Assembly: GCA_032128875.1 (NCBI GenBank)
Contig: JAVLKG010000003.1
Location: 513,008-577,007, forward strand
Reading direction: 5' to 3'
DNA from: Candidatus Melainabacteria bacterium 17Bon1m
Lineage (GTDB): Bacteria; Cyanobacteriota; Vampirovibrionia; Obscuribacterales; Obscuribacteraceae
Length of the DNA stretch: 64,000 nt
Below the pieces are notes generated by a model that had not been told where the DNA came from, searched no databases, and saw nothing but the letters and a program-made list of their open reading frames with translations. This document shows positions 1-64,000 of the stretch, one piece after another; position 1 is the stretch's first letter; every line of letters begins with the position of its first letter. The position numbers were made by a program, and so were the translations under genes.

Positions 1-468
1 GCTCGAATCGTTGTAGGGATTTTCTGGGGGAAACGCTGGTGCTTTGGCGCTCCCTGCTCGCTCATCGCTAAAACGCTTTAGCTCTGCAACTGAACGCGGA
101 AAGCGGTTCATTTTTGTTCGAAAAACGCCGACTAATTGAAAAACATCATTTGTTATTACGGCGGTCTTTTGATCGCACTTGAGAGCTGTTACCTGCAAGT
201 CGAGAATTAGTTGTCTAAGTTGCTGTTTGGAAGGCTTGAATTGCCTTGTCATTGGCTGATTGTTTGCTGCCGGCTGAGGCGCGGCAAAAGAGGACGAACC
301 GCAAAGTGAAAGAATTGCCGCTGCAATCAATATGGTTTTCTCGCACGGGGAATCTTCTCTTGCAGGCATATTTATTCTTGGGAGGTTGATTTGTCCAGCA
401 AAACGCCGTGCCACTAAATATAGTGCACACGGCGAATTGAAATCTACAAATTTTTTCTAGAAGTATTT

Positions 469-717
469 CTAGTGGCTGCGCGCGTCAGCTGAAAGCGCTT
501 CGTCATTCAGCTCGTCGAGCCACGATTGAGGCACTTCAACGGAGCCCTTGCCTTCTAAAATCGCTGACTCTTTGAGGTCCCACAGATGGTCGAAAACACC
601 ATCTTGTGCGACTTTCTGCCCGCGACGCGAAGCGTAGAGAACATTCAATCGTTCTTTCAATCTGTCTGTGCCAACTCTTACTAGTTGCGCAGAATTTTTA
701 TGGGAATTATTGCCCAT
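469..717 (-). CDS. hypothetical protein (~82 aa)
   Basis: ORF-track 469..774; ATG at 717 preceded by purine-rich GAGGAAGAGAG; no recognisable motif. Confidence 0.55.
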   Translation of the reverse strand: MGNNSHKNSAQLVRVGTDRLKERLNVLYASRRGQKVAQDGVFDHLWDLKESAILEGKGSVEVPQSWLDELNDEALSADARSH

Positions 718-918
718 AGCTCTCTTCCTCATATGCTCAAAAAGGTCCTGTGCATTCTTTATTCCCGACCTCAAAAAAATTACACGCCATCAAAAATGTC
801 AAGAGGTCGGCTTTTTCACGATTTTATCTGTGCAGAAAAATGTCTGCACAATTCAACATTCAACGAATTTACGGACTGTCCTAAGGTGGAAAGGTTCCGT
901 TCTTTGAGGTCTTTGTGC

Positions 919-1608
919 ATGGGGAATTTAGCTGGCACTTTGTTCGAGAAGCCATTGTTTCAACACGACCTTGAACACCAAGATTCACTGACCCTGAATG
1001 AACATTTGGCCGATGAGATTGCGCATCTTTGTTTTGAACCGGTCTTCGCGCATAAGCAGGAGAACACTTCTACTCAATGCAGGACTGCTCCATACAAGAC
1101 CGCTCCGCCTTATCTTAAGGACAATCCGCTTTTGCCGGGCATGGACAATATCGATATATTTGAAGCCGAGAAGACGCGCACGGCATCTATGTTCGAGTGC
1201 GCAAAGTGGGCGGCTGGTGTTTATTCTTCCTACAAATGGGCGCCGCAATTTTTGCCCGAGGAAGTTTCTGCAAATGCGCTGCTCGAGTTGAAGAAGAAGG
1301 CTGGAGAGGAATTTATTGTTTTCGGCGGTAAGTCACGTTCGGAGATCCTCAAGGAGCTAAAACTCAGATATATAGCCACTTGTGTGGGCAGTATGGTGGT
1401 TGGTTGGACAGCCAGTCACGCCATGGATCGCATAATATTCCCCCGCGATCAGTATCTTGAAGGGACTTTAGTAGGTGATGTTGTGGGGATTGGCCTGGCG
1501 ATTGGTATTCCTAATTGGCGCTCCAAAGCGATGTGCGTGGCCGGAACCCACCTGCTCGGAAAAACTGTTGACCATTGGCGACAACCCGTTTTTCCGACCC
1601 GTAGATAA
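919..1608 (+). CDS. hypothetical protein with hydrophobic Gly-rich C-terminal helices
   Basis: 3' part of ORF 685..1608; ATG at 919 with GAGGT upstream; C-terminal hydrophobic segments. Confidence 0.6.
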   Translation: MGNLAGTLFEKPLFQHDLEHQDSLTLNEHLADEIAHLCFEPVFAHKQENTSTQCRTAPYKTAPPYLKDNPLLPGMDNIDIFEAEKTRTASMFECAKWAAGVYSSYKWAPQFLPEEVSANALLELKKKAGEEFIVFGGKSRSEILKELKLRYIATCVGSMVVGWTASHAMDRIIFPRDQYLEGTLVGDVVGIGLAIGIPNWRSKAMCVAGTHLLGKTVDHWRQPVFPTRR

Positions 1609-1635
1609 TTCGCTGCCGCTGGAAATTAAAGTCTT

Positions 1636-1675
1636 AAAGAAAAACGAACAGACCCGCTTTTCGCAAAGTCTGTTC
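1636..1675 (-). terminator. intrinsic terminator downstream of rpsU
   Basis: GAACAGAC...GTCTGTTC stem (1646-1675) followed by GTTTTTCTTT on the minus strand. Confidence 0.6.
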
Positions 1676-1731
1676 ATAATTCGTTCGTCAAACCGCCAAA
1701 TGGGCGATTTGGTCGTCAAGTGTTCGCTGTT

Positions 1732-1905
1732 TTATGAGCGGCGCTTGCGTGCGGCTTCGGCTTTGCGCTTTCTCTTTACGCTCGGTTTTTCGTAGCGTTC
1801 GCGGCGCTTGATTTCAGAAAGAATGCCTGCTTTCTGAATTTTCTTCTTGAAGCGTTTAAGCGCCTGTTCGATGCTTTCGCCTTCTGCAACTCTGACCTCG
1901 GACAA
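1732..1905 (-). CDS. rpsU: 30S ribosomal protein S21
   Basis: Manual translation: [57 protein letters not shown] (57 aa, TTG start, AGGAGG SD); below ORF-track cutoff. Confidence 0.97.
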
Positions 1906-2026
1906 GGGATATCCCCTCCTTCATAAAACGATTTTGGACAACAAAAATTTTGCAGTTGGGGGATCTTATCACTAAGAGGCTGATCCAACCAAGGTCGATC
2001 TTATAGGGAATCGTTATGCTTCGGAT

Positions 2027-4135
2027 TTATCCGTGGTGTTCTGCTGCGTGCGCTGCTGTTGCTTGAGAGATAAGCTCTTGCGAGAGCTGCGGTGGCACCT
2101 GAGACAGGTGGGAGAACTTCCAGGTGTAATAACCCAGCCCCTGCGTCAGAGTCCGCAGCTCAATTATGTAGTCCCACAGCTCGCCACGCGGAATGTTCGC
2201 AGTCACTTCATCCCAACCCTGACGCTCAGGATTCGGTCCATAACCGAGAATTTGACCGCGCAAACCGGTTACTTGTGAAAGCACGCCCGACGTGTATTGG
2301 CTCGGGATGTGGATCTTCACTTCTGCAATCGGCTCGAGTATGAAGGGATGTGCTTTAGCCAAGCCGTCGCGCATCGCTAAAATGCCCGCCATGCGGAAGG
2401 ACATTTCATCTGAATCAACATCATGGAAGGAGCCATCGAACAGGTTGACGGAAACATCGACCAATGGGAAGTTGGCTAAAGTTCCGCGGGCGAGCGCTTC
2501 TTGAACGCCTTTTTCGCATCCCGGAACATATTGCCTGGGTACCGAACCCCCAACAATTGATTCGGAAAATTTGTTACCGGCACCTCTTTCCAGAGGCTCG
2601 ATGCGCAGATACACCTCGCCGAATTGTCCGCGACCACCGGTTTGTTTCTTGTGGCGGCCATGTCCTTCAACTTTCGCTTGTATCGACTCTTTGTAAGAGA
2701 TTTTCGGTTTGTGAGTATCGAGCTCGATGTGATATTTGCGCTCCAATCTTTGCCTGGAAAGGGTTAAGTGCACCTCGCCTTGCCCGTAGAGGCAGTATTC
2801 ATGCGTATCCGGATCGCGGTCTACTTTAAGAATCGGATCTTCTTCGGTCAGCTTTCCGAGCAATGTGGAAAGCTTTGCTTCATCGTTGCGGTTCTTCGGT
2901 GCAATCGCAAGCGAGTAGAGCGGTGGAGCTTCGGGGGGGGCCGGCATCTGAGTCGTTTCCTTCTCAGAGACAAGCGTGTCGCCAGTGCGTGGTGTTTCTA
3001 ATCTCGCTAATGCAACGATTGAGCCTGGTCCTGCTGTTGGCATCGTTTCTTGCTTCTTGCCTTGCAGCCAGTACAAGCCGCCGACGCGTTCTTTGGGATG
3101 ATTTTTATTGATATCGACTAATTGCGAATCGCCGGTGATTGTGCCGGAGAAAACGCGCGTTAGTGAGAGCTTTCCGGATTGCGGGTGAATGTATGTGCGA
3201 ATCACTTGCGCAATGACGGGACCATCTTCTTTGACGTTTATGACTTTGCCGTCTTTGTCCTTGTACTCACGCTCGGCTGGCGATGGGCAGAGAGAAATGA
3301 TGGCGTCGAGCAAGGAGAAAACACCGGCATCCGTATGGGCAGAGCCGACCAGAATTGGCACAAAGGTACCGGCTTTCACACCGGCTTTGAGATCCTTCTC
3401 CAGCATATCGATGGGCGGCTCGTTGCCTTCCAGCACCATCTCCAATAGCGTGTCATCAGTGTCTGCAAGCGATTCAATAAGTTTTTCTCTTGCCGCTTCC
3501 AGTTCGTCTTTCAAGTCTGCAGGGACATCGGTGTGTTCTGGTTTGCCTTGAGCGCCGTATTTGAACGCTTCTTTCTTGAGCACGTCCACATAGCCGGTCA
3601 AAGAACCAGAGATGATGGGATACTGCAGTGGTGCAAGAGGACGCGGCGTTTTGGTGCCAGGCATATTTTTCAATAGAGACAAAGTGTCTGCAAAGTTGAG
3701 ATCCGGCTTGTCTAGCTTGTTTATGAAGACCAAGCGAGCAACACCGATTTCTTCAGAGAACCGCAGCAAACTGTCCATTTGAATTAGGCGACCCGGATCA
3801 GGCTCGACTACAAAAACAGCTATATCGCAGCCCATCATCGCGACTTTCGCTTCTTCCTGAAAGTCGATAAATCCAGGGCAGTCGAGGATATTGAACAGGG
3901 TGTCCTGGTACGTCGTGCGGGCCATCGAAACCTGGGTGGAAATTTGTCGGCTAATCGATTCCGGCTCATAGTCCGTGGTCATTGTGCCTTCGTTTATCTT
4001 TCCGCGCCTGGAGATCGCGCCTGTGAGGTGGAGAATGGCTTCCGTAAGGCTAGTCTTGCCGCTGCGGTTAAGTCCAACCACGGCGACATTGCGTATTTTG
4101 GAGACACTTGTCACTGCTCTTCTCCTTGTTGGCAA
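2027..4135 (-). CDS. elongation factor G-like protein (EF-G2 type paralog)
   Basis: 702 aa; GLNRSGKTS, DCPG, NKLD GTPase motifs; EF-G domain III-V motifs GQGEVHL, KKQTGGRGQFG, FHDVDSDEMSF, ILEP. Confidence 0.9.
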   Translation of the reverse strand: MPTRRRAVTSVSKIRNVAVVGLNRSGKTSLTEAILHLTGAISRRGKINEGTMTTDYEPESISRQISTQVSMARTTYQDTLFNILDCPGFIDFQEEAKVAMMGCDIAVFVVEPDPGRLIQMDSLLRFSEEIGVARLVFINKLDKPDLNFADTLSLLKNMPGTKTPRPLAPLQYPIISGSLTGYVDVLKKEAFKYGAQGKPEHTDVPADLKDELEAAREKLIESLADTDDTLLEMVLEGNEPPIDMLEKDLKAGVKAGTFVPILVGSAHTDAGVFSLLDAIISLCPSPAEREYKDKDGKVINVKEDGPVIAQVIRTYIHPQSGKLSLTRVFSGTITGDSQLVDINKNHPKERVGGLYWLQGKKQETMPTAGPGSIVALARLETPRTGDTLVSEKETTQMPAPPEAPPLYSLAIAPKNRNDEAKLSTLLGKLTEEDPILKVDRDPDTHEYCLYGQGEVHLTLSRQRLERKYHIELDTHKPKISYKESIQAKVEGHGRHKKQTGGRGQFGEVYLRIEPLERGAGNKFSESIVGGSVPRQYVPGCEKGVQEALARGTLANFPLVDVSVNLFDGSFHDVDSDEMSFRMAGILAMRDGLAKAHPFILEPIAEVKIHIPSQYTSGVLSQVTGLRGQILGYGPNPERQGWDEVTANIPRGELWDYIIELRTLTQGLGYYTWKFSHLSQVPPQLSQELISQATAAHAAEHHG

Positions 4136-4459
4136 GAGTGCTTGACTATATATATGGTTCCTTGATTAAAGACTAACGATAAGGCCCAACTTTCTTCAAG
4201 GGTAACGGTAGGAATTAATCTGCTGTCGCCCGGAAAGCCTTTTGATGTGCGGATCTGGCGTGGTTTGAGTCTGGAAAACGTTGTTTGGCGCGGCTTCTCA
4301 TTTGACTGCCTAACTAATGTCACAAACCGTTGTTAATCTGTGGGCACGAAAGCAATCCACTGCTTTTCTCTTCCCCTCCATCTCCTCCCCCGCAAGCGAA
4401 TGCCATAAACGCCATACGGCGAGCGCAGGTGCATCGCGTTTTTTCAAAGGATTCTAACT

Positions 4460-4903
4460 ATGCCCGAAATGAATGTTTGGCAAAAACTCGACAAAGCAGA
4501 ACAGTCACTCAAGACCGGCGACTACAGCGGTTTGAAAGAAGCGGCAGTCATCTCCGGCGAAGGGCAACACACATTCATGGCTACTCTTGCGGACCGCATG
4601 AAAGGCTCACAATTGAGTCTGCCCGATCTCCAAATCGTCGATCTCGACAAAGACGGCAGCCCCGAAAAAATCTCTGCAAAAGGTCTGACCATCCAGAAAG
4701 ACGGTCAAAAGCTCTCTGTTGAAACTACATCAGTGACCGCTCGCATCGGCGAGAAACTGAGCAACGGTTGGCAGTCATTGAAAAATTCCGTCAGCGAAAC
4801 GGTTGATTCGACCAAAGTTGGAGATGCACTCAAGCGCGCCAACACTAATGACAGCGAAATGAACCGTCGCTGGGAGCGCCAAATGAAAGAAGCCGGCATC
4901 TAG
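4460..4903 (+). CDS. hypothetical protein
   Basis: 147 aa ORF with AAGGA SD, natural composition. Confidence 0.7.
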   Translation: MPEMNVWQKLDKAEQSLKTGDYSGLKEAAVISGEGQHTFMATLADRMKGSQLSLPDLQIVDLDKDGSPEKISAKGLTIQKDGQKLSVETTSVTARIGEKLSNGWQSLKNSVSETVDSTKVGDALKRANTNDSEMNRRWERQMKEAGI

Positions 4904-4949
4904 AACAATGCCGGCCCGCTTCTAATCTTTCTGTAGATTGATTTATTTT

Positions 4950-5456
4950 CTATCGCATCGTGTCAGCGTAAGAGCCGCTAGATTGCGCATACGGAGTCAA
5001 ATCATCCCCTGACTTTAGTCCGAGAGTATTTCCGAAGAACAGCTTGGCGAGCTTCTTGCTGTTTGATACGACAGCCGGAAACTGAACGTTGTAATTCCTC
5101 TTGGTAAAGACAATGAGCGGGGTTTTGTCCGGCAGGAAATAAGTGAACCCGGCATTTACGGTCTTAGTACCAGGCAGATTTGCAAGATCGGCTCCGCAAG
5201 ACAGAGCAATCACCGCTGAGGCAAAGAAAATCGGACCAAAGAGTGCATGCACCCACATCGCTTCTTTGACTTTGACAAGCGAATTTTCCTTAGGCGGGAA
5301 AACACAAATCCAGGGTGAGATCAGTGTGAATGGCAAAAAGCCTTGCCAGTACCACATTTTCCCCTTGATGAATGCCATGTAGCCCTTATGGATGTAAACG
5401 CACCCCATAATCATCAGAATGATGCCGATGAGCATGTTTATTTGATCTTGACTCAT
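4950..5456 (-). CDS. hypothetical membrane protein
   Basis: 168 aa, 2-3 hydrophobic segments. Confidence 0.7.
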   Translation of the reverse strand: MSQDQINMLIGIILMIMGCVYIHKGYMAFIKGKMWYWQGFLPFTLISPWICVFPPKENSLVKVKEAMWVHALFGPIFFASAVIALSCGADLANLPGTKTVNAGFTYFLPDKTPLIVFTKRNYNVQFPAVVSNSKKLAKLFFGNTLGLKSGDDLTPYAQSSGSYADTMR

Positions 5457-5718
5457 TTAATAAGCCCCGTACCGGACTGGTAAGCCTTTGCCTGCAATTT
5501 GCCAGCATCTCTAGTTTACTACGTCTTAGATGCCAGGGCGGCGGGCGTATCAAAGGGGCTAAAACCTGAATTAGACGGAATTACCGGTTCTGCAGGCGAC
5601 TAGCGAAACCGACCGAAGCGAGCCCTTCTCTTAAGCGGCTGTTACAGCGCAGCGTCCCGCCTGTAGCAGCTTTTAGCGCTTCGGATACAATAGCCTTCCC
5701 ATATCGGAGACTTTTGAG

Positions 5719-7545
5719 ATGCCATCCAGATTAAAGCGCAATCAGTCGTGCGGGCAATTAGGCATAGGCGACGTCGATCGCGAAGTTACTGTGGCTGGCT
5801 GGGTGCATGTTCGGCGTGACCTTGGCGGGCTTATCTTCATTGAGCTGCGTGACCAGACCGGGCGCGTTCAATTAGCCGCTGACCCCAATCGCAACAAAGA
5901 AGTGCACACTGAGCTGAGCACTCTCAAAAACGAGTTTGTGTTGATAGCCAAGGGCAAGGTAACGGCGCGTCCTGCCGGCAGTGAAAACCGCGAAACGCCC
6001 ACAGGGCTTGTGGAAATCTATCCGGACGCTGTTGAGATTTTGAACACCGCCAAGCCATTGCCGTTTCAGCTCGATCAAGGCGATGCTGTAAACGAAGAGC
6101 TGCGCCTGAAATACAGATTTCTCGATCTCAGACGTCCGGAGATGAACAACAATCTCAGATTGAGACACCGCGTCACACAGGCTATTCGCCGTGCTCTCGA
6201 TAGCACCGGTTTTATTGAAGTAGAAACACCGATTCTTACGAAAGCAACTCCGGAAGGGGCAAGAGACTTTCTTGTACCGAGCCGGTTGAACCCAGGCAAC
6301 TTCTATGCGTTGCCGCAGTCTCCGCAGTTGTTCAAGCAAACCCTGATGATTAGCGGCATCGATCGCTATTATCAGGTCGCTCGCTGCTTCAGAGATGAAG
6401 ACTTGAGAGCTGACAGACAGCCTGAATTCACGCAAATAGATATCGAGCTTTCCTTTACCGATGAGGAGGAAGTGCAGGAAGTTACTGAAAAGCTTCTTAC
6501 AGCAGGTTTTGCAGAAGCCGGTATCGAGTTGAAACCACCGTTCAAACGCTTGCCTTACAAGGAAGCTATGGAAAAATACGGCAACGATAAGCCTGATCTG
6601 CGCTTCGATATGGAAATTAAAGACATGACTGAAGTTGCGAAATCCTGCAGCTTTAAAGTCTTCAGAGAAAATGCAGACCAAGGCGGGGTACTGAAAGGCT
6701 TTTGCTTGAAGGGCGGCGCTGAGAAAGATCCGATATCGAGAAAAACGCTTGATCTTTGGACTGAGGCAGCAAAGAAAGATGGTGCCAAAGGTCTTGCCTG
6801 GGTCATCTTTGGAAAGGACGGCACGCGCTCGTCCGGTATCGACAAACATCTAACTCCTGAAGAAATGGACAAACTGAAGTCTCTTTCCGGCTCAGAGACA
6901 GGCGATGTGCTATTGCTGGTTTCCGATAAATTTGCAGTTGCAGTAAATGTTCTGGGTCGCTTGCGCCTGAGAATAGCCGAAGAGCGTGGATTGATAGACG
7001 AAAGCCGTCACGAACTTCTCTGGGTGGTGGACTTCCCGTTGTTTGAATACGACGAGAAAGAAGGGCGCATGATGGCTGTTCACCATCCTTTCACTTCTCC
7101 AAATCTCGATGATGCACAATATCTAGAGTCAGATCCTGGAAGAATTCGCGCTCGCGCTTACGACATCGTTTATAACGGAGTCGAAATCGGCGGCGGCTCC
7201 ATTCGTATTCACGATCAAGAACTGCAAAGTCGCGCATTCCAAGCCATTGGAATCGATCGCGATCAAGCTCGCGACAAGTTCGGCTTCTTGCTTGATGCTC
7301 TTGAATCCGGCGCTCCTCCGCATGGTGGGCTGGCATTGGGGCTTGACCGTATCATCATGCTTTTGGCTGGATGCAAATCGATTCGTGACGTAATTGCTTT
7401 TCCCAAGACGCAATCCGGCGGTTGCTTGATGACACAGGCACCATCGGCGGCATCAGAGGAACAGCTGAAAGAAATCCATATCATCACCAATCCTCCGCAA
7501 AAAGAACCTGCCAAAGAGAGCCAGGTCGCCTCTGCTGTTCAATAG
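5719..7545 (+). CDS. aspS: aspartate--tRNA ligase
   Basis: [52 protein letters not shown] motifs. Confidence 0.98.
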
Positions 7546-7664
7546 GAGAGCCAGGGGTAAACCCTGGGGTGGTGCATGGCCAGCCATGCTAGAATGCGAT
7601 TGAGTCCCAGCAGTGGTGGGTCTGGTCGATTTTGGAATACGTTGTTTATCTGTCCTGAATACGT

Positions 7665-8498
7665 TTGAATACGGACATGATCGCGAGAGCTGAGAGCAAA
7701 ACAACTCAGAAAAGCAAGTCATTGCCGCCGGTAAGAACGGCCTTCTTGCTGTCGGCATTCCTGGCAGTGCAGCTATGTGTTTCATCATGTGGTGTAAAGC
7801 TGAAGACACCGACTGAATATCTAGTGTCGGGTAATGAGTATTTCAAAATCGGTGATTATCGTCATGCCGAGCTCGAATACAGAGAAGCTTTGAAGCAAGA
7901 TCCGAAGAGTCCAACGGCAAAAAACAATCTTGGCGTGATTTTGAATGAGCTGGGTAGATACGATGAAGCCATCGCTATCTTGCAAGAAGCTGTAAACGCA
8001 GACCCGAAGAATTGCATTGCACGTTACGTGCTCGCCATGGCACTTACGCACAAGGGCGATTTCGATGGAGCGATGGAGCAGGCTCGACAAGCCACTGAGC
8101 TAGATCCCAAAGAGCCCCAAGCATATAAAGCTTTGGGCGATGCTGCTGTTGGAAAAGGCGATGTGAAGACAGCAGTTGAAGCTTATCGCTCCGCCACAAT
8201 TGTCGATCCTACTAATGATGCTAATCATCATCGTCTTGCCGAAGTTCTTGGACAGGCTGATGATGTTGAGGGGCAGATTTTGGAAGAGAATAAATCGCTA
8301 GAATTGAATCCCGGCAATCAAGATGCGCGCATTGGTCTTGCTCTGGCCACTAAGAAGAAGGGCGACACTAGCGAAGCTGTTGTCCACTTGAAAAAGGTTT
8401 TGGAAGAAGACCCTGACAACGAGACTGCCAAGAAATACTTGAAAGAGCTCGATCCAACCGCTGTTCCGGCGCCACCTTCGGCCAGTTATTCAAGATAG
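7665..8498 (+). CDS. TPR-repeat putative lipoprotein
   Basis: Hydrophobic leader ending VSSC; several 34-aa TPR units (e.g. AKNNLGVILNELGRYDEAI). Confidence 0.85.
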   Translation: MNTDMIARAESKTTQKSKSLPPVRTAFLLSAFLAVQLCVSSCGVKLKTPTEYLVSGNEYFKIGDYRHAELEYREALKQDPKSPTAKNNLGVILNELGRYDEAIAILQEAVNADPKNCIARYVLAMALTHKGDFDGAMEQARQATELDPKEPQAYKALGDAAVGKGDVKTAVEAYRSATIVDPTNDANHHRLAEVLGQADDVEGQILEENKSLELNPGNQDARIGLALATKKKGDTSEAVVHLKKVLEEDPDNETAKKYLKELDPTAVPAPPSASYSR

Positions 8499-8604
8499 AA
8501 GAATAGCTAGCGAAAAAATCTTTGCTGGGATTGAACTTTTTTTCTGCAGCGAACGTATTACTAAATAACCAGCCAAAAATGATTTCCAAGACAAGGAGGT
8601 CTGT

Positions 8605-10143
8605 ATGTTCGCGCGTATTTTTTCGGGCGGCCTGATAGGAGTTGATGCCTACCGCATCGAGGTCGAAGTCGACTGCAGTGGTGGTATTGGACAAATACAA
8701 GTTGTCGGACTGCCTGATGCTTCAGTAAAAGAGTCACAAGAAAGGGTTAGAGCTGCAATCAAGTCATGTTCATTTCTTATGCCACCCGGAAAGAAGTGGG
8801 TGGTGAATATGGCGCCGGCCGATACGAGAAAAGAAGGACCTTTATATGATTTGCCGATTGCGATTGGAATACTGGCGTCCACAGGATTGATCAACAAGCA
8901 TCACATATCTCGTTTCTGGCTTGTTGGAGAGCTTGGATTAGACGGTTCCGTCAGACCTGTCACTGGCATTCTTCCAATCGCAATTGCGGCAAAACAACAG
9001 GGTGCCGAAGCAATTATCGTTCCGGAAGCAAATGCAGAAGAAGCTTCTCTGGTAGAAGGACTCGCAGTCTTTTCAGTTAGTCACCTGTTGCAAGCGTGTC
9101 TCTTGCTGAATGATCCAGAGAGCCTGACACCTTATCAGTTAAATGCAAGAAAGAAGTTTGACACTCACAGCAGGCGTCGCCAACAGTTTGGCGATTTGCG
9201 TGAGGTAAAGGGGCAGTTGCATGCCAAACGAGCGTTGGAAATTGCCGCAGCAGGCCGTCACAACATTTTGATGATTGGCCCGCCCGGCTCAGGAAAGTCG
9301 ATGCTTGCTCAGCGTTTGCCTGGCATTATGCCGCCTCTATCGTTTGAAGAAGCACTCGAGTTGACGAAGCTCTACAGCGTTGCAGGTTTAGTGACAGACC
9401 GCGCATCGTTAGTTCATGATCGCCCATTTAGATCACCGCACCACACAGCTTCCGCAGTCGGTCTTACAGGCGGTGGTGCAAATCCCAAACCTGGCGAAAT
9501 CTCACTATCTCATAAGGGTGTTTTGTTCCTAGATGAATTGACTGAGTTTCCTCGTCATCATCTAGAGACGCTTCGCCAACCTTTAGAAACGGCCAATATC
9601 GTCATAAGCCGAGCACAGCAGACTATTACTTATCCTGCATCCTTTTTGCTGGTGGCGGCCTGCAATCCCTGTCCCTGTGGCTATCGCGGAGACAATGTCA
9701 AATTCTGTGTTTGTACTCCATCACAGGCAGACAGATACTGGAATCGCATTTCAGGACCGCTTCTGGATCGAATCGACTTGCATGTAGAAGTCGGGCGATT
9801 GAAGGAAGGAGAATTGGCCGGCGAGCCAGACGGGACGTCATCAGAGGATGTTCGTGCTCGCGTTTTGAGAGCAGTTGGTCGTCAGAGAGAACGTCAGGCA
9901 GGAGAGCCTTTCAATTTCAACGGGCAAATGACCCAAAAACAATTGACGCGTCATTGCAAAATTGACGAAGAATGTCGCTTTCTACTTGCCCGTGCCGTCA
10001 CACAGATGGGTTTGTCTGCACGCGCCCACGATCGTATTCTTCGCATATCGCGAACTATTGCTGATCTCGCTCAAGAAGAACAAATCACCTCAACTCATAT
10101 CGCCGAAGCCATTCGCTTTCGAAATACAACACGTACCGGTTAG
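8605..10143 (+). CDS. comM: YifB/ComM Mg-chelatase-like AAA+ ATPase
   Basis: VGLPDASVKESQERVRAA, GELGLDG, GPPGSGKS, PFRSPHH, LFLDE, NPCPCG. Confidence 0.93.
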   Translation: MFARIFSGGLIGVDAYRIEVEVDCSGGIGQIQVVGLPDASVKESQERVRAAIKSCSFLMPPGKKWVVNMAPADTRKEGPLYDLPIAIGILASTGLINKHHISRFWLVGELGLDGSVRPVTGILPIAIAAKQQGAEAIIVPEANAEEASLVEGLAVFSVSHLLQACLLLNDPESLTPYQLNARKKFDTHSRRRQQFGDLREVKGQLHAKRALEIAAAGRHNILMIGPPGSGKSMLAQRLPGIMPPLSFEEALELTKLYSVAGLVTDRASLVHDRPFRSPHHTASAVGLTGGGANPKPGEISLSHKGVLFLDELTEFPRHHLETLRQPLETANIVISRAQQTITYPASFLLVAACNPCPCGYRGDNVKFCVCTPSQADRYWNRISGPLLDRIDLHVEVGRLKEGELAGEPDGTSSEDVRARVLRAVGRQRERQAGEPFNFNGQMTQKQLTRHCKIDEECRFLLARAVTQMGLSARAHDRILRISRTIADLAQEEQITSTHIAEAIRFRNTTRTG

Positions 10144-10169
10144 GAGGTGATACAAAATGTTTACTGAAA

Positions 10170-11579
10170 TCAGGATGATGTTGCTTCGGCTTTTCTTGCG
10201 GAGAAGAAGTGCTTGTGCAGTTGCTTTATTGATTTGTCGGCGTCTTCGTTGCTAACAACAAAACTCAGGTTGATATCTGAGGCACCGCCGGAAATCATGA
10301 TGACGTTGACATTGGTCAAAGCGCTGAAGACTTCTCCGGCAATGCCGCTCTTATCTCTGAATTGGCGTCCAACAACAGAAACAATCGATACATCAGTCAT
10401 GATTCTCACATCACCGAGATCTTTCAATTCTCTGATGATTGAGTCAAGCTCGTCTGTCCTGTCTACTGTCAGTGAAACAGAAACTTCTGAAGTGGCGATC
10501 AAATCAATGGAGGTGGAATGACGATCAAAAATAGCGAATACTTTTGACAGAAATCCGTGTGCCATAAGCATCTTGAATGAGCTTATAAACAGAGCTGTGA
10601 TGCCTTTCTTTGCTGCAATAGCGCAGATTGGTCTGGCTTCGTCGTCTGCGCGATCGATTTCTTTGTCCGCTTTGATAATGGTGCCTGGAGCATCCGGACG
10701 CATTGTATTCAAAATGCGTACTGGAATTCCTTGTTCGATCGCCGGCTTGATTGTAAGAGGGTGCAGGACTTTTGCGCCAAAATAAGCCAATTCTGCAGCT
10801 TCCTGAAAGCCTACTTCGTCAATCACTTCTGCTTCCGGGACGAGTCTGGGATCTGATGTCATCATTCCATCTACGTCGGTCCAAATTTGAATTTCGTCTG
10901 CTTTCAGGGCAGCACCGAATATGGCGGCACTATAGTCGGAACCACCGCGCCCCAATGTGGTCGTCACGCCGTTTTCTGTCGATCCGATAAATCCTTGAGT
11001 GATGACGATCTTTCCATCTTTAGATGGCTTTGCCATTTTAGATTGGGCATTTTTTTCGATTTCATCGCTCAGCGGAGTCGCGCGGCCGAAAGTATCGTCG
11101 GTCGCCATAACTTGTCTTGCATCTACCCATGTGCTCGGGATGCCCTGATGCTCAGCAATTGCCGCAACGACTTTGGAGGAAAGTATTTCACCCATGCCAG
11201 AAATAGCATCGACAGAGCGCTTGGATAATTCCCCAAGATAGCTGACGCCTTTAAGAATGACTTCCAGCTCTTCAAAGTGAGGGTTGAGGCTTTCTTTGAC
11301 CTTTTGTGTGTAAGCTGCGTCTTTGCCCAAAGCTTGATCAATTGCTTCGTCGTGTTTCTTTCGAATCGACTGCAGTTCTGCCAGTGCACCTTTGAGATCG
11401 CGCGCAACAGCTTTTTCGCCTGCTGCGATCAAAGAGTTGGTGACACCGGACATTGCCGACAGCACTACCAGCGGTGCTGCACCCTTGTGTTTTGATTTGG
11501 CTTTGTTGACTATGGACAGCACATCTTGCATGCGCTCGGCAGAGCCGACCGACGTGCCGCCGAATTTCATTACCAGCAT
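10170..11579 (-). CDS. lysC: aspartate kinase with two ACT domains
   Basis: KFGGTSVG, TTLGRGGSDYSA, IWTDVDG, ELAYFGAKVLHP. Confidence 0.93.
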   Translation of the reverse strand: MLVMKFGGTSVGSAERMQDVLSIVNKAKSKHKGAAPLVVLSAMSGVTNSLIAAGEKAVARDLKGALAELQSIRKKHDEAIDQALGKDAAYTQKVKESLNPHFEELEVILKGVSYLGELSKRSVDAISGMGEILSSKVVAAIAEHQGIPSTWVDARQVMATDDTFGRATPLSDEIEKNAQSKMAKPSKDGKIVITQGFIGSTENGVTTTLGRGGSDYSAAIFGAALKADEIQIWTDVDGMMTSDPRLVPEAEVIDEVGFQEAAELAYFGAKVLHPLTIKPAIEQGIPVRILNTMRPDAPGTIIKADKEIDRADDEARPICAIAAKKGITALFISSFKMLMAHGFLSKVFAIFDRHSTSIDLIATSEVSVSLTVDRTDELDSIIRELKDLGDVRIMTDVSIVSVVGRQFRDKSGIAGEVFSALTNVNVIMISGGASDINLSFVVSNEDADKSIKQLHKHFFSARKAEATSS

Positions 11580-11644
11580 TTAGCTACTCCTGCCAGCTGT
11601 GAACACGACAAGAGTTACTTTAATGCTTGAGCGAGCCGCATGTA

Positions 11645-11678
11645 TTACCTGCGGTAAATCTCGTTACCTGCGGTAAAT
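11645..11678. repeat. 15-bp direct repeat duplicating the 3' end of murA
   Basis: TTACCTGCGGTAAAT at 11645-11659 and 11664-11678. Confidence 0.85.
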
Positions 11679-12977
11679 GTCTGCACCCAAACCACGGAAC
11701 TTATCTTCAAGATTTTCGTATCCACGGTCCATGTGACGCAGTCCGGTAACTTCCGTTATACCTTCAGCTCCCAAACCTGCGATAACTAGTGCAGCAGCAG
11801 CTCTCAAATCGCTGGATTTGACTTCGGCACCGGTCAATTTCGGCACGCCTTTGATTACAGCAGCATTGCCGGTGAGCGAAATATCGGCGCCCATGCGTCT
11901 CAATTCGCCGACTTGCATGAAACGATTTTCGTAAATCGTTTCTGTAATAATCGAAGTGCCTTCAGCAACTGCCAGAACCGACATTAGCGGTGCTTGCAAG
12001 TCTGTTGGATAGCCTGGATAAGGCAAGGTAGTGCAATCTACCGGTTTGATCAGCTTGCCGGACTTAACTTTGATGATGTCCGGAGAGTAGATCGATACTT
12101 CAGCACCCATCTCTTGCATCTTGCTGATCACTGAGTAGAGGTGGTGAGGATTGCAGTTTTTGAGGACGATTTCGCCAGTTGTTGCCATAACAGCAAACAA
12201 GAAGGTACCTGCTTCCAGGCGATCTGGAATGGTGTCAATCGTGGCGCCGTGCAGCTCGGAGAGTTTTACACCGTCGATAACGATTTGGTATGTGCCGGCT
12301 CCGGTAATCTTTGCGCCCATTGCGTTGCAGAAGTCCGCCAAGTTGGCAATTTCCGGATCTTGAGCGGCGTTTTCGATAATGGTTTGACCTTCAGCGAGCA
12401 CTGCTGCCAGCATGATGTTTTCGGTCGCACCGTTGGACGGACGATCTAGATAGATTCTTTGTCCAACCAGTTTATCCGTGGTGGCATGAACATAACCATG
12501 CTCACACCAGATTTCAGCACCGAGCGACTTCAAGCCGCGTTCGTGCAAATCAATTCTTCTTTCTCCGATGGCGCAACCACCAGGAAGTGAGACTTTGGCT
12601 TGGTGGCAGCGAGCTACCAGAGGACCAAGTACTACGAAAGAAGCTCTCAGCTGACTGACCAACTCATAAGGAGCTTCGAAGTCGGTGATATCGGTTGCAT
12701 CGATGATTACTTCATCTTTGCCAATAGTGACTTTTGCACCCAACGTGCGGATGACGTCTGCCATCATGTGGACGTCGGTGAGATTAGGTACGTTGCGAAG
12801 GACGGACACACCAGGCGCCAGAAGGGCTGCTGCCATCATCTTGAGCACTGAGTTTTTCGCGCCGGAGATGGTTACTTCGCCGTTTAATGGCTTGCCACCA
12901 CGAATGATGATGCGCTCTTCGGACTCTTGCGGACCTTGTTTGGTCGGAGGATCTACTCTGGAAATTTGTGGTGTCAT
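11664..12977 (-). CDS. murA: UDP-N-acetylglucosamine 1-carboxyvinyltransferase
   Basis: SGAKNS, RAS, LPGGCAIGER (catalytic Cys), PDRLEAGT, PGYPTDLQ, DRGYE. Confidence 0.98.
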   Translation of the reverse strand: MTPQISRVDPPTKQGPQESEERIIIRGGKPLNGEVTISGAKNSVLKMMAAALLAPGVSVLRNVPNLTDVHMMADVIRTLGAKVTIGKDEVIIDATDITDFEAPYELVSQLRASFVVLGPLVARCHQAKVSLPGGCAIGERRIDLHERGLKSLGAEIWCEHGYVHATTDKLVGQRIYLDRPSNGATENIMLAAVLAEGQTIIENAAQDPEIANLADFCNAMGAKITGAGTYQIVIDGVKLSELHGATIDTIPDRLEAGTFLFAVMATTGEIVLKNCNPHHLYSVISKMQEMGAEVSIYSPDIIKVKSGKLIKPVDCTTLPYPGYPTDLQAPLMSVLAVAEGTSIITETIYENRFMQVGELRRMGADISLTGNAAVIKGVPKLTGAEVKSSDLRAAAALVIAGLGAEGITEVTGLRHMDRGYENLEDKFRGLGADIYRR

Positions 12978-13325
12978 TCTTTATTGCGCCGCTTCTAGGG
13001 AGTTGCCGGAATTTAGGATTCGTATTTTCAGTCTTTTGCGCTCTACTCCAAAGACGCAAACGACTAGATCGATATGTAGTGTGGGTGCCGAGATCCTGAT
13101 GGATATTTGCGGGGGTGCCTAAGGTCGAATTTGTATCTTTTGCAAATATCTGTCGGTCACCAGTGCGCGATAATGCGCCTCTGTACTTACTTTACACTGC
13201 AAAGGTAAGCCGGGTGTTAACCTAGAGGCTAAATTGTATTTGGTATAAAAGTTCGTTAGGGTGTGCCTCTTTCACGCTTCTAGTCTGACTTGAAATACAA
13301 AGAGCAAGTTCCCATCACGCTTTCC

Positions 13326-13760
13326 ATGGATGTTAAACAGGTGTTAATTTATTTTGTCAAGTGCCTTTACGCAATTGCACAGTCGGTGTTACGCCAGTCT
13401 CCAAGCGTAGCCGCAATGACGTTGACCGTAATTCTTCTCTTGTCAGCCTGCTCAATGGGTGAAGAGGTCAAGAGAATTCGAGCTGTCAATGAGATGGAGA
13501 AAGAGCGCGCTCAGTCTCAGTCGACGGACTTGACGGGTGAGCAAGTGTTTATTCGCAGTTGTAATACTTGTCATCCCCGGGGCAGGCAAGGCGTCGGTCC
13601 TGCCCTTGATCAACTGAGTGAACATTTTGCCACTGACGAGATGTTGAAGCGCTTTATACGTATGGGTAAAGGCGTCATGCCTGCCAATCCGAAGGAAACG
13701 CTCAATGACGTTGAACTGGACAATTTGGTCAAATATTTGCGTGCATTGCCCAAGCCTTAA
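13326..13760 (+). CDS. monoheme class I c-type cytochrome, probable lipoprotein
   Basis: CNTCH heme motif, GKGVMPA axial Met region, LLLSAC lipobox; start uncertain (13290/13326/13416). Confidence 0.85.
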   Translation: MDVKQVLIYFVKCLYAIAQSVLRQSPSVAAMTLTVILLLSACSMGEEVKRIRAVNEMEKERAQSQSTDLTGEQVFIRSCNTCHPRGRQGVGPALDQLSEHFATDEMLKRFIRMGKGVMPANPKETLNDVELDNLVKYLRALPKP

Positions 13761-13778
13761 AATCAGCTCAGACCGCTT

Positions 13779-14363
13779 TTAGCTGGTCGGATTGACGAGC
13801 AGCTCCAAGACCCAGATCAGCGTGATGCAGAAAAGCACCACGATAACTATCCGTGAGATCAGGTGCGGACCGGACATGATGATTGGGTCGATGGGGCAGA
13901 ACTTGACGAAAGAATTCGGTATCTTTTCGCGCTCTGCTAGATATAAAGACGAGATCAGCATCGGCCACACGCGCTTTCCGTCTTTGTTCAACTTATAAAT
14001 TACGATCACTAATTCGGGACTTATATAAAGCTGAACGACTTGATCCCAGTTGACTGTTTTTCTTTGCGGCCAATAAGTACCGCGATATTTGATGCCGTGC
14101 CGACTGAGCTGCAGGCTTGAAGGGCTCAGGTATGGTCTGAGTCCAACCAATATAGAAACAAGGGCGATCGTGATGAAAAAGCCCTCGACGTTGATGAGCA
14201 TTTTCCAATTGCCCGTCTCTACCAACTTGGCCCAGAGAAACTTTGCCAGACCCAGATAGGCGGCCGCGAGGATTACGCACATTGCCAATTCCGTAGGATC
14301 TCTATTCTCTACGTAGTTGTCTTGCGAGTCTTCTAACGGTTCCGATTGTGGTGCATTAGACAT
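13779..14363 (-). CDS. hypothetical membrane protein
   Basis: 194 aa; two N-terminal TM segments, soluble beta-rich middle, C-terminal TM. Confidence 0.75.
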   Translation of the reverse strand: MSNAPQSEPLEDSQDNYVENRDPTELAMCVILAAAYLGLAKFLWAKLVETGNWKMLINVEGFFITIALVSILVGLRPYLSPSSLQLSRHGIKYRGTYWPQRKTVNWDQVVQLYISPELVIVIYKLNKDGKRVWPMLISSLYLAEREKIPNSFVKFCPIDPIIMSGPHLISRIVIVVLFCITLIWVLELLVNPTS

Positions 14364-14475
14364 GCCGGTATTAAGACCGATCTTGCAATTGCGATAGTAA
14401 GCCTTGACCTAGAGTAAACAAACGAAGTTTGCTTTTCCACTAAATTCTAGCAAGCGGACACAGGAAAAACCGGAA

Positions 14476-16152
14476 TCAAGCTCCGAATAGTTCCTCGCGA
14501 GCCTGCTTTGCCTTTTCTTTTAAAACTTTGGGGCTGGCGGTGGCAATCTGTTCGCTGAGCGGTGCCACTGCCCGATAAAACTCTTGATCGAACGCACGCG
14601 TACGAATTACTACGGGCATGGGGACGGCATAGCCGAGAACAAGCGCTTGCTGTTTTGGATCCATTTGCGACAGTACGGTGCGTAATGTTTGGCTTCCGGA
14701 GACGCCAGTGAAAACTGCATCGATATCTTTGTCGTCATTTAGGAGCGCAGTTACTCGCGTTCCGATTTGGCTCAAAATCTCCGGATCGATGCCTGAGGGG
14801 CGCTGATCGACAATTAGCAAGGTGACTGAATACTTCCGCATTTCTCTGGCGATAATACCGAATATGGTTTGCTTGGCGACAGCCGGTGCCAAGAACTTGT
14901 GAGCTTCCTCAATAACAATCATCAGCTTGCGCGGAGCTTCAACGTGCTCTGGATCCGCCTGGTGAATTTCGGAGCGGCGAACATATTCCTGGTGAATACG
15001 GCGGGTGATTATATTGGTCGCCAGCATGTAGGAAAGCAAGTTGTTCTGGCGTCCGAATTCGAGTACAACGTGCTTGCCGGCCTGAATGTAAGAGAGGATT
15101 TCGTCAATGTAATTATGCGCAACGCGTGGCTTCAAATACGGTGTCTTTTGTACGACTGTATTCAGGCGGCGTTGCAAGGTCTTTAGAGCTGTTGGGTGAC
15201 CTTTGTGAAACTGGCAAAATTCTTCGATCTCCTCACCGGACATGTCGAGCAAGGTTGCAATCCAGTCGGCGCCCATTTTTTCACGAGCGATATATGCATT
15301 TTCGACAGTTGCTTCGGACAGTGCCAATTCAACTTTAAGCAGATCAAGATCTTCGATTTCAATTTGGTTGTAGCCGATATAAAGCTCGTGAACATCGGGC
15401 AATCCGCGTGCTCTGGACGACTCTTTGTCGAGACTGAATACGACAACATCCCCACCAAAAAGCTGTTTTAGGCCTTTCACGCGCGGCGCCGATTTGCTTT
15501 CCGACATGGCTTGCCAGCCGTACTCGTTGTGCATGTCGAAAACCAGCACTGAGGCTATGTCTTTGCTGATCACGCCGCAAAGAAAAATGCGTGTGAGGAA
15601 TGATTTGCCGGTGCCGGATTTTCCAAAAATTCCATTGGAGCGCTCGATAAAACGGTCGAGATTTACGCAAATGGGAGTTTCCATATTCAACGGCTTTCCG
15701 ACATTGAAATACGAGTTGTGGCGGTCGTTTTCGTCTTCCTCACCAAAAACGAGAGCAAAGTCGCTTTTAGTTGCCTCAAATACCGGAGAAAAGTGGCTGG
15801 GAATTGTTTTTACAGGCCTAAGTCCAGACTCTCCAATTTCTGCTTCTATTGAATTTCCCGATTCGAGCATCAGCATGGGCTGTACTTTGACAGTTCCGAA
15901 AGTGGAAAAACCAGAGAGCACCTCGAGGATAAACTCGTCGTTGCCGGGCGGGCTGCTCAAAATATTCGGGTTGGATGTCGCCAGCGAAACATCAGTAAGC
16001 ATGCTGAAAAAGCGAGTGCGCTTTCCTTCTACAACCACAAAGCGACCGACGCGCAAATCTTCTACGGACTGGCTTTTGTCCAGCCGCATTTCCAGCCCTG
16101 TCGAAAGAGAGCCTTGCGTAATGATGCCCAAGTAGTTTGAACGCTTTGCCAT
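14476..16152 (-). CDS. HerA/FtsK-family ATPase (HAS-barrel + DUF87-type)
   Basis: GKSGTGKS Walker A, VFDMHNEYG, IVIEEAHKF Walker B, AREMRKY, DQRPS. Confidence 0.9.
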   Translation of the reverse strand: MAKRSNYLGIITQGSLSTGLEMRLDKSQSVEDLRVGRFVVVEGKRTRFFSMLTDVSLATSNPNILSSPPGNDEFILEVLSGFSTFGTVKVQPMLMLESGNSIEAEIGESGLRPVKTIPSHFSPVFEATKSDFALVFGEEDENDRHNSYFNVGKPLNMETPICVNLDRFIERSNGIFGKSGTGKSFLTRIFLCGVISKDIASVLVFDMHNEYGWQAMSESKSAPRVKGLKQLFGGDVVVFSLDKESSRARGLPDVHELYIGYNQIEIEDLDLLKVELALSEATVENAYIAREKMGADWIATLLDMSGEEIEEFCQFHKGHPTALKTLQRRLNTVVQKTPYLKPRVAHNYIDEILSYIQAGKHVVLEFGRQNNLLSYMLATNIITRRIHQEYVRRSEIHQADPEHVEAPRKLMIVIEEAHKFLAPAVAKQTIFGIIAREMRKYSVTLLIVDQRPSGIDPEILSQIGTRVTALLNDDKDIDAVFTGVSGSQTLRTVLSQMDPKQQALVLGYAVPMPVVIRTRAFDQEFYRAVAPLSEQIATASPKVLKEKAKQAREELFGA

Positions 16153-16177
16153 CCTTACAGTGTAGTCTGTAAGTTGG

Positions 16178-16444
16178 CTATACGGTAAAACCGAGAGCTT
16201 TGGCGAAAGCTTTTACTGCTGCGTCTTTGGCGGAAGCATCAAATGTTTCTTTGTTGAGAATCTCGCTTTCTTCGTTGCCGCGATATTCCGACAATGTATA
16301 AACGAGCGGTTCGTGCAAACTTCTTTCGAGGCGGTAGAGATTTCCATTCTCTCCTGTTGCGCCTACCAGTCCCCAAACACCGTCAAGTGACTTGAGAATG
16401 TCTTCGACCGTATGCGGCCATTGTGCCCTCATCAACACGCCCAT
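16178..16444 (-). CDS. hypothetical protein (~88 aa)
   Basis: ATG at 16444 with GAGGAG SD; ends 25 bp before HerA. Confidence 0.75.
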   Translation of the reverse strand: MGVLMRAQWPHTVEDILKSLDGVWGLVGATGENGNLYRLERSLHEPLVYTLSEYRGNEESEILNKETFDASAKDAAVKAFAKALGFTV

Positions 16445-16590
16445 TGCTCTTCTCCTCAAAAATCGGTCTTGGATTGCGACCTTATCTGGATGAACGAAAG
16501 TCCACTGCTTTTACCCGGGGTTCTTGCTGGATACCCCAGCCACGGAGTAAATGCACTGGCTGTTTATGCTTGAGACAATTGAAAAAAATA

Positions 16591-16670
<80 letters not shown>

Positions 16671-17142
16671 TTGTGGTTTGATTTTAGCCCATTTCGAGGT
16701 GGACTTGCTTCAACGTGACAATTCTTTGACGAAGGGCTTGGGCTGTCAATAGTCACGGGTTTATAAAACCGCATAAGCGTTCCTGCTTGCGCCTTCCCGT
16801 GGGGAACCTTATCCTTAAAGAAGCGTCTTTTTTCTAGTTCGACCAAGTTGGGCAAGCCTGCCAAAAGCGGCAGTTGAAGAGGGTTTTACTTGAGACGGTT
16901 GCAGAGAAGCTAGAGTGGCAATGGTTGAAAACCGGCAAAATATGCGGTTCTACCTCTGTCTCTAAACGGTAACACAACAAAAATTTTATCTTCGAAGCAA
17001 ATAAAATCAAGGATCTTGGGAATAATGGGGTTTAGAGACTTACCAGCCAATCGGCGATTCGCCTGAAGAGAGCTTGAGTTTCAAAAGTCAAAAAGAGACA
17101 GCCGGCAGCCAAAGCAGCAGCAAAGCAGCAAAAGAAGGAAAC

Positions 17143-17694
17143 ATGACCGAAAAAGGGGACAATTCCGAATTTCTGATGATTGAGATGTTCGTCGCAGGCA
17201 TCGCTCTTGATGCTCGCAGCGGACAGCCGATTGTTGTCCTCAATGACCAGACCAAAAGACGTGCATTGCCCATCTGGATAGGCATGGCGGAGGCCAGTGC
17301 TATAAGCCGGGCGCTTGATAACTACAAGCCAGAGCGTCCGATGACGCACGATCTTTTGCTCAACGTGATTACTTCGCTTGGCTACAAGGTAAAGCAGGTC
17401 GAGATTAACGAGCTTTCCTCCAATACCTATTTCGCTACTATCCAGCTGCAGCTCAACGAACCCGGCACTCCCGGCGCCGAGTCTATCGAAACAATCAAGC
17501 CTATTGATTCTCGCCCCTCAGATGCTATTGCCCTTGCGCTCAGAGCCAAGGCGCCGATCTTTGTATCAGCGCAGGTTGTTGCCGATGGCACGATTCCAGC
17601 CGACTTCGAGAAAGACGAAGCTGAGGCTCAGGAATTCAAGAAATTCATTGAGGGCTTGAAAGCTTCGGACTTCAAATTGTCGGGCGGCGAGTAG
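17143..17694 (+). CDS. bifunctional nuclease family protein (DUF151)
   Basis: LPIWIG..EA, RPMTHDLL, IDSRPSDAIALALRAKAPI. Confidence 0.93.
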   Translation: MTEKGDNSEFLMIEMFVAGIALDARSGQPIVVLNDQTKRRALPIWIGMAEASAISRALDNYKPERPMTHDLLLNVITSLGYKVKQVEINELSSNTYFATIQLQLNEPGTPGAESIETIKPIDSRPSDAIALALRAKAPIFVSAQVVADGTIPADFEKDEAEAQEFKKFIEGLKASDFKLSGGE

Positions 17695-17715
17695 GCCTGT
17701 TTAGTAAGAAAGCGC

Positions 17716-18060
17716 TTATTTCTTTTTCAAAGATTGCTTGAGCGCTGCATCGAGCGTAGCGATTTTCGCTTCGAGCATTTTGATCTTGTCGTTAGTAAGC
17801 TCTTCCTTGAGCTTCTCGTCTTGCTTTTGCCAGGTCACCTGAAGTTGTTCGCTCTTAGCTTCTTTCGCTGTGCTGAGAAGCGCAGGCAAGGTGCTCAAGC
17901 CGCCGCATACGAACATCAGAAGACCTGCTAAGCCAAAAGGAATCGCCATTTGACTGCCGAAGAGCTTGATTGTGACCGGGTCTAAATTCTGAGCGCCGAT
18001 TGCCAGGGCGATAGCAATAGAGAGTATGGAAACAGCTAGAAAGATTGGTTTTTTGTTCAT
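17716..18060 (-). CDS. LapA-like (DUF1049) membrane protein
   Basis: TM-AQN..PVTIKLF-TM followed by coiled coil. Confidence 0.7.
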   Translation of the reverse strand: MNKKPIFLAVSILSIAIALAIGAQNLDPVTIKLFGSQMAIPFGLAGLLMFVCGGLSTLPALLSTAKEAKSEQLQVTWQKQDEKLKEELTNDKIKMLEAKIATLDAALKQSLKKK

Positions 18061-18089
18061 GAGATTGGCTCTGGCTTCTATCGATGCGT

Positions 18090-19085
18090 CTACAGCTTAT
18101 CGATGAGAGCCTGCATGTCGCTAGGGACGGGAGCTTGAAATTCTAGCAGTTCACCGGTAATCGGATGGGTGAAAGCTAGTTGAGCTGCGTGCAATGCGTG
18201 TCCCGAAAGCCCCAATTTGTGCCGTGCAGGGAGCGTGCCGGTTGTTTTACGGTTGTATACGATATCTCCCACTACAGGAAAGCCGCTATATGAGGCGTGC
18301 ACGCGAATTTGATGTGTTCGTCCGGTTTCTAGCGTAAGTTTCAACAAAGAATACTTGGACGACCGCTTCAAGACTTGATAGTGAGTGACTGAAGGGCGGC
18401 CACTGTCTACGACCCACATTTCCTTGCGCTTGCTCGGATGCCTGCCGATTGGGAGGTTGATGGTACCTGTGTTTTGCTCAACTATCCCTTCGACAATTGC
18501 GTAATAAACTCGAAGTGCTTTTCTTTCCTTTATCTCCTTCTGCAGGTGGTGAAGCGCCTTTTCGCTCTTCGCTACCACCAACAAGCCCGACGTGTCTTTG
18601 TCGAGCCGGTGAACAATGCCCGGGCGGAGCGTTCCATTTATACCTTTTAGGCTAGATCCGATGCGATTCAAAAGAGCGTTCACTAGCGTGCCTGTGAACA
18701 CACCAGCTCCTGGATGCGTAATCATTCCGGCCTTCTTGTTTACGACTACTAGTTCGTCATCTTCGAAGATTATGTCGACCGGGATGTCTTCTGGCAGAAG
18801 TGCTAGTGGTTCTGGTGCGTCGATTACCACGGTAACTTCTTCGCCGCCTTTGAGTTTCTGCCCTGGCTTGAGTGACTTTCCGTTTACCAGCACTTTCTTT
18901 TCTTCGATCAATTGTTGAATGCGGCTGCGTGACAGCCCGGGCAATCTGGTCAAAAGGTAGTGATCTAATCGAGCCGGCAGCTCAATTTCGGACTCGTTTG
19001 TGTCCGCATCTTCCTCTTCAATGAAGCTGAGCCCTGGCTTGCCTACCTTGAAGGATATGGTATCGCTGGCGATATCGTTGTCCAC
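18090..19085 (-). CDS. rluD: RluA/RluD family pseudouridine synthase
   Basis: S4 domain (RLDHYL...SRSRIQ), HRLDKDTSG, LETGRTHQIRVH. Confidence 0.9.
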   Translation of the reverse strand: MDNDIASDTISFKVGKPGLSFIEEEDADTNESEIELPARLDHYLLTRLPGLSRSRIQQLIEEKKVLVNGKSLKPGQKLKGGEEVTVVIDAPEPLALLPEDIPVDIIFEDDELVVVNKKAGMITHPGAGVFTGTLVNALLNRIGSSLKGINGTLRPGIVHRLDKDTSGLLVVAKSEKALHHLQKEIKERKALRVYYAIVEGIVEQNTGTINLPIGRHPSKRKEMWVVDSGRPSVTHYQVLKRSSKYSLLKLTLETGRTHQIRVHASYSGFPVVGDIVYNRKTTGTLPARHKLGLSGHALHAAQLAFTHPITGELLEFQAPVPSDMQALIDKL

Positions 19086-19098
19086 GCAATCGGCCTAC

Positions 19099-19689
19099 CT
19101 AGCTTTTTTCGGGAGTAGCAGCAGCGGCAGACTCCTTTTCTTGTTGTGCATTAGGCTTATCGGCTGGTGGGACGTCGTCTGTTTCTGGCTTGCCCAGGCG
19201 AGAGATGAGCACCAGTCCCAAACCTATATTTATGAATGTGTCTGCAACGTTGAAGACCGGAAAAGAAAAGAATGCAAATTCCAGAAAGTCAGTGACGTGG
19301 CCCTGAGTGAATCGGTCGGTCAGATTGCCCAGAGATCCCCCGATGATGCAGCTCAAGCCGATTAGCTCCAGTATTACAACGGACTGCCCTCTGGCAATAC
19401 GGGAGCCTAACCAGCAGCTCAGAGCCGCAGTCAAAACTACCGCAGTTACGGTCATAAAGCCGCCGTTGTTTGATCCCAGGCTGAAGGCTGCCCCAGTATT
19501 TGTCGTGAGGGTGAGCTTTAGAAAACCATCTATAAAAGGTTGGGAATTATGCAGTGTCAGGTTGCTGAGCGCCCAATCTTTACTCCATCGGTCCAGTGCA
19601 AAGGATGCGGCTATGGTAAATAGCGCTATCACGATTGAAACGGCGGCTGCCTTCTTTGCGCAAGCCTGACTGGTTTGCTCTTCTGTCAT
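19099..19689 (-). CDS. lspA: signal peptidase II
   Basis: D..SK, NTGAAFS, GNLTDR, VTDF, FNVAD. Confidence 0.95.
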   Translation of the reverse strand: MTEEQTSQACAKKAAAVSIVIALFTIAASFALDRWSKDWALSNLTLHNSQPFIDGFLKLTLTTNTGAAFSLGSNNGGFMTVTAVVLTAALSCWLGSRIARGQSVVILELIGLSCIIGGSLGNLTDRFTQGHVTDFLEFAFFSFPVFNVADTFINIGLGLVLISRLGKPETDDVPPADKPNAQQEKESAAAATPEKS

Positions 19690-19726
19690 TACTAGAGTTT
19701 ATTCTCGAGGCTGCTCTTCAATCTAT

Positions 19727-19759
19727 CTATTCAGAATTCTATTCAGAAATCTATTCAGG
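19727..19759. repeat. 12-bp tandem repeat spanning a stop codon
   Basis: CTATTCAGAATT / CTATTCAGAAAT / CTATTCAGG. Confidence 0.75.
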
Positions 19760-20992
19760 GTTTGTGCTGTCTTTTTTCTTCTTGCTCTTGGAGGGCTTTT
19801 CCTTCGACTTGGAGCTTGTTTCTTTGCTAGATTTGCTGACGCTGCTGGATTCTGATTTTGTTTCTGTCTTCTTGTTTTTTACTTCGTCGCTCGCGGGCTT
19901 CTCTGACTTGTCCGATTTATCTGATTTGTCTGACTTTTCGTCCTTTGCTGTTTCGTCTGCTTTGGATTTTGCGGAGTCAGATTCTGCGCTCGTTTTTTCC
20001 TTGCTTGAATCGCTTGTGGCTTCAGCTTTCTTTGCCGAGTCGTCGTCAGCTTTAGCAACCTCAGTCTTTTCGCTTGGGTCTTCTACTGTTTGCGGAATGA
20101 CGTTGAGACGTCTGGTGACGACAGTTATGCCCATCAAATGCGAGCGAGTGGCATTGGTGATGCCCACAGTCGCCATCAGCAATTCGTTGCGATTGCTTGT
20201 ATTGGCATACATCACGCGTTCGAGTGTTTCGCCGTCGATAATGCGCGGCTTGGCTTTGTCTTCATCACCTGCGGGTTGCGGGTATTTGAGCGGCTGGCTC
20301 ATGATGGACCCGATGGCGGTCAGCCCGACCGGAAGCGATATATCGACGCGTGCAGAATACTGGCGCCCCGATTTCACTTGCTCGGGAGCAGAGAAATTGG
20401 CGGTTAATTGGCGCGCCAGCCCATAGGAAACGCGCACCTTTTCATAGTCAATGCGATCGCCGATGATTTTCCAGACGCTGCCGTTTTTCTTCAGGTAAAC
20501 TTGCCCTTCCGAAACCGAGTTGAGTTCACCTTTTGTGCCGGTGTCAAGGTTTTCTTTGTCTGTAGTGCCGGTGGCTACATCTCTCGATTCTATGGTAGAG
20601 AAGTTGCCGTCGATGCGAACTTGTTTGATCTTCGAGTTTGACTTCGAGTCGGGATACTGTGACCAGAATTTCTTGGTTATAGAAGCAACAGCCTTCTTGT
20701 CCAGTCCGTCGTTATTGATGTAATCATCGGAATAGTGACTCATCACGCCGTCCAGGTCATGCGCGTTCCACTGCGTTTCTAAATTTGCCAGCAGCGATTC
20801 AATATCTTTGCGCTCTTTCTCGTTTTTCTTATTGTCCGGCTCGAGAACTGATTCGCCGCTTGCAGCTGTCGTAGCGGCAGGGGATGTTTCGATTGCCAAT
20901 GCGCTCGTATTGATACCCGCACTTGCGCAAAGTGCGAGTGATACCATCAGTGGTGTTAGTAAGTTTTTTCTTGCTGCTGTTTTCTTTGTCAT
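19751..20992 (-). CDS. secreted NTF2/SnoaL-like domain protein with charged low-complexity tail
   Basis: Signal peptide; WNAHDLDGVMSHYSDDYINNDG NTF2-like segment; APEQVK..TRRL domain; K/S/D/E-rich C-terminus. Confidence 0.8.
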   Translation of the reverse strand: MTKKTAARKNLLTPLMVSLALCASAGINTSALAIETSPAATTAASGESVLEPDNKKNEKERKDIESLLANLETQWNAHDLDGVMSHYSDDYINNDGLDKKAVASITKKFWSQYPDSKSNSKIKQVRIDGNFSTIESRDVATGTTDKENLDTGTKGELNSVSEGQVYLKKNGSVWKIIGDRIDYEKVRVSYGLARQLTANFSAPEQVKSGRQYSARVDISLPVGLTAIGSIMSQPLKYPQPAGDEDKAKPRIIDGETLERVMYANTSNRNELLMATVGITNATRSHLMGITVVTRRLNVIPQTVEDPSEKTEVAKADDDSAKKAEATSDSSKEKTSAESDSAKSKADETAKDEKSDKSDKSDKSEKPASDEVKNKKTETKSESSSVSKSSKETSSKSKEKPSKSKKKKDSTNPE

Positions 20993-21072
20993 TTTTGTCT
21001 TTGCCTTGCGGCATGCTCCGGGCTGTTCGACTAGATTATAACAATTGGGCATAAAACCTGTCGGGAAAAGCG

Positions 21073-21118
21073 CAGGGGAGCCGCAAGCGACTCCCCTGAC
21101 TGGGCGGCTAAGCCGTCC
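21073..21118. terminator. tandem hairpins downstream of mdh
   Basis: CAGGGGAG...CTCCCCTG and GGGCGGC-TAA-GCCGTCC. Confidence 0.55.
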
Positions 21119-21135
21119 TGCAGTTCTTAATGAGC

Positions 21136-22092
21136 TTAAACGGCAGCCGCGAGAAGCTCGTTCATCAAGTTGATGTTTTCCTTGATGGAATCTGCCGATT
21201 TCTTGAGCATTGCCGATTCTTCGTCGGTGAGCTTGAGTTCAACGATTTTGTCGAGACCCTTGCGGTTGAGAACAGCCGGCAGACCGATGTAAACGTCTTT
21301 GCTGAGACCGAATTCGCCCTTGGTTGGGAGTACTGCGCAAGGCAAGAGGCGGTTCTTGTCGAGAAGAATCGCTTCGACCATTTGCGAAACGGAGGAGCCT
21401 GGCGCGTAGTAGGCGCTGCCGGTGCCAAGCAGTTTGACGATTTCGGCGCCGCCGTCGCGGGTGCGGGCGCTCAATGCTTCAATGCGCTCTTTGGAAATCA
21501 GTTCGGTAATCGGAATGCCGTTGACCGAGGAGTAGCGCGGGAGCGGAACCATCAAATCGCCATGTCCGCCGAGCACCATGGCTCTCACGTCCTGGCAGCT
21601 GACATTCAATTCCATACCGATGAATGTTTGGAATCTGGCGCTGTCAAGAACGCCTGCCATACCAATAACGCGAGTGGAGTCGAGCTTGGTGGTTTCTCTA
21701 ACAAGGTAGGTCATAACATCGAGCGGGTTGGTTACGACGATGAAGATGGCGTTTGGAGATTGCTTGACAGCTTTCTCGGCAACTTCTTTGACGATCTTGG
21801 CGTTTGTGCGCAAGAGATCTTCGCGTGTCATACCGGGCTTACGGGCGATGCCGGCGGTGATGACAACGATGTCGGAGTCCTTGGAATGTGCGTAGTCTGA
21901 GGTTCCGATCAAACTGCGAGAGTGCCAGCCGCTAACGGGGGCTGCTTGCATCAAATCGAGAGCTTTGCCCTGTGCTACTCCCTCGAGATTCGGGATATCG
22001 ATCAAAACTACATCGGCCAGGTCTTTTTCGGCGACGTATTGGGCTACTGTACTGCCGACGAATCCGGCTCCGACAACTGTTACTTTGCTCAC
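21136..22092 (-). CDS. mdh: malate dehydrogenase (LDH-like)
   Basis: GAGFVG, GKALD, AGIARKPGMTREDL, NPLD, LDSARF, GGHGD; GTG start with GGAGG. Confidence 0.96.
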   Translation of the reverse strand: MSKVTVVGAGFVGSTVAQYVAEKDLADVVLIDIPNLEGVAQGKALDLMQAAPVSGWHSRSLIGTSDYAHSKDSDIVVITAGIARKPGMTREDLLRTNAKIVKEVAEKAVKQSPNAIFIVVTNPLDVMTYLVRETTKLDSTRVIGMAGVLDSARFQTFIGMELNVSCQDVRAMVLGGHGDLMVPLPRYSSVNGIPITELISKERIEALSARTRDGGAEIVKLLGTGSAYYAPGSSVSQMVEAILLDKNRLLPCAVLPTKGEFGLSKDVYIGLPAVLNRKGLDKIVELKLTDEESAMLKKSADSIKENINLMNELLAAAV

Positions 22093-22326
22093 GACTGAAA
22101 CCTCCAACCTGTCAAAACTGGCTGCCAGATTAGCATGAGGTCCATATAGACCCGTCGGAGCTTAAGCAAAGGTTTTGATTAGGTTTAAGACAAGGATCCA
22201 ATGGGGTGGGAACACCCTCATCCTCTTGTCGTCATTTTTTGACATCAGGGCAGTTACAAAAGGTGGAGGACCTTGGCTTTCGGGTAAACCCACTTTCAAA
22301 TAAGGTGCCTCGGAGTTATTCTAGGT

Positions 22327-23085
22327 ATGCAGCTTATTAGTAAAGAGCAGTCTATGACCGCCAACAGCACAAAAATGCAGCTTTTGAGTTCTCGTCGGCA
22401 CATTGGGAGGGTTTTCTCATCTGGCTCCTTGATGGGTGCTGGTATTGTCAGAAAGGTGCTGCCAGCTGCCGCCGTAGCCTGCCTTTTCGTTCCGCCAACC
22501 TTTTTTGAGCCGGCTTTAGCTGATGACGAGATTCTGCTCAAGCCCGATGTACCTAAAATGGATACCCCAGTCGACGCGCCGGCCAAGACGCTTAAGGGCA
22601 CTGTCCAGCATAGCCACAAGCAAGCAGATCAGCAGCGTAAGCCCGTTTCGGCGGGGGTAACTCAGTCCCGTTCTAACCTCGGCGCTGCTGGAACAGGCAA
22701 GATGGCTCCTCCTCGTCGTGCGCAAGCAAAGGCGCAGACCGGAATTAATATGCTGAATACCGGGACCCTTTCGGGGATTGGCATCATCGGCGTTAAATTC
22801 GAGATGATCATCGGGCGCCCGCCCACGATAAAGATCGTATTTTCAGGGACTCCGGCCTCGGACGAAGGTATTAGACCCAACGATGTCATTGTTGCCGTCG
22901 ATGGTGTTCCTACATATGGACTCACCAAAGAAGAGGTTTACGACCTGATTGTCGGCACGCCGCATACGCCGGTCACCTTGTCTTTGCAGAGGGGCGGAGA
23001 CTTTTCAGTCAAGCGGCTCACGCGCATGGACTTTAATGAAATCCCCGATCCGCAAGTCAAAGCCGACTACTTGAAGAGCTTGTAG
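22327..23085 (+). CDS. secreted PDZ-domain protein
   Basis: GIIGVKF carboxylate loop, GTPASDEGIRPNDVIVAVDG; signal-like PALA; start uncertain. Confidence 0.8.
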   Translation: MQLISKEQSMTANSTKMQLLSSRRHIGRVFSSGSLMGAGIVRKVLPAAAVACLFVPPTFFEPALADDEILLKPDVPKMDTPVDAPAKTLKGTVQHSHKQADQQRKPVSAGVTQSRSNLGAAGTGKMAPPRRAQAKAQTGINMLNTGTLSGIGIIGVKFEMIIGRPPTIKIVFSGTPASDEGIRPNDVIVAVDGVPTYGLTKEEVYDLIVGTPHTPVTLSLQRGGDFSVKRLTRMDFNEIPDPQVKADYLKSL

Positions 23086-23137
23086 CCAATCGGGCTTTTA
23101 AGGGTGTCGAGACTTAGAATCTGGTAAACTTTTGGGC

Positions 23138-24010
23138 ATGCGACTTTGTTTTGATGCCACCAGATTTGGTTGCGGTTTGGACGGCGCGGTTGAGCTTGCC
23201 GCCGAGCGCGGATTGACGGCTGTCGAGTATTCATTCCAGCCCTTTGACGTCACGCAGAAGGCTCCTTCTCTCGACAAAACAGAGAAGGCTTATCTGGCGG
23301 AGGTCAAGAAGGCTTGCCGCGAAACAGGCGTGGAGATTAGTTGCCTTAATCTGGATTACGCAGTCGATCCCGAAGACAAGAAAGCCGTCAAGAAGTTTTT
23401 GCAGATGGTAGCTAAGCTGGCTCTTGTAGCCGACGCGGCCGGCTGCCATCGCATTTCTGTTTCTGTAAACGTTGGTGCGAACGGTTCTTGGCGCGAGTCT
23501 GTGGTGGAGTTGCTTGCCGAAGCACAAAAAATCGCCGCCAAAAAGAATTTGCGTTTGACGCTCAGATTGTCTACACCACAGGAATTTCGCGGGCAGTCCT
23601 TGAAAGGCTGGCGGGCAATGGAGCCCCAAGACTGGCGCGACATCCTTTCATCGTGCCCTGATTTGAGCCTTAGTTTTTCGCCTGCCGACTGCGTTTGGCT
23701 TGGTATCGACTATTTGAAAATACTTTCCGGTCTTGTTGCTGCGATAGATCATGTGGAAGCGCACGACATAGAAATCAACCGCACACTTTTGAATGACAGT
23801 GGAATGTACGGTCCTCTTTGGTGGCGCTATCGCATGCCGGGCAAAGGGCAGGTAGACTGGAGTCAGTTGATTGAATTGTTGAAGCTGTACGATTTCTCCG
23901 GCACAGTCTCCATTCATCTGGACGACGAGTTTATCGGAGAAGAAGCAGAAGACCTTGGAGATGCGCTGACCCGCAGCGTGAAAGTACTCGCCCCACTAGT
24001 TAAAGATTGA
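23138..24010 (+). CDS. sugar phosphate isomerase/epimerase-like TIM barrel (AP_endonuc_2 family)
   Basis: WLGID, WWRYRMPGKGQVDW, DFSGTVSI family motifs; metal ligands atypical. Confidence 0.8.
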   Translation: MRLCFDATRFGCGLDGAVELAAERGLTAVEYSFQPFDVTQKAPSLDKTEKAYLAEVKKACRETGVEISCLNLDYAVDPEDKKAVKKFLQMVAKLALVADAAGCHRISVSVNVGANGSWRESVVELLAEAQKIAAKKNLRLTLRLSTPQEFRGQSLKGWRAMEPQDWRDILSSCPDLSLSFSPADCVWLGIDYLKILSGLVAAIDHVEAHDIEINRTLLNDSGMYGPLWWRYRMPGKGQVDWSQLIELLKLYDFSGTVSIHLDDEFIGEEAEDLGDALTRSVKVLAPLVKD

Positions 24011-24016
24011 GGTTAA

Positions 24017-26923
24017 GTGCAGATGGCTCAGACGGACAAAGAGCTGAATTTCTATCTGCACACTCACTGGGACAGAGAGTGGTATTTGCCATTTGAGACT
24101 TTTAGAACGCAGCTAGTCACTGTTGTCCGCAGAGTTCTCGACTTGATAGAATCCGGGGCCATTCCCAACTTTCTTTTAGATGGTCAATCTCTTGCGCTTG
24201 AAGATGCCGCCGAAATTGATCCAACCTTGAAGGCACGCCTGGCCAAACAAATGGAGGGCGGCAAGCTTGGCGCCGGTCCCTGGATGGTTTTGGCAGATCA
24301 AATGCTGGTAGGCGGCGAAAGTTTGATACGCAATCTCAAGATCGGCATGAGTGCTTGCAAGCAATTCGGACCGCCAGTGCCTGTCGGTTATTGTCCGGAC
24401 ACCTTCGGGCACTCTCAGGATTTGCCGCGCATTCTGAATGGTTTTGGAATTAAAAACGCCTTTGTCTGGCGCGGTGTTCCGGGCGGATTGAACAATACTG
24501 TGTTCGAGTGGCAGAGCCCCGATGGCAGTCATGTTAATGCTTACCATCTGTGTTTTGGTTACTACCAAACGATGTTTCATGGTGAGGTTGATATCGCTAA
24601 GCTGGCTGAGAGGCTGGAGCTTTGGGCAAACCTTGAAGGTCCAAAACTAGTGCCGGTTGGAGGCGACCACCTCTTGCCCCCGGCTGGTTTTTCGAAAGCT
24701 ATAAAAGATGTTGAAAAGCAACTGACTACGCGTGGTATTAAGTTGAATTTCCTGACACCGCCTCTTTCCGAGTTTGCTGCGTCCATCGAAAAATTTGCTG
24801 ACTTGCCGAAAGTAAAGGGCGAGTTGAGAGACAATGCATTCGCCTCTCAGTTCGAGCGCGCATACATGCTTCAAGGTGTGCTGTCGTCCCGGCTGTATCT
24901 GAAGCGCGCCAATCGCATTCAAGAGCATCGCCTGGCAAGTATTATTGAACCTCTGCTCACTTTGATTTCTCTTCGTGGTTCTCTGCCCTACCCAAATTGG
25001 GAGCTAGAACACGCATGGAAGCTGCTCATCGCCAATCATCCGCATGACAGTATCTGTGGCTGCAGCGTCGATCAGGTGCATGATGAAATGGTTATTCGCA
25101 CCAACCGCTTTCACCAAGCTCTGGATGCCGTTGAGAAGAAAGCAGCGCAGGCTGTCTACAAAGGTGTCGGGAAAAACGAAATTGCGCGTTTTTCTCGTGC
25201 ACTAAATATGGTGGCGGACCCGAAATTGTCTCCCACTCGCTTGCTTGCTTACAATTTGAGCCAAGATGAAGTTTCGGCGCCTGTGCGCTTTCAATGGGCT
25301 GAGGAAGTGTTGTCGCCGGAGACAGAGAAGGCGGAAGCCGCTTCAGCCAGTATGCAAATCAGATCTTCGCCAGCGCTGGCTGTTGCTGGATTGACTGCTG
25401 CGAAAGACTCCGGACCGCTGATGCTGGGGAAGAATTCCGTGGCGCTTTCGGAAACTCTTCAGATTGTCTCGATGAGAGAGGAGTCACAAGTGTTCACGGC
25501 GGTGGGTGAAGAGCCCGTCGAGAAGCGCATTAAACTGTACGATGGATGGGTTTGGATCGATAAGCTTCCGCCCTTTTCTATGCAAACATCTGACTGGGGT
25601 GCCATCGGCGATGGTGGCAATGGTAAATCAGGTAAATCGAGTGCGGCGCCGGTAATTTTGGAGCCGCGTGGTGTTAGTAATGGCTTGCTGCGGCTTGAAA
25701 TCACTGATGCCGGCAGCCTTGTCGTGGAAGCGACCCCACCAACCGGAAGTCCCATCAGGTATGAGCTTGGACATTCATTTAGAGACGTAGCTGATGCCGG
25801 TGACACTTACAATCACGATCCGATTGTTGCCGATGTGCCGGTAATTTCTCGTGTCTTAACTGTCTCGCAAAGACAGCGTGGTCCGCTCGTCGGCTCGCTT
25901 TCCGTCACCTATGAGCTGGAGATTCCGCTTCGCGTAATTGAGATGGAAAGTGAGGATGCAATTCCATTTGAGAAACCGGGTGTGCCCGAACGTGCGGTCA
26001 AGTATGTTCGTTCTGTTGAATTGATTAAGCATGAAGTCACGACAGAGATTTTGCTGAAGAAGGGCATTCCGATTGTATTCTTCGAAACGAAGTGGAATAA
26101 CCGTGCTGAAGATCACCGCTTGGAGGTGGTTTTCTCTACATCGAAAAAAGTGGAAAAAACTCTCTCTGAAAATCACTTTAGTGTGGTGAAGCGCAAGCAT
26201 ACAGGCTCTCCCGAAGCACTGCCTGTTGCTGCAGGTCATGAAGCTGCTCTAGACAGATTCCCTTGCCAGCGTTTCTTCCTGGCTGAGAAACAGGCATTTT
26301 TCAATCAAGGGCTGCCAGAGTATGGCACGCATGATAAGAGCGTTTCTATAACTGTGTTGCGCGCCGTCTCCAAACTTTCACGACCACGCTTGCGCACTCG
26401 TGGGGGAGGTGCTGGCCCTTCTCTTGCCACTCCTGGCGCGAATTCCCTGGGCGAAAACATAGTCAATTATGGCTGGGCGCCGCTGGGTGTGTTTAGCGAA
26501 ACAAAAGCTACGGACCACGATCAGCTCTCGGAAGCATACGCGCTCGCCGATCAATATGAAGGTATGACCTGGTTACTCTTGACCGGCAGCGACTCAGAAA
26601 ATGCAGTCGTTGGCGAATCTAAGGACTCTAGAGATTCTACAGAAGCCACGAGCCCGTTTCTGCGACTGGACAACAACGCAGTGCGCGTTCGCTCGATGCA
26701 CATGGATCAATCAGGAAAATCCGTTTTCGTACGCTTGCTGAACGTCACCAATGAACCTCAGGCGCTTAACTGTTCTGTCGCTGCTTCGGTTAAGGCTGGA
26801 AGCCTCACCAGGCTGGACGGAATGGACATTTTAAAGATGGAATTTATTGATAAATCGGAGCGAAAGGAAGCGCAAATCACGCTCTCTCAGAATGAATTGA
26901 CCACTCTGAAGCTAGATCTTTAG
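24017..26923 (+). CDS. glycoside hydrolase family 38 alpha-mannosidase
   Basis: HTHWDREWY, LDGQ, PDTFGH, HPHDSICGCSVD, D.GDTYN. Confidence 0.93.
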   Translation: MQMAQTDKELNFYLHTHWDREWYLPFETFRTQLVTVVRRVLDLIESGAIPNFLLDGQSLALEDAAEIDPTLKARLAKQMEGGKLGAGPWMVLADQMLVGGESLIRNLKIGMSACKQFGPPVPVGYCPDTFGHSQDLPRILNGFGIKNAFVWRGVPGGLNNTVFEWQSPDGSHVNAYHLCFGYYQTMFHGEVDIAKLAERLELWANLEGPKLVPVGGDHLLPPAGFSKAIKDVEKQLTTRGIKLNFLTPPLSEFAASIEKFADLPKVKGELRDNAFASQFERAYMLQGVLSSRLYLKRANRIQEHRLASIIEPLLTLISLRGSLPYPNWELEHAWKLLIANHPHDSICGCSVDQVHDEMVIRTNRFHQALDAVEKKAAQAVYKGVGKNEIARFSRALNMVADPKLSPTRLLAYNLSQDEVSAPVRFQWAEEVLSPETEKAEAASASMQIRSSPALAVAGLTAAKDSGPLMLGKNSVALSETLQIVSMREESQVFTAVGEEPVEKRIKLYDGWVWIDKLPPFSMQTSDWGAIGDGGNGKSGKSSAAPVILEPRGVSNGLLRLEITDAGSLVVEATPPTGSPIRYELGHSFRDVADAGDTYNHDPIVADVPVISRVLTVSQRQRGPLVGSLSVTYELEIPLRVIEMESEDAIPFEKPGVPERAVKYVRSVELIKHEVTTEILLKKGIPIVFFETKWNNRAEDHRLEVVFSTSKKVEKTLSENHFSVVKRKHTGSPEALPVAAGHEAALDRFPCQRFFLAEKQAFFNQGLPEYGTHDKSVSITVLRAVSKLSRPRLRTRGGGAGPSLATPGANSLGENIVNYGWAPLGVFSETKATDHDQLSEAYALADQYEGMTWLLLTGSDSENAVVGESKDSRDSTEATSPFLRLDNNAVRVRSMHMDQSGKSVFVRLLNVTNEPQALNCSVAASVKAGSLTRLDGMDILKMEFIDKSERKEAQITLSQNELTTLKLDL

Positions 26924-26997
26924 CTTTTCGTGGAACAACAAGCTGGAATGGCTTCCGGTAGAATGACCGGAAGAGGCTTGAGAGCAATCGAGGAATT

Positions 26998-27936
26998 TTG
27001 ACCGTGAAACGCAGTATTTCGGTGCAGCTGAGGTGGCAAGCGCTCGCGCTGGCGGCAGTGGGTGGGATTCTGTTGATACAGCCAGCCCTTGCACGCAAAT
27101 CTTGGCCTGGTTCGCCGCTTACTGATGAGGCTCAGATTGAGCTAGAGCGTGCCTCGAAGTACATGAAAAACAATCCTGCAAAAGCAATGCCGGGAATTAT
27201 GAATGCGCTGAATACGGCGACTGATATTCCGAAGTGTTTGGCTATTGCCGCCTACACCGAACGTTATGGACATCCGATGTTGGAAGCTCGTCGCGCCTGC
27301 ATCACCAAGGCTCTAACCTTCTGTCAGACTCGCGAGGATTATATTCAACTTGCATTGAAAGCCAGGCAGTATGGATGTTTTGAAGTTACTCGCTCGGCTG
27401 TGAATAATTTGGTTGGAAATTCCGATAGCGTCGAGGAGTTGCTGGATCTGGCTCATAAGGCCCAGGAAGTAGCCCTCAACGACATCAGTCATTTGGCAAT
27501 GGAAAAAGCCTATAACAAGGCCGATTCAGTAGAGGAAGCGCTCAAATTTGCGCGTGAAGCGAAGGTTATGGGCATGGAAGATTTGAGCCGAAAGGCCACC
27601 AAAGAGCTAATCGATGATGAGCCGGAAGCTCATGAACTCTGCGCTTTGCTTCGCAGTATTGAACCGCTCGACCATAAAGACCTCAATCGTTACCTGCTGA
27701 AAAAAGCGATCGACCAGTCCAGAACTGTTTCGGATTATCGCGATGTTTATGACTCTGCTCGCCGTACCGGGCACGCCGATATTTTGAAACTTGCTGAATT
27801 CCGCGGCAGAAAAATGCAGATTTTGAACAAATACAATGCCAGCAGGGCAGACTATCAGCAGAAAGTCGACGCTGCGCGCGCTCAACAAGGGCAGCAACAA
27901 CAACAGCAGTCGCAAGGTTTGCCGACTGGGTTCTAA
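26998..27936 (+). CDS. secreted alpha-helical repeat protein with poly-Gln tail
   Basis: Signal peptide ending PALA; 33-aa periodicity; QQGQQQQQQSQ near C-terminus. Confidence 0.8.
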   Translation: MTVKRSISVQLRWQALALAAVGGILLIQPALARKSWPGSPLTDEAQIELERASKYMKNNPAKAMPGIMNALNTATDIPKCLAIAAYTERYGHPMLEARRACITKALTFCQTREDYIQLALKARQYGCFEVTRSAVNNLVGNSDSVEELLDLAHKAQEVALNDISHLAMEKAYNKADSVEEALKFAREAKVMGMEDLSRKATKELIDDEPEAHELCALLRSIEPLDHKDLNRYLLKKAIDQSRTVSDYRDVYDSARRTGHADILKLAEFRGRKMQILNKYNASRADYQQKVDAARAQQGQQQQQQSQGLPTGF

Positions 27937-27979
27937 CTAGTAAGGCAAGCGCATGCGCTTGCCTTACAACTCTTTGATG

Positions 27980-28729
27980 TTAAGTAAAAACAGCCAGTGC
28001 CATAAGACAAACCAGTTCAGAGATTTCAACTGTGGCGCCGTATGTGTCGCCGGTTTGCCCGCCCAGCTTTCTATTCATTATGTGGCTGAAGATGACACCG
28101 GCGGCGATGCAGAAAATCATTGCGGTCCAAACGATTGGATATCCGACCAGTCCGAATGCTAGTGTCACTGCCAGTGGTGGCAGTGCTCCCTTGACCAAAT
28201 CAATAGGATAGACGGTCGTGTCGTGCCAGATTTTTCCCTTGCCATGCTCTTTTACGTAGGCAAACTTGCCGATTGCATAAAGCTCGCACCAGCGAGCCCA
28301 TGCTGGAATAACTATCAAACAAGCGCCTAAAGAAGCGCCGGTTAACGAATATAGAGTGACAAATTTGCCGAGCAGAACGATAAAGCCTGTAATCGCTCCG
28401 AAGTTGCCAACGCGGCTATCTGCCATGATTTCGAGCATGCGTTCTTTGCTTTGATGGGAAAAGATGCCATCAGCGGCGTCCATCAACCCGTCGAAGTGCA
28501 ATCCATTTGTAAGGATGAGCCAGGTGACTGTAAGAAGAAATCCGACAACAATCGGTTCTGCTCGGCTCACCGAAAGTACGCTATTCAAGGCGAAAAGCAA
28601 CGTCCCGATAATCAAACCTGCACATGGAAGATATTTGGATAGCCCATGCAAAAGCATTGGTTCATCGAAATCAATTCTTGTAAGCGGCAAGCAGGTGACG
28701 TAAGAAACGGCCACCTTCAAACGCTGCAA
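27980..28729 (-). CDS. cobS: adenosylcobinamide-GDP ribazoletransferase (cobalamin synthase)
   Basis: GLHFDGLMDAADG, LEIMADSRVGNFG, GGQTGDTYGA..E; TTG start at 28729 gives 249 aa. Confidence 0.93.
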   Translation of the reverse strand: MQRLKVAVSYVTCLPLTRIDFDEPMLLHGLSKYLPCAGLIIGTLLFALNSVLSVSRAEPIVVGFLLTVTWLILTNGLHFDGLMDAADGIFSHQSKERMLEIMADSRVGNFGAITGFIVLLGKFVTLYSLTGASLGACLIVIPAWARWCELYAIGKFAYVKEHGKGKIWHDTTVYPIDLVKGALPPLAVTLAFGLVGYPIVWTAMIFCIAAGVIFSHIMNRKLGGQTGDTYGATVEISELVCLMALAVFT

Positions 28730-28733
28730 ATGC

Positions 28734-30059
28734 TTATACACTGGGGAGCTCCAGTTGTACGCTTTCGTGAACTTCCGCCGTGTATTCAGGGCGCTCCGGA
28801 AATACGGAGCTATTTCCAATTACAAGCAGCTCGCGCCTCTCGTCGTAGTAATTCACCAGTTCTTCGATTTGATTGATAAAGTCTGGATCTGTCTCAAAGG
28901 ATTGCGCTTTGCAAACTATGGTTTCCATCATTTGATCTGAATTGGTGCCCTTTTGAACGTTTTCCGCCCAGGGCATTTGCAAATGTTCCATCAGTCCCCC
29001 CACCACATCCGGTGTCACGGGCAGTGGTTCAGTCATCGGCAAACCGTAAGCGAAAATCAAGCGCTGGTAGTTGTTTTCCATAAAAGCCCGGTGTGGTCCG
29101 ATTATGTCTGACGCCCACGACATGACAAGCAAAGTTCTCTCCGGGCGATTCGGACCCTTGTAGCTATCCGAAGGAATCGAAAGAAGTTCTGCCAGCATTT
29201 TCGAGAGCGGGCGAGAATAAGTGCTGTAATACTCGACAATTTCAAGATCGACGCGCAATCCTTGTAGTAGTCCTTTGAGGAGCGCCAACATCTGAGCAAT
29301 CTTTTGCGGACCTTCCAGAGTTGTTCCTTTTTCAGCTTGCGGGCGTAAGAGGATAGACCCGTACAATATGTACAGCCAGTCTCTATAAGTGAATACCGAC
29401 TTGCTTTGCATGCGCTCGAGCCGTTTCAATACCGTTTTTCTATGCGCAATTTCCTTCTTCTCGTCGTCTTCTTCAGCAAGGCTTTCCAGCCCTTTCAGCA
29501 TGCCGCGCGCTTCTTCAATACGTCGTGTTAGTGTGTAGCAAACAGCCAAATTGAGCGAAGTATCAAAATCCTTTTCTTTCTCGCCGGCTTTCTCGAAGTA
29601 TTTTGTGGCTTGGTGAAATTTACCCTGCGACATCAAGGAGAACCCGAGCTCATAGTTGATGACAGGCTCGTTTGGATGAAGCTTGATGCAGCGCTCCAAA
29701 AGCATGGACGCGAGTTCGTGAAGTCGAACATCTATTAGCGCGTGACTCGATTCGAATAGGATAGTCGCAAGCTCGCTATCTGCAAGTTTTCCTGCATTGC
29801 TGTCACCGGAAGCCGTCGTCACTTGTGTATGCTCGGCGTGCATCGTCTTTGAAAGACGCTCCAGCTTTTCAGACAAATCTGTGCGACCGGCTTCATTCAT
29901 GACGCGGCTTAGAAGTGCCGCCGCTTCTGCATCGTCCGGATGCGTCAACCAATACTGTTTTACTGCGAGCAACGATTGTTCGAGTTGCCCGTCATCGAGC
30001 AAATTCTGCGCCGCCATCAGCGTATGCAAATCAGCCGAACTTGCTTCATTCTGGGTCAC
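28734..30059 (-). CDS. TPR-containing protein with unknown C-terminal alpha/beta domain
   Basis: YELGFSLMSQGKFHQATKYFEKA TPR units; between lipA and cobS with short gaps. Confidence 0.75.
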   Translation of the reverse strand: MTQNEASSADLHTLMAAQNLLDDGQLEQSLLAVKQYWLTHPDDAEAAALLSRVMNEAGRTDLSEKLERLSKTMHAEHTQVTTASGDSNAGKLADSELATILFESSHALIDVRLHELASMLLERCIKLHPNEPVINYELGFSLMSQGKFHQATKYFEKAGEKEKDFDTSLNLAVCYTLTRRIEEARGMLKGLESLAEEDDEKKEIAHRKTVLKRLERMQSKSVFTYRDWLYILYGSILLRPQAEKGTTLEGPQKIAQMLALLKGLLQGLRVDLEIVEYYSTYSRPLSKMLAELLSIPSDSYKGPNRPERTLLVMSWASDIIGPHRAFMENNYQRLIFAYGLPMTEPLPVTPDVVGGLMEHLQMPWAENVQKGTNSDQMMETIVCKAQSFETDPDFINQIEELVNYYDERRELLVIGNSSVFPERPEYTAEVHESVQLELPSV

Positions 30060-30075
30060 GAAACAACCTCATCAA

Positions 30076-30990
30076 TTAATTGGCCGCGCGCGCAATCTCT
30101 TCTGCGTGATACGAGCTTCTTACTAGTGGGCCGGAGTGGACGGTCTTAAAGCCCATGGATAGTGCGATATTGCCCAGGCGATCGAATTCTTCGGGCGTGT
30201 AATATTTGACGACCTGCAGTTGATCGCGACTCGGTCGCAAATACTGTCCCATCGTCATAATATCGATTTCGTGCTCGCGCATGTCACGCATCACACCGAT
30301 GATTTCTTCTTCCGATTCGCCCAGACCGAGCATGATGCCGGACTTAGTAGGGATATAGTCGCAAATTTCTTTGGCGGCCTTGAGCACTTCAAGCGAGCGC
30401 AAATATTTTGATCCAGGGCGGACTTTGCGATAAAGCCTGGGGATGGTTTCGATATTGTGATTGAAAACAACGGGCTCTGCTTCCAGCACCGTCTGGATGC
30501 AATCACGACGTCCTTGAAAGTCTGGCGTAAGTACTTCGACTGCGACTCCCGGAATTGCGTCTTTTAGAGCGCGAATGGTCGCTGCAAAATGACCAGCGCC
30601 TTGATCGGGCAAGTCGTCGCGATTTACTGATGTCAAAACCACATGGCGCAAGCCCATTTGTCGCGAGGCTTCGGCGACTCTTGCCGGCTCGGTCGGATCG
30701 AGCGCATCGGGCAAACCTTTATTGACTGAGCAGAATTTGCAGGTGCGGGTGCAGAGCGGCCCCATAAGTAAGTAGGTGGCTGTGCCCTTCGACCAGCATT
30801 CGCCTTTGTTCGGGCAGCGCCCGCTCTCGCAAATTGTGTTTAAACCTTGTTCTTTTAATATCTTGCGTGTGCCGCGGTTTTCGTCCGTATTCAAAACGGT
30901 TCGCTTGACCCACTCCGGCAAGCGCAATGGTGCTGTTTCTGGCCCCATCTCGAGAATTGCTATGTCGGAATTTTTTTCGTTGTCAGGCAT
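30076..30990 (-). CDS. lipA: lipoyl synthase
   Basis: CESGRCPNKGEC and CTRTCKFC clusters, TSVNRDDL, RSSYHA. Confidence 0.97.
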   Translation of the reverse strand: MPDNEKNSDIAILEMGPETAPLRLPEWVKRTVLNTDENRGTRKILKEQGLNTICESGRCPNKGECWSKGTATYLLMGPLCTRTCKFCSVNKGLPDALDPTEPARVAEASRQMGLRHVVLTSVNRDDLPDQGAGHFAATIRALKDAIPGVAVEVLTPDFQGRRDCIQTVLEAEPVVFNHNIETIPRLYRKVRPGSKYLRSLEVLKAAKEICDYIPTKSGIMLGLGESEEEIIGVMRDMREHEIDIMTMGQYLRPSRDQLQVVKYYTPEEFDRLGNIALSMGFKTVHSGPLVRSSYHAEEIARAAN

Positions 30991-31251
30991 TTTTTCTCTT
31001 TGTTGAACCCGGCGCAATGTGTCGTAATTAGCCGAAAGCAATCTGCAGCCGCCATCATCTTGGCTTGCAACCCAATGATTGTACCTATAGAAACGAAGTT
31101 TCTGGTCCGGCTTAGTTGCAAAATCGGCAACACTTGCCTTCCTGACCCTTGAAAGGGGGTAGAATTTACCCTTCAAACATTTGATAGCGCCTCGGCGAGC
31201 GCCTTCCGGCGACCTTTCGAGTTATTACCAGTCTTTGTGGGAGATGGGGCC

Positions 31252-32058
31252 GTGACTAAACGCAAAACGATTATTGCCGGCAATTGGAAGATGTTCAAAA
31301 CCCGGAAAGAGGCAACCGAGCTTGCCGCAGCAGTTGCCGCCGGGGTTAAGGGAGAAAAGGATCTTCCTGAAGTAGTTCTTATCCCGCCTTTTACCTCTAT
31401 CGAGTCCGCAATCAACGCGGTTAAGGATTCGCCTGTGGCGATCGGCGCCCAAAATATGGACTGGCGCGACAATGGCGCTTTCACGGGCGAAGTCAGCCCG
31501 GTCATGTTGATCGAACTGGGCGTTAAGTACGTCCTCATCGGGCATTCCGAAAGAAGACAATTTTTCGGCGAAACTAATCAGACGGTCAATCAGCGCTTGA
31601 AAGCAGCTCTTGCGCACAAGTTGATCCCGATTGTTTGTGTTGGTGAAACGCTTGACGAGCGAGAGTCTGGTTTGACCGACTCGGTTGTAAGACGGCAGGT
31701 TGCCGCAGCTTTGGCGGAAATTCCGCCGGAAGCTTTGGAAATTATCGTTGTCGCTTACGAGCCAGTCTGGGCAATCGGCACAGGTAAGGTTTGTGAAGCT
31801 GATGAAGCCAATCGCGTGCTTGGTCAAATTCGCGCCACCATTGCCGACCTCTACAAGGAAGGCGGCAAATCGGATTTGGCAGAACAAGTTCCGCTGCTCT
31901 ACGGTGGCTCTGTGAAGCCCTCGACTATCGAAGAGCAAATGTCCAAACCGGAAATCGACGGAGCCCTCGTGGGTGGCGCCAGTTTGAAGGCCGAAGAATT
32001 CCTGCCGCTTATCAAAGCCGGACAGAAGCGCGTCAAAGACTCACTCTCGAAAGTGTAA
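31252..32058 (+). CDS. tpiA: triosephosphate isomerase
   Basis: AGNWKM, GHSERR, AYEPVWAIGTG, YGGSVKP, LVGGASL. Confidence 0.98.
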   Translation: MTKRKTIIAGNWKMFKTRKEATELAAAVAAGVKGEKDLPEVVLIPPFTSIESAINAVKDSPVAIGAQNMDWRDNGAFTGEVSPVMLIELGVKYVLIGHSERRQFFGETNQTVNQRLKAALAHKLIPIVCVGETLDERESGLTDSVVRRQVAAALAEIPPEALEIIVVAYEPVWAIGTGKVCEADEANRVLGQIRATIADLYKEGGKSDLAEQVPLLYGGSVKPSTIEEQMSKPEIDGALVGGASLKAEEFLPLIKAGQKRVKDSLSKV

Positions 32059-32176
32059 ACAACAGAATCGGGTTGTTTGTAACCAGTTACGCCGGTTGTG
32101 TAAACGCGGCGATGCCATGCGTCGAGCGCATAAAATTCTCTCGGCGCTTTCGGATATAATGCCTTCCGGATCACCT

Positions 32177-32264
32177 GGAGAGGTGTCGGAGTGGTCTATC
32201 GTGCAGTCCTGGAAAGACTGTTTGCGTCAAAAGCGCAACGAGGGTTCGAATCCCTCCCTCTCCG
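32177..32264 (+). tRNA. tRNA-Ser(GGA)
   Basis: GGAGAGG acceptor, CAGTC-CTGGAAA-GACTG anticodon arm, long variable arm, GGTTCGAATCC T-arm; TATAAT at 32155-32160. Confidence 0.96.
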
Positions 32265-32703
32265 AGTTTTATTTCGCTAAGCGATAGTCTGGCGCTCGTA
32301 CGAGTTAAGTCATGCTCATACGTGACGGTTTTTATGCGGACATCTGGCACCGCCTGAAAACCTGTCGTAATATCTAAAGAGAAGTCTCTCAATAAGCTCT
32401 GCAAGGAAAGAAAAATGTTGTAGCGAGTCCATGTTCGTCGCCAATCACCGTTTTGTGCGCTCACTGGAAGCCAAACACGGTCGGGTCTCGCGACGCCTGG
32501 ACGGCTGGAGATTTCGAGAATTTTTGAAATCCGCATTCAGTCACAGTTTCACCCCGCGTGTTATTGGTCCTTGCTGTGCGTTGAGTTTTCCCGCCTGATA
32601 ATCAGTTTTCTCTCAAGCGAAAGTCGTGCCAAGACGCCTTTGATTGGTCTGTCGCCTGACGGCGGCTACAGGCTCACACACTCTCAATTAAGTAGGAAAG
32701 AAA

Positions 32704-33762
32704 ATGGAATCGCATTTTGTTGAAAAACTTGAAGAGATAGAAAAGGTTTACAACGAGCTTCAGGAAAAGCTCGCGGCAAACCCTGGCACGACTCAGGATT
32801 ACAGAACTCTGAGAAATTTGGAGAAGACTGTTTCGCTCTTTCATGACTACCAACGAGTGGAAAAGGACATGAAAGGCGCTGAGGATATGGTGCGCAACGA
32901 GACCGACAAAGAGCTCAAAGAAATGGCTGAATCCGAGCTTGCGGGGCTGAGGGAGAGAGAAGAAGATCTCTCGCAACGTCTCAAAATCCAGCTCTTGCCC
33001 AAAGATGCCAATGATGACAAAGACATCATGGTTGAAATCAGGGCAGGCGCCGGTGGTGATGAAGCCTCGATCTTTGCCGGCGATCTGCTGCGCATGTATT
33101 TGCGCTACGCCGACAAAATGGGCTGGACTCCGGAAATTGCCTCGCAGAACGAAGGAGAAGTAGGCGGTTTTAAGGAAGTGATCATCGCTTTTAAAGGTGA
33201 TGGTGCCTACAGTCGCATGAAATTCGAATCAGGCGTTCATCGTGTTCAGCGGGTTCCTGCCACTGAAGCGTCGGGTCGCGTACATACTTCGACAGCAACC
33301 GTGGCGGTAATGCCGGAAGCGGATGAAGTCGATATTCAGCTCAACGACAAGGATCTCGAAATCACAACTATGCGCTCGGGTGGTGCTGGCGGGCAGAACG
33401 TCAACAAGGTAGAAACAGCGGTGCGCATCGTGCACAAACCCTCTGGCCTCATGGTTGCGTGCTCGGAAGAAAGAAGTCAGTTGCAGAATAAAGAACGTGC
33501 CAAACAAATTTTGCGCGCCAAGTTGTACAAAATGGAACTGGAAGCGCAACAAAAGACGCTGATGGACGAGAAGCGCGCTCAGGTGGGCACGGGTGATCGT
33601 TCTGAAAAAATTCGCACTTACAATTTCAAAGACAATCGCATCACCGATCACCGCATCAACCAAAACTTCAATCTACAGTATGTTCTTGAAGGTGATTTAG
33701 AGAAGGTTATTGATGCCAACATCATGGCCGACAACGAACGAAAGCTGAAGGAGTCGCTCTAG
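32704..33762 (+). CDS. prfA: peptide chain release factor 1
   Basis: [20 protein letters not shown] (PxT motif), GAGGQNVNK. Confidence 0.98.
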
Positions 33763-34671
33763 TTGTCGTCTGAAGTTGAGCCAGACTCGCTATCTTTTTC
33801 TGAATGCCAAACCATTCGTGAGGCTCGAGAGAAGGTTGTAAAAACGCTCAAAGATGTAGGAATTGAGCGCGTCGAAGTGCGTCGTGAAGCGGATTTGATC
33901 ATCGAGCACGTGACAAGGCTCAGTGCTGTTGAGCGTGAATTGAAATCTGATGAACCGCTCGCACCGGAGGCTCGGCAAGAGCTGGAAATGATTTTGAGTA
34001 GACGCGTAAAGCGTGAGCCTCTGCAGTATTGCTTGGGCTACGGCTGGTTTATGGGAATGCGCGTCGCGGTGCAGCCGGGTGTGTTTATTCCTCGCACCGA
34101 TACGGAAACGCTTTGCGACTTAACGACCAAGCGTCTCTTGAATATGGGCATCACGGGCGAGCTTCGCGTGCTCGAGGTGGGTGTCGGCAGCGGTTGTATC
34201 TCTGTCGCTATGCTGCGCGAGATTCCGAACTTACAGGTCGTCGGCGTTGATGTTTCACAAGACGCACTCGACGCCGCCCGGCTCAACGCGCGCACTTACG
34301 ATGTTTCCTCCAGATTGACTTTGAGCCATTGCGATTTTCGCGAATTCAGTCTCAGTGGTTTTCATGCGATCGTTTCCAATCCTCCTTATATTCCTAAGCC
34401 GATATTCGACAACCTGGAGCCCGAAGTGCGTGATTTCGAGCCGTCTCAGGCACTGATAGGCTGGGGTGAAGATGGGATGGATTTCTATCGTTTGTTTGCG
34501 AATTTTGCTCTGCCTAAACTAATTCCGCCATTCGGATTTGCTGCAGTGGAAGTGGGAGATGGGCAATCCGAGCCTGTCATGAAGATCATGCGCGGCGCTG
34601 GAATGAACAAAGTCGAATGCATTGAAGATGTAAACGGACTGCCGCGTGTCGTGGTCGCGGGAATTGCGTAA
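33763..34671 (+). CDS. prmC: release factor glutamine methyltransferase
   Basis: EPLQY, FIPRTDTE, GVGSGCI, SNPPYI; abuts prfA. Confidence 0.95.
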   Translation: MSSEVEPDSLSFSECQTIREAREKVVKTLKDVGIERVEVRREADLIIEHVTRLSAVERELKSDEPLAPEARQELEMILSRRVKREPLQYCLGYGWFMGMRVAVQPGVFIPRTDTETLCDLTTKRLLNMGITGELRVLEVGVGSGCISVAMLREIPNLQVVGVDVSQDALDAARLNARTYDVSSRLTLSHCDFREFSLSGFHAIVSNPPYIPKPIFDNLEPEVRDFEPSQALIGWGEDGMDFYRLFANFALPKLIPPFGFAAVEVGDGQSEPVMKIMRGAGMNKVECIEDVNGLPRVVVAGIA

Positions 34672-34727
34672 AGAGATGTAAAAAATGAGGTTTTACTGCT
34701 AGAATATTTTAGAAAAGCTCTTATCCG

Positions 34728-35615
34728 GTGATGCTTATGGAAGACGGCATACTCAAGGCGATATCCAACGACGGCACAATAAGAGCAGTAATAGCCACCA
34801 CTACCAGCCTGGTAGAGGAAGCGCGTCAAAGGCACAACCTCTCCTTTACAGCGACAGCAGCCCTCGGTCGAGCAATGACTGCGGGCGTTCTTTTAACTCC
34901 GGTTGTTGCGCGAGAGGGACAGGTAACCTTGAAGTTCCAGGGCAACGGACCTCTGGGCAAAGTCATGGTTGATGCGTCACCAAAGGGCACAGTTAGAGGC
35001 TTTGTAGAAAATCCCCAGGTTGAGTTACCACTGAACTCCCTGGGGAATTTTGATGTTGGGGGGGCAATCGGGTCAACCGGATATTTGCACGTCACTATCG
35101 ATCATGGCTTCGGACGCGCTCATACATCGACTGTCGAATTGGAATCGGGTGAGGTCGGTGAAGACATCAACCGTTATCTTGTCGTCTCGGATCAGACCGG
35201 TTCGATTGTTGTTGTCGGCACTCATATGAACGCTCGTGGCGTGGAGGCAGCCGGTGGGCTCATCGTGCAACTATTGCCGGATCATACGGAAGAGACGATT
35301 TGCCGAATCGAAAACAACATAACCACATTTGGCACCTTCACTTTCCTGATGCGCAGAGGCATGAGTCTCGAGCAAATTCTCGAGCGCATCCTGAGCGGTT
35401 TTGAAGTGGTGCCGATTGGCCGTGCCAAACCTCTCAAGTTTTATTGCAAGTGCTCCAGCGAACGCTTTGAAAAAGCGCTCCGCTGGATGGGCTCCAAAGA
35501 GCTGATCAGCATGGCGGAGGAAGATGGGCAAGCCGAAGGGCGTTGCCATTTTTGCAATGCCGTTTACCTGGTCGGCAAAGACCGCTTGCTGGACCTGGCA
35601 AGAGGCGGCAGCTAG
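34728..35615 (+). CDS. hslO: Hsp33 redox-regulated chaperone
   Basis: AALGR, GNGPLG, SDQ, CKCS...CHFC zinc motif. Confidence 0.95.
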   Translation: MMLMEDGILKAISNDGTIRAVIATTTSLVEEARQRHNLSFTATAALGRAMTAGVLLTPVVAREGQVTLKFQGNGPLGKVMVDASPKGTVRGFVENPQVELPLNSLGNFDVGGAIGSTGYLHVTIDHGFGRAHTSTVELESGEVGEDINRYLVVSDQTGSIVVVGTHMNARGVEAAGGLIVQLLPDHTEETICRIENNITTFGTFTFLMRRGMSLEQILERILSGFEVVPIGRAKPLKFYCKCSSERFEKALRWMGSKELISMAEEDGQAEGRCHFCNAVYLVGKDRLLDLARGGS

Positions 35616-35731
35616 AAGATTAGGAAAATGATCGCGTAGAAAAATCATCGCAGGTAGCCTATTGTTTTTAGGCGCGGGCGCCCGTATTCTAAGCGTCAGC
35701 TCAGCAGCTCATGCACAGAAAACGGCAGCAG

Positions 35732-36307
35732 ATGGCACTTATCAATTACCCGAAGCGTGAAATTGTCTATAAGGTCGTCTATTACGGCACCGGACTTGGT
35801 GGCAAGACTACAAATTTGCGTTATCTGCACGCCAATCTGGACTCTTCTGTCCGGGGTGAGCTTGTGACCGTCGCCACCGAGACGGAGCGCACTCTTTTCT
35901 TCGACTTCATGCCGCTAGATCTCGGAGAAGTCGAGGGGTATAAGGCGCGTTTTGCGCTTTACACAGTCCCTGGCCAAATTGAGTATGGCGAAAGCAGGCG
36001 CATGATTCTTAAAGGCGCCGACGGAATCATCTTTGTCGCAGATTCCAGCGCGGTGCGTCGCCAGGCCAACATCGAAGCTTTGCAGGGAATGATGGATAAC
36101 TTAAAAGAACACAAGCTAAGCCTTACCGGCGTCCCTTGGGTTCTTCAGTACAACAAGCGCGATTTGACCGACGCTTTGCCAATTGAAACGCTTGAGAAGG
36201 ATCTCAATCAGACCAAAGTGCCCTCTTTTGAAGCCGTGGCGACCGAGGGCAAGGCGGTATTCGGGACATTGAAAACCCTCAGCCAAATGGTCGTTCAAAA
36301 ACAATAG
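35732..36307 (+). CDS. mglA: MglA-family small GTPase (paralog 1)
   Basis: [40 protein letters not shown]. Confidence 0.93.
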   Translation: MALINYPKREIVYKVVYYGTGLGGKTTNLRYLHANLDSSVRGELVTVATETERTLFFDFMPLDLGEVEGYKARFALYTVPGQIEYGESRRMILKGADGIIFVADSSAVRRQANIEALQGMMDNLKEHKLSLTGVPWVLQYNKRDLTDALPIETLEKDLNQTKVPSFEAVATEGKAVFGTLKTLSQMVVQKQ

Positions 36308-36429
36308 ATTTTTGCCGGGCTAAATTTAGCCGGCTGGTCAAAACTTTCTTAACCAGACCTTTTCTGTTCTCTTTTGATGAGCAGTTTTTCAGCGCCGGTC
36401 AGGCTTGTAGGATTTTGATAGTAAATCTG

Positions 36430-36462
36430 AAAAACAAAGACAGGCGCACCGGGATGCGCCTG
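36430..36462 (-). terminator. intrinsic terminator downstream of rpmB
   Basis: CAGGCGCA...TGCGCCTG stem (36441-36462) then TCTTTGTTTTT on minus strand. Confidence 0.65.
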
Positions 36463-36502
36463 CAAATTTTATCTGTCACTAAGTCGATGCTTGATGCTCA
36501 GA

Positions 36503-36706
36503 CTAAAGTGCACGCTGGACTTTGCCGGCTTTCAGGCAAGAGGTGCAAACTTTCATCTTTTTGACGGTGTTTTGCAATTTAACTCTGACTGGTTGCAGGT
36601 TTGGCAGCCAGCGTCTCTTGTTGTGTGGGTTCCAGTGAGAACGCAAAAAGGTATAGCTGCGTCCGGTTGACGGACCCTTTTCGCACACATCGCAACGTTT
36701 TGCCAT
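36503..36706 (-). CDS. rpmB: 50S ribosomal protein L28 (zinc-binding form)
   Basis: MAKRCDVCEK...KRRWLPNLQ...VCTSCLKAGKV. Confidence 0.95.
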   Translation of the reverse strand: MAKRCDVCEKGPSTGRSYTFLRSHWNPHNKRRWLPNLQPVRVKLQNTVKKMKVCTSCLKAGKVQRAL

Positions 36707-37211
36707 TTCCCTAATTCCCAAATATTGGTTGGTTTGCCATTTTTAACGCTCTGAGATCACCAGCCGATGGCTTCAGAACGCACCCCTGTCTTGTTTCAGG
36801 GGAGCCAGAAGCCGTCGCCGTCGGCATTTACAGCCGAGGTGATGAGCGGACCGTGAATTTTACCACGAAAGGCTTTGCACGCGAAGTACTTAGGCTGTTT
36901 GTAAGCAGTAAGACCGAAAGGAACATTTACACTAAACCACTCCAACGTCGGCCTTGTACGTGGTAGTCTGTTTTTGGGGTTACAGCTTTGGCTGGCGTTG
37001 TCAGGCAAATAAACCTAACCGGGAAATCAAGCAGCCGTTTTTTGACTGTCTTAATTAACTGTGTCCCCCCCTTCCCCCAGATCGAGATCAATTCTCGTAA
37101 GATCACTTCTAATGCTGTCCCAATCGTGGTATCAATTCCTGTTGTCGCCCCACCGAGCGCTTGAAATCCAAGTGCGTCGTGGCGGAACGGCGTTGGGGTA
37201 GGAAGGCAAGG

Positions 37212-37790
37212 ATGGCTTTAGTAAATTACGCGGCACGCGAAATCAATTGCAAAATCGTCTATTACGGCACCGGTCTTGGTGGCAAAACGACGAATCTTAA
37301 GTACATTCACAGCCAATTGGCTCCGACCACCAGAGGCGAGCTGATTTCTTTGGCGACAGAGACTGAAAGAACCTTGTTCTTCGACTTCTTGCCATTGGAC
37401 TTGGGTTCGGTTCAGGGCTTCAAAACCAGATTCTCTCTTTACACAGTTCCTGGTCAGGTTGAATACAACGCATCCAGAAAACTGATTCTGAATGGTGTAG
37501 ACGGCATCATCTTTGTTGCCGACTCTGACGTCATGCGCTCGAAAGACAATGTCGAGTCCCTTCAAAACATGATTGAGAATTTGGCTGAATACAGCCTGAC
37601 GCTCGACAACATTCCGTGGGTTCTCCAGTACAACAAGCGCGACTTGGCAAACGCAATGCCTATCGAGCGTATGGAGAAAGAGCTCAATATTCGTGGCGTC
37701 CCGAGTTTCGAAGCCGTCGCTTCTGAAGGTCTCGGTGTGTTCGCTACCTTGAAGGCGATTTCCAAGCTGATTCTCAACAGACTTCAGTAA
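37212..37790 (+). CDS. mglA: MglA-family small GTPase (paralog 2)
   Basis: [59 protein letters not shown]. Confidence 0.95.
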
Positions 37791-37811
37791 TTGGATTCAA
37801 AGCAATTTTGC

Positions 37812-37842
37812 AAGGGGTGCGTAACTGCGCCCCTTTTGTTTT
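37812..37842 (+). terminator. intrinsic terminator after mglA paralog 2
   Basis: AAGGGGTGC-GTAACT-GCGCCCCTT followed by TTGTTTT. Confidence 0.7.
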
Positions 37843-37998
37843 AGGTCCCGTTTCGTTCGCCATGCGATTTGTTTGCGAAAAACCGGCTATCGCGCGCATA
37901 CGTGGCGCATATAAGCGTTTTTTTTCATTGGCGGTTCTGGCGCCGATCTTTTAGTCTTATTGGCATAGGGACTAGTTTTCATTGCCAGGTCTCTTAAT

Positions 37999-40860
37999 TT
38001 GCCAACCAGCACGAGCAACTCAAGACCGACCAGGGAAGCAGAGCTTTCCGCGTTGCGTCGCGCTGTCATTGTAGAAAGGCGGGCACGCTACGCTGACTTC
38101 CAGGGTAAGCGCACGACCTTTTCTACCTTCATGCGCATGACTGCTGAGCGCCTCACCCGAAGGTTTCCAATGGAAACGGTTTGGGTCACGGTTCGTGCGC
38201 TCTTCAGGCAATATCCGAATGTGGATGTGGCGACCAGAATTTCCATTATTCGCCGCACTGAAGAACTTATAGGACCGCTTCTGGAGACAGCTGAGGAGCG
38301 CGAGACGGCGACTGCAGACATCGGTGACATAGATGATGAGTCCGGTGCAATGACCGGGGGCAGTGAGCACGCTGATGAGTCTTCCGGTGACGCTGCTAGT
38401 AAAGCGGTCGGCGAATTGGCAGCGGGAGCTACAAGAATTCGTGACATTAACCGACCCGCTTCCGACTACAGCGATACGAAATCAAGCAAAGAGAAGGCTG
38501 TAAAGTCCTCGCATTCGACGTCAAGCAATCAGTCTTCGACCCAAATATCTAAAAGTTCAGTTACAAACGCAGAGAATTCATCTGAAAAAAAATCGTTGGG
38601 TCAAACCAAGACAAACGGACGTCATGTTGTTTCAGAGCCGGCTCAAACAACTAGTTTTGAGACAGGTGAAAAGCCAAGTATCGTTGCGAGTTCTAGCGCG
38701 GCGGCTGACAAGTCGAAAAAGCACAGCAACGATCCCGCCGAAGTTGGAGTTCAATTTGTAAAAGGTGTTGGACCGAAGATTGCAGCGCTGCTGAAAAATC
38801 TTGGCATCGAGACTGCCGCTGACCTTTTGCGACACTATCCGCGAAAACATTTGGATTTTCAAAATCGCCTTCCCATCCGCCAATTGAAGATTGGCATGGA
38901 AGCCACCGTATTTGCTCAAATCAGGCAGGTGTCTGCTTATCAATCTAAGCGAAGCAACATTTCAATTGTGAATGTTGTCCTTTCGGATGGCACCGGGAGT
39001 TTATCGATTACACGTTTCATCGGTGGCAAAGGCAATAAATATCTGCTTGACCGGTATAAAGATCAGTTTCCAAAAGGCGCAACCGTTATAGCTTCCGGTG
39101 TGGTCGAACGCGATAAGTATTCAAATAAGCTCGCGCTGAAAAACGCTGAAGTTGAAATTCTTGGTGTTCTTGACGAGGGCGGCGGGATTGAAGACCTGCA
39201 AAGCCAAAGCATTCACCTCGGTCGCCTGGTTCCAGTCTATGCTCTTACTGAAGGCCTTAGCCTGCGGTATTTGCGCAACGTCATCAAGAATGCGCTGGAT
39301 GCTTTTGGCGATCATTTAGAAGATCCAGTCCCATCAGACATCAGGCAAAAATTGAACCTGATGGATTTGCGCACGGCGCTCACAAACATGCATTTTCCTG
39401 ATGTGCCTGAGCAGAAAGATGAAGCCAGGCGCCGTCTAGTCTTTGATGAGCTGTTTCAGATACAACTTTTGCTTGCTCGCCGGCGCTACAAATTTGAGCA
39501 AACTGAAAACGCTCTGTCGATTGAGCTTGTTGAAAATGGCTTAGTTAAGGCGCTTGTAGAAAAGCTGCCGTTCTCACTCACTAAGGCTCAGTTAAGGGTG
39601 TTCGGCGAAATCGGTAGAGATTTGGCTTCTCCTAAGCCTATGCATCGCCTTGTTCAAGGTGATGTCGGCTCCGGAAAAACCATTGTCGCCATGATGGCCT
39701 GTTTGGTTGCAGTCGACAACAAGTTTCAAGCCGTGGTTATGGCGCCCACGGAAATTCTTGCTGAGCAGCATTACAAGCAGTTCAAAGAGCGGCTTGCACC
39801 ACTCGGTTTGCGAGTTGGATTTGTGGTTGGAAAACAAGGCGCCAAGGAGCGCCGAGAGGTTTTGCAAGACATTCGCTCCGGTCAGGTTCATGTTGCCGTC
39901 GGAACTCATGCGCTGTTGGAAGATGCGGTTGAGTTTCCCAATCTCGGCTTAATTGTCATTGATGAACAGCATCGTTTTGGGGTAAAACAGCGTGCACGGT
40001 TGAAAGCGAAGAGCATGACGCCGGAGCTTCTAACCATGACTGCGACGCCGATTCCGCGAACACTGGCGCTGACCATGCATGGCGATCTTGATGTTTCTGA
40101 AATCGATGAATTGCCACCTGGCAGAAAGCCGGTCGAGACTAAATTGCTTCGCCCTTCTGAGAAGAAGCAAGCGTATGCGCTGATGAAAGAGCAGATCGAA
40201 AAAGGGCGGCAAGCCTATATTGTCTTCCCTCTCATCGAAGAGTCTGAAAGCCTTTCTGCGAAGGCTGCTACTCAGGAATACGAGAAGCTTAAGGATGGAG
40301 TCTTCAAAGAATTCAAGCTCGGTTTGATGCACGGCAAACTCAAACCGCAAGAGAAAGACGAAATTATGGATCGCTTCCGCAAAGGCGAGTTCCACATTCT
40401 TGTCTCTACAACAGTTATCGAAGTCGGCGTTGACGTCCCCAACTCCACAGTAATGATGATTGAAAACGCGGACCGATTCGGCTTGGCACAGTTGCACCAG
40501 TTGCGTGGACGTGTCGGTAGAGGTGCTGATCAATCGTATTGTTTCCTCGTCGCAGATATGAAGTCAGAACAAACGCGCCATCGTTTGGAAATCATGGAGC
40601 AGACCAATGACGGTTTTGTTGTCGCCGAGCGTGACCTGGAAATCCGCGGACCAGGCGAGTTTACCGGCTATAGACAAAGTGGCTTGCCGGACATGATTCT
40701 TGCTGATCTGGTAAAAGACACGCCAATTTTGGAAGACGCGCGTAACACTGCAATTGAGCTCGTTAAGCGCGATCCGGAGCTAACCGGCTGTCCCGCGCTT
40801 TTGAAAAACATCGAACGCAAAATGTCTTCTATTGAAGGCGATTTAGTAAGGTCTGGCTAA
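37999..40860 (+). CDS. recG: ATP-dependent DNA helicase RecG
   Basis: KGVGPK, QGDVGSGKT, DEQHRFG, TATPIPRTL, LHQLRGRVGRG, DLEIRGPGE; N-terminal extension plus Ser-rich linker. Confidence 0.96.
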   Translation: MPTSTSNSRPTREAELSALRRAVIVERRARYADFQGKRTTFSTFMRMTAERLTRRFPMETVWVTVRALFRQYPNVDVATRISIIRRTEELIGPLLETAEERETATADIGDIDDESGAMTGGSEHADESSGDAASKAVGELAAGATRIRDINRPASDYSDTKSSKEKAVKSSHSTSSNQSSTQISKSSVTNAENSSEKKSLGQTKTNGRHVVSEPAQTTSFETGEKPSIVASSSAAADKSKKHSNDPAEVGVQFVKGVGPKIAALLKNLGIETAADLLRHYPRKHLDFQNRLPIRQLKIGMEATVFAQIRQVSAYQSKRSNISIVNVVLSDGTGSLSITRFIGGKGNKYLLDRYKDQFPKGATVIASGVVERDKYSNKLALKNAEVEILGVLDEGGGIEDLQSQSIHLGRLVPVYALTEGLSLRYLRNVIKNALDAFGDHLEDPVPSDIRQKLNLMDLRTALTNMHFPDVPEQKDEARRRLVFDELFQIQLLLARRRYKFEQTENALSIELVENGLVKALVEKLPFSLTKAQLRVFGEIGRDLASPKPMHRLVQGDVGSGKTIVAMMACLVAVDNKFQAVVMAPTEILAEQHYKQFKERLAPLGLRVGFVVGKQGAKERREVLQDIRSGQVHVAVGTHALLEDAVEFPNLGLIVIDEQHRFGVKQRARLKAKSMTPELLTMTATPIPRTLALTMHGDLDVSEIDELPPGRKPVETKLLRPSEKKQAYALMKEQIEKGRQAYIVFPLIEESESLSAKAATQEYEKLKDGVFKEFKLGLMHGKLKPQEKDEIMDRFRKGEFHILVSTTVIEVGVDVPNSTVMMIENADRFGLAQLHQLRGRVGRGADQSYCFLVADMKSEQTRHRLEIMEQTNDGFVVAERDLEIRGPGEFTGYRQSGLPDMILADLVKDTPILEDARNTAIELVKRDPELTGCPALLKNIERKMSSIEGDLVRSG

Positions 40861-41058
40861 AAGCCGGCTGGTTACTAAAATAAAGGGTCAGCTCGTGAGC
40901 AGACCCTCGTAGTCAACATGCAGAAAAAAAACTAGTGTTCCTTCCTCATCGTAGCAATGGACTCTTGCAAAATGCTTGCTCGAAACAAAATGCAGCGACG
41001 CAAGGATTTCGCAAGTTGAATGGTGGCAATAATGTGCCACCACTATGGAGGAATTGTT

Positions 41059-41286
41059 ATGAAGGCAAATGCGTTATTGGTAGCGCTTATGATTCTTGGA
41101 TGCAGTTCTGGTGCTGCTTTCGCTCAGGAATCTGATGCCTCTGCACCGGCACAAACTGAAAGTACAACAACCTCGAGCGAAACGACTACAACCGAAGAGA
41201 AAAAGAACGACGGCGATACAAAGTCTACTGAAAAGAAAACGACTAAAAAGGAGAAGACCAAAAAGAAATCTAAGAGCACCAAGTAG
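41059..41286 (+). CDS. small secreted Thr/Lys-rich disordered protein
   Basis: GGAGGA SD; signal peptide ending AFA; Thr-rich then Lys-rich. Confidence 0.75.
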   Translation: MKANALLVALMILGCSSGAAFAQESDASAPAQTESTTTSSETTTTEEKKNDGDTKSTEKKTTKKEKTKKKSKSTK

Positions 41287-41312
41287 TTACATGGAAAGTG
41301 AGTCACCCGAAT

Positions 41313-41540
41313 ATGAGTAAAAACCTGATTGTGGGCATGATCTTGGGGTGTATCGTGCTCTTGAACGGCTGCGGCCAACAGAGCGGCGAAACCTCAACAA
41401 CCACTACAACTGAAACGGAGCAGACGACCACTGCAACCGATACTACAACTGATGCAACTTCCGACGATAGCTCGGAACAAGCTGCTGACGAAGAGAAGAA
41501 GCCGGAAGAGAAGCCTAAAGCAAAGAAAAAGGCTCACTAA
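41313..41540 (+). CDS. small Thr-rich lipoprotein
   Basis: LLNGC lipobox; T/D/E-rich body; Lys-rich end. Confidence 0.75.
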   Translation: MSKNLIVGMILGCIVLLNGCGQQSGETSTTTTTETEQTTTATDTTTDATSDDSSEQAADEEKKPEEKPKAKKKAH

Positions 41541-41561
41541 TCCAGCGTTTAGTCGATCTAG

Positions 41562-41596
41562 AGGGAAGCTGGTTTGGACCGGCTTTCTTTCTTTTT
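41562..41596 (+). terminator. intrinsic terminator
   Basis: GGAAGCTGGT-TTGG-ACCGGCTTTC plus T-run. Confidence 0.65.
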
Positions 41597-41622
41597 GTGT
41601 TTAGTAGCTCCGGCCGATCCGC

Positions 41623-42585
41623 TTACCGGAAGCGGAGCTTTAGTTTATTTAAAATGCTGTCGGTGTCGACATGTTGCTTGATGCGATCGGTGAGCCCGCG
41701 CACTTCATCCTTAACTGATTGCGAAGTTACTCCTGCAAGAGCACACGTCATAAGCGAATGTACTTGATACTCATAGTCTTCATTGAGCGCCATCATTAGC
41801 TCTGGAATGTTTTCGATGCGAAAGATACGCCAATCACCGAAGGAATTGTTTGGATACATTCCCAGGTTTACAATAATTTCTTTGCCGGCTTTCGGGCTAT
41901 TGAACTTAAATCCAACAATTGTTCTTGGATATCCTTTCTCGTCTTTGATCGTTTTCCACCCTGTCACGCCACGGAAGTTGTCTTTGGTAAAGCCGTATTC
42001 ATCGATAAGTAATTTTGCTTGAAACCCGATAATCTGCGGTGGAGAACCAAGTAGCTTTCCTGTGATGGTCTTTGGCTGTTGTCTTGCACACGCTGTGAGT
42101 CGCATGTAGGTTTCGTTTTTGAGCCTGCCGGTTTCACGACCAAGCTCTCGTCCTGCGGCTTGAAAAAAGCCTTGTAAATCTCTTGCCTTTGGCACTTCAC
42201 CGGCGATAACTGCATCAGCACCATAATTGAACCGCTGCCCTGTATATCGTCCTTCTTGCGCACCGGTGTTTTGTATTGCACTTCGAATCTTATTGATCAG
42301 TTGCGAGCGTAAACTGTCTTTCGCGAAGGCAAGCGCTTCTTCACCCGTTGCACGTTGAAGTGACGTGAGTCCTGGTGTTGTGCTCGCCGGTTTTATCAAC
42401 AAGTCATCGATCAAATTATCAACAAACTGATCGATATCGACCCGTTTTTCAAAACCTTCTAAATCATGTCTGGCTGCGGCGATACCAGCTTCTTGAATGG
42501 CATACATTGGCGTCGACATCCAGTAAAGATATCCGCCCAGTCCGAGCAGTATCAAACCAAGGCAAACGAAAATTAGAATCTTCAC
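41623..42585 (-). CDS. DUF2939-like membrane-anchored protein
   Basis: N-terminal TM then TPMYAI...A...D...VD pattern recalled from DUF2939. Confidence 0.6.
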   Translation of the reverse strand: MKILIFVCLGLILLGLGGYLYWMSTPMYAIQEAGIAAARHDLEGFEKRVDIDQFVDNLIDDLLIKPASTTPGLTSLQRATGEEALAFAKDSLRSQLINKIRSAIQNTGAQEGRYTGQRFNYGADAVIAGEVPKARDLQGFFQAAGRELGRETGRLKNETYMRLTACARQQPKTITGKLLGSPPQIIGFQAKLLIDEYGFTKDNFRGVTGWKTIKDEKGYPRTIVGFKFNSPKAGKEIIVNLGMYPNNSFGDWRIFRIENIPELMMALNEDYEYQVHSLMTCALAGVTSQSVKDEVRGLTDRIKQHVDTDSILNKLKLRFR

Positions 42586-42589
42586 GGCG

Positions 42590-44632
42590 CTAGTTTCTTG
42601 CTGAGTCGCCTTCAGAGACCTTTTCCATCTGCGGCGCTACGCCAGGGCCGAGAGCTTGTTTGAGCTTATCCAAACTTTCTTTGGCCGCTTGTATATAAGG
42701 ACCATCAGGATCCAATTTCACATATTTTTCGTAAGATGCAACCGCGTCTTGCTGATCGCCTTTTGCTTGATAGATCATACCGAGCGCATAGTAGGCATTA
42801 GCGTAATTAGGATCGATTTTGATGGCGCGATTGTATTCAATGATCGCGTCATCGGGTCTTTCCATGCCCATCAACGCAACGCCCAGATTGTAGTGAGCAA
42901 GCGAATTTTCCGGCTGCATTTGGATGGCTTTCACGTAAGCATCTTGTGCAGCTTGATATGCCTTTTGACCAAGATAGATGTTGCCGATATTGATATTTGC
43001 TTCTACCAAATTCGGATTCATTTCCAATGCTTTCTTGTACTGACCCAACGCTGCAGTCAATTCTTTATTGCGCTCAAGCGCCAATCCAAGGTCGTTATAG
43101 GCATCGGCAGAACGAGGATTGACTTGAACAATCTGCTGATACGCTTCAATAGACTGCGCACGTTTTCCTTGTTGTTCCAAATTCTCTGCAAGCAATTCGA
43201 GTACGGCCACGTCCTCTGGGTTTTTAGCAAGAAGCTGACGGTAAGTAACTTCCGCTTTATCAGCCATACCTGTTTGTCCATTCAAACTCGCCAGTGCAAG
43301 AATTGTGTTTCTGTCCGTGGGAGAAAGTCCGATCGCAGAATCAAGAGCAGAACGCGCACCAGCAAAGTCTTTCAACTTCATGAGCGTGTTGCCCAATTCT
43401 AAAAATGCTGCCGGATCTGTTCCGTCGATACTCAAACCTTGTCTGTAATACTCAACGGCAGTTGGTAGGTTGCCGCCAAGCAAATAGTTTCTGCCCAAGT
43501 TGATCATCGCAGTGCCGTCGTTCGGATTCGCAGCAATAACAGCTTTGAATTCGTTTTCAGCATCTCCCAATTTACCTTGCTTCTGTCTGATGATACCCAG
43601 GTTGTAGTGGGCGTTTACGAAATCTGGCTTGATGCGAACGACTTGCGTGAATGCGTCAGCAGCGCCATCGAGGTCGCCGGTCAATTGCAGAATGTAGCCC
43701 ATGCTGTATGCGCTATCCGAGTCAGATGGATTGATTCTGATCGCTGTGCGATATTCGCCGACCGCTTTGTTGAACTCTTTTAGTTTGGTATAAACATCAC
43801 CGAGCTGGGCATGCCATTCACCCTTATTGTCATTGAGTTGCAGTGCCGCTCTCAACTCATTTGCAGCTTCGGTGTATTTGCCGCGCATCGCAAGAGTGCT
43901 TGCGAGCAAGGCATGCACATCTGGAACTTTCGGATCGATTTTGACAGCGCGTGCAAAGGCATCTGTTGCGCCATCAATATCCTTTTGAGCCAAAAGGCAG
44001 TTTGCCAGGTTGTATTGCATGGAGAAATTGTTCGGTTCGTGCGCCAGAATGCGCTTGTATTCTTGCGACGCGGCAGCGAACTGACCTTTGTCTTGCAGTG
44101 AAGCAGCTAGTTGTGAACGGGCTCTGAGGTGGTCTGGATAATTTTCGACTACGCGTCGAAGCTCGTTGATGGCGCTGTCCAGATTGCCCTGAATGCGGTG
44201 TGCGATACCAAGGTTGAGGTAGAACAATGGAATGTCCGGGCGAAGCTTGATGGCTTCTTCGTATTGCTGAATTGCTTCGTCCATTTCGCCTTGACTTTGC
44301 AAAAGCGAGCCTAGCGACTCACGGGCAAATGCGTCATAGGGGCGAAGTGAGATAGCGCGTCTGTATTCGGCTATCGCGTCATCGACATCACCGTGTTGGT
44401 GAAGAACAGCAGCCAAGCTCAAATGCACCAGCGGATCTTCCGGGCAGTTCAATGCAAGCGCCTTAAACGCGCTGAGAGCATTGTCTAAATCGCCCTTCTT
44501 GAAGAAAGTAACGCCTTGATAGTACTGCTCCAGCATAGGCTTGGACATGCCTGCGCTTTCTTTGTCTGCGGCCACTGCTGCAGTGCCTGCAAGAGCTATC
44601 GAGATTGCCAGAAGGACCGATATCTGCCTCAC
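42590..44632 (-). CDS. large secreted TPR-repeat protein
   Basis: GTG start with AGGAG; signal peptide; continuous 34-aa TPR units (AHYNLG, AYNDLG) over ~600 aa. Confidence 0.9.
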   Translation of the reverse strand: MRQISVLLAISIALAGTAAVAADKESAGMSKPMLEQYYQGVTFFKKGDLDNALSAFKALALNCPEDPLVHLSLAAVLHQHGDVDDAIAEYRRAISLRPYDAFARESLGSLLQSQGEMDEAIQQYEEAIKLRPDIPLFYLNLGIAHRIQGNLDSAINELRRVVENYPDHLRARSQLAASLQDKGQFAAASQEYKRILAHEPNNFSMQYNLANCLLAQKDIDGATDAFARAVKIDPKVPDVHALLASTLAMRGKYTEAANELRAALQLNDNKGEWHAQLGDVYTKLKEFNKAVGEYRTAIRINPSDSDSAYSMGYILQLTGDLDGAADAFTQVVRIKPDFVNAHYNLGIIRQKQGKLGDAENEFKAVIAANPNDGTAMINLGRNYLLGGNLPTAVEYYRQGLSIDGTDPAAFLELGNTLMKLKDFAGARSALDSAIGLSPTDRNTILALASLNGQTGMADKAEVTYRQLLAKNPEDVAVLELLAENLEQQGKRAQSIEAYQQIVQVNPRSADAYNDLGLALERNKELTAALGQYKKALEMNPNLVEANINIGNIYLGQKAYQAAQDAYVKAIQMQPENSLAHYNLGVALMGMERPDDAIIEYNRAIKIDPNYANAYYALGMIYQAKGDQQDAVASYEKYVKLDPDGPYIQAAKESLDKLKQALGPGVAPQMEKVSEGDSARN

Positions 44633-44958
44633 CTTTTCACTCCTCAGCGCTGATTGACAACGTGGAATCCAAATCAAAATTCAGTTGGGGTGCCATTCAA
44701 GGCCACAAAAACAATATTATGACCGATGATGCCCCGCTAAGAAACCCATCATTACTAAATCGCATGCTTTTCAAGGGGTTGGCGGTACTCGGCGCAATCA
44801 CCGAAAATGCTGTCCTTACCTGGTTTTGCGAAGATTTCTAAGGATTCGAACTAAGACACATTGCACCACAATTCTAGTAACCCGGAAGGACTTAGAGTGT
44901 CTTCCATAGATCTTGTGACAGCAGGATATGGAAAATGTTTCTGACTTATTGGAATTAG

Positions 44959-45012
44959 AATCAGAAGTTTTAAATCAGGAGTTCCAATCAGGAGTTCCAA
45001 ACCAGGAATTCC
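44959..45012. repeat. 13-14 bp intergenic tandem repeat
   Basis: AATCAGAAGTTTTA / AATCAGGAGTTCC / AATCAGGAGTTCC / AAACCAGGAATTCC. Confidence 0.75.
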
Positions 45013-45053
45013 ACCGAAGTCGGCTAGCATTTGTTCGAAGCCGCTCTGATGCC

Positions 45054-47993
45054 TCAAGCGGTTGGCTGGGACTGCTCTCCTGCCTTCTTCTTTCTTGTAA
45101 AGACCATCGCCAGTAAAAGAAGAGAAAGCGTTCCAAGAGCAAGTCCTGACCCTAGATAGAAGCTTAACGGGCGATAAGAAAATTCGACGACATGTTTGCC
45201 TGGTGCTACGGCAACCCCGCGAATAGCATAATTCGTGCACAGAATTGGTGTTTTCTTGCCATCAACCTCCGCTTCCCAACCAGGGTAAAAGTAGTCGGTA
45301 AAAACTAGCAAGGAGTCGCCTGCGGCATCGCAGTCGATGCGAACATTGTTGGGCGAGATGCGTTCTACATGCGGAACAGGCCCGTTGAACGAACCTTCAG
45401 GCAGCTTGTTGTTCGCCAGCTTTTCAAAAAGGCGTTTTTGACCTTCATCAAGAACGTCCATCTTTTGGAATATTCTGCAGAAGTCGGAATCACAGGGCTG
45501 CCACGTTTTGTCGTCAATTTCTACTATTGCAGTTTGGCGTGCCGGGAAGTCCGGCGATAATATTTTTTGTAAGGCTTCCTCACCAGTGCGGGCCGGCACG
45601 ACCTGCCCGACTAGGTAAGCCTGTGGCAGCGCGGTTGTGTTTCGGTAAATGCGAATATGATCTTCGCCAATTTCATGGAGCAATTGAAAGCGTTTTCCAT
45701 TAACAGAATTTGCAGCAGCAACAGTGGCTGGAACAGTCCAAGTGCCAAGGTTATAGACGTCACTAGTAGTCTTTTGTCCATCTTTGAGAGGAAGCAGGAA
45801 TGCAACTTTCGTGGAGTCGAATACTTTCACTCCAACCTGAAATTGTTGATTGGATTTAAGTGATTCCGGCAGTGGTGCCGTGAAGTTAAAACGGGGTTTG
45901 AAGAGTCCCCTGATTGGTGTGCTGCCGCCAAACCAGATTGGGTTGCCCTTTGCATCAGAGATGATCGGGACATAGTTGTACCGGTCAAAGGGTTCTGCTT
46001 TCCCGCGCGGAATCTTGGCCTTAGTACCTTCCTTTACCAGTTTGTTCCGCTTTTCTTCCGCATAGCGCTTAAGTACCGAGCGTCCATTTACATGCCAATC
46101 CAGACTTCCAATCACTTCTCTATTTTGAAAATCGATTGAGACATCCGACGCGTTAAGAACGATGCCGCCTTCGAATACTGCTGGTTTTGACACCTTAATG
46201 CACGTGTCCTTCTCCAACTCTTCGTCAGCGGAAATCGCTGGCGATAAGCCAATCACGTAAGCCACGCTGAATAAATCGAGAAGCTTGGATTGCTCCCTGT
46301 CTTCGGGCAGTATGTTGAAGAAATCGACATGCAGGCGCGCTTTCCGCATGAGGTCGTAAAAGCGTTTGTGAAAGGCTGCATTGTGCTGGGCAAGACTGCG
46401 AATGCCATAGACGGCATTGCTATTTGCCGCTAAGACGGAAAATCCTAATGGTGCCACTCGTTCTCCAGTTTCTTTCAAGAGCTTGTGCGCTGGTGTCAGT
46501 GCGAATTCAAAATTTGGACGAACCGGCAGTGCGTTCCGACTTACAAGCAATTCGCTTAAGAGGCACAAGCTGAGCGCTGCGATCGATAGCTGCGTGGCAG
46601 ATACTTTTGCAAGTCTATAAACCACAATGACGCCTATGAACGCTAGCGATATGAAAAGGTCGGTTAACCAGATTTTGGCTTGCAGTCTGACTTGGGGAAG
46701 TTCTCCTGCGAAACTGAGGCTGCTGAGATTTACGTGGCACAGATTTAAAATCTGAGGCAAACCCAGAGCAATTGCCAGCACCACTGACATTGCGAGCAAG
46801 CACCGTTTTGATTTAAGCGCATCCTGCCGGAGTGCATCGACACCAAAACCCAAACCAAGCGCAATCAGTATTAGAAAAGAAAAGGAGTAATATGCGCCTG
46901 GTATCAGTTGTAGTGGCGTTCTGCTTGAAAGCCAGCCAATTGGACCAATCGAGCACATAACTGGATAGATGAGAACAGCCGATGCTGCAATGCAGTGAAA
47001 GATTTTTTGCTGTTGATCTTTAACGAAAAACGCTGCAGCAAGTAACGGCAAAGCCAAGATACCGAACCACGGAGATTGAGGTCCCAAGCCTGGATGCATC
47101 AGAAAGTAGGGAAGGCTCATCCAGGGGAAGATATCTTGCTCCAAATTGAATTTGTAGCAAGCGCATGCCTTCATAAATTCTATTGCCGGAAACAATATCG
47201 GCGATGCTAAACATGCACTCAAGACGCCAATGCAAGCGATGCCGAGGAATGCGTTACGAACGGTTGTGACGCGCGATTCACCGGAGTGGTAGACAAAGAC
47301 CAATAACAGCACATAGAGAATACTCGCCGCAAAAATGCCTCCAAAAACTATGAGCGGATGCCCAGTAAAAATTATCAGAGCTGTCATTGCGGCAGCGAGA
47401 GCTAGCCGAGGCACACTGTTTTTTTGCGCAGCCCGTATAAATGCCGCAAATAAATAGGGACAAAGTGTGTATGTTGGACCGGCCATTAGTTCCAGGTACG
47501 TCAACTGATATGGTGACAAGGCATAAACAGTGGCCACGAACATGGAGCTGAGGACGCTCAGGCGGAGAATTCTTGAAAGCAAGAAACAGCCGATAGCGCC
47601 GCAAGCTACTTGCAGGAGAAGCACCTGGTTGTAAAACGCGATAGTTGGGCAGAGGCTAGACAATATACGCCACGGCGAAAAAATGCAGGACTGCAAGTCG
47701 CCAATCAATGGAAAGCCAAGGCCCACATACGGGCTCCATAGCGGCAAAATTCCGTCGCGCCAATACTGCCCGATGGTCACAAAATTGGGCGCTTTCAGCA
47801 AATAAAGTGATGTATCCCAGGCAAAATAGGCTGATGGGTCACGGAATTGGCTGTACAAAAGGTCTCGGTTAGCCAGCAAGAAAGTCTTGGAAATTGGCAG
47901 GTGAAGAATGAATGTCTTGTAGAAGAAAGCCAACAAGAACAACGCGATGCCGAAAACGGCAAGCAATTCCTTATGCCGGCGAATGAAATTCAT
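45054..47993 (-). CDS. YfhO-family (GT-C type) polytopic membrane protein
   Basis: PLWSPYVGLGFPLIGD, GHP, many TM helices, YRNTTALPQA, YPGWEAEVDG, GKHVVEFSYRP + terminal TM. Confidence 0.88.
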   Translation of the reverse strand: MNFIRRHKELLAVFGIALFLLAFFYKTFILHLPISKTFLLANRDLLYSQFRDPSAYFAWDTSLYLLKAPNFVTIGQYWRDGILPLWSPYVGLGFPLIGDLQSCIFSPWRILSSLCPTIAFYNQVLLLQVACGAIGCFLLSRILRLSVLSSMFVATVYALSPYQLTYLELMAGPTYTLCPYLFAAFIRAAQKNSVPRLALAAAMTALIIFTGHPLIVFGGIFAASILYVLLLVFVYHSGESRVTTVRNAFLGIACIGVLSACLASPILFPAIEFMKACACYKFNLEQDIFPWMSLPYFLMHPGLGPQSPWFGILALPLLAAAFFVKDQQQKIFHCIAASAVLIYPVMCSIGPIGWLSSRTPLQLIPGAYYSFSFLILIALGLGFGVDALRQDALKSKRCLLAMSVVLAIALGLPQILNLCHVNLSSLSFAGELPQVRLQAKIWLTDLFISLAFIGVIVVYRLAKVSATQLSIAALSLCLLSELLVSRNALPVRPNFEFALTPAHKLLKETGERVAPLGFSVLAANSNAVYGIRSLAQHNAAFHKRFYDLMRKARLHVDFFNILPEDREQSKLLDLFSVAYVIGLSPAISADEELEKDTCIKVSKPAVFEGGIVLNASDVSIDFQNREVIGSLDWHVNGRSVLKRYAEEKRNKLVKEGTKAKIPRGKAEPFDRYNYVPIISDAKGNPIWFGGSTPIRGLFKPRFNFTAPLPESLKSNQQFQVGVKVFDSTKVAFLLPLKDGQKTTSDVYNLGTWTVPATVAAANSVNGKRFQLLHEIGEDHIRIYRNTTALPQAYLVGQVVPARTGEEALQKILSPDFPARQTAIVEIDDKTWQPCDSDFCRIFQKMDVLDEGQKRLFEKLANNKLPEGSFNGPVPHVERISPNNVRIDCDAAGDSLLVFTDYFYPGWEAEVDGKKTPILCTNYAIRGVAVAPGKHVVEFSYRPLSFYLGSGLALGTLSLLLLAMVFTRKKKAGEQSQPTA

Positions 47994-48368
47994 AAGAAAT
48001 GAACCAAAGACCTTATTTAGTTAAAGCAGTAAAGCAAAATAACTATTGTTCTACATGAACTATAAATAGATGTGCCTGCTTGCGGCGGGGTCGGATTGCG
48101 CTCATTACCAAGAATAAGTTGTTACTATTGGTGGTAGTGGATGGTGAGTAACGCGTGAAACGCTCGAAAATTGCCTCTTTTCAGAGAATCGCAGATGAAT
48201 TTTCTGGTCATAACGTGAGTTTTGCTCCCCAAGAGCCGGTTACAAAATTCAAAGTGTATATAGTGCATATTCCTTGCCCGGTAAGGGTTTTCAGCTGCGG
48301 GATGTCAAGGTTCCCATTTCTTTCTTAGACAGGTTGGCTAATAACTGACGTCGTTTTTTGGACAGGTT

Positions 48369-48403
48369 GCACATTGTCCTGAATGTGCCATCGGGTGTAC
48401 ATT
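48369..48403 (+). promoter_or_regulatory. candidate sigma70 promoter overlapped by palindromic operator
   Basis: TTGTCC-N18-TACATT; GCACATT-N6-AATGTGC overlapping the -35. Confidence 0.4.
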
Positions 48404-48409
48404 TAGAGA

Positions 48410-48711
48410 AGATAGCGGAAGTGAACCGGCATCCAGTGCGCACAAAAATGCGTCCGCATGCGCGTTCATACGTCTATCTAAGGTGACACGGACCAACCTC
48501 GTTAGGGAGCAGTCCTTTTATGCGTAAGCTACGTAAAATCAAAACACCATTCAGTTAGCGTAGCCTGTTGGCGTGGGGCGGCATTACTGCGCCCAGACTT
48601 GGACTTACAACAAACAATGGAGAGAGAGCTCTAAGAGGCTTTCTCCGGAGTTACACACACCAAATACGGTAGCAAGCACAGCTTGTGACCGAGTTTCAGG
48701 AAGGTTTTTTT
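48410..48711 (+). promoter_or_regulatory. structured 5' leader, candidate cis-regulatory RNA
   Basis: At least five hairpins identified by eye across the ~300 nt before the aminotransferase ATG. Confidence 0.5.
48520..48558 (+). CDS. candidate leader peptide MRKLRKIKTPFS
   Basis: AGGGAG SD 10 nt before ATG; 12 codons + TAG. Confidence 0.35.
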   Translation: MRKLRKIKTPFS

Positions 48712-50316
48712 ATGGCTCTGTATCAGAAAGACACTACCGTTAAGCGATTTCCGGTTGTCGATCGTGGACCCAGTCACTATGAAGAGATTGCCGGACGTGC
48801 GCTCGAAAATTCCATCAATCATTTGAACCCATACTTCGCTAACAAGCTTTGCGGCTCGGAAGGTGCAGTCGAGTTTAGAGATGGCGGCGTTTACACCTAC
48901 GACACGCACGGCAAGCGTTACCTCGACTGCCTCGGCGGCTACGGTATCTTCAACGTCGGTCACCGTCACCCGAAGGTCATTGCTGCTGTAAAAGCTCAGC
49001 TCGACCAAGTCTGCCTGCACAGCCAAGACTTGCTTAACCCATGGGCTGGACACCTCGCAAGCCAGTTGGCAGCGATTGCTCCAGGCGATATTCAGTATGC
49101 ATTTTTCTGCAACAGCGGAACCGAAGCAGTTGAAGGGGCTTTGAAACTGGCTCGCCTCTACACAGGCAAGTCTGAAATCATCTCGACGAAGAACGCCTAT
49201 CACGGCGTCAGCATGGGCGCACTCTCGGCTACCGGCCGCGATTGTTTCCGCAAGCCGTTCGAGCCATTGCTCAATGGTTTCACCCATGTTCCGTTCGGCG
49301 ATATCAAGGCACTGGAAAAAGCAATCACCAAGAACACCGCAGCCGTAATCCTTGAGCCAATTCAAGGTGAAGGCGGCATCAACGTTCCTTCTGAAGGCTA
49401 CTTACGCAAAGTTCGTCAGCTGACCAAGAAGAAAGGCGTATTGCTTATTCTTGACGAGGTGCAAACCGGTCTTGGAAGAACAGGCCGCATGTTCGCTTGC
49501 GATCATGAAGGTGTGGTTCCGGACATCATCTGCTTGGCAAAGGCTCTTGGCGGCGGCGTTATGCCGATCGGTGCTTTTATGGCATCTGCCAAAGTCTGGA
49601 AAGTTTTAGAACCGAACCCGAGCATTCACAACTCCACATTTGGTGGCAACCCGCTGGCATGTACTGCTGCTTCTGCCACTATCGAAGTGTTGATGGAAGA
49701 GCACCTTCCAGCTCGCGCCGCTGTTATGGGCAACCACTTCATGCGTCGCTTGCAAGAGCTGAAGAAAAAATATCCGAAGCACATCATGGAAGCTCGTGGT
49801 CGCGGATTGCTAATCGGCTTGGAATTTTCAACACAGGCTTTGCGTGTTGATGTTCAGACCGAACTGTTCCACCGTGGAGTATTGGTTGCTGCCACGATGA
49901 ACTCGAACCGCACCATCCGTATCGAGCCACCTTTGATCATCACTGAGTCACAGATCAATTTCATGATCGACACTCTTGAGTCGATCCTCTCTGAGATCAC
50001 TGAAGTTCCCCAAGACGAGCCGGAAGTTGTAGTCAAACCTGTTAAGAAGCTGGTCAAAAAGCTGGTCAAGAAATCAGTCAAAAAGGCTGTTCGCAAACCT
50101 GCTAAAAAATCAGCGAAAAAACCGGTAAAGGCAAAAACGTCTTCCAAGGCAAAGGCTAAAACAACCGCCAAAGCCAAGAAGTCGAGCACAAAAGCGAAAG
50201 CAAAAACCAGCACGAAAGCCAAAGGTTCAAACAAATCCAAGGCAAAAACCAAAGTAGCTGCCAAAGCAAAATCTGCGCCCAAAGCTAAAGCGAAAAAGGC
50301 GAAGAAAGCTAAGTAA
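48712..50316 (+). CDS. patA: putrescine aminotransferase-like class III PLP enzyme with histone H1-like C-terminal tail
   Basis: DCLGGYGIFNVGHRHP, LHSQDLL, FFCNSGTEAVE resemble E. coli PatA/YgjG; DEVQTG; LAKALGGG PLP Lys; K/A-rich tail. Confidence 0.85.
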   Translation: MALYQKDTTVKRFPVVDRGPSHYEEIAGRALENSINHLNPYFANKLCGSEGAVEFRDGGVYTYDTHGKRYLDCLGGYGIFNVGHRHPKVIAAVKAQLDQVCLHSQDLLNPWAGHLASQLAAIAPGDIQYAFFCNSGTEAVEGALKLARLYTGKSEIISTKNAYHGVSMGALSATGRDCFRKPFEPLLNGFTHVPFGDIKALEKAITKNTAAVILEPIQGEGGINVPSEGYLRKVRQLTKKKGVLLILDEVQTGLGRTGRMFACDHEGVVPDIICLAKALGGGVMPIGAFMASAKVWKVLEPNPSIHNSTFGGNPLACTAASATIEVLMEEHLPARAAVMGNHFMRRLQELKKKYPKHIMEARGRGLLIGLEFSTQALRVDVQTELFHRGVLVAATMNSNRTIRIEPPLIITESQINFMIDTLESILSEITEVPQDEPEVVVKPVKKLVKKLVKKSVKKAVRKPAKKSAKKPVKAKTSSKAKAKTTAKAKKSSTKAKAKTSTKAKGSNKSKAKTKVAAKAKSAPKAKAKKAKKAK

Positions 50317-50352
50317 TCGACTCAAGAATCAGAAAGTCAGAAAGGACAAAAT

Positions 50353-50553
50353 ATGATTATTGCCAATAGTTCCAGCATGCTCCGGTCTCAGATTTCGAGA
50401 CTGCAAGAGCTTGGGAAGCACGAAGAAGCCATGGCTGTGCTCCAACGTTTCTTGGAGCTGGAGCGTGAAGTACATGCAACAAATCTCGCGGAAAGCGACG
50501 CCGAGCCGAAAAGCACGATTATCGCTTTCCCGCGGTTAAGGCCAGTTTCCTAA
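50353..50553 (+). CDS. small hypothetical protein
   Basis: 66 aa, AAGGA SD, 36 bp after patA and before terminator. Confidence 0.6.
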   Translation: MIIANSSSMLRSQISRLQELGKHEEAMAVLQRFLELEREVHATNLAESDAEPKSTIIAFPRLRPVS

Positions 50554-50580
50554 CCACCTGAAACATCACACCTACAAAAC

Positions 50581-50606
50581 GGCCGGCAAGCGATTGCCGG
50601 TCTTTT
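50581..50606 (+). terminator. intrinsic terminator
   Basis: GGCCGGCAA-GCGA-TTGCCGGTC followed by TTTT. Confidence 0.7.
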
Positions 50607-50709
50607 GATATGTGCTCAATGAACGCTATCTCACGCGCACGAAGACGCACATGCTGAATTTGATGCATAATTGTTGCCCTTGATACCAGTTAACCGACTG
50701 CTGAGTTTT

Positions 50710-52044
50710 ATGCACAAACTTCCTTGGAAACCCTTTTGGAGATACACCCTGTTGCTTGGTCTTTTGGCGAGCAGCTGTCAGGGAAGTGATGCTGCTCCTT
50801 CGGCAAGTCAATTGTCATCTGCCTCGCCGCCATCGCATGCCAAGCAGCCCGCGCCGACGTTGCGCCGTTGGTATACCGTAGATGCGAGCAGCCCATCAGA
50901 ACTGAAGCGAAAGCAGGATTACCTTGCGCGAATTGATAGATTTTGGATTCAGTTCAGAAAGGAGCAAGCACAGCTGAGTTTGAGCGGGACTGGAAAAATC
51001 GATCACGCAGCGTGGGCCCAAAAGTACATAAAGCAGGTTGACCCTGAGATTTATTATGAGTTTGGACCCGGCGACAAGGCCCAGGAGACCAAGCTAGATT
51101 TTTCGTGTGTCGGCACGGATACACTCCTTCCTGTTGTGAAAGAGCTAGTTGCTAGAGCTCCCAAGATTGCGGGTTGGACGTTTTCTCCTTATAAGCGACC
51201 AACTAAATTCACCGCTGTGGAGGAGATGTTCAAAGCGCGCGGATTTAAGAAAGCTACTCCTCAGTTTCGTGCGGAGTTCACCGCCAATGAGTTCAACATT
51301 ATCGATGCCCTTGTTGGCTTTTCTGGTGCAACTGGCGATTACAACAAAGATGCAGAAACAGTTTTGCTTCTATCTGACATGATTCTCGGAGAGGAGGCTA
51401 GCGACATCTGGCTTGGAGAGCTGAACGCAAAGAAATTGGCGACACAGAAGAATTTTGACTATGTGCAGAGCGCAAAAGATTTTTCGAAAGCCTTTTACGA
51501 CAAGAAAAAGCAAATGTTAGCGACGTTGCCGAAGGTTCCGTACTACAAGTTGAAGGAATTTGGAACCTATGGAATGTTTGAGTTCCAGAACAAGGATGGT
51601 CGATACTCTCGAAGACAAACAATGTCAACCAGTGCTCAGAAGCTATGCAGCGCCCTGTCTATGGGAGTGCGTTTTCACTCCGAGCGCTTTTCCAATTTTG
51701 GAGAGAAGTTTGCGTATCTGCAGATTCCAAATGCAGGCGTATACGCTGCACCAAAAGAGCGCGGAAAAGTTGAAGATGCTTTGGACTCCGAACTAAGAAA
51801 AGCCCAACTTGGATGTGTGTTTGCTGCTGGTTTTGGAAAACCAGACATCTCATACATAGACCTCTGCCTTGTTGATGTAAACAGGGCTACGCCGATAATC
51901 AAGAAGATATGTGCTCAGTTCAAACTGTCGCACAAGAGTAATTTGCGCTTCTACGATTCTGACTGGCTTTATGAATGGGTAAAAATGTTTCCCGATACTC
52001 CTGTTCCTGACGACTTAGGAAAGCCATGGTTTTACAGACCATAG
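50710..52044 (+). CDS. hypothetical lipoprotein (paralog A)
   Basis: LLASSC lipobox; collinear similarity with next gene; start uncertain (50671/50710). Confidence 0.8.
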   Translation: MHKLPWKPFWRYTLLLGLLASSCQGSDAAPSASQLSSASPPSHAKQPAPTLRRWYTVDASSPSELKRKQDYLARIDRFWIQFRKEQAQLSLSGTGKIDHAAWAQKYIKQVDPEIYYEFGPGDKAQETKLDFSCVGTDTLLPVVKELVARAPKIAGWTFSPYKRPTKFTAVEEMFKARGFKKATPQFRAEFTANEFNIIDALVGFSGATGDYNKDAETVLLLSDMILGEEASDIWLGELNAKKLATQKNFDYVQSAKDFSKAFYDKKKQMLATLPKVPYYKLKEFGTYGMFEFQNKDGRYSRRQTMSTSAQKLCSALSMGVRFHSERFSNFGEKFAYLQIPNAGVYAAPKERGKVEDALDSELRKAQLGCVFAAGFGKPDISYIDLCLVDVNRATPIIKKICAQFKLSHKSNLRFYDSDWLYEWVKMFPDTPVPDDLGKPWFYRP

Positions 52045-52081
52045 CAATGTGTGTTCCGGTGCGGCAAAGAGGATTGATTAG

Positions 52082-53389
52082 TTGAAAAGCAAAATTTTGA
52101 ACAATGGAATGCTGTTGGTCTCATTGGTTTTACTTACATCATGTAATTCATCATCGCCGCTTCTCAACAAAGCTAATGGCTCTGCTTACTGCGCTATACC
52201 AACTCGCTGGGCCACTGTGGATGAAAAGTACCCGCCGGAAGTGCGCTTGAAAAAGCAAACCATTGAGCACATTGAACAGTTTTGGAGCGATTTCAAAAAA
52301 GACCAGACAACGCTTAGCTTGGCATTGGATAACCTGCACGGAGAGAGCGGAAAGACGAACTCAGATATTCTTGCGAGCTGGATGAAGGAACATCTAGATT
52401 CGATTGATCCTGTCATTGAATACGAGTTTGGACGTGAAAAGGAAGGAAAGAAACTCGATTTTTCCGCAGCCGGTCACGATGAAGTGGTGCCCATCTGCAA
52501 ACTCCTTGTTTCTAAAGCTCCAAAACTATCCAACTGGCAGTTTTCTGCATATAGACAGCCATTGTCGCCTGCCACTATTGCCACCGGATTTAAAAGGCGC
52601 ACAGGGCGGGAACCGCTTCAATTTGAAACATCTGTGAGTGTTTCGCCGCAAAACAAGTTGGATGTTATGTTCACTTCGCCAGAGTTTGAGAATGACGAAG
52701 AGGATAACATCGAAGCGTGCCGCATCATCAGTGATTTGAGCGTCGGAGAGGAAAACGACGATATCTGGCTTGGAGCCATAACGCCGAAGAAGGGTGCATT
52801 AATGGGGCAGTTCAACTGCGCGAATAATGCAGAACAATATGCAAAAGCGTTTGACGACAAGAAGAAAGAAATTCTCGCTTCACTGCCTAGTACACCTTAT
52901 TTCAAGCAGGATCTCAGCAGGACAGAGGAAGTTCATTTCTCGGGCAAGAAGCGTTTGTCTATGAAGACTGCTTTGAAGAAGCTTGCGGAAACACTAGGAG
53001 CCGGCGGTCGTTTTCATGATGTGCAGTTCTCGAAAAATGGAGAGCATTTTGCGTATTTGAAAGTATCGAAAGCCAAAGACTTGCAGTCTTTGGATAAGGT
53101 TGAGGCGCTGGGAAAGGAATTAGACGCCGAACTTCGTAAGGCGCAAGTCGGCTGCACTTTTGGTATAGGTACAGAATCTCCTGACTCTATCTACATTGAT
53201 GTGGCATTGAAGGAGCTGGATAAAGCTGTTCCAATTTTGAAAGCTTTTTGCGAATCGCACAAATTTGATCATGAGAGTACGCTGCGTTTTTACGACTGTG
53301 TGTGGCGTAACGAATGGGTGGCGATGTTTGATGATACGAAGAAACCGCAGGATCTGCGGAAGCCCTGGTATCTGGTTGAAGAGAATTAG
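52082..53389 (+). CDS. hypothetical lipoprotein (paralog B)
   Basis: LLTSC lipobox; shares RW.TVD, FW..F, KLDFS, APK..W.FS.Y, YID, LRFYD..W..EWV.MF with paralog A. Confidence 0.8.
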   Translation: MKSKILNNGMLLVSLVLLTSCNSSSPLLNKANGSAYCAIPTRWATVDEKYPPEVRLKKQTIEHIEQFWSDFKKDQTTLSLALDNLHGESGKTNSDILASWMKEHLDSIDPVIEYEFGREKEGKKLDFSAAGHDEVVPICKLLVSKAPKLSNWQFSAYRQPLSPATIATGFKRRTGREPLQFETSVSVSPQNKLDVMFTSPEFENDEEDNIEACRIISDLSVGEENDDIWLGAITPKKGALMGQFNCANNAEQYAKAFDDKKKEILASLPSTPYFKQDLSRTEEVHFSGKKRLSMKTALKKLAETLGAGGRFHDVQFSKNGEHFAYLKVSKAKDLQSLDKVEALGKELDAELRKAQVGCTFGIGTESPDSIYIDVALKELDKAVPILKAFCESHKFDHESTLRFYDCVWRNEWVAMFDDTKKPQDLRKPWYLVEEN

Positions 53390-53429
53390 AGATAAAGTCC
53401 GTTGCACAAATAGCGAAATCTTTGAGTGC

Positions 53430-53457
53430 TTGACGGAAAGTTTCATTGGTATAAAAT
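53430..53457 (+). promoter_or_regulatory. candidate sigma70 promoter of the two-component operon
   Basis: TTGACG-N16-TAAAAT, with overlapping TGGTATAAA. Confidence 0.45.
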
Positions 53458-53517
53458 AGGTAAGTTGTGGGCAAGGAAACCCGGTATCTCGTTTACTGTT
53501 TGTGAGTAAACATTCGG

Positions 53518-55020
53518 ATGTCCTTTGGGGGAAATCCCGAGAGCGACTCGCTCTCGTTGGGCGAAGAGCAGCTTCGCCAAATTATTGACGCAGCGCCAAG
53601 CGGAATGATCATGGTTAATCATTCCGGGAAGATTGTGCTAGTAAATTCACAGATTGAGCAATTGTTCGGTTACGAACGAACAGAGCTCGTTGGTAAGTCA
53701 ATCGAAGTTTTAGTTCCAACCAGCGCTCGCGCACGTCACCCACAATATCGTGAGCAGTATTTTGACGACCCTAAAACCCGAGCTATGGGAGTAGGGCGCG
53801 ACTTATATGGATTGCGTAAAGACGGAACAGAAATTCCAGTCGAGATCGGTCTGAATCCTTTGATGACAGATGGCAGTCGCTATGTACTTGCGTCGGTTGT
53901 TGATATTACTGAGCGAAAACGTGCAGAAGAGCGTTTGAGAATCACGATCGAGGCGGCACCTAGTGGAATGATTATGGTCAATGAACAAGGAAATATTGTC
54001 CTTGTTAACACCCAGGTCGAGCGATTATTTGGCTATTCAAGAGAAGAATTGCTGGGGCAATCGATAGAAAAGTTAGTGCCATCAAAGGTTCGTGATAAAC
54101 ACCCGGAACACAGAGCATCCTTTTTTAAAAATCCTCAAGCGCGTTCAATGGGTGTTGGCAGGGATCTTTTCGGCTTGCGAAAAGATGGCTCCGAAATTCC
54201 GGTCGAAATTGGTCTGAATCCGTTGCAGACGGAAGGCGAGAGATACGTGCTCGCTTCAATTGTAGATATTACAGAACGCAAGAAAGCAGAGGCGCTTCTA
54301 CAAGAGAAAATTTTGGAGTTGGAGCGCTCTAATGAAGAACTTCAGCAGTTTGCATATGTTTGCTCACACGATTTGCAAGAGCCTTTGCGCGTAATTTCGA
54401 ATTACACGCAATTGCTCGCAAAGCGCTATATGGGCAAAACACTGGATGAGGATGCGCACGAGTTTATTGACTTCACCTTGGATGCAACCAAAAGAATGCA
54501 TCAGTTAATCAACGACTTACTCCTCTACAGTCGCGTGGAGACACGAGGGAAGGGGTTTGTAGAGGTGGATGTAAATGAGATTGTTCGAATAGCGGAGTCC
54601 AATCTCAGTTTGGCAATTGAAGAATCGAACGCCACCGTGTCTACAGGAGAATTGCCGACAGTAAAAGGCGACAACTCACAGCTGGTTCAGCTCTTTCAAA
54701 ACCTCATTGGCAATGCGCTGAAATTTCGCTCGGAAAAACCGCCGGAGGTTCATATTTCTGCAGTCGCAGACGGTGACATGTGGCGATTCACCGTATCGGA
54801 CAATGGTATTGGTTTTGACATGAAGCACGCTGAGAGAATCTTCGTGATATTCCAACGCCTTCATTTGCGAGAAGCTTATGAAGGAAGCGGAATTGGTCTG
54901 GCTGTGTGCAAGAAAATTGTAGAACGACATGGTGGTCGGCTGTGGGTGGAGTCGCAGCCGGGGAAAGGCTCATCGTTTCACTTTACTGTTCCAATACGAG
55001 GAGCTAAGTATCACTTATGA
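53518..55020 (+). CDS. PAS-PAS sensor histidine kinase
   Basis: Two 121-aa PAS/PAC repeats; SHDLQEPLR H-box; NLIGNALKF, DNGIG, GSGIGLA. Confidence 0.95.
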   Translation: MSFGGNPESDSLSLGEEQLRQIIDAAPSGMIMVNHSGKIVLVNSQIEQLFGYERTELVGKSIEVLVPTSARARHPQYREQYFDDPKTRAMGVGRDLYGLRKDGTEIPVEIGLNPLMTDGSRYVLASVVDITERKRAEERLRITIEAAPSGMIMVNEQGNIVLVNTQVERLFGYSREELLGQSIEKLVPSKVRDKHPEHRASFFKNPQARSMGVGRDLFGLRKDGSEIPVEIGLNPLQTEGERYVLASIVDITERKKAEALLQEKILELERSNEELQQFAYVCSHDLQEPLRVISNYTQLLAKRYMGKTLDEDAHEFIDFTLDATKRMHQLINDLLLYSRVETRGKGFVEVDVNEIVRIAESNLSLAIEESNATVSTGELPTVKGDNSQLVQLFQNLIGNALKFRSEKPPEVHISAVADGDMWRFTVSDNGIGFDMKHAERIFVIFQRLHLREAYEGSGIGLAVCKKIVERHGGRLWVESQPGKGSSFHFTVPIRGAKYHL

Positions 55021-55463
55021 AAACCAAACGGCTAAGTATTTTGCTTGTCGAAGATAGTCGCGCTGATGCTCGATTGATACTGGAAGTTTTCAAAGAAGAA
55101 GATGTAAACGCAACGATAAACGTGGTGCGGGACGGTGAGGAGGCGATGGACTTTCTGTTGAAGCGAAGCCCTTACGCAGATGCGGCTACGCCTAATCTCA
55201 TTTTGCTCGATTTGAATCTACCGAAAAAAGATGGACGCGAAGTGCTTGCGGAGATCAAGCAAAACACTGATTTAGACGGAATTCCGATCATCATTTTGAC
55301 TACTTCGCAATCAGAAGACGATGTCGCAAAGTGTTACAAGCTTCAGGCCAGCTGCTTCGTAACCAAGCCAATTGATCTGGAGAAATTTGTAGAAGTCATT
55401 CGTTCTCTGGATGAATTTTGGTTTTCTGCTGTTAAATTTCCCCCGGAGCCAAAGGTATGCTAG
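55017..55463 (+). CDS. single-domain response regulator (Rcp1-like)
   Basis: LLVED, LILLDLNLPKKDGREVL, LTTS, KP, FWF; ATGA overlap. Confidence 0.95.
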   Translation: MKTKRLSILLVEDSRADARLILEVFKEEDVNATINVVRDGEEAMDFLLKRSPYADAATPNLILLDLNLPKKDGREVLAEIKQNTDLDGIPIIILTTSQSEDDVAKCYKLQASCFVTKPIDLEKFVEVIRSLDEFWFSAVKFPPEPKVC

Positions 55464-56545
55464 ACAAAACGTCCATTCTTCTAGTTGAAGATTCCGAGCC
55501 AGACGCGAAGTTCGTTCAAAGACTCCTGCCGAAACAGCGCTTTTCTATCATTCACGTGTCATCACTCTCAGAGGCAGCCTCTCAGTTGGAATGTTCGCCG
55601 TTTGATGTGATACTGCTCGATCTTTCGTTGCCGGATGGAAGTGGCCTTGACTCTTTTCAAAGTCTTAGGGACGTGGGTAAGCTTACGCCGATAGTTATTC
55701 TTACCGGTTTGAATGACGACGAAACGGCATTAATGGCTGTAAAGCTCGGCGCGCAGGATTATATTCAAAAAAGCGACGTGAATGCGAGTTTTCTCGAAAG
55801 AAGCATCAAATATGCAATCGAACGAAAATGTGCAGAAGAGACTGAAAAGAAACTAGCAACGTTCGAGCAGCGCGAAGAATTTATGGCAACACTTACGCAT
55901 GACCTCAAAAATCCGCTAATCGGTACAAATCGTGTGTTGGAGCTGCTGGCTGAACAAGCAATGGGCCCAGTGACGGAAGATCATGCAGAATTGCTTTTGC
56001 AGATACGAGATAGCAACAAAATATTGTTGACGATGATTCAGAACCTCCTGGACGTTTATAGGTTTGAAAAGGACATTGATGCGGTAGTTTTGACAAACAC
56101 TTATCTTAAAGACATTGTCTCCACCTGCTTGAAGGAAATCCTTCCCATTGCGAATAATCGAATGATTAAAATCAACACTGATTTTGCGACGGATCGAAAA
56201 ATGGTTAGAGCTGATGTAATAGCTATGCGCCGCGTGTTTCAAAATCTGCTCGACAATGCACTCAAGTTTACGCCGTCCGGCGGAGAGATCACCCTTTCTA
56301 TTGGCTCAAATAATGGGGATGTTTGCGTTGAAATAGAGGACAATGGTCCCGGAATGTCTGACGAAGAACTATCCAAAATCTTTTCTAGATTTGCCCAAGG
56401 AAGGGCTGGTAGAAAGTTTTCTCCCGGAACAGGTCTTGGACTATTCTTGTGTAAGCAAATAATAGATGCTCATCACGGACAGATTATTTGCTCAAGCAGA
56501 GAAGGAAAAGGAACCAAGTTTACGATTTGTCTTCCTGCCGCATAG
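55457..56545 (+). CDS. hybrid receiver-histidine kinase
   Basis: N-terminal REC (LLDLSLPD); THDLKNPL; NLLDNALKF, DNGPG, GTGLGL. Confidence 0.93.
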   Translation: MLDKTSILLVEDSEPDAKFVQRLLPKQRFSIIHVSSLSEAASQLECSPFDVILLDLSLPDGSGLDSFQSLRDVGKLTPIVILTGLNDDETALMAVKLGAQDYIQKSDVNASFLERSIKYAIERKCAEETEKKLATFEQREEFMATLTHDLKNPLIGTNRVLELLAEQAMGPVTEDHAELLLQIRDSNKILLTMIQNLLDVYRFEKDIDAVVLTNTYLKDIVSTCLKEILPIANNRMIKINTDFATDRKMVRADVIAMRRVFQNLLDNALKFTPSGGEITLSIGSNNGDVCVEIEDNGPGMSDEELSKIFSRFAQGRAGRKFSPGTGLGLFLCKQIIDAHHGQIICSSREGKGTKFTICLPAA

Positions 56546-56580
56546 AGAGTCCAGTCGCCAGCAACTACGCTCACAGCGAC

Positions 56581-57021
56581 TTAGTTTGTCGATGATTGTT
56601 GAAAAGACTCTTCGTATTGTATTTTGAAATTGTCCATAAGAATCGGAAGCTTCTGCTCAAACGCGTTGTTAATCGGATATTTAAACAACCAAGCAATGAA
56701 TCCGTTGGCTGAAATTGTGAAACGCATGGTGATTTCGCCCGGCGTCTTTTCTGCAAGTTCGTGATAGAAGACAAACTTAGAGCCAAGAACCGACATCTCG
56801 TCGCTGTAGTTATTTAGCGGGTTGAAGGCTGTGACTTTAAGAATATAGTTATGTCCGTCTCTCGATTTCATGTGCCCTATACTACCCGCTTTTAGCGGCC
56901 CGTCGAATTGCAGATCGTCGATGAAGATGTCCCATTCCGGCATGCGCTTCCAATCAACTAACTTTTCCCAAGCGGTCTTAAGATCGCCTTTGAATGTGAT
57001 GCTGTGTTCGACGAATACCAT
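56581..57021 (-). CDS. SRPBCC/polyketide cyclase-like protein
   Basis: AWEKLVDWKRMPEWD...DGPLKAGS pattern. Confidence 0.75.
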   Translation of the reverse strand: MVFVEHSITFKGDLKTAWEKLVDWKRMPEWDIFIDDLQFDGPLKAGSIGHMKSRDGHNYILKVTAFNPLNNYSDEMSVLGSKFVFYHELAEKTPGEITMRFTISANGFIAWLFKYPINNAFEQKLPILMDNFKIQYEESFQQSSTN

Positions 57022-57050
57022 GGCTATAACCTCGGGATGCCTGATTTTGA

Positions 57051-59297
57051 CTAGTACCAATATGGAGTTTGTTTAGTCCAAACGTTTCCCTTATATTTCG
57101 AATGGAGAGTGACAAACATCTGTTTAGATAGCTTTGTGGTGGCGTCATCGGTGGCGCCGTAACGCGTGCACTTTATCGCGTAGTGTAGTGCTTCGGGCAC
57201 TCGTGGGTCGGCTGGGTGCTTTTGCGCGTATGCCAGCACAATCTTTGCAAAGTAATTGGGAGCTGTCTCAACTTTGGCGAGTTTTGCCAGCTGCGTGGTA
57301 GCTTGTGCTCTCTGCGCTGACGTTAGAAACAGTGGATCGAAAGGTTCATCATCGGAAGATGAGTCCGAATCATCATCACTGTTGCTCGTTGTGATTTTGC
57401 GAACAGGGCTGGCTCCCCACCACCATCCGCTTGAATCCCCGTAGTCGTCATCCATCAACTGTCCGCTGGCCGCATTCGGCTCCGCAGATGAGAAGTGAAG
57501 CATTAACAGTGCTGCTGCGAATTTTCGATCTTCGGGAGTCGTCGCTGCGAGATAAGAGGTAAAGAATTTAGACTTCGCTTTGTTGAGCGGTGAAGCAATT
57601 GCTGCCAAGTTTTTTGCTTCGGCTTCGTCACCGACTAGAACTGCTCGAACCCAAGATGTCCATGCCACGTTGTTGCGCAAGTTTGCTGGAACTTGCTTGT
57701 TTGTAGCGACTTGGCGCAAGACACTCAGAGGAAATTTGTTGGTAAGAACATTACCAGCCAATGTTGTGAAGGTCGGTGGTGTTTTCCCTTTGCCCTTCAA
57801 ATCATCCTCTTCATCAGGCATTTCCGGAACACCGCCGTCACTGCAAATTGCCAGCGGTTTTTGAATGCCATATTTCAAAAACTCATCCAAGTTTGCAGAT
57901 AGCGGTAGTCGCATCAACTTGAGCGAATTGAGTGCTCCGGCAGGCAGTTCGGCCGGTGGAGCGGAAAGAACTTTGTCTAGTGAGGCTTTAACCGATGCGT
58001 CTTTGCTTTGTCCGGATTCAAGGCGAATGATGTGATAGAAGAGCGTCCACTTCGCATAGGGAGATTTGTCGGCTCGTGCTGCTGCGATTAATTGATTCGC
58101 GTGTTGATCTTCGGCATCCACCCCTGTAATGGCTGCCACCAACCACGCTGTCGATTTCGTTTCTTTCCAGCGGGCAAGAGCGTGTTTTGTGCTTGCCTCA
58201 TCGGTCGCTTGGAAGGTCAAAATCCAGTCGATCATCTCATTTTTTTTGAGGTTTTCCGGCACTTTGCTGTAAGTCACTTCGGTTGCCGAATTGTCGGGGT
58301 CGAGGTAATTGTCTAGGGTTTTGGTGATCTCTTCGATGGTCTGTTGGTCAAATTTCTCCGTAGCCAATTTGTTCAGATGCGCGTCCGGTGAAATTCTAAC
58401 GGCTATAAAATTCGCCAGAGACTGAAGATCTTCCTTGAGGGTCGCATACGATGGATTTGCAATCAGATGCTGGATCTTCTGCCCGGCTTGTTCGAGCAAG
58501 TTTTTATTTGTTTCCTTTGCAAGAGTTGCTTGGCGTATCATCGAACGAGTCGCTAAATATCCAGCCATCTCTTTCCATTTCGAGTTTGCATCAGCTGCTA
58601 TAGCTTCAAAATCTCTACGCGCGGTATCGAAATTTTGCGCATAAAAATTAGCTGCAGCAATTTGATAGGCTCGCTCTTGTTTGCAGGTTGCGTCTGCACT
58701 TTCCGGCAGTGGTTTTGGAATTTTAGCTTCAGGCACCTTGTCGGAATATCTCGGGCTGCCGCAATTTGAAAAAACTTCGTCTTGTGCGGCGACCCATTCC
58801 TTCACTTGCGCAGAACCGATGCCATATTTTTCGATCATGCTCTTAAGCGTTTTGGCGGCAGTTTCGAAAGCGCTTGTTTGTGCATTGCAATAAGACTCGT
58901 ATGAGTTCTCTTTGCTCACTGGTCGTTCTGTATCAATTGTTTCAATCTTGCTGACACCCGGAACGGTGGCGCGCAATTTGATCCAACTTTCTGTATTGCC
59001 GGCGCAGTCTGAAGAAGTTGCTTGGAGGCGTTGGTCCCAAAGTTGTTCAAAACCCTTCTGCTCATCTGTGGTGAGAGGTTTGTTGTTCAAGTAGCGATAT
59101 GCTGCCATCAGGTATGAGCGCGCATATGTGTTTTTCAAAATTCCCAATTGGCCTGCAGCGTATTTATCCATTGGAAAATCAGGATGCAACGTGTAGGTCC
59201 AGTATGGATTGCTGCCAAACGCGCACGTATTTCCTGGCAGCGTGTTTACGTTAAACATGAACGCCAGTGACAGAGCAATTGCAATTGTTTTTTTCAT
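57051..59297 (-). CDS. large secreted alpha-helical hypothetical protein
   Basis: 748 aa; signal peptide; C-terminal HPADPRVPEALH...TPYWY; 4-bp overlap with upstream gene. Confidence 0.85.
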   Translation of the reverse strand: MKKTIAIALSLAFMFNVNTLPGNTCAFGSNPYWTYTLHPDFPMDKYAAGQLGILKNTYARSYLMAAYRYLNNKPLTTDEQKGFEQLWDQRLQATSSDCAGNTESWIKLRATVPGVSKIETIDTERPVSKENSYESYCNAQTSAFETAAKTLKSMIEKYGIGSAQVKEWVAAQDEVFSNCGSPRYSDKVPEAKIPKPLPESADATCKQERAYQIAAANFYAQNFDTARRDFEAIAADANSKWKEMAGYLATRSMIRQATLAKETNKNLLEQAGQKIQHLIANPSYATLKEDLQSLANFIAVRISPDAHLNKLATEKFDQQTIEEITKTLDNYLDPDNSATEVTYSKVPENLKKNEMIDWILTFQATDEASTKHALARWKETKSTAWLVAAITGVDAEDQHANQLIAAARADKSPYAKWTLFYHIIRLESGQSKDASVKASLDKVLSAPPAELPAGALNSLKLMRLPLSANLDEFLKYGIQKPLAICSDGGVPEMPDEEDDLKGKGKTPPTFTTLAGNVLTNKFPLSVLRQVATNKQVPANLRNNVAWTSWVRAVLVGDEAEAKNLAAIASPLNKAKSKFFTSYLAATTPEDRKFAAALLMLHFSSAEPNAASGQLMDDDYGDSSGWWWGASPVRKITTSNSDDDSDSSSDDEPFDPLFLTSAQRAQATTQLAKLAKVETAPNYFAKIVLAYAQKHPADPRVPEALHYAIKCTRYGATDDATTKLSKQMFVTLHSKYKGNVWTKQTPYWY

Positions 59298-60100
59298 AGT
59301 ACGCCCAGCAACGATTTGACCGCCTGAATTTTTTTAGGGGTCCACGCTGTTTTGGTGAAAACATAGACCCGCACAGGAATTTTACGCCTCTGTGCAATGG
59401 GGATCATTAGTTCGTTAACGCTGGTATCTTCCAATGACAAGCCAAGCGATCGGTTCGCTCGCTCTTCTAAAAAGTCATGATGTTTCTGAAAGTAGCGCAG
59501 TACCTTCTCCCGTTCGCGCCCAAGGCTGAACATCATGGGCACCGCTTCGTCGATTGGCAAGTCCTTAATCCAGTTGTCAAACAGGCACCAGGATGCCAGT
59601 GCCGTAATTGAAATCGGCATTGTGGACGGGAGCGTCTTCCTTAGGTGTTCGAGCAACGCTCGGTAAAACGGACGCTCTGATTGGAGTGCATCGAAGTCAA
59701 TCTGAAGCGCCGCTGCGTTTGGAACACTCGCCGCTTTCTGGATGTGCCAGGCAACTTTGTCAATTTGTTGACTGGACAATTCTGGCTTTTGGCGCCTAAT
59801 GACGTCGATTCTAACGGTCGGAACCACAACTGTGTGCGGTGGGACCTTGAGTGGTTGATTTCTTGTTTCCCACTTGATCTTGTCACCATCAATAAACACA
59901 TGGCACGCGAGATAAGCGACTCCAAATTGATGTGGATCAATGTCCGAAAGATCTTCCGCTCGCTTCCAAGCCCAGAGGATTTTATTGGGTGTGTTTATCT
60001 GAAGCGAGGGTTTTGAAGCAGATCTTTCCGCAGCGGTTGCTTGCAATTGCAAGAGCAGTGCGGATGCAATAATAGTTGCGAAGACGGTGGGGAAGCGCAT
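59294..60100 (-). CDS. DUF3142-like secreted TIM-barrel protein
   Basis: LQIDFDA, Y..LL..LR, SITALASW, DEAVPMMF. Confidence 0.75.
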   Translation of the reverse strand: MRFPTVFATIIASALLLQLQATAAERSASKPSLQINTPNKILWAWKRAEDLSDIDPHQFGVAYLACHVFIDGDKIKWETRNQPLKVPPHTVVVPTVRIDVIRRQKPELSSQQIDKVAWHIQKAASVPNAAALQIDFDALQSERPFYRALLEHLRKTLPSTMPISITALASWCLFDNWIKDLPIDEAVPMMFSLGREREKVLRYFQKHHDFLEERANRSLGLSLEDTSVNELMIPIAQRRKIPVRVYVFTKTAWTPKKIQAVKSLLGVL

Positions 60101-60611
60101 TGCAGTATGAGAGCGAGAGCCATAGTATGATGTCACACTATGCTCAAAATCTCGCGTTTGGCACACTGATTTTGTCGGGAAGATCGTGGATAAATCAGTT
60201 ACATCGCAGCAGAAAATGCTGTGAGATTTCTGCTTCAGTTGGACGAGTCAGCAGGCGAGTCGCGCTTCTATTTATCTCGTAAGCTTCGCGCAAAATGTTT
60301 TTTCCGTTTGGTTGGCGCTTGTAAAGATAACGCGGTAAGGCGCCTGGTAAGCCAAATCTAGAAGTGGCTGCCGACTTGCCTTGGTACGATTACGGCTCCC
60401 CCGGCTGTGTGAGCTCTTGTCGGAAAAACGTGGCCGATAGGTATAGGTGACATTCCGGCTCATGCTGTGGGAATCCATAGCGAAATCTTATCCAAACCAT
60501 AGATTGCAAATTCGCATATCTATACTATAGTTTCTTCTAGGCAACGACAGCAGTCCTATTCGAGTGAGTTAGGAGCTGGCGCGGGCTTCGCGTGGAGAAA
60601 TTTAGCAGGCG

Positions 60612-61013
60612 ATGATGAAGAAGGCCGGCGTAATTTGGGAGCCTCTGATTGATGCGGTTGTCGATGCCAGCTGGAACAACCGCCATGGCAAGGCGGCGAA
60701 GGTTGTAAAAACCTTACTGAAGGCAATGCGCGATACGCGCGGTGCGACTTCATCGCACTCAGAATTGATGAAAGCGTTCTATCGTCTGATCGATTTCTAT
60801 TGCATGGAGAATGACTACGAGAAGGCGCACGGGCTGTGTGAGACACTGTTAAAGGCGCAACAAGATATGTTTGGAACAAACGATCCGCGTCTCATGGATA
60901 CGTTGATACGAATCGCAAAAATCAATCAGTTGCGTAAGTCGGCTGAAATTGGCTCTTCTCAAAAGAGCTGTACAGCATCAGCAGAATTCACTGCGCAAGC
61001 ACTGTCCGCATAG
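60612..61013 (+). CDS. small TPR-like helical protein
   Basis: RLIDFYCMENDYEKAHGL...FGTNDPRL resembles TPR_10/12 units. Confidence 0.6.
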   Translation: MMKKAGVIWEPLIDAVVDASWNNRHGKAAKVVKTLLKAMRDTRGATSSHSELMKAFYRLIDFYCMENDYEKAHGLCETLLKAQQDMFGTNDPRLMDTLIRIAKINQLRKSAEIGSSQKSCTASAEFTAQALSA

Positions 61014-61229
61014 CCGCAAAACAGAATTTCGAAAAGGTTTCTTGACCCCCACAGGCTCGCATTGCCACCACAGGTAGTGCGAGCCTTTTATTTGTCCATG
61101 GTTCTGGAGCTCGCGTGCGGGCTGTCAAGCATCGACTGGTTAAGTTTAAGTGACGTCATTTATAGTTATTCTCTCCTCAACCTGTGGCACGAACTCTTTG
61201 TGACGCCAATCACCGTGGAGGTTTTTCAA

Positions 61230-62045
61230 ATGCGCGCAAGCCTGGCAATGGTATTCCTGAGCAGCTTTATGTTTCTTGCAGGGAATCCCTCACTAGCGGC
61301 TGATAACGAAGCGGCGACAGCAGCTAGTGTCACAAAGCCGGTTGAAGCGGCAGCTCCTCCGGCGGCTACTTCTCCAACCTCATCGCCTCAGACCGGCTCG
61401 TCTCCTGCGGTGGTGCCGAGCGGATCAGCAACCGATACAGCTGCCACTTCCGCGCCCTCAAGTACGCAAAGTGGAACACCGCCTGTAGCAGAGCCGGCAT
61501 CCGCTGCCGCAGGCGCTGCGGCCCTTGAGCCTCACAAAAGGCCTGTGCCGGATGGCTACGCGGCTGCCGCCGAGCTGTTCAAGGCGAGGAAGTTTGCCCA
61601 GGCTCAAAAGGAATTCGAAGCGATTGTCACCACCGGCACAGCAGATATCAACACTCACCTCTGTCTGGCGCATTGCTATCTCCAGCAAAAGATTTATTCA
61701 AAAGCCGTTAAGGAATTCGACCTGCTCAGCAAGCATGCCAAAAACAGCATGAGTCTGCAAAAGAGTTGCGCCCAAACCGCAACTTCCCTACGCAACGCAA
61801 TGAGAGGAATTTGCCCAGCTAATTGTCTTAAAGGGCACGACCCTCGCTGGACGCTCAAAGCGGGCAATAAAGTTATTCTGGTCCCCCATAACGGCGGTGG
61901 CTACGACACTCTGACCCCTAACGACATCGGTCATTTGATTGTCTATGAACACGGTAATGTCGTAGTCAAAGGTACTTGCCCTGTTTGCGAAGGAACGACC
62001 GAAGTTCCTGTGCTCAAAGACGGCGGACCCATGCCACGCATTTGA
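61230..62045 (+). CDS. secreted P/S/A/T-linker + TPR + Cys-motif protein (paralog A)
   Basis: GGAGG SD; signal peptide; low-complexity linker; TPR; CPANC...CPVC. Confidence 0.8.
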   Translation: MRASLAMVFLSSFMFLAGNPSLAADNEAATAASVTKPVEAAAPPAATSPTSSPQTGSSPAVVPSGSATDTAATSAPSSTQSGTPPVAEPASAAAGAAALEPHKRPVPDGYAAAAELFKARKFAQAQKEFEAIVTTGTADINTHLCLAHCYLQQKIYSKAVKEFDLLSKHAKNSMSLQKSCAQTATSLRNAMRGICPANCLKGHDPRWTLKAGNKVILVPHNGGGYDTLTPNDIGHLIVYEHGNVVVKGTCPVCEGTTEVPVLKDGGPMPRI

Positions 62046-62084
62046 TATTGTCCAAATCGTTTTCAAAGAACAAAGGAGACTGAA

Positions 62085-63017
62085 TTGAAAAGGCAACTTT
62101 TCTCTGTGTTACTTTCTTTTTGTTTTGTCGCCGGGAGCTCCGGTTTGGCAAAGGGGACATCGGAGGGCGCGAAGATAACAACTAAGCCGAAGCTGTTGGT
62201 GCCGACGCTTCCCCCTCCAACGGCTGATTGGCCTGAGGTCCCGCCATCAGCGAGTAGTCCTTCTGGCACTGGTCCAAGCTCTGCTGCAAGCCCAAACCCA
62301 GCTCAGAACCCCTCTGAGCCAGCGGCGACGACAACAACTCCTTCCTCTGAAGCGCCCGCAGCTGCTCCAACCAATGTTTCTCCGCCTGTTGTTTCGCCAA
62401 CGGGTTCGGAATTGCCTTCCAGTTCTAACATTGCTCCGCAAACCGATGCTGCTGCCGTTTCACCTCCGGCAGTCGAACAGTCTCCAGCGCAAATGGAGCC
62501 GCACAAACGGCCAGTCCCGGCTGCCTATGCGGCGGCTGCGGAATTATACAAACAGAAAAAGTTTCCTCAGGCGGCAAAGGCATTTGAAGCGATCATCCAG
62601 TCTGGCGTCGCCAACGTTGATACCCACTTGTCTCTGGCGTATTGCTATCTGCTTCAGCGCCTGTATTCTAAGGCGGTCAAAGAATTTGAATGGGTGGCGA
62701 AGTACGGCAAGAACAGCATGACTTTGCAAAGGCAGTGTGGTCAAACGGCGAGTTCGCTGCGTACATATATGGCCGGCGTCTGCCCTGCGCCATGCCTGAA
62801 AGCGAACGATCCGCGTTGGTTTCTTAAGCCTGACGGAAAGCACTGGATCTCTGTTAGTTATTCTAGAAAAGCGACCTGGATTTTTAGCGAAAATCATATC
62901 GGCGAGTATGTTGCCAACGAAAATGGGATTCCCGTTCTTAAAGGCACTTGCCCCGTATGTGGTGGCACTGGTCGTGTGAAAATATTGAAAGACGGCGATC
63001 CCGCACCGAGGATTTAG
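62085..63017 (+). CDS. secreted P/S/A/T-linker + TPR + Cys-motif protein (paralog B)
   Basis: AAGGAG SD with TTG start; same architecture; CPAPC...CPVC. Confidence 0.8.
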   Translation: MKRQLFSVLLSFCFVAGSSGLAKGTSEGAKITTKPKLLVPTLPPPTADWPEVPPSASSPSGTGPSSAASPNPAQNPSEPAATTTTPSSEAPAAAPTNVSPPVVSPTGSELPSSSNIAPQTDAAAVSPPAVEQSPAQMEPHKRPVPAAYAAAAELYKQKKFPQAAKAFEAIIQSGVANVDTHLSLAYCYLLQRLYSKAVKEFEWVAKYGKNSMTLQRQCGQTASSLRTYMAGVCPAPCLKANDPRWFLKPDGKHWISVSYSRKATWIFSENHIGEYVANENGIPVLKGTCPVCGGTGRVKILKDGDPAPRI

Positions 63018-63037
63018 CGGTTACAGTTGAGGATAAT

Positions 63038-64000
63038 ATGAAAAGCGAAACTGTTAAAAAGAAATCCGTCCAGAGAATACCCGGACTTGTATTGATTGGT
63101 CACTATTTCGAAGTACCGCTCGATTACGAAAAACCTTCTGGAAAAAAGATCACAGTTTTCGCGCGTGAAGTTCGTTCAACCGAAAATGCTGAGAAAGACG
63201 ACATGCCCTTTCTAGTGTATTTGCAGGGCGGGCCGGGCTTTCAATCTCCTCGCCCTGAAAGCAATGGCGGCTGGCTGAAACGCGCACTCAAAGACTATCG
63301 CGTTCTTCTATTAGATCAGCGAGGAACAGGTTTGAGCACCCCGGTTACGCATCAAACGATGAAAGGGTTTGGTGATGTTTCTGCCCAAGTGGAATACCTG
63401 AAAAATTTTCGTGCCGACAACATCGTGCGCGACTGTGAGTATATTCGCAAATCACTAAATCATGGAAAAAAGTGGTCGGTGCTCGGACAGAGCTATGGCG
63501 GCTTTTGCATTACAACGTATTTGTCGATGCATCCGGAAGGGCTTGAAGGCGCTATCTTGACGGGTGGATTTGCTCCGCTTGTGGATGATCCCGATGAAGT
63601 TTATCGCGCATGCTACACGAGACTAATCGAAAAGAATGAGCAGTTTTATGAGCGCTTCCCGGAAGATGCAGAAATTGTTTCGCGCATAGTAAAACATCTG
63701 CAATCAAATGATGTTCAATTGCCGTGCGGGGAAACGCTCACACCAAGGCGTTTTCTGGAGCTCGGGATTAACTTTGGATTTAAGTGTTCGGGTCATTCGA
63801 TGAACACGATCCACTATCTTCTGGAAAGTGCCTTTGTTCCAAATACGACATTTGAAACTCTGTCGTTCGCGTTCTTACGCGGGATTGAGAATTTGATGGA
63901 TTTCAACACTAATCCTATTTATTCACTTTTGCATGAAGCCATCTACTGTCAGGGGCATGCCTCTCATTGGTCCGCAGACCGCATAATCAAAGAGTTTCCG
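63038..64000 (+). CDS. proline iminopeptidase-like alpha/beta hydrolase (3'-truncated by window)
   Basis: Manual translation: FEVPLDY, YLQGGPG, LLDQRGTGLS, LGQSYGGF nucleophile motif; not in ORF track. Confidence 0.88.
   Translation, partial: MKSETVKKKSVQRIPGLVLIGHYFEVPLDYEKPSGKKITVFAREVRSTENAEKDDMPFLVYLQGGPGFQSPRPESNGGWLKRALKDYRVLLLDQRGTGLSTPVTHQTMKGFGDVSAQVEYLKNFRADNIVRDCEYIRKSLNHGKKWSVLGQSYGGFCITTYLSMHPEGLEGAILTGGFAPLVDDPDEVYRACYTRLIEKNEQFYERFPEDAEIVSRIVKHLQSNDVQLPCGETLTPRRFLELGINFGFKCSGHSMNTIHYLLESAFVPNTTFETLSFAFLRGIENLMDFNTNPIYSLLHEAIYCQGHASHWSADRIIKEFP

Follow-up and report, generated by a model that had tools for sequence, protein, structure and literature searches.

What does the leader of about 300 nucleotides ahead of an amine transaminase gene in Candidatus Melainabacteria bacterium 17Bon1m respond to, and in which part of it does the information sit? 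A sequence-only reading of this DNA had proposed a candidate structured cis-regulatory RNA responsive to a polyamine, a diamine or a basic amino acid. The window, i.e., the whole stretch analyzed here, is 64,000 nt long (GCA_032128875.1, JAVLKG010000003.1, positions 513,008-577,007, forward strand), and coordinates below refer to it. Here, we report that, by comparison of sequences, this is a real, order-wide cis-regulatory leader whose information sits in a mini-ORF and its stop codon; most likely, this long leader is no riboswitch and instead carries a tiny upstream gene with kept last codons and UAG. The closest orthologs of the downstream transaminase are found in Candidatus Obscuribacterales/Melainabacteria genomes, and of 107 genomes from the order (Obscuribacterales), 86 have the gene. 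The upstream regions of all 87 gene matches and of one split match were compared (88 loci, 33 genera); these loci are kin, and the counts given below overstate their independence. Across the comparison the order of elements is two boxes and promoter, 5' hairpin, short upstream ORF (uORF), variable spacer and the transaminase gene, a PatA paralog. In this genome they are located as follows.

48325-48341 (+), operator-like box 1, an imperfect palindrome with 7-bp half sites and a 3-bp spacer
48358-48374 (+), operator-like box 2, 33 bp after box 1 and abutting the -35
48374-48403 (+), predicted sigma-70-type promoter, -35 TTGTCC (48374-79), 18-bp spacer, -10 TACATT (48398-403)
48410-48479 (+), 5'-terminal long hairpin, the 70-nt hairpin of the sequence-only reading (fold z -3.11)
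48490-48515 (+), small hairpin with a putative role, containing an SD-like run of purines (48505-48509) before the uORF (local folds)
48520-48558 (+), leader ORF of 12 codons, MRKLRKIKTPFS-UAG, penultimate Phe (ORF conservation across the order)
48559-48565 (+), conserved 3' stop context, UAG-C-R-K-N-N-N-Y (alignment of distinct sequences)
48566-48697 (+), variable structured spacer with genus-specific hairpins (48576-94, 48619-46, 48667-91)
48698-48704 (+), Shine-Dalgarno-like AGGAAGG of the transaminase (sequence)
48712-50316 (+), class III PLP aminotransferase, PatA paralog, 534 aa (profile and residue comparison)

The 5' boundary of the leader is set by its promoter. The two 17-bp boxes, 33 bp apart, and the -35 and -10 that follow are almost invariant in all 31 genera matched by an anchor pattern, and box 1 by itself is near-invariant in 31/31 of them. 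Both the position and the sequence of the promoter are conserved across genera in this comparison; genera g7 and g46 and a second gene copy (L163) gave no match to the anchor pattern. A plain consensus scan missed the promoter, which has 8 of 12 matches to the consensus. From the position of this conserved promoter, far upstream of the ATG of the gene, transcription is inferred to start near 48410, the first base of the 5' hairpin. The conserved leader of about 300 nt on this amine transaminase is very likely cis-regulatory, as had been proposed. For the RNA data, assembled contigs from 4 of 21 listed runs were compared with the window. The contigs of runs X1 and X3 extend unbroken over the entire stretch and resemble DNA. 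In run X8, one contig from a close relative spans 48426-49645 and bridges leader and gene. In runs X7 and X8, coverage is missing 5' of the leader, but their contigs end at different places and thus neither map the start nor prove a single transcript. The box pair is unique in the genome: of 145 PWM hits, no other two lie 30-36 bp apart, and the PWM search gave no second pair and no operator regulon. It was not found in the nine genomes of genera g16 and g5, which likewise have no transaminase gene, and no candidate regulator gene was seen near it (48325-48374). A weak single box (13.7 bits) lies before a deoxyhypusine-synthase-like gene (G000:C5:594098).

The folding of the leader was what had first suggested a structured RNA. 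The helix arms that we looked up are indeed present at the positions given for them, and the inner GCAT/ATGC and GCGCA/TGCGT pairs of the 70-nt hairpin are present in the computed folds; across relatives, however, they do not make one conserved fold. Compared with dinucleotide shuffles, the whole leader folds modestly better, the effect being small (z -1.83, 4/100; in a repeat, z -1.92, 9/200), whereas the 5' hairpin alone (48410-48480) does so clearly (z -3.11, 1/200); the segment 48560-48711 gave z -2.32. A multiway junction closed by GTAAG/CTTAC has a pairing probability of 0, and its 5' arm is formed by codons 2-3 of the uORF. That no known riboswitch consensus is recognizable was borne out by Rfam, in which no family reached threshold; in gathering and E-value modes, only tRNAs attained the gathering score, with three unrelated hits below it. 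In 11 leaders of the same genus (82% identity) the helices are kept, but compensatory changes are few, i.e., 4 of 74 pairs in RNAalifold and 3 of 47 local pairs, one of which was misentered, and no fold extends across genera. Per-genus consensus folds have no topology in common, and the spacer varies from 96 to 283 nt across 30 genera. A candidate conserved hairpin over the stop codon is present in this genus, but was rejected by the swap test across 30 genera (p 0.40).

Beyond the genus, only the 5' hairpin persists; what persists is its shape, in most cases with the apex close to +38. Between its native arms, pairing is 5.9 kcal/mol stronger than between swapped ones, compared with 1.3-2.1 in three control regions, and its apical stem is 83.5% paired with compensatory changes in 3 of 6 pairs. 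Its sequence is not conserved (0 invariant columns and 40% identity in 17 sequences), and an apical motif, its pattern drawn from the same sequences, is found in only 23 of 41 leaders and is absent from this genome. Since the shape is kept with no invariant column, the hairpin is probably better understood as a stabilizer of the 5' end than as an aptamer. The proposed ligand-binding structured RNA is thus not borne out, as, this variable hairpin apart, neither conserved nucleotides nor a common fold was seen in the leader across genera; as a signal, a polyamine stays plausible.

The conserved elements are the uORF and the operator/promoter, both of which the sequence-only reading had missed in its list of elements. 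A uORF, defined as an ATG-started frame of 8-30 codons that ends Phe/Tyr-X-UAG at 60-330 nt upstream of the gene, occurs in 79 of the 88 loci and 30 of the 33 genera. The same rule was matched in 230 of 4400 shuffled leaders, in 48 of 1764 upstream regions elsewhere in this genome (the window's own leader had been dropped by the control filter and is not among the 48), and in 1 of 57 outgroup transaminase loci. The rule was derived from the first 30 loci, and two tests independent of its Phe/Tyr part were added. When UAG-C-R-K was located by nucleotides alone, an open in-frame ATG was found in 60 of 63 distinct loci, compared with 2 and 3 in the other frames (duplicates were merged, and eight loci have no such motif). 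In the promoter-only set of 23 metagenome loci, 7 of which duplicate earlier loci and 21 of which carry the transaminase, the uORF is present in 22, and the remaining one ends after 71 nt; four further genomes have it in 4/4. In the frame test, 31 uORFs have exactly 12 codons, 46 have 10-14, one has 16 and 13 have 22-24, i.e., the compared uORFs are of 10-14 or 22-24 codons with a mode of 12, and end Phe/Tyr-X-UAG-C-R. The uORF retains its frame, length and stop, whereas the remainder of the leader is too diverged to be aligned. We consider it very probable that the uORF is real. One metagenome locus, L195 (894-1393), has retained both operator boxes, the promoter, the 5' hairpin and a uORF of 9 codons that ends Phe-Gly-UAG-C, and a 65-aa ORF and a sensor-kinase-like ORF follow in place of the transaminase.

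Where in the uORF the constraint sits can be read from its 3' end. Information content peaks from codon -3 to base +6, and again at +10, and is at most 0.5 bit further on; the columns of codon -2 and UAG also served as the selection rule for this set. In distinct sequences, +4 is C in 49/51 and +10 is a pyrimidine in 49/51, and UAG is invariant among motif-bearing loci. A C at +4 weakens termination. The last codon before UAG varies (14 codons, 8 residues) and Phe exchanges with Tyr at the penultimate position. A basic residue (Arg or Lys) occupies position -8 in 16 of 30 genera, and the remaining N-terminal part varies; overall the peptides are basic, with 71 Arg/Lys and 13 Asp/Glu in 402 residues. 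The choice of codons is skewed more than the peptide requires (TTT for 23 of 27 Phe, the genome using TTT at 45%, and CTG for 16 of 19 Leu), so the RNA sequence itself may be read. Among 3055 long ORFs of the genome, 1093 end with UAG and only 7 with F/Y-X-UAG-C. The motif has five matches genome-wide, the other four being on genes without evident link.

Nine of the 88 loci depart from the rule. Four of them end Lys-Asp-Pro-UAG-C and three Thr-Leu-Leu-UAG-C; L163, the second gene copy, has no leader, and L162 (G089) has a 1-nt insertion in the uORF that puts the ATG out of frame, either by assembly error or by decay. An Asp-Pro before the stop is described as an end with poor release (PMC3985003), and the Asp-Pro variants therefore look like another solution to the same need. 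In a tree made by a quick method, in which 18 of 39 rows were less than half filled, the lineages with Asp-Pro (two) stand apart, but one is on a long branch, and an independent origin of their endings does not follow from this tree.

How might such an ORF work? We propose that the leader is a termination sensor on an amine transaminase, in which a pause at the uORF stop is lengthened by polyamine; the model as a whole we hold to be somewhat better than even. Ribosomes would translate the uORF and then release slowly at UAG, the penultimate aromatic residue hindering the GGQ loop of RF1 in a poor 3' context. We infer arrest at termination because the constraint sits on the penultimate codon, UAG and the next bases, and the conserved span would be what the ribosome holds when its A site contains the stop codon. 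Slow release or stalling at this UAG is probable. The published accounts provide precedents, i.e., the sensitivity of TnaC rises 30-fold with a penultimate Phe, which collides with the release-factor GGQ loop (PMC8429421), the penultimate Ile (Ile13) of the 14-residue PepNL blocks release by a like clash (PMC11890864), and MsrDL, a peptide of 6 residues with Phe-Met at its end, halts at a conserved stop (PMC10314930). The signal that lengthens the pause would be a polyamine, the likeliest substrate class of the enzyme; described uORFs on polyamine genes respond to ornithine, spermidine or polyamines, as in SpeFL, MdtU and MAGDIS (10.1101/604074, PMC6386406, PMC7815308, PMC2811004). Since the N-terminal part is not conserved, a direct effect of polyamine is likelier than a SpeFL-like pocket, and we give even chances to a polyamine acting on the terminating ribosome and not in a pocket built by the peptide.

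The least certain step is how a parked ribosome would raise transaminase expression. Rho was found in 0 of 61 genomes searched, a consensus scan of the leader gave 0 promoters and 0 terminators, with no terminator seen, and RNase J and RNase E are present; the simplest general route would thus be that the parked ribosome shields the message from RNase E/J, the 5' end being already protected by its hairpin, and this we take as the most likely. A lax terminator scan was positive in 15 of 28 leaders and in 59 of 168 shuffles. Neither a terminator nor an RBS-sequestering helix common to the order was seen. In some genera, the parked ribosome may instead melt the anti-RBS strand just after the stop. 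The 16S 3' end of this genome has the standard anti-SD. Blocking the stop region in silico lowered the RBS opening energy by >1 kcal/mol in 8 genera, raised it in 3 and left it unchanged in 17 of 28, and in this genome it stays unchanged; a general RBS-opening switch was rejected, the effect being confined to a minority of the 28 genera. Lineage-matched pairing to the RBS was not significant in four swap tests (p 0.27-0.99), and of eight pairing tests only the first 30 nt from the stop versus the spacer reached p 0.017. Candidates for a lineage-specific expression platform were found in genera g4, g46 and g48, none of them in this genome; in g48 only, bases just after the stop pair with the RBS in a consensus fold of four sequences, and translational attenuation may operate in some lineages. 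A fusion to the transaminase by readthrough or frameshift was also rejected: the distance from stop to ATG occurs in all three frames, and further stops follow at a median of 13-15.5 codons.

A bolder form of this model is that the leader is a minimal bacterial polyamine sensor, the counterpart in bacteria of uORFs of the MAGDIS type, in which the last two codons, the RF1-specific UAG and the 3' context make termination polyamine-dependent with no Rho or terminator, and a short queue of ribosomes shields the mRNA of a transaminase for larger polyamines. We put this forward tentatively, as possible but doubtful. A queue of two ribosomes would match uORFs of about 12 codons, and one of three those of about 23.

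Other readings of the same constraint have to be weighed. The uORF could be a ligand-independent or general-stress sensor of RF1 availability, UAG readthrough or the translation state, with the amine sensed by a factor at the operator boxes. That UAG is invariant, whereas SpeFL uses all stops, that little of the peptide is conserved, that the highly conserved operator pair could carry the metabolite signal and that PepNL is described to arrest without inducer (PMC11890864) are all in its favor; we consider it rather unlikely, given that the motif does not recur on obviously related genes (four of the five genome-wide matches are unlinked) and that readthrough yields no conserved product. The synonymous bias at codons -2 and -1 would also suit an RNA site for a nuclease, a protein or an sRNA around UUU-CUG-UAG-C-R that is covered or uncovered by translation, but 14 different codons, for 8 residues, occur in last place, Phe swaps with Tyr, and the Asp-Pro variant alters the nucleotides yet keeps a poor-release end. 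For the related idea that the uORF is a reinitiation ramp, the spacer of 96-283 structured nucleotides is far, and reinitiation over it is a long distance, although reinitiation at leader peptides was proposed before (PMC4833913). The RNA site and the ramp together appear unlikely.

A riboswitch binding a polyamine or an amino acid, with the uORF secondary to it, would account for the kept place and shape of the 5' hairpin, whose apical stem is conserved in part, and for a leader that is structured within the genus. The missing Rfam hit, 0 invariant nucleotides in 17 hairpins, an apical motif present in only 23 of 41 leaders and not here, a junction that does not form and no common expression platform make it very unlikely. 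Another reading is a classical attenuator that senses charged tRNA-Arg or tRNA-Lys through basic codons: the peptide of this genome does have 2 Arg and 3 Lys, and 16 of 30 genera have Arg or Lys at position -8. But Arg is missing from 12 of the 30 genus peptides, and 10 of the 30 carry a single Arg/Lys or none, which is no run of regulatory codons; no terminator or antiterminator was found in this leader, and the lax scan stands at 15/28 versus 59/168 for shuffles. We think it highly improbable, and the same holds for a small basic protein acting in trans or a functionless relic. Its basic composition (71 Arg/Lys versus 13 Asp/Glu in 402 residues) and L195, which keeps the uORF without the transaminase, would be in line with a trans-acting peptide, whereas it is the final codons, the stop and the bases that follow it untranslated that are conserved, and not the peptide body, and frame, length and stop are kept amid a leader that has diverged beyond alignment.

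The name of the enzyme, putrescine aminotransferase, holds in part: it is a PatA-like amine transaminase, but scores 543.7 with PRK11522, below the cut-off of 612, and a canonical PatA on contig C4 (L180:777-2198, -), which scores 650.6 and is over the cut-off, fits the name better. The C4 gene has no long leader or uORF, so the genome has two PatA-like enzymes under different control. The best solved relative is E. coli PatA/YgjG (PDB 4UOX, E 2e-134). In 149 sequences (query-like proteins and 29 loci, which are overlapping sets), the catalytic and amine-binding residues Q119, E243, D271, K300, T332 and R426 are kept in 149/149 and Q274 in 148. YgjG K183 is replaced by Val, F180 by Tyr and F327 by Ser/Thr in 149/149, F91 mostly by Tyr and L419 mostly by Met. 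The entrance positions F91/F327/L419 and K183 are thus Y/S/M and V here, and F, F, Y and K in the C4 paralog. The YgjG study links a bulky entrance with keeping larger substrates out, and an Arg at 183 with the binding of carboxylates (PMC4244111); because the enzyme has Val and no carboxylate-binding Arg at this position, an amine substrate is likely, and our guess is a larger amine without carboxylate. The genome also carries a deoxyhypusine-synthase-like (homospermidine-synthase-like) gene, three arginase-family genes and three Orn/Arg/DAP-decarboxylase-family genes. Co-occurrence of the deoxyhypusine-synthase-like gene with the transaminase is loose: genus g16 has the former in 6/6 and no transaminase, and g3 (3 genomes), g10 and g51 have the transaminase with no match to the former. 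No conserved partner was found downstream of the transaminase across orthologs.

Among known systems, what is general to termination arrest is seen here too, i.e., a short conserved uORF between promoter and gene with constraint on its C terminus and stop. From sequence, we take the leader as best read as a new family of termination-arrest leader peptides, which would work like SpeFL, MdtU and MAGDIS without being a member of any. SpeFL/orf34 (speF, gamma-proteobacteria) is likewise a uORF in a long leader of a polyamine-pathway gene; it arrests ribosomes with a stop (UAG in E. coli) in the A site and has an aromatic residue near the C terminus; it is described as 34 aa with an HIRRXXH sensor, a Phe26/28/30/31 core, any stop, Rho dependence and a biosynthetic gene (10.1101/604074), and in Salmonella as also affecting RBS access and RNase G decay (PMC6386406). 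The leader here, in contrast, has 10-24 aa, no sensor motif, a fixed UAG-C, no Rho and a probable catabolic gene; neither HIRRXXH nor the Phe core is in the uORF peptides, and Rho was not found in any of the 61 genomes searched. In MdtU (mdtJI, E. coli), the uORF is likewise on a polyamine-related gene and is needed for spermidine induction of a polyamine-lowering function, its strongest conservation is C-terminal and its stop is about 100 nt before the gene; as described, it differs by 34 codons and Rho dependence (PMC7815308). TnaC/R23F resembles the proposed mechanism in its arrest at termination, a penultimate Phe that blocks the GGQ loop and an induced catabolic operon, whereas TnaC is reported with 24 aa, a terminal Pro, RF2, a tryptophan pocket with the conserved Trp12 and Rho dependence (PMC8429421); the 30 genus peptides have no Trp, their stop is UAG and Rho was not found.

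In PepNL (14 aa; PMC11890864) and MsrDL (6 aa; PMC10314930), release is blocked at a specific conserved stop with a penultimate Ile or Phe, and MsrDL is also Rho-free. Neither is described in amine metabolism: PepNL is released by UGA readthrough with Trp-tRNA (PMC11890864), and MsrDL needs a macrolide and an intrinsic terminator (PMC10314930). The mammalian AMD1 uORF MAGDIS shares the short length, polyamine-dependent stalling at termination and a polyamine-pathway mRNA; it differs by eukaryotic scanning, a stall that represses a biosynthetic enzyme and no homology (PMC2811004). The odc1 motif of alpha-proteobacteria has a short (11 aa) conserved uORF on a polyamine-pathway gene, but overlaps the main ORF, starts with UUG, and has a conserved pseudoknot and a wholly conserved peptide; by the same account, the polyamine-linked potE motif also differs from the leader uORF, as odc1 does (PMC8632094).

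No published description of the leader was found in a search that covered mostly open-access articles and their main texts, and neither 'Obscuribacter' nor 'Melainabacteria' occurs among the literature matches listed. As far as published accounts go, metabolite-sensing arrest peptides are few and mostly enterobacterial, with TnaC, SpeFL and MdtU acting via Rho; this family offers about 100 natural variants in a lineage where Rho was not found, including an apparent swap between two poor-release endings, aromatic-X-stop and Asp-Pro-stop. A 12-codon template could reveal whether polyamines act directly on bacterial RF1 termination, and the ligand of the leader would name the substrate class of an uncharacterized PatA paralog. 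The leader is also an example of riboswitch-like structure in which the information sits in a mini-ORF.

A few observations concern the gene and its surroundings. The transaminase has a Lys/Ala-rich, histone-H1-like tail of 104 aa (50002-50313, +); basic tails of 13-123 aa with 30-69% Lys/Arg are present in 27 of 29 complete orthologs, and the tail could bind nucleic acid, even its own leader. Apparent frameshifts in the transaminase of L206 (G109) and of G023 (split matches) reflect assembly error or decay. A TPR-repeat protein is the usual divergent neighbor of the transaminase across the order; in the window (42590-44677, -, and 45054-47993, -), the two are set apart by a membrane protein of 979 aa for which NCBIfam gave no match. 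After the gene, two tandem, apparently related lipoprotein-like ORFs (50671-52044 and 52082-53389, +), with no NCBIfam match, vary among relatives of the same genus.
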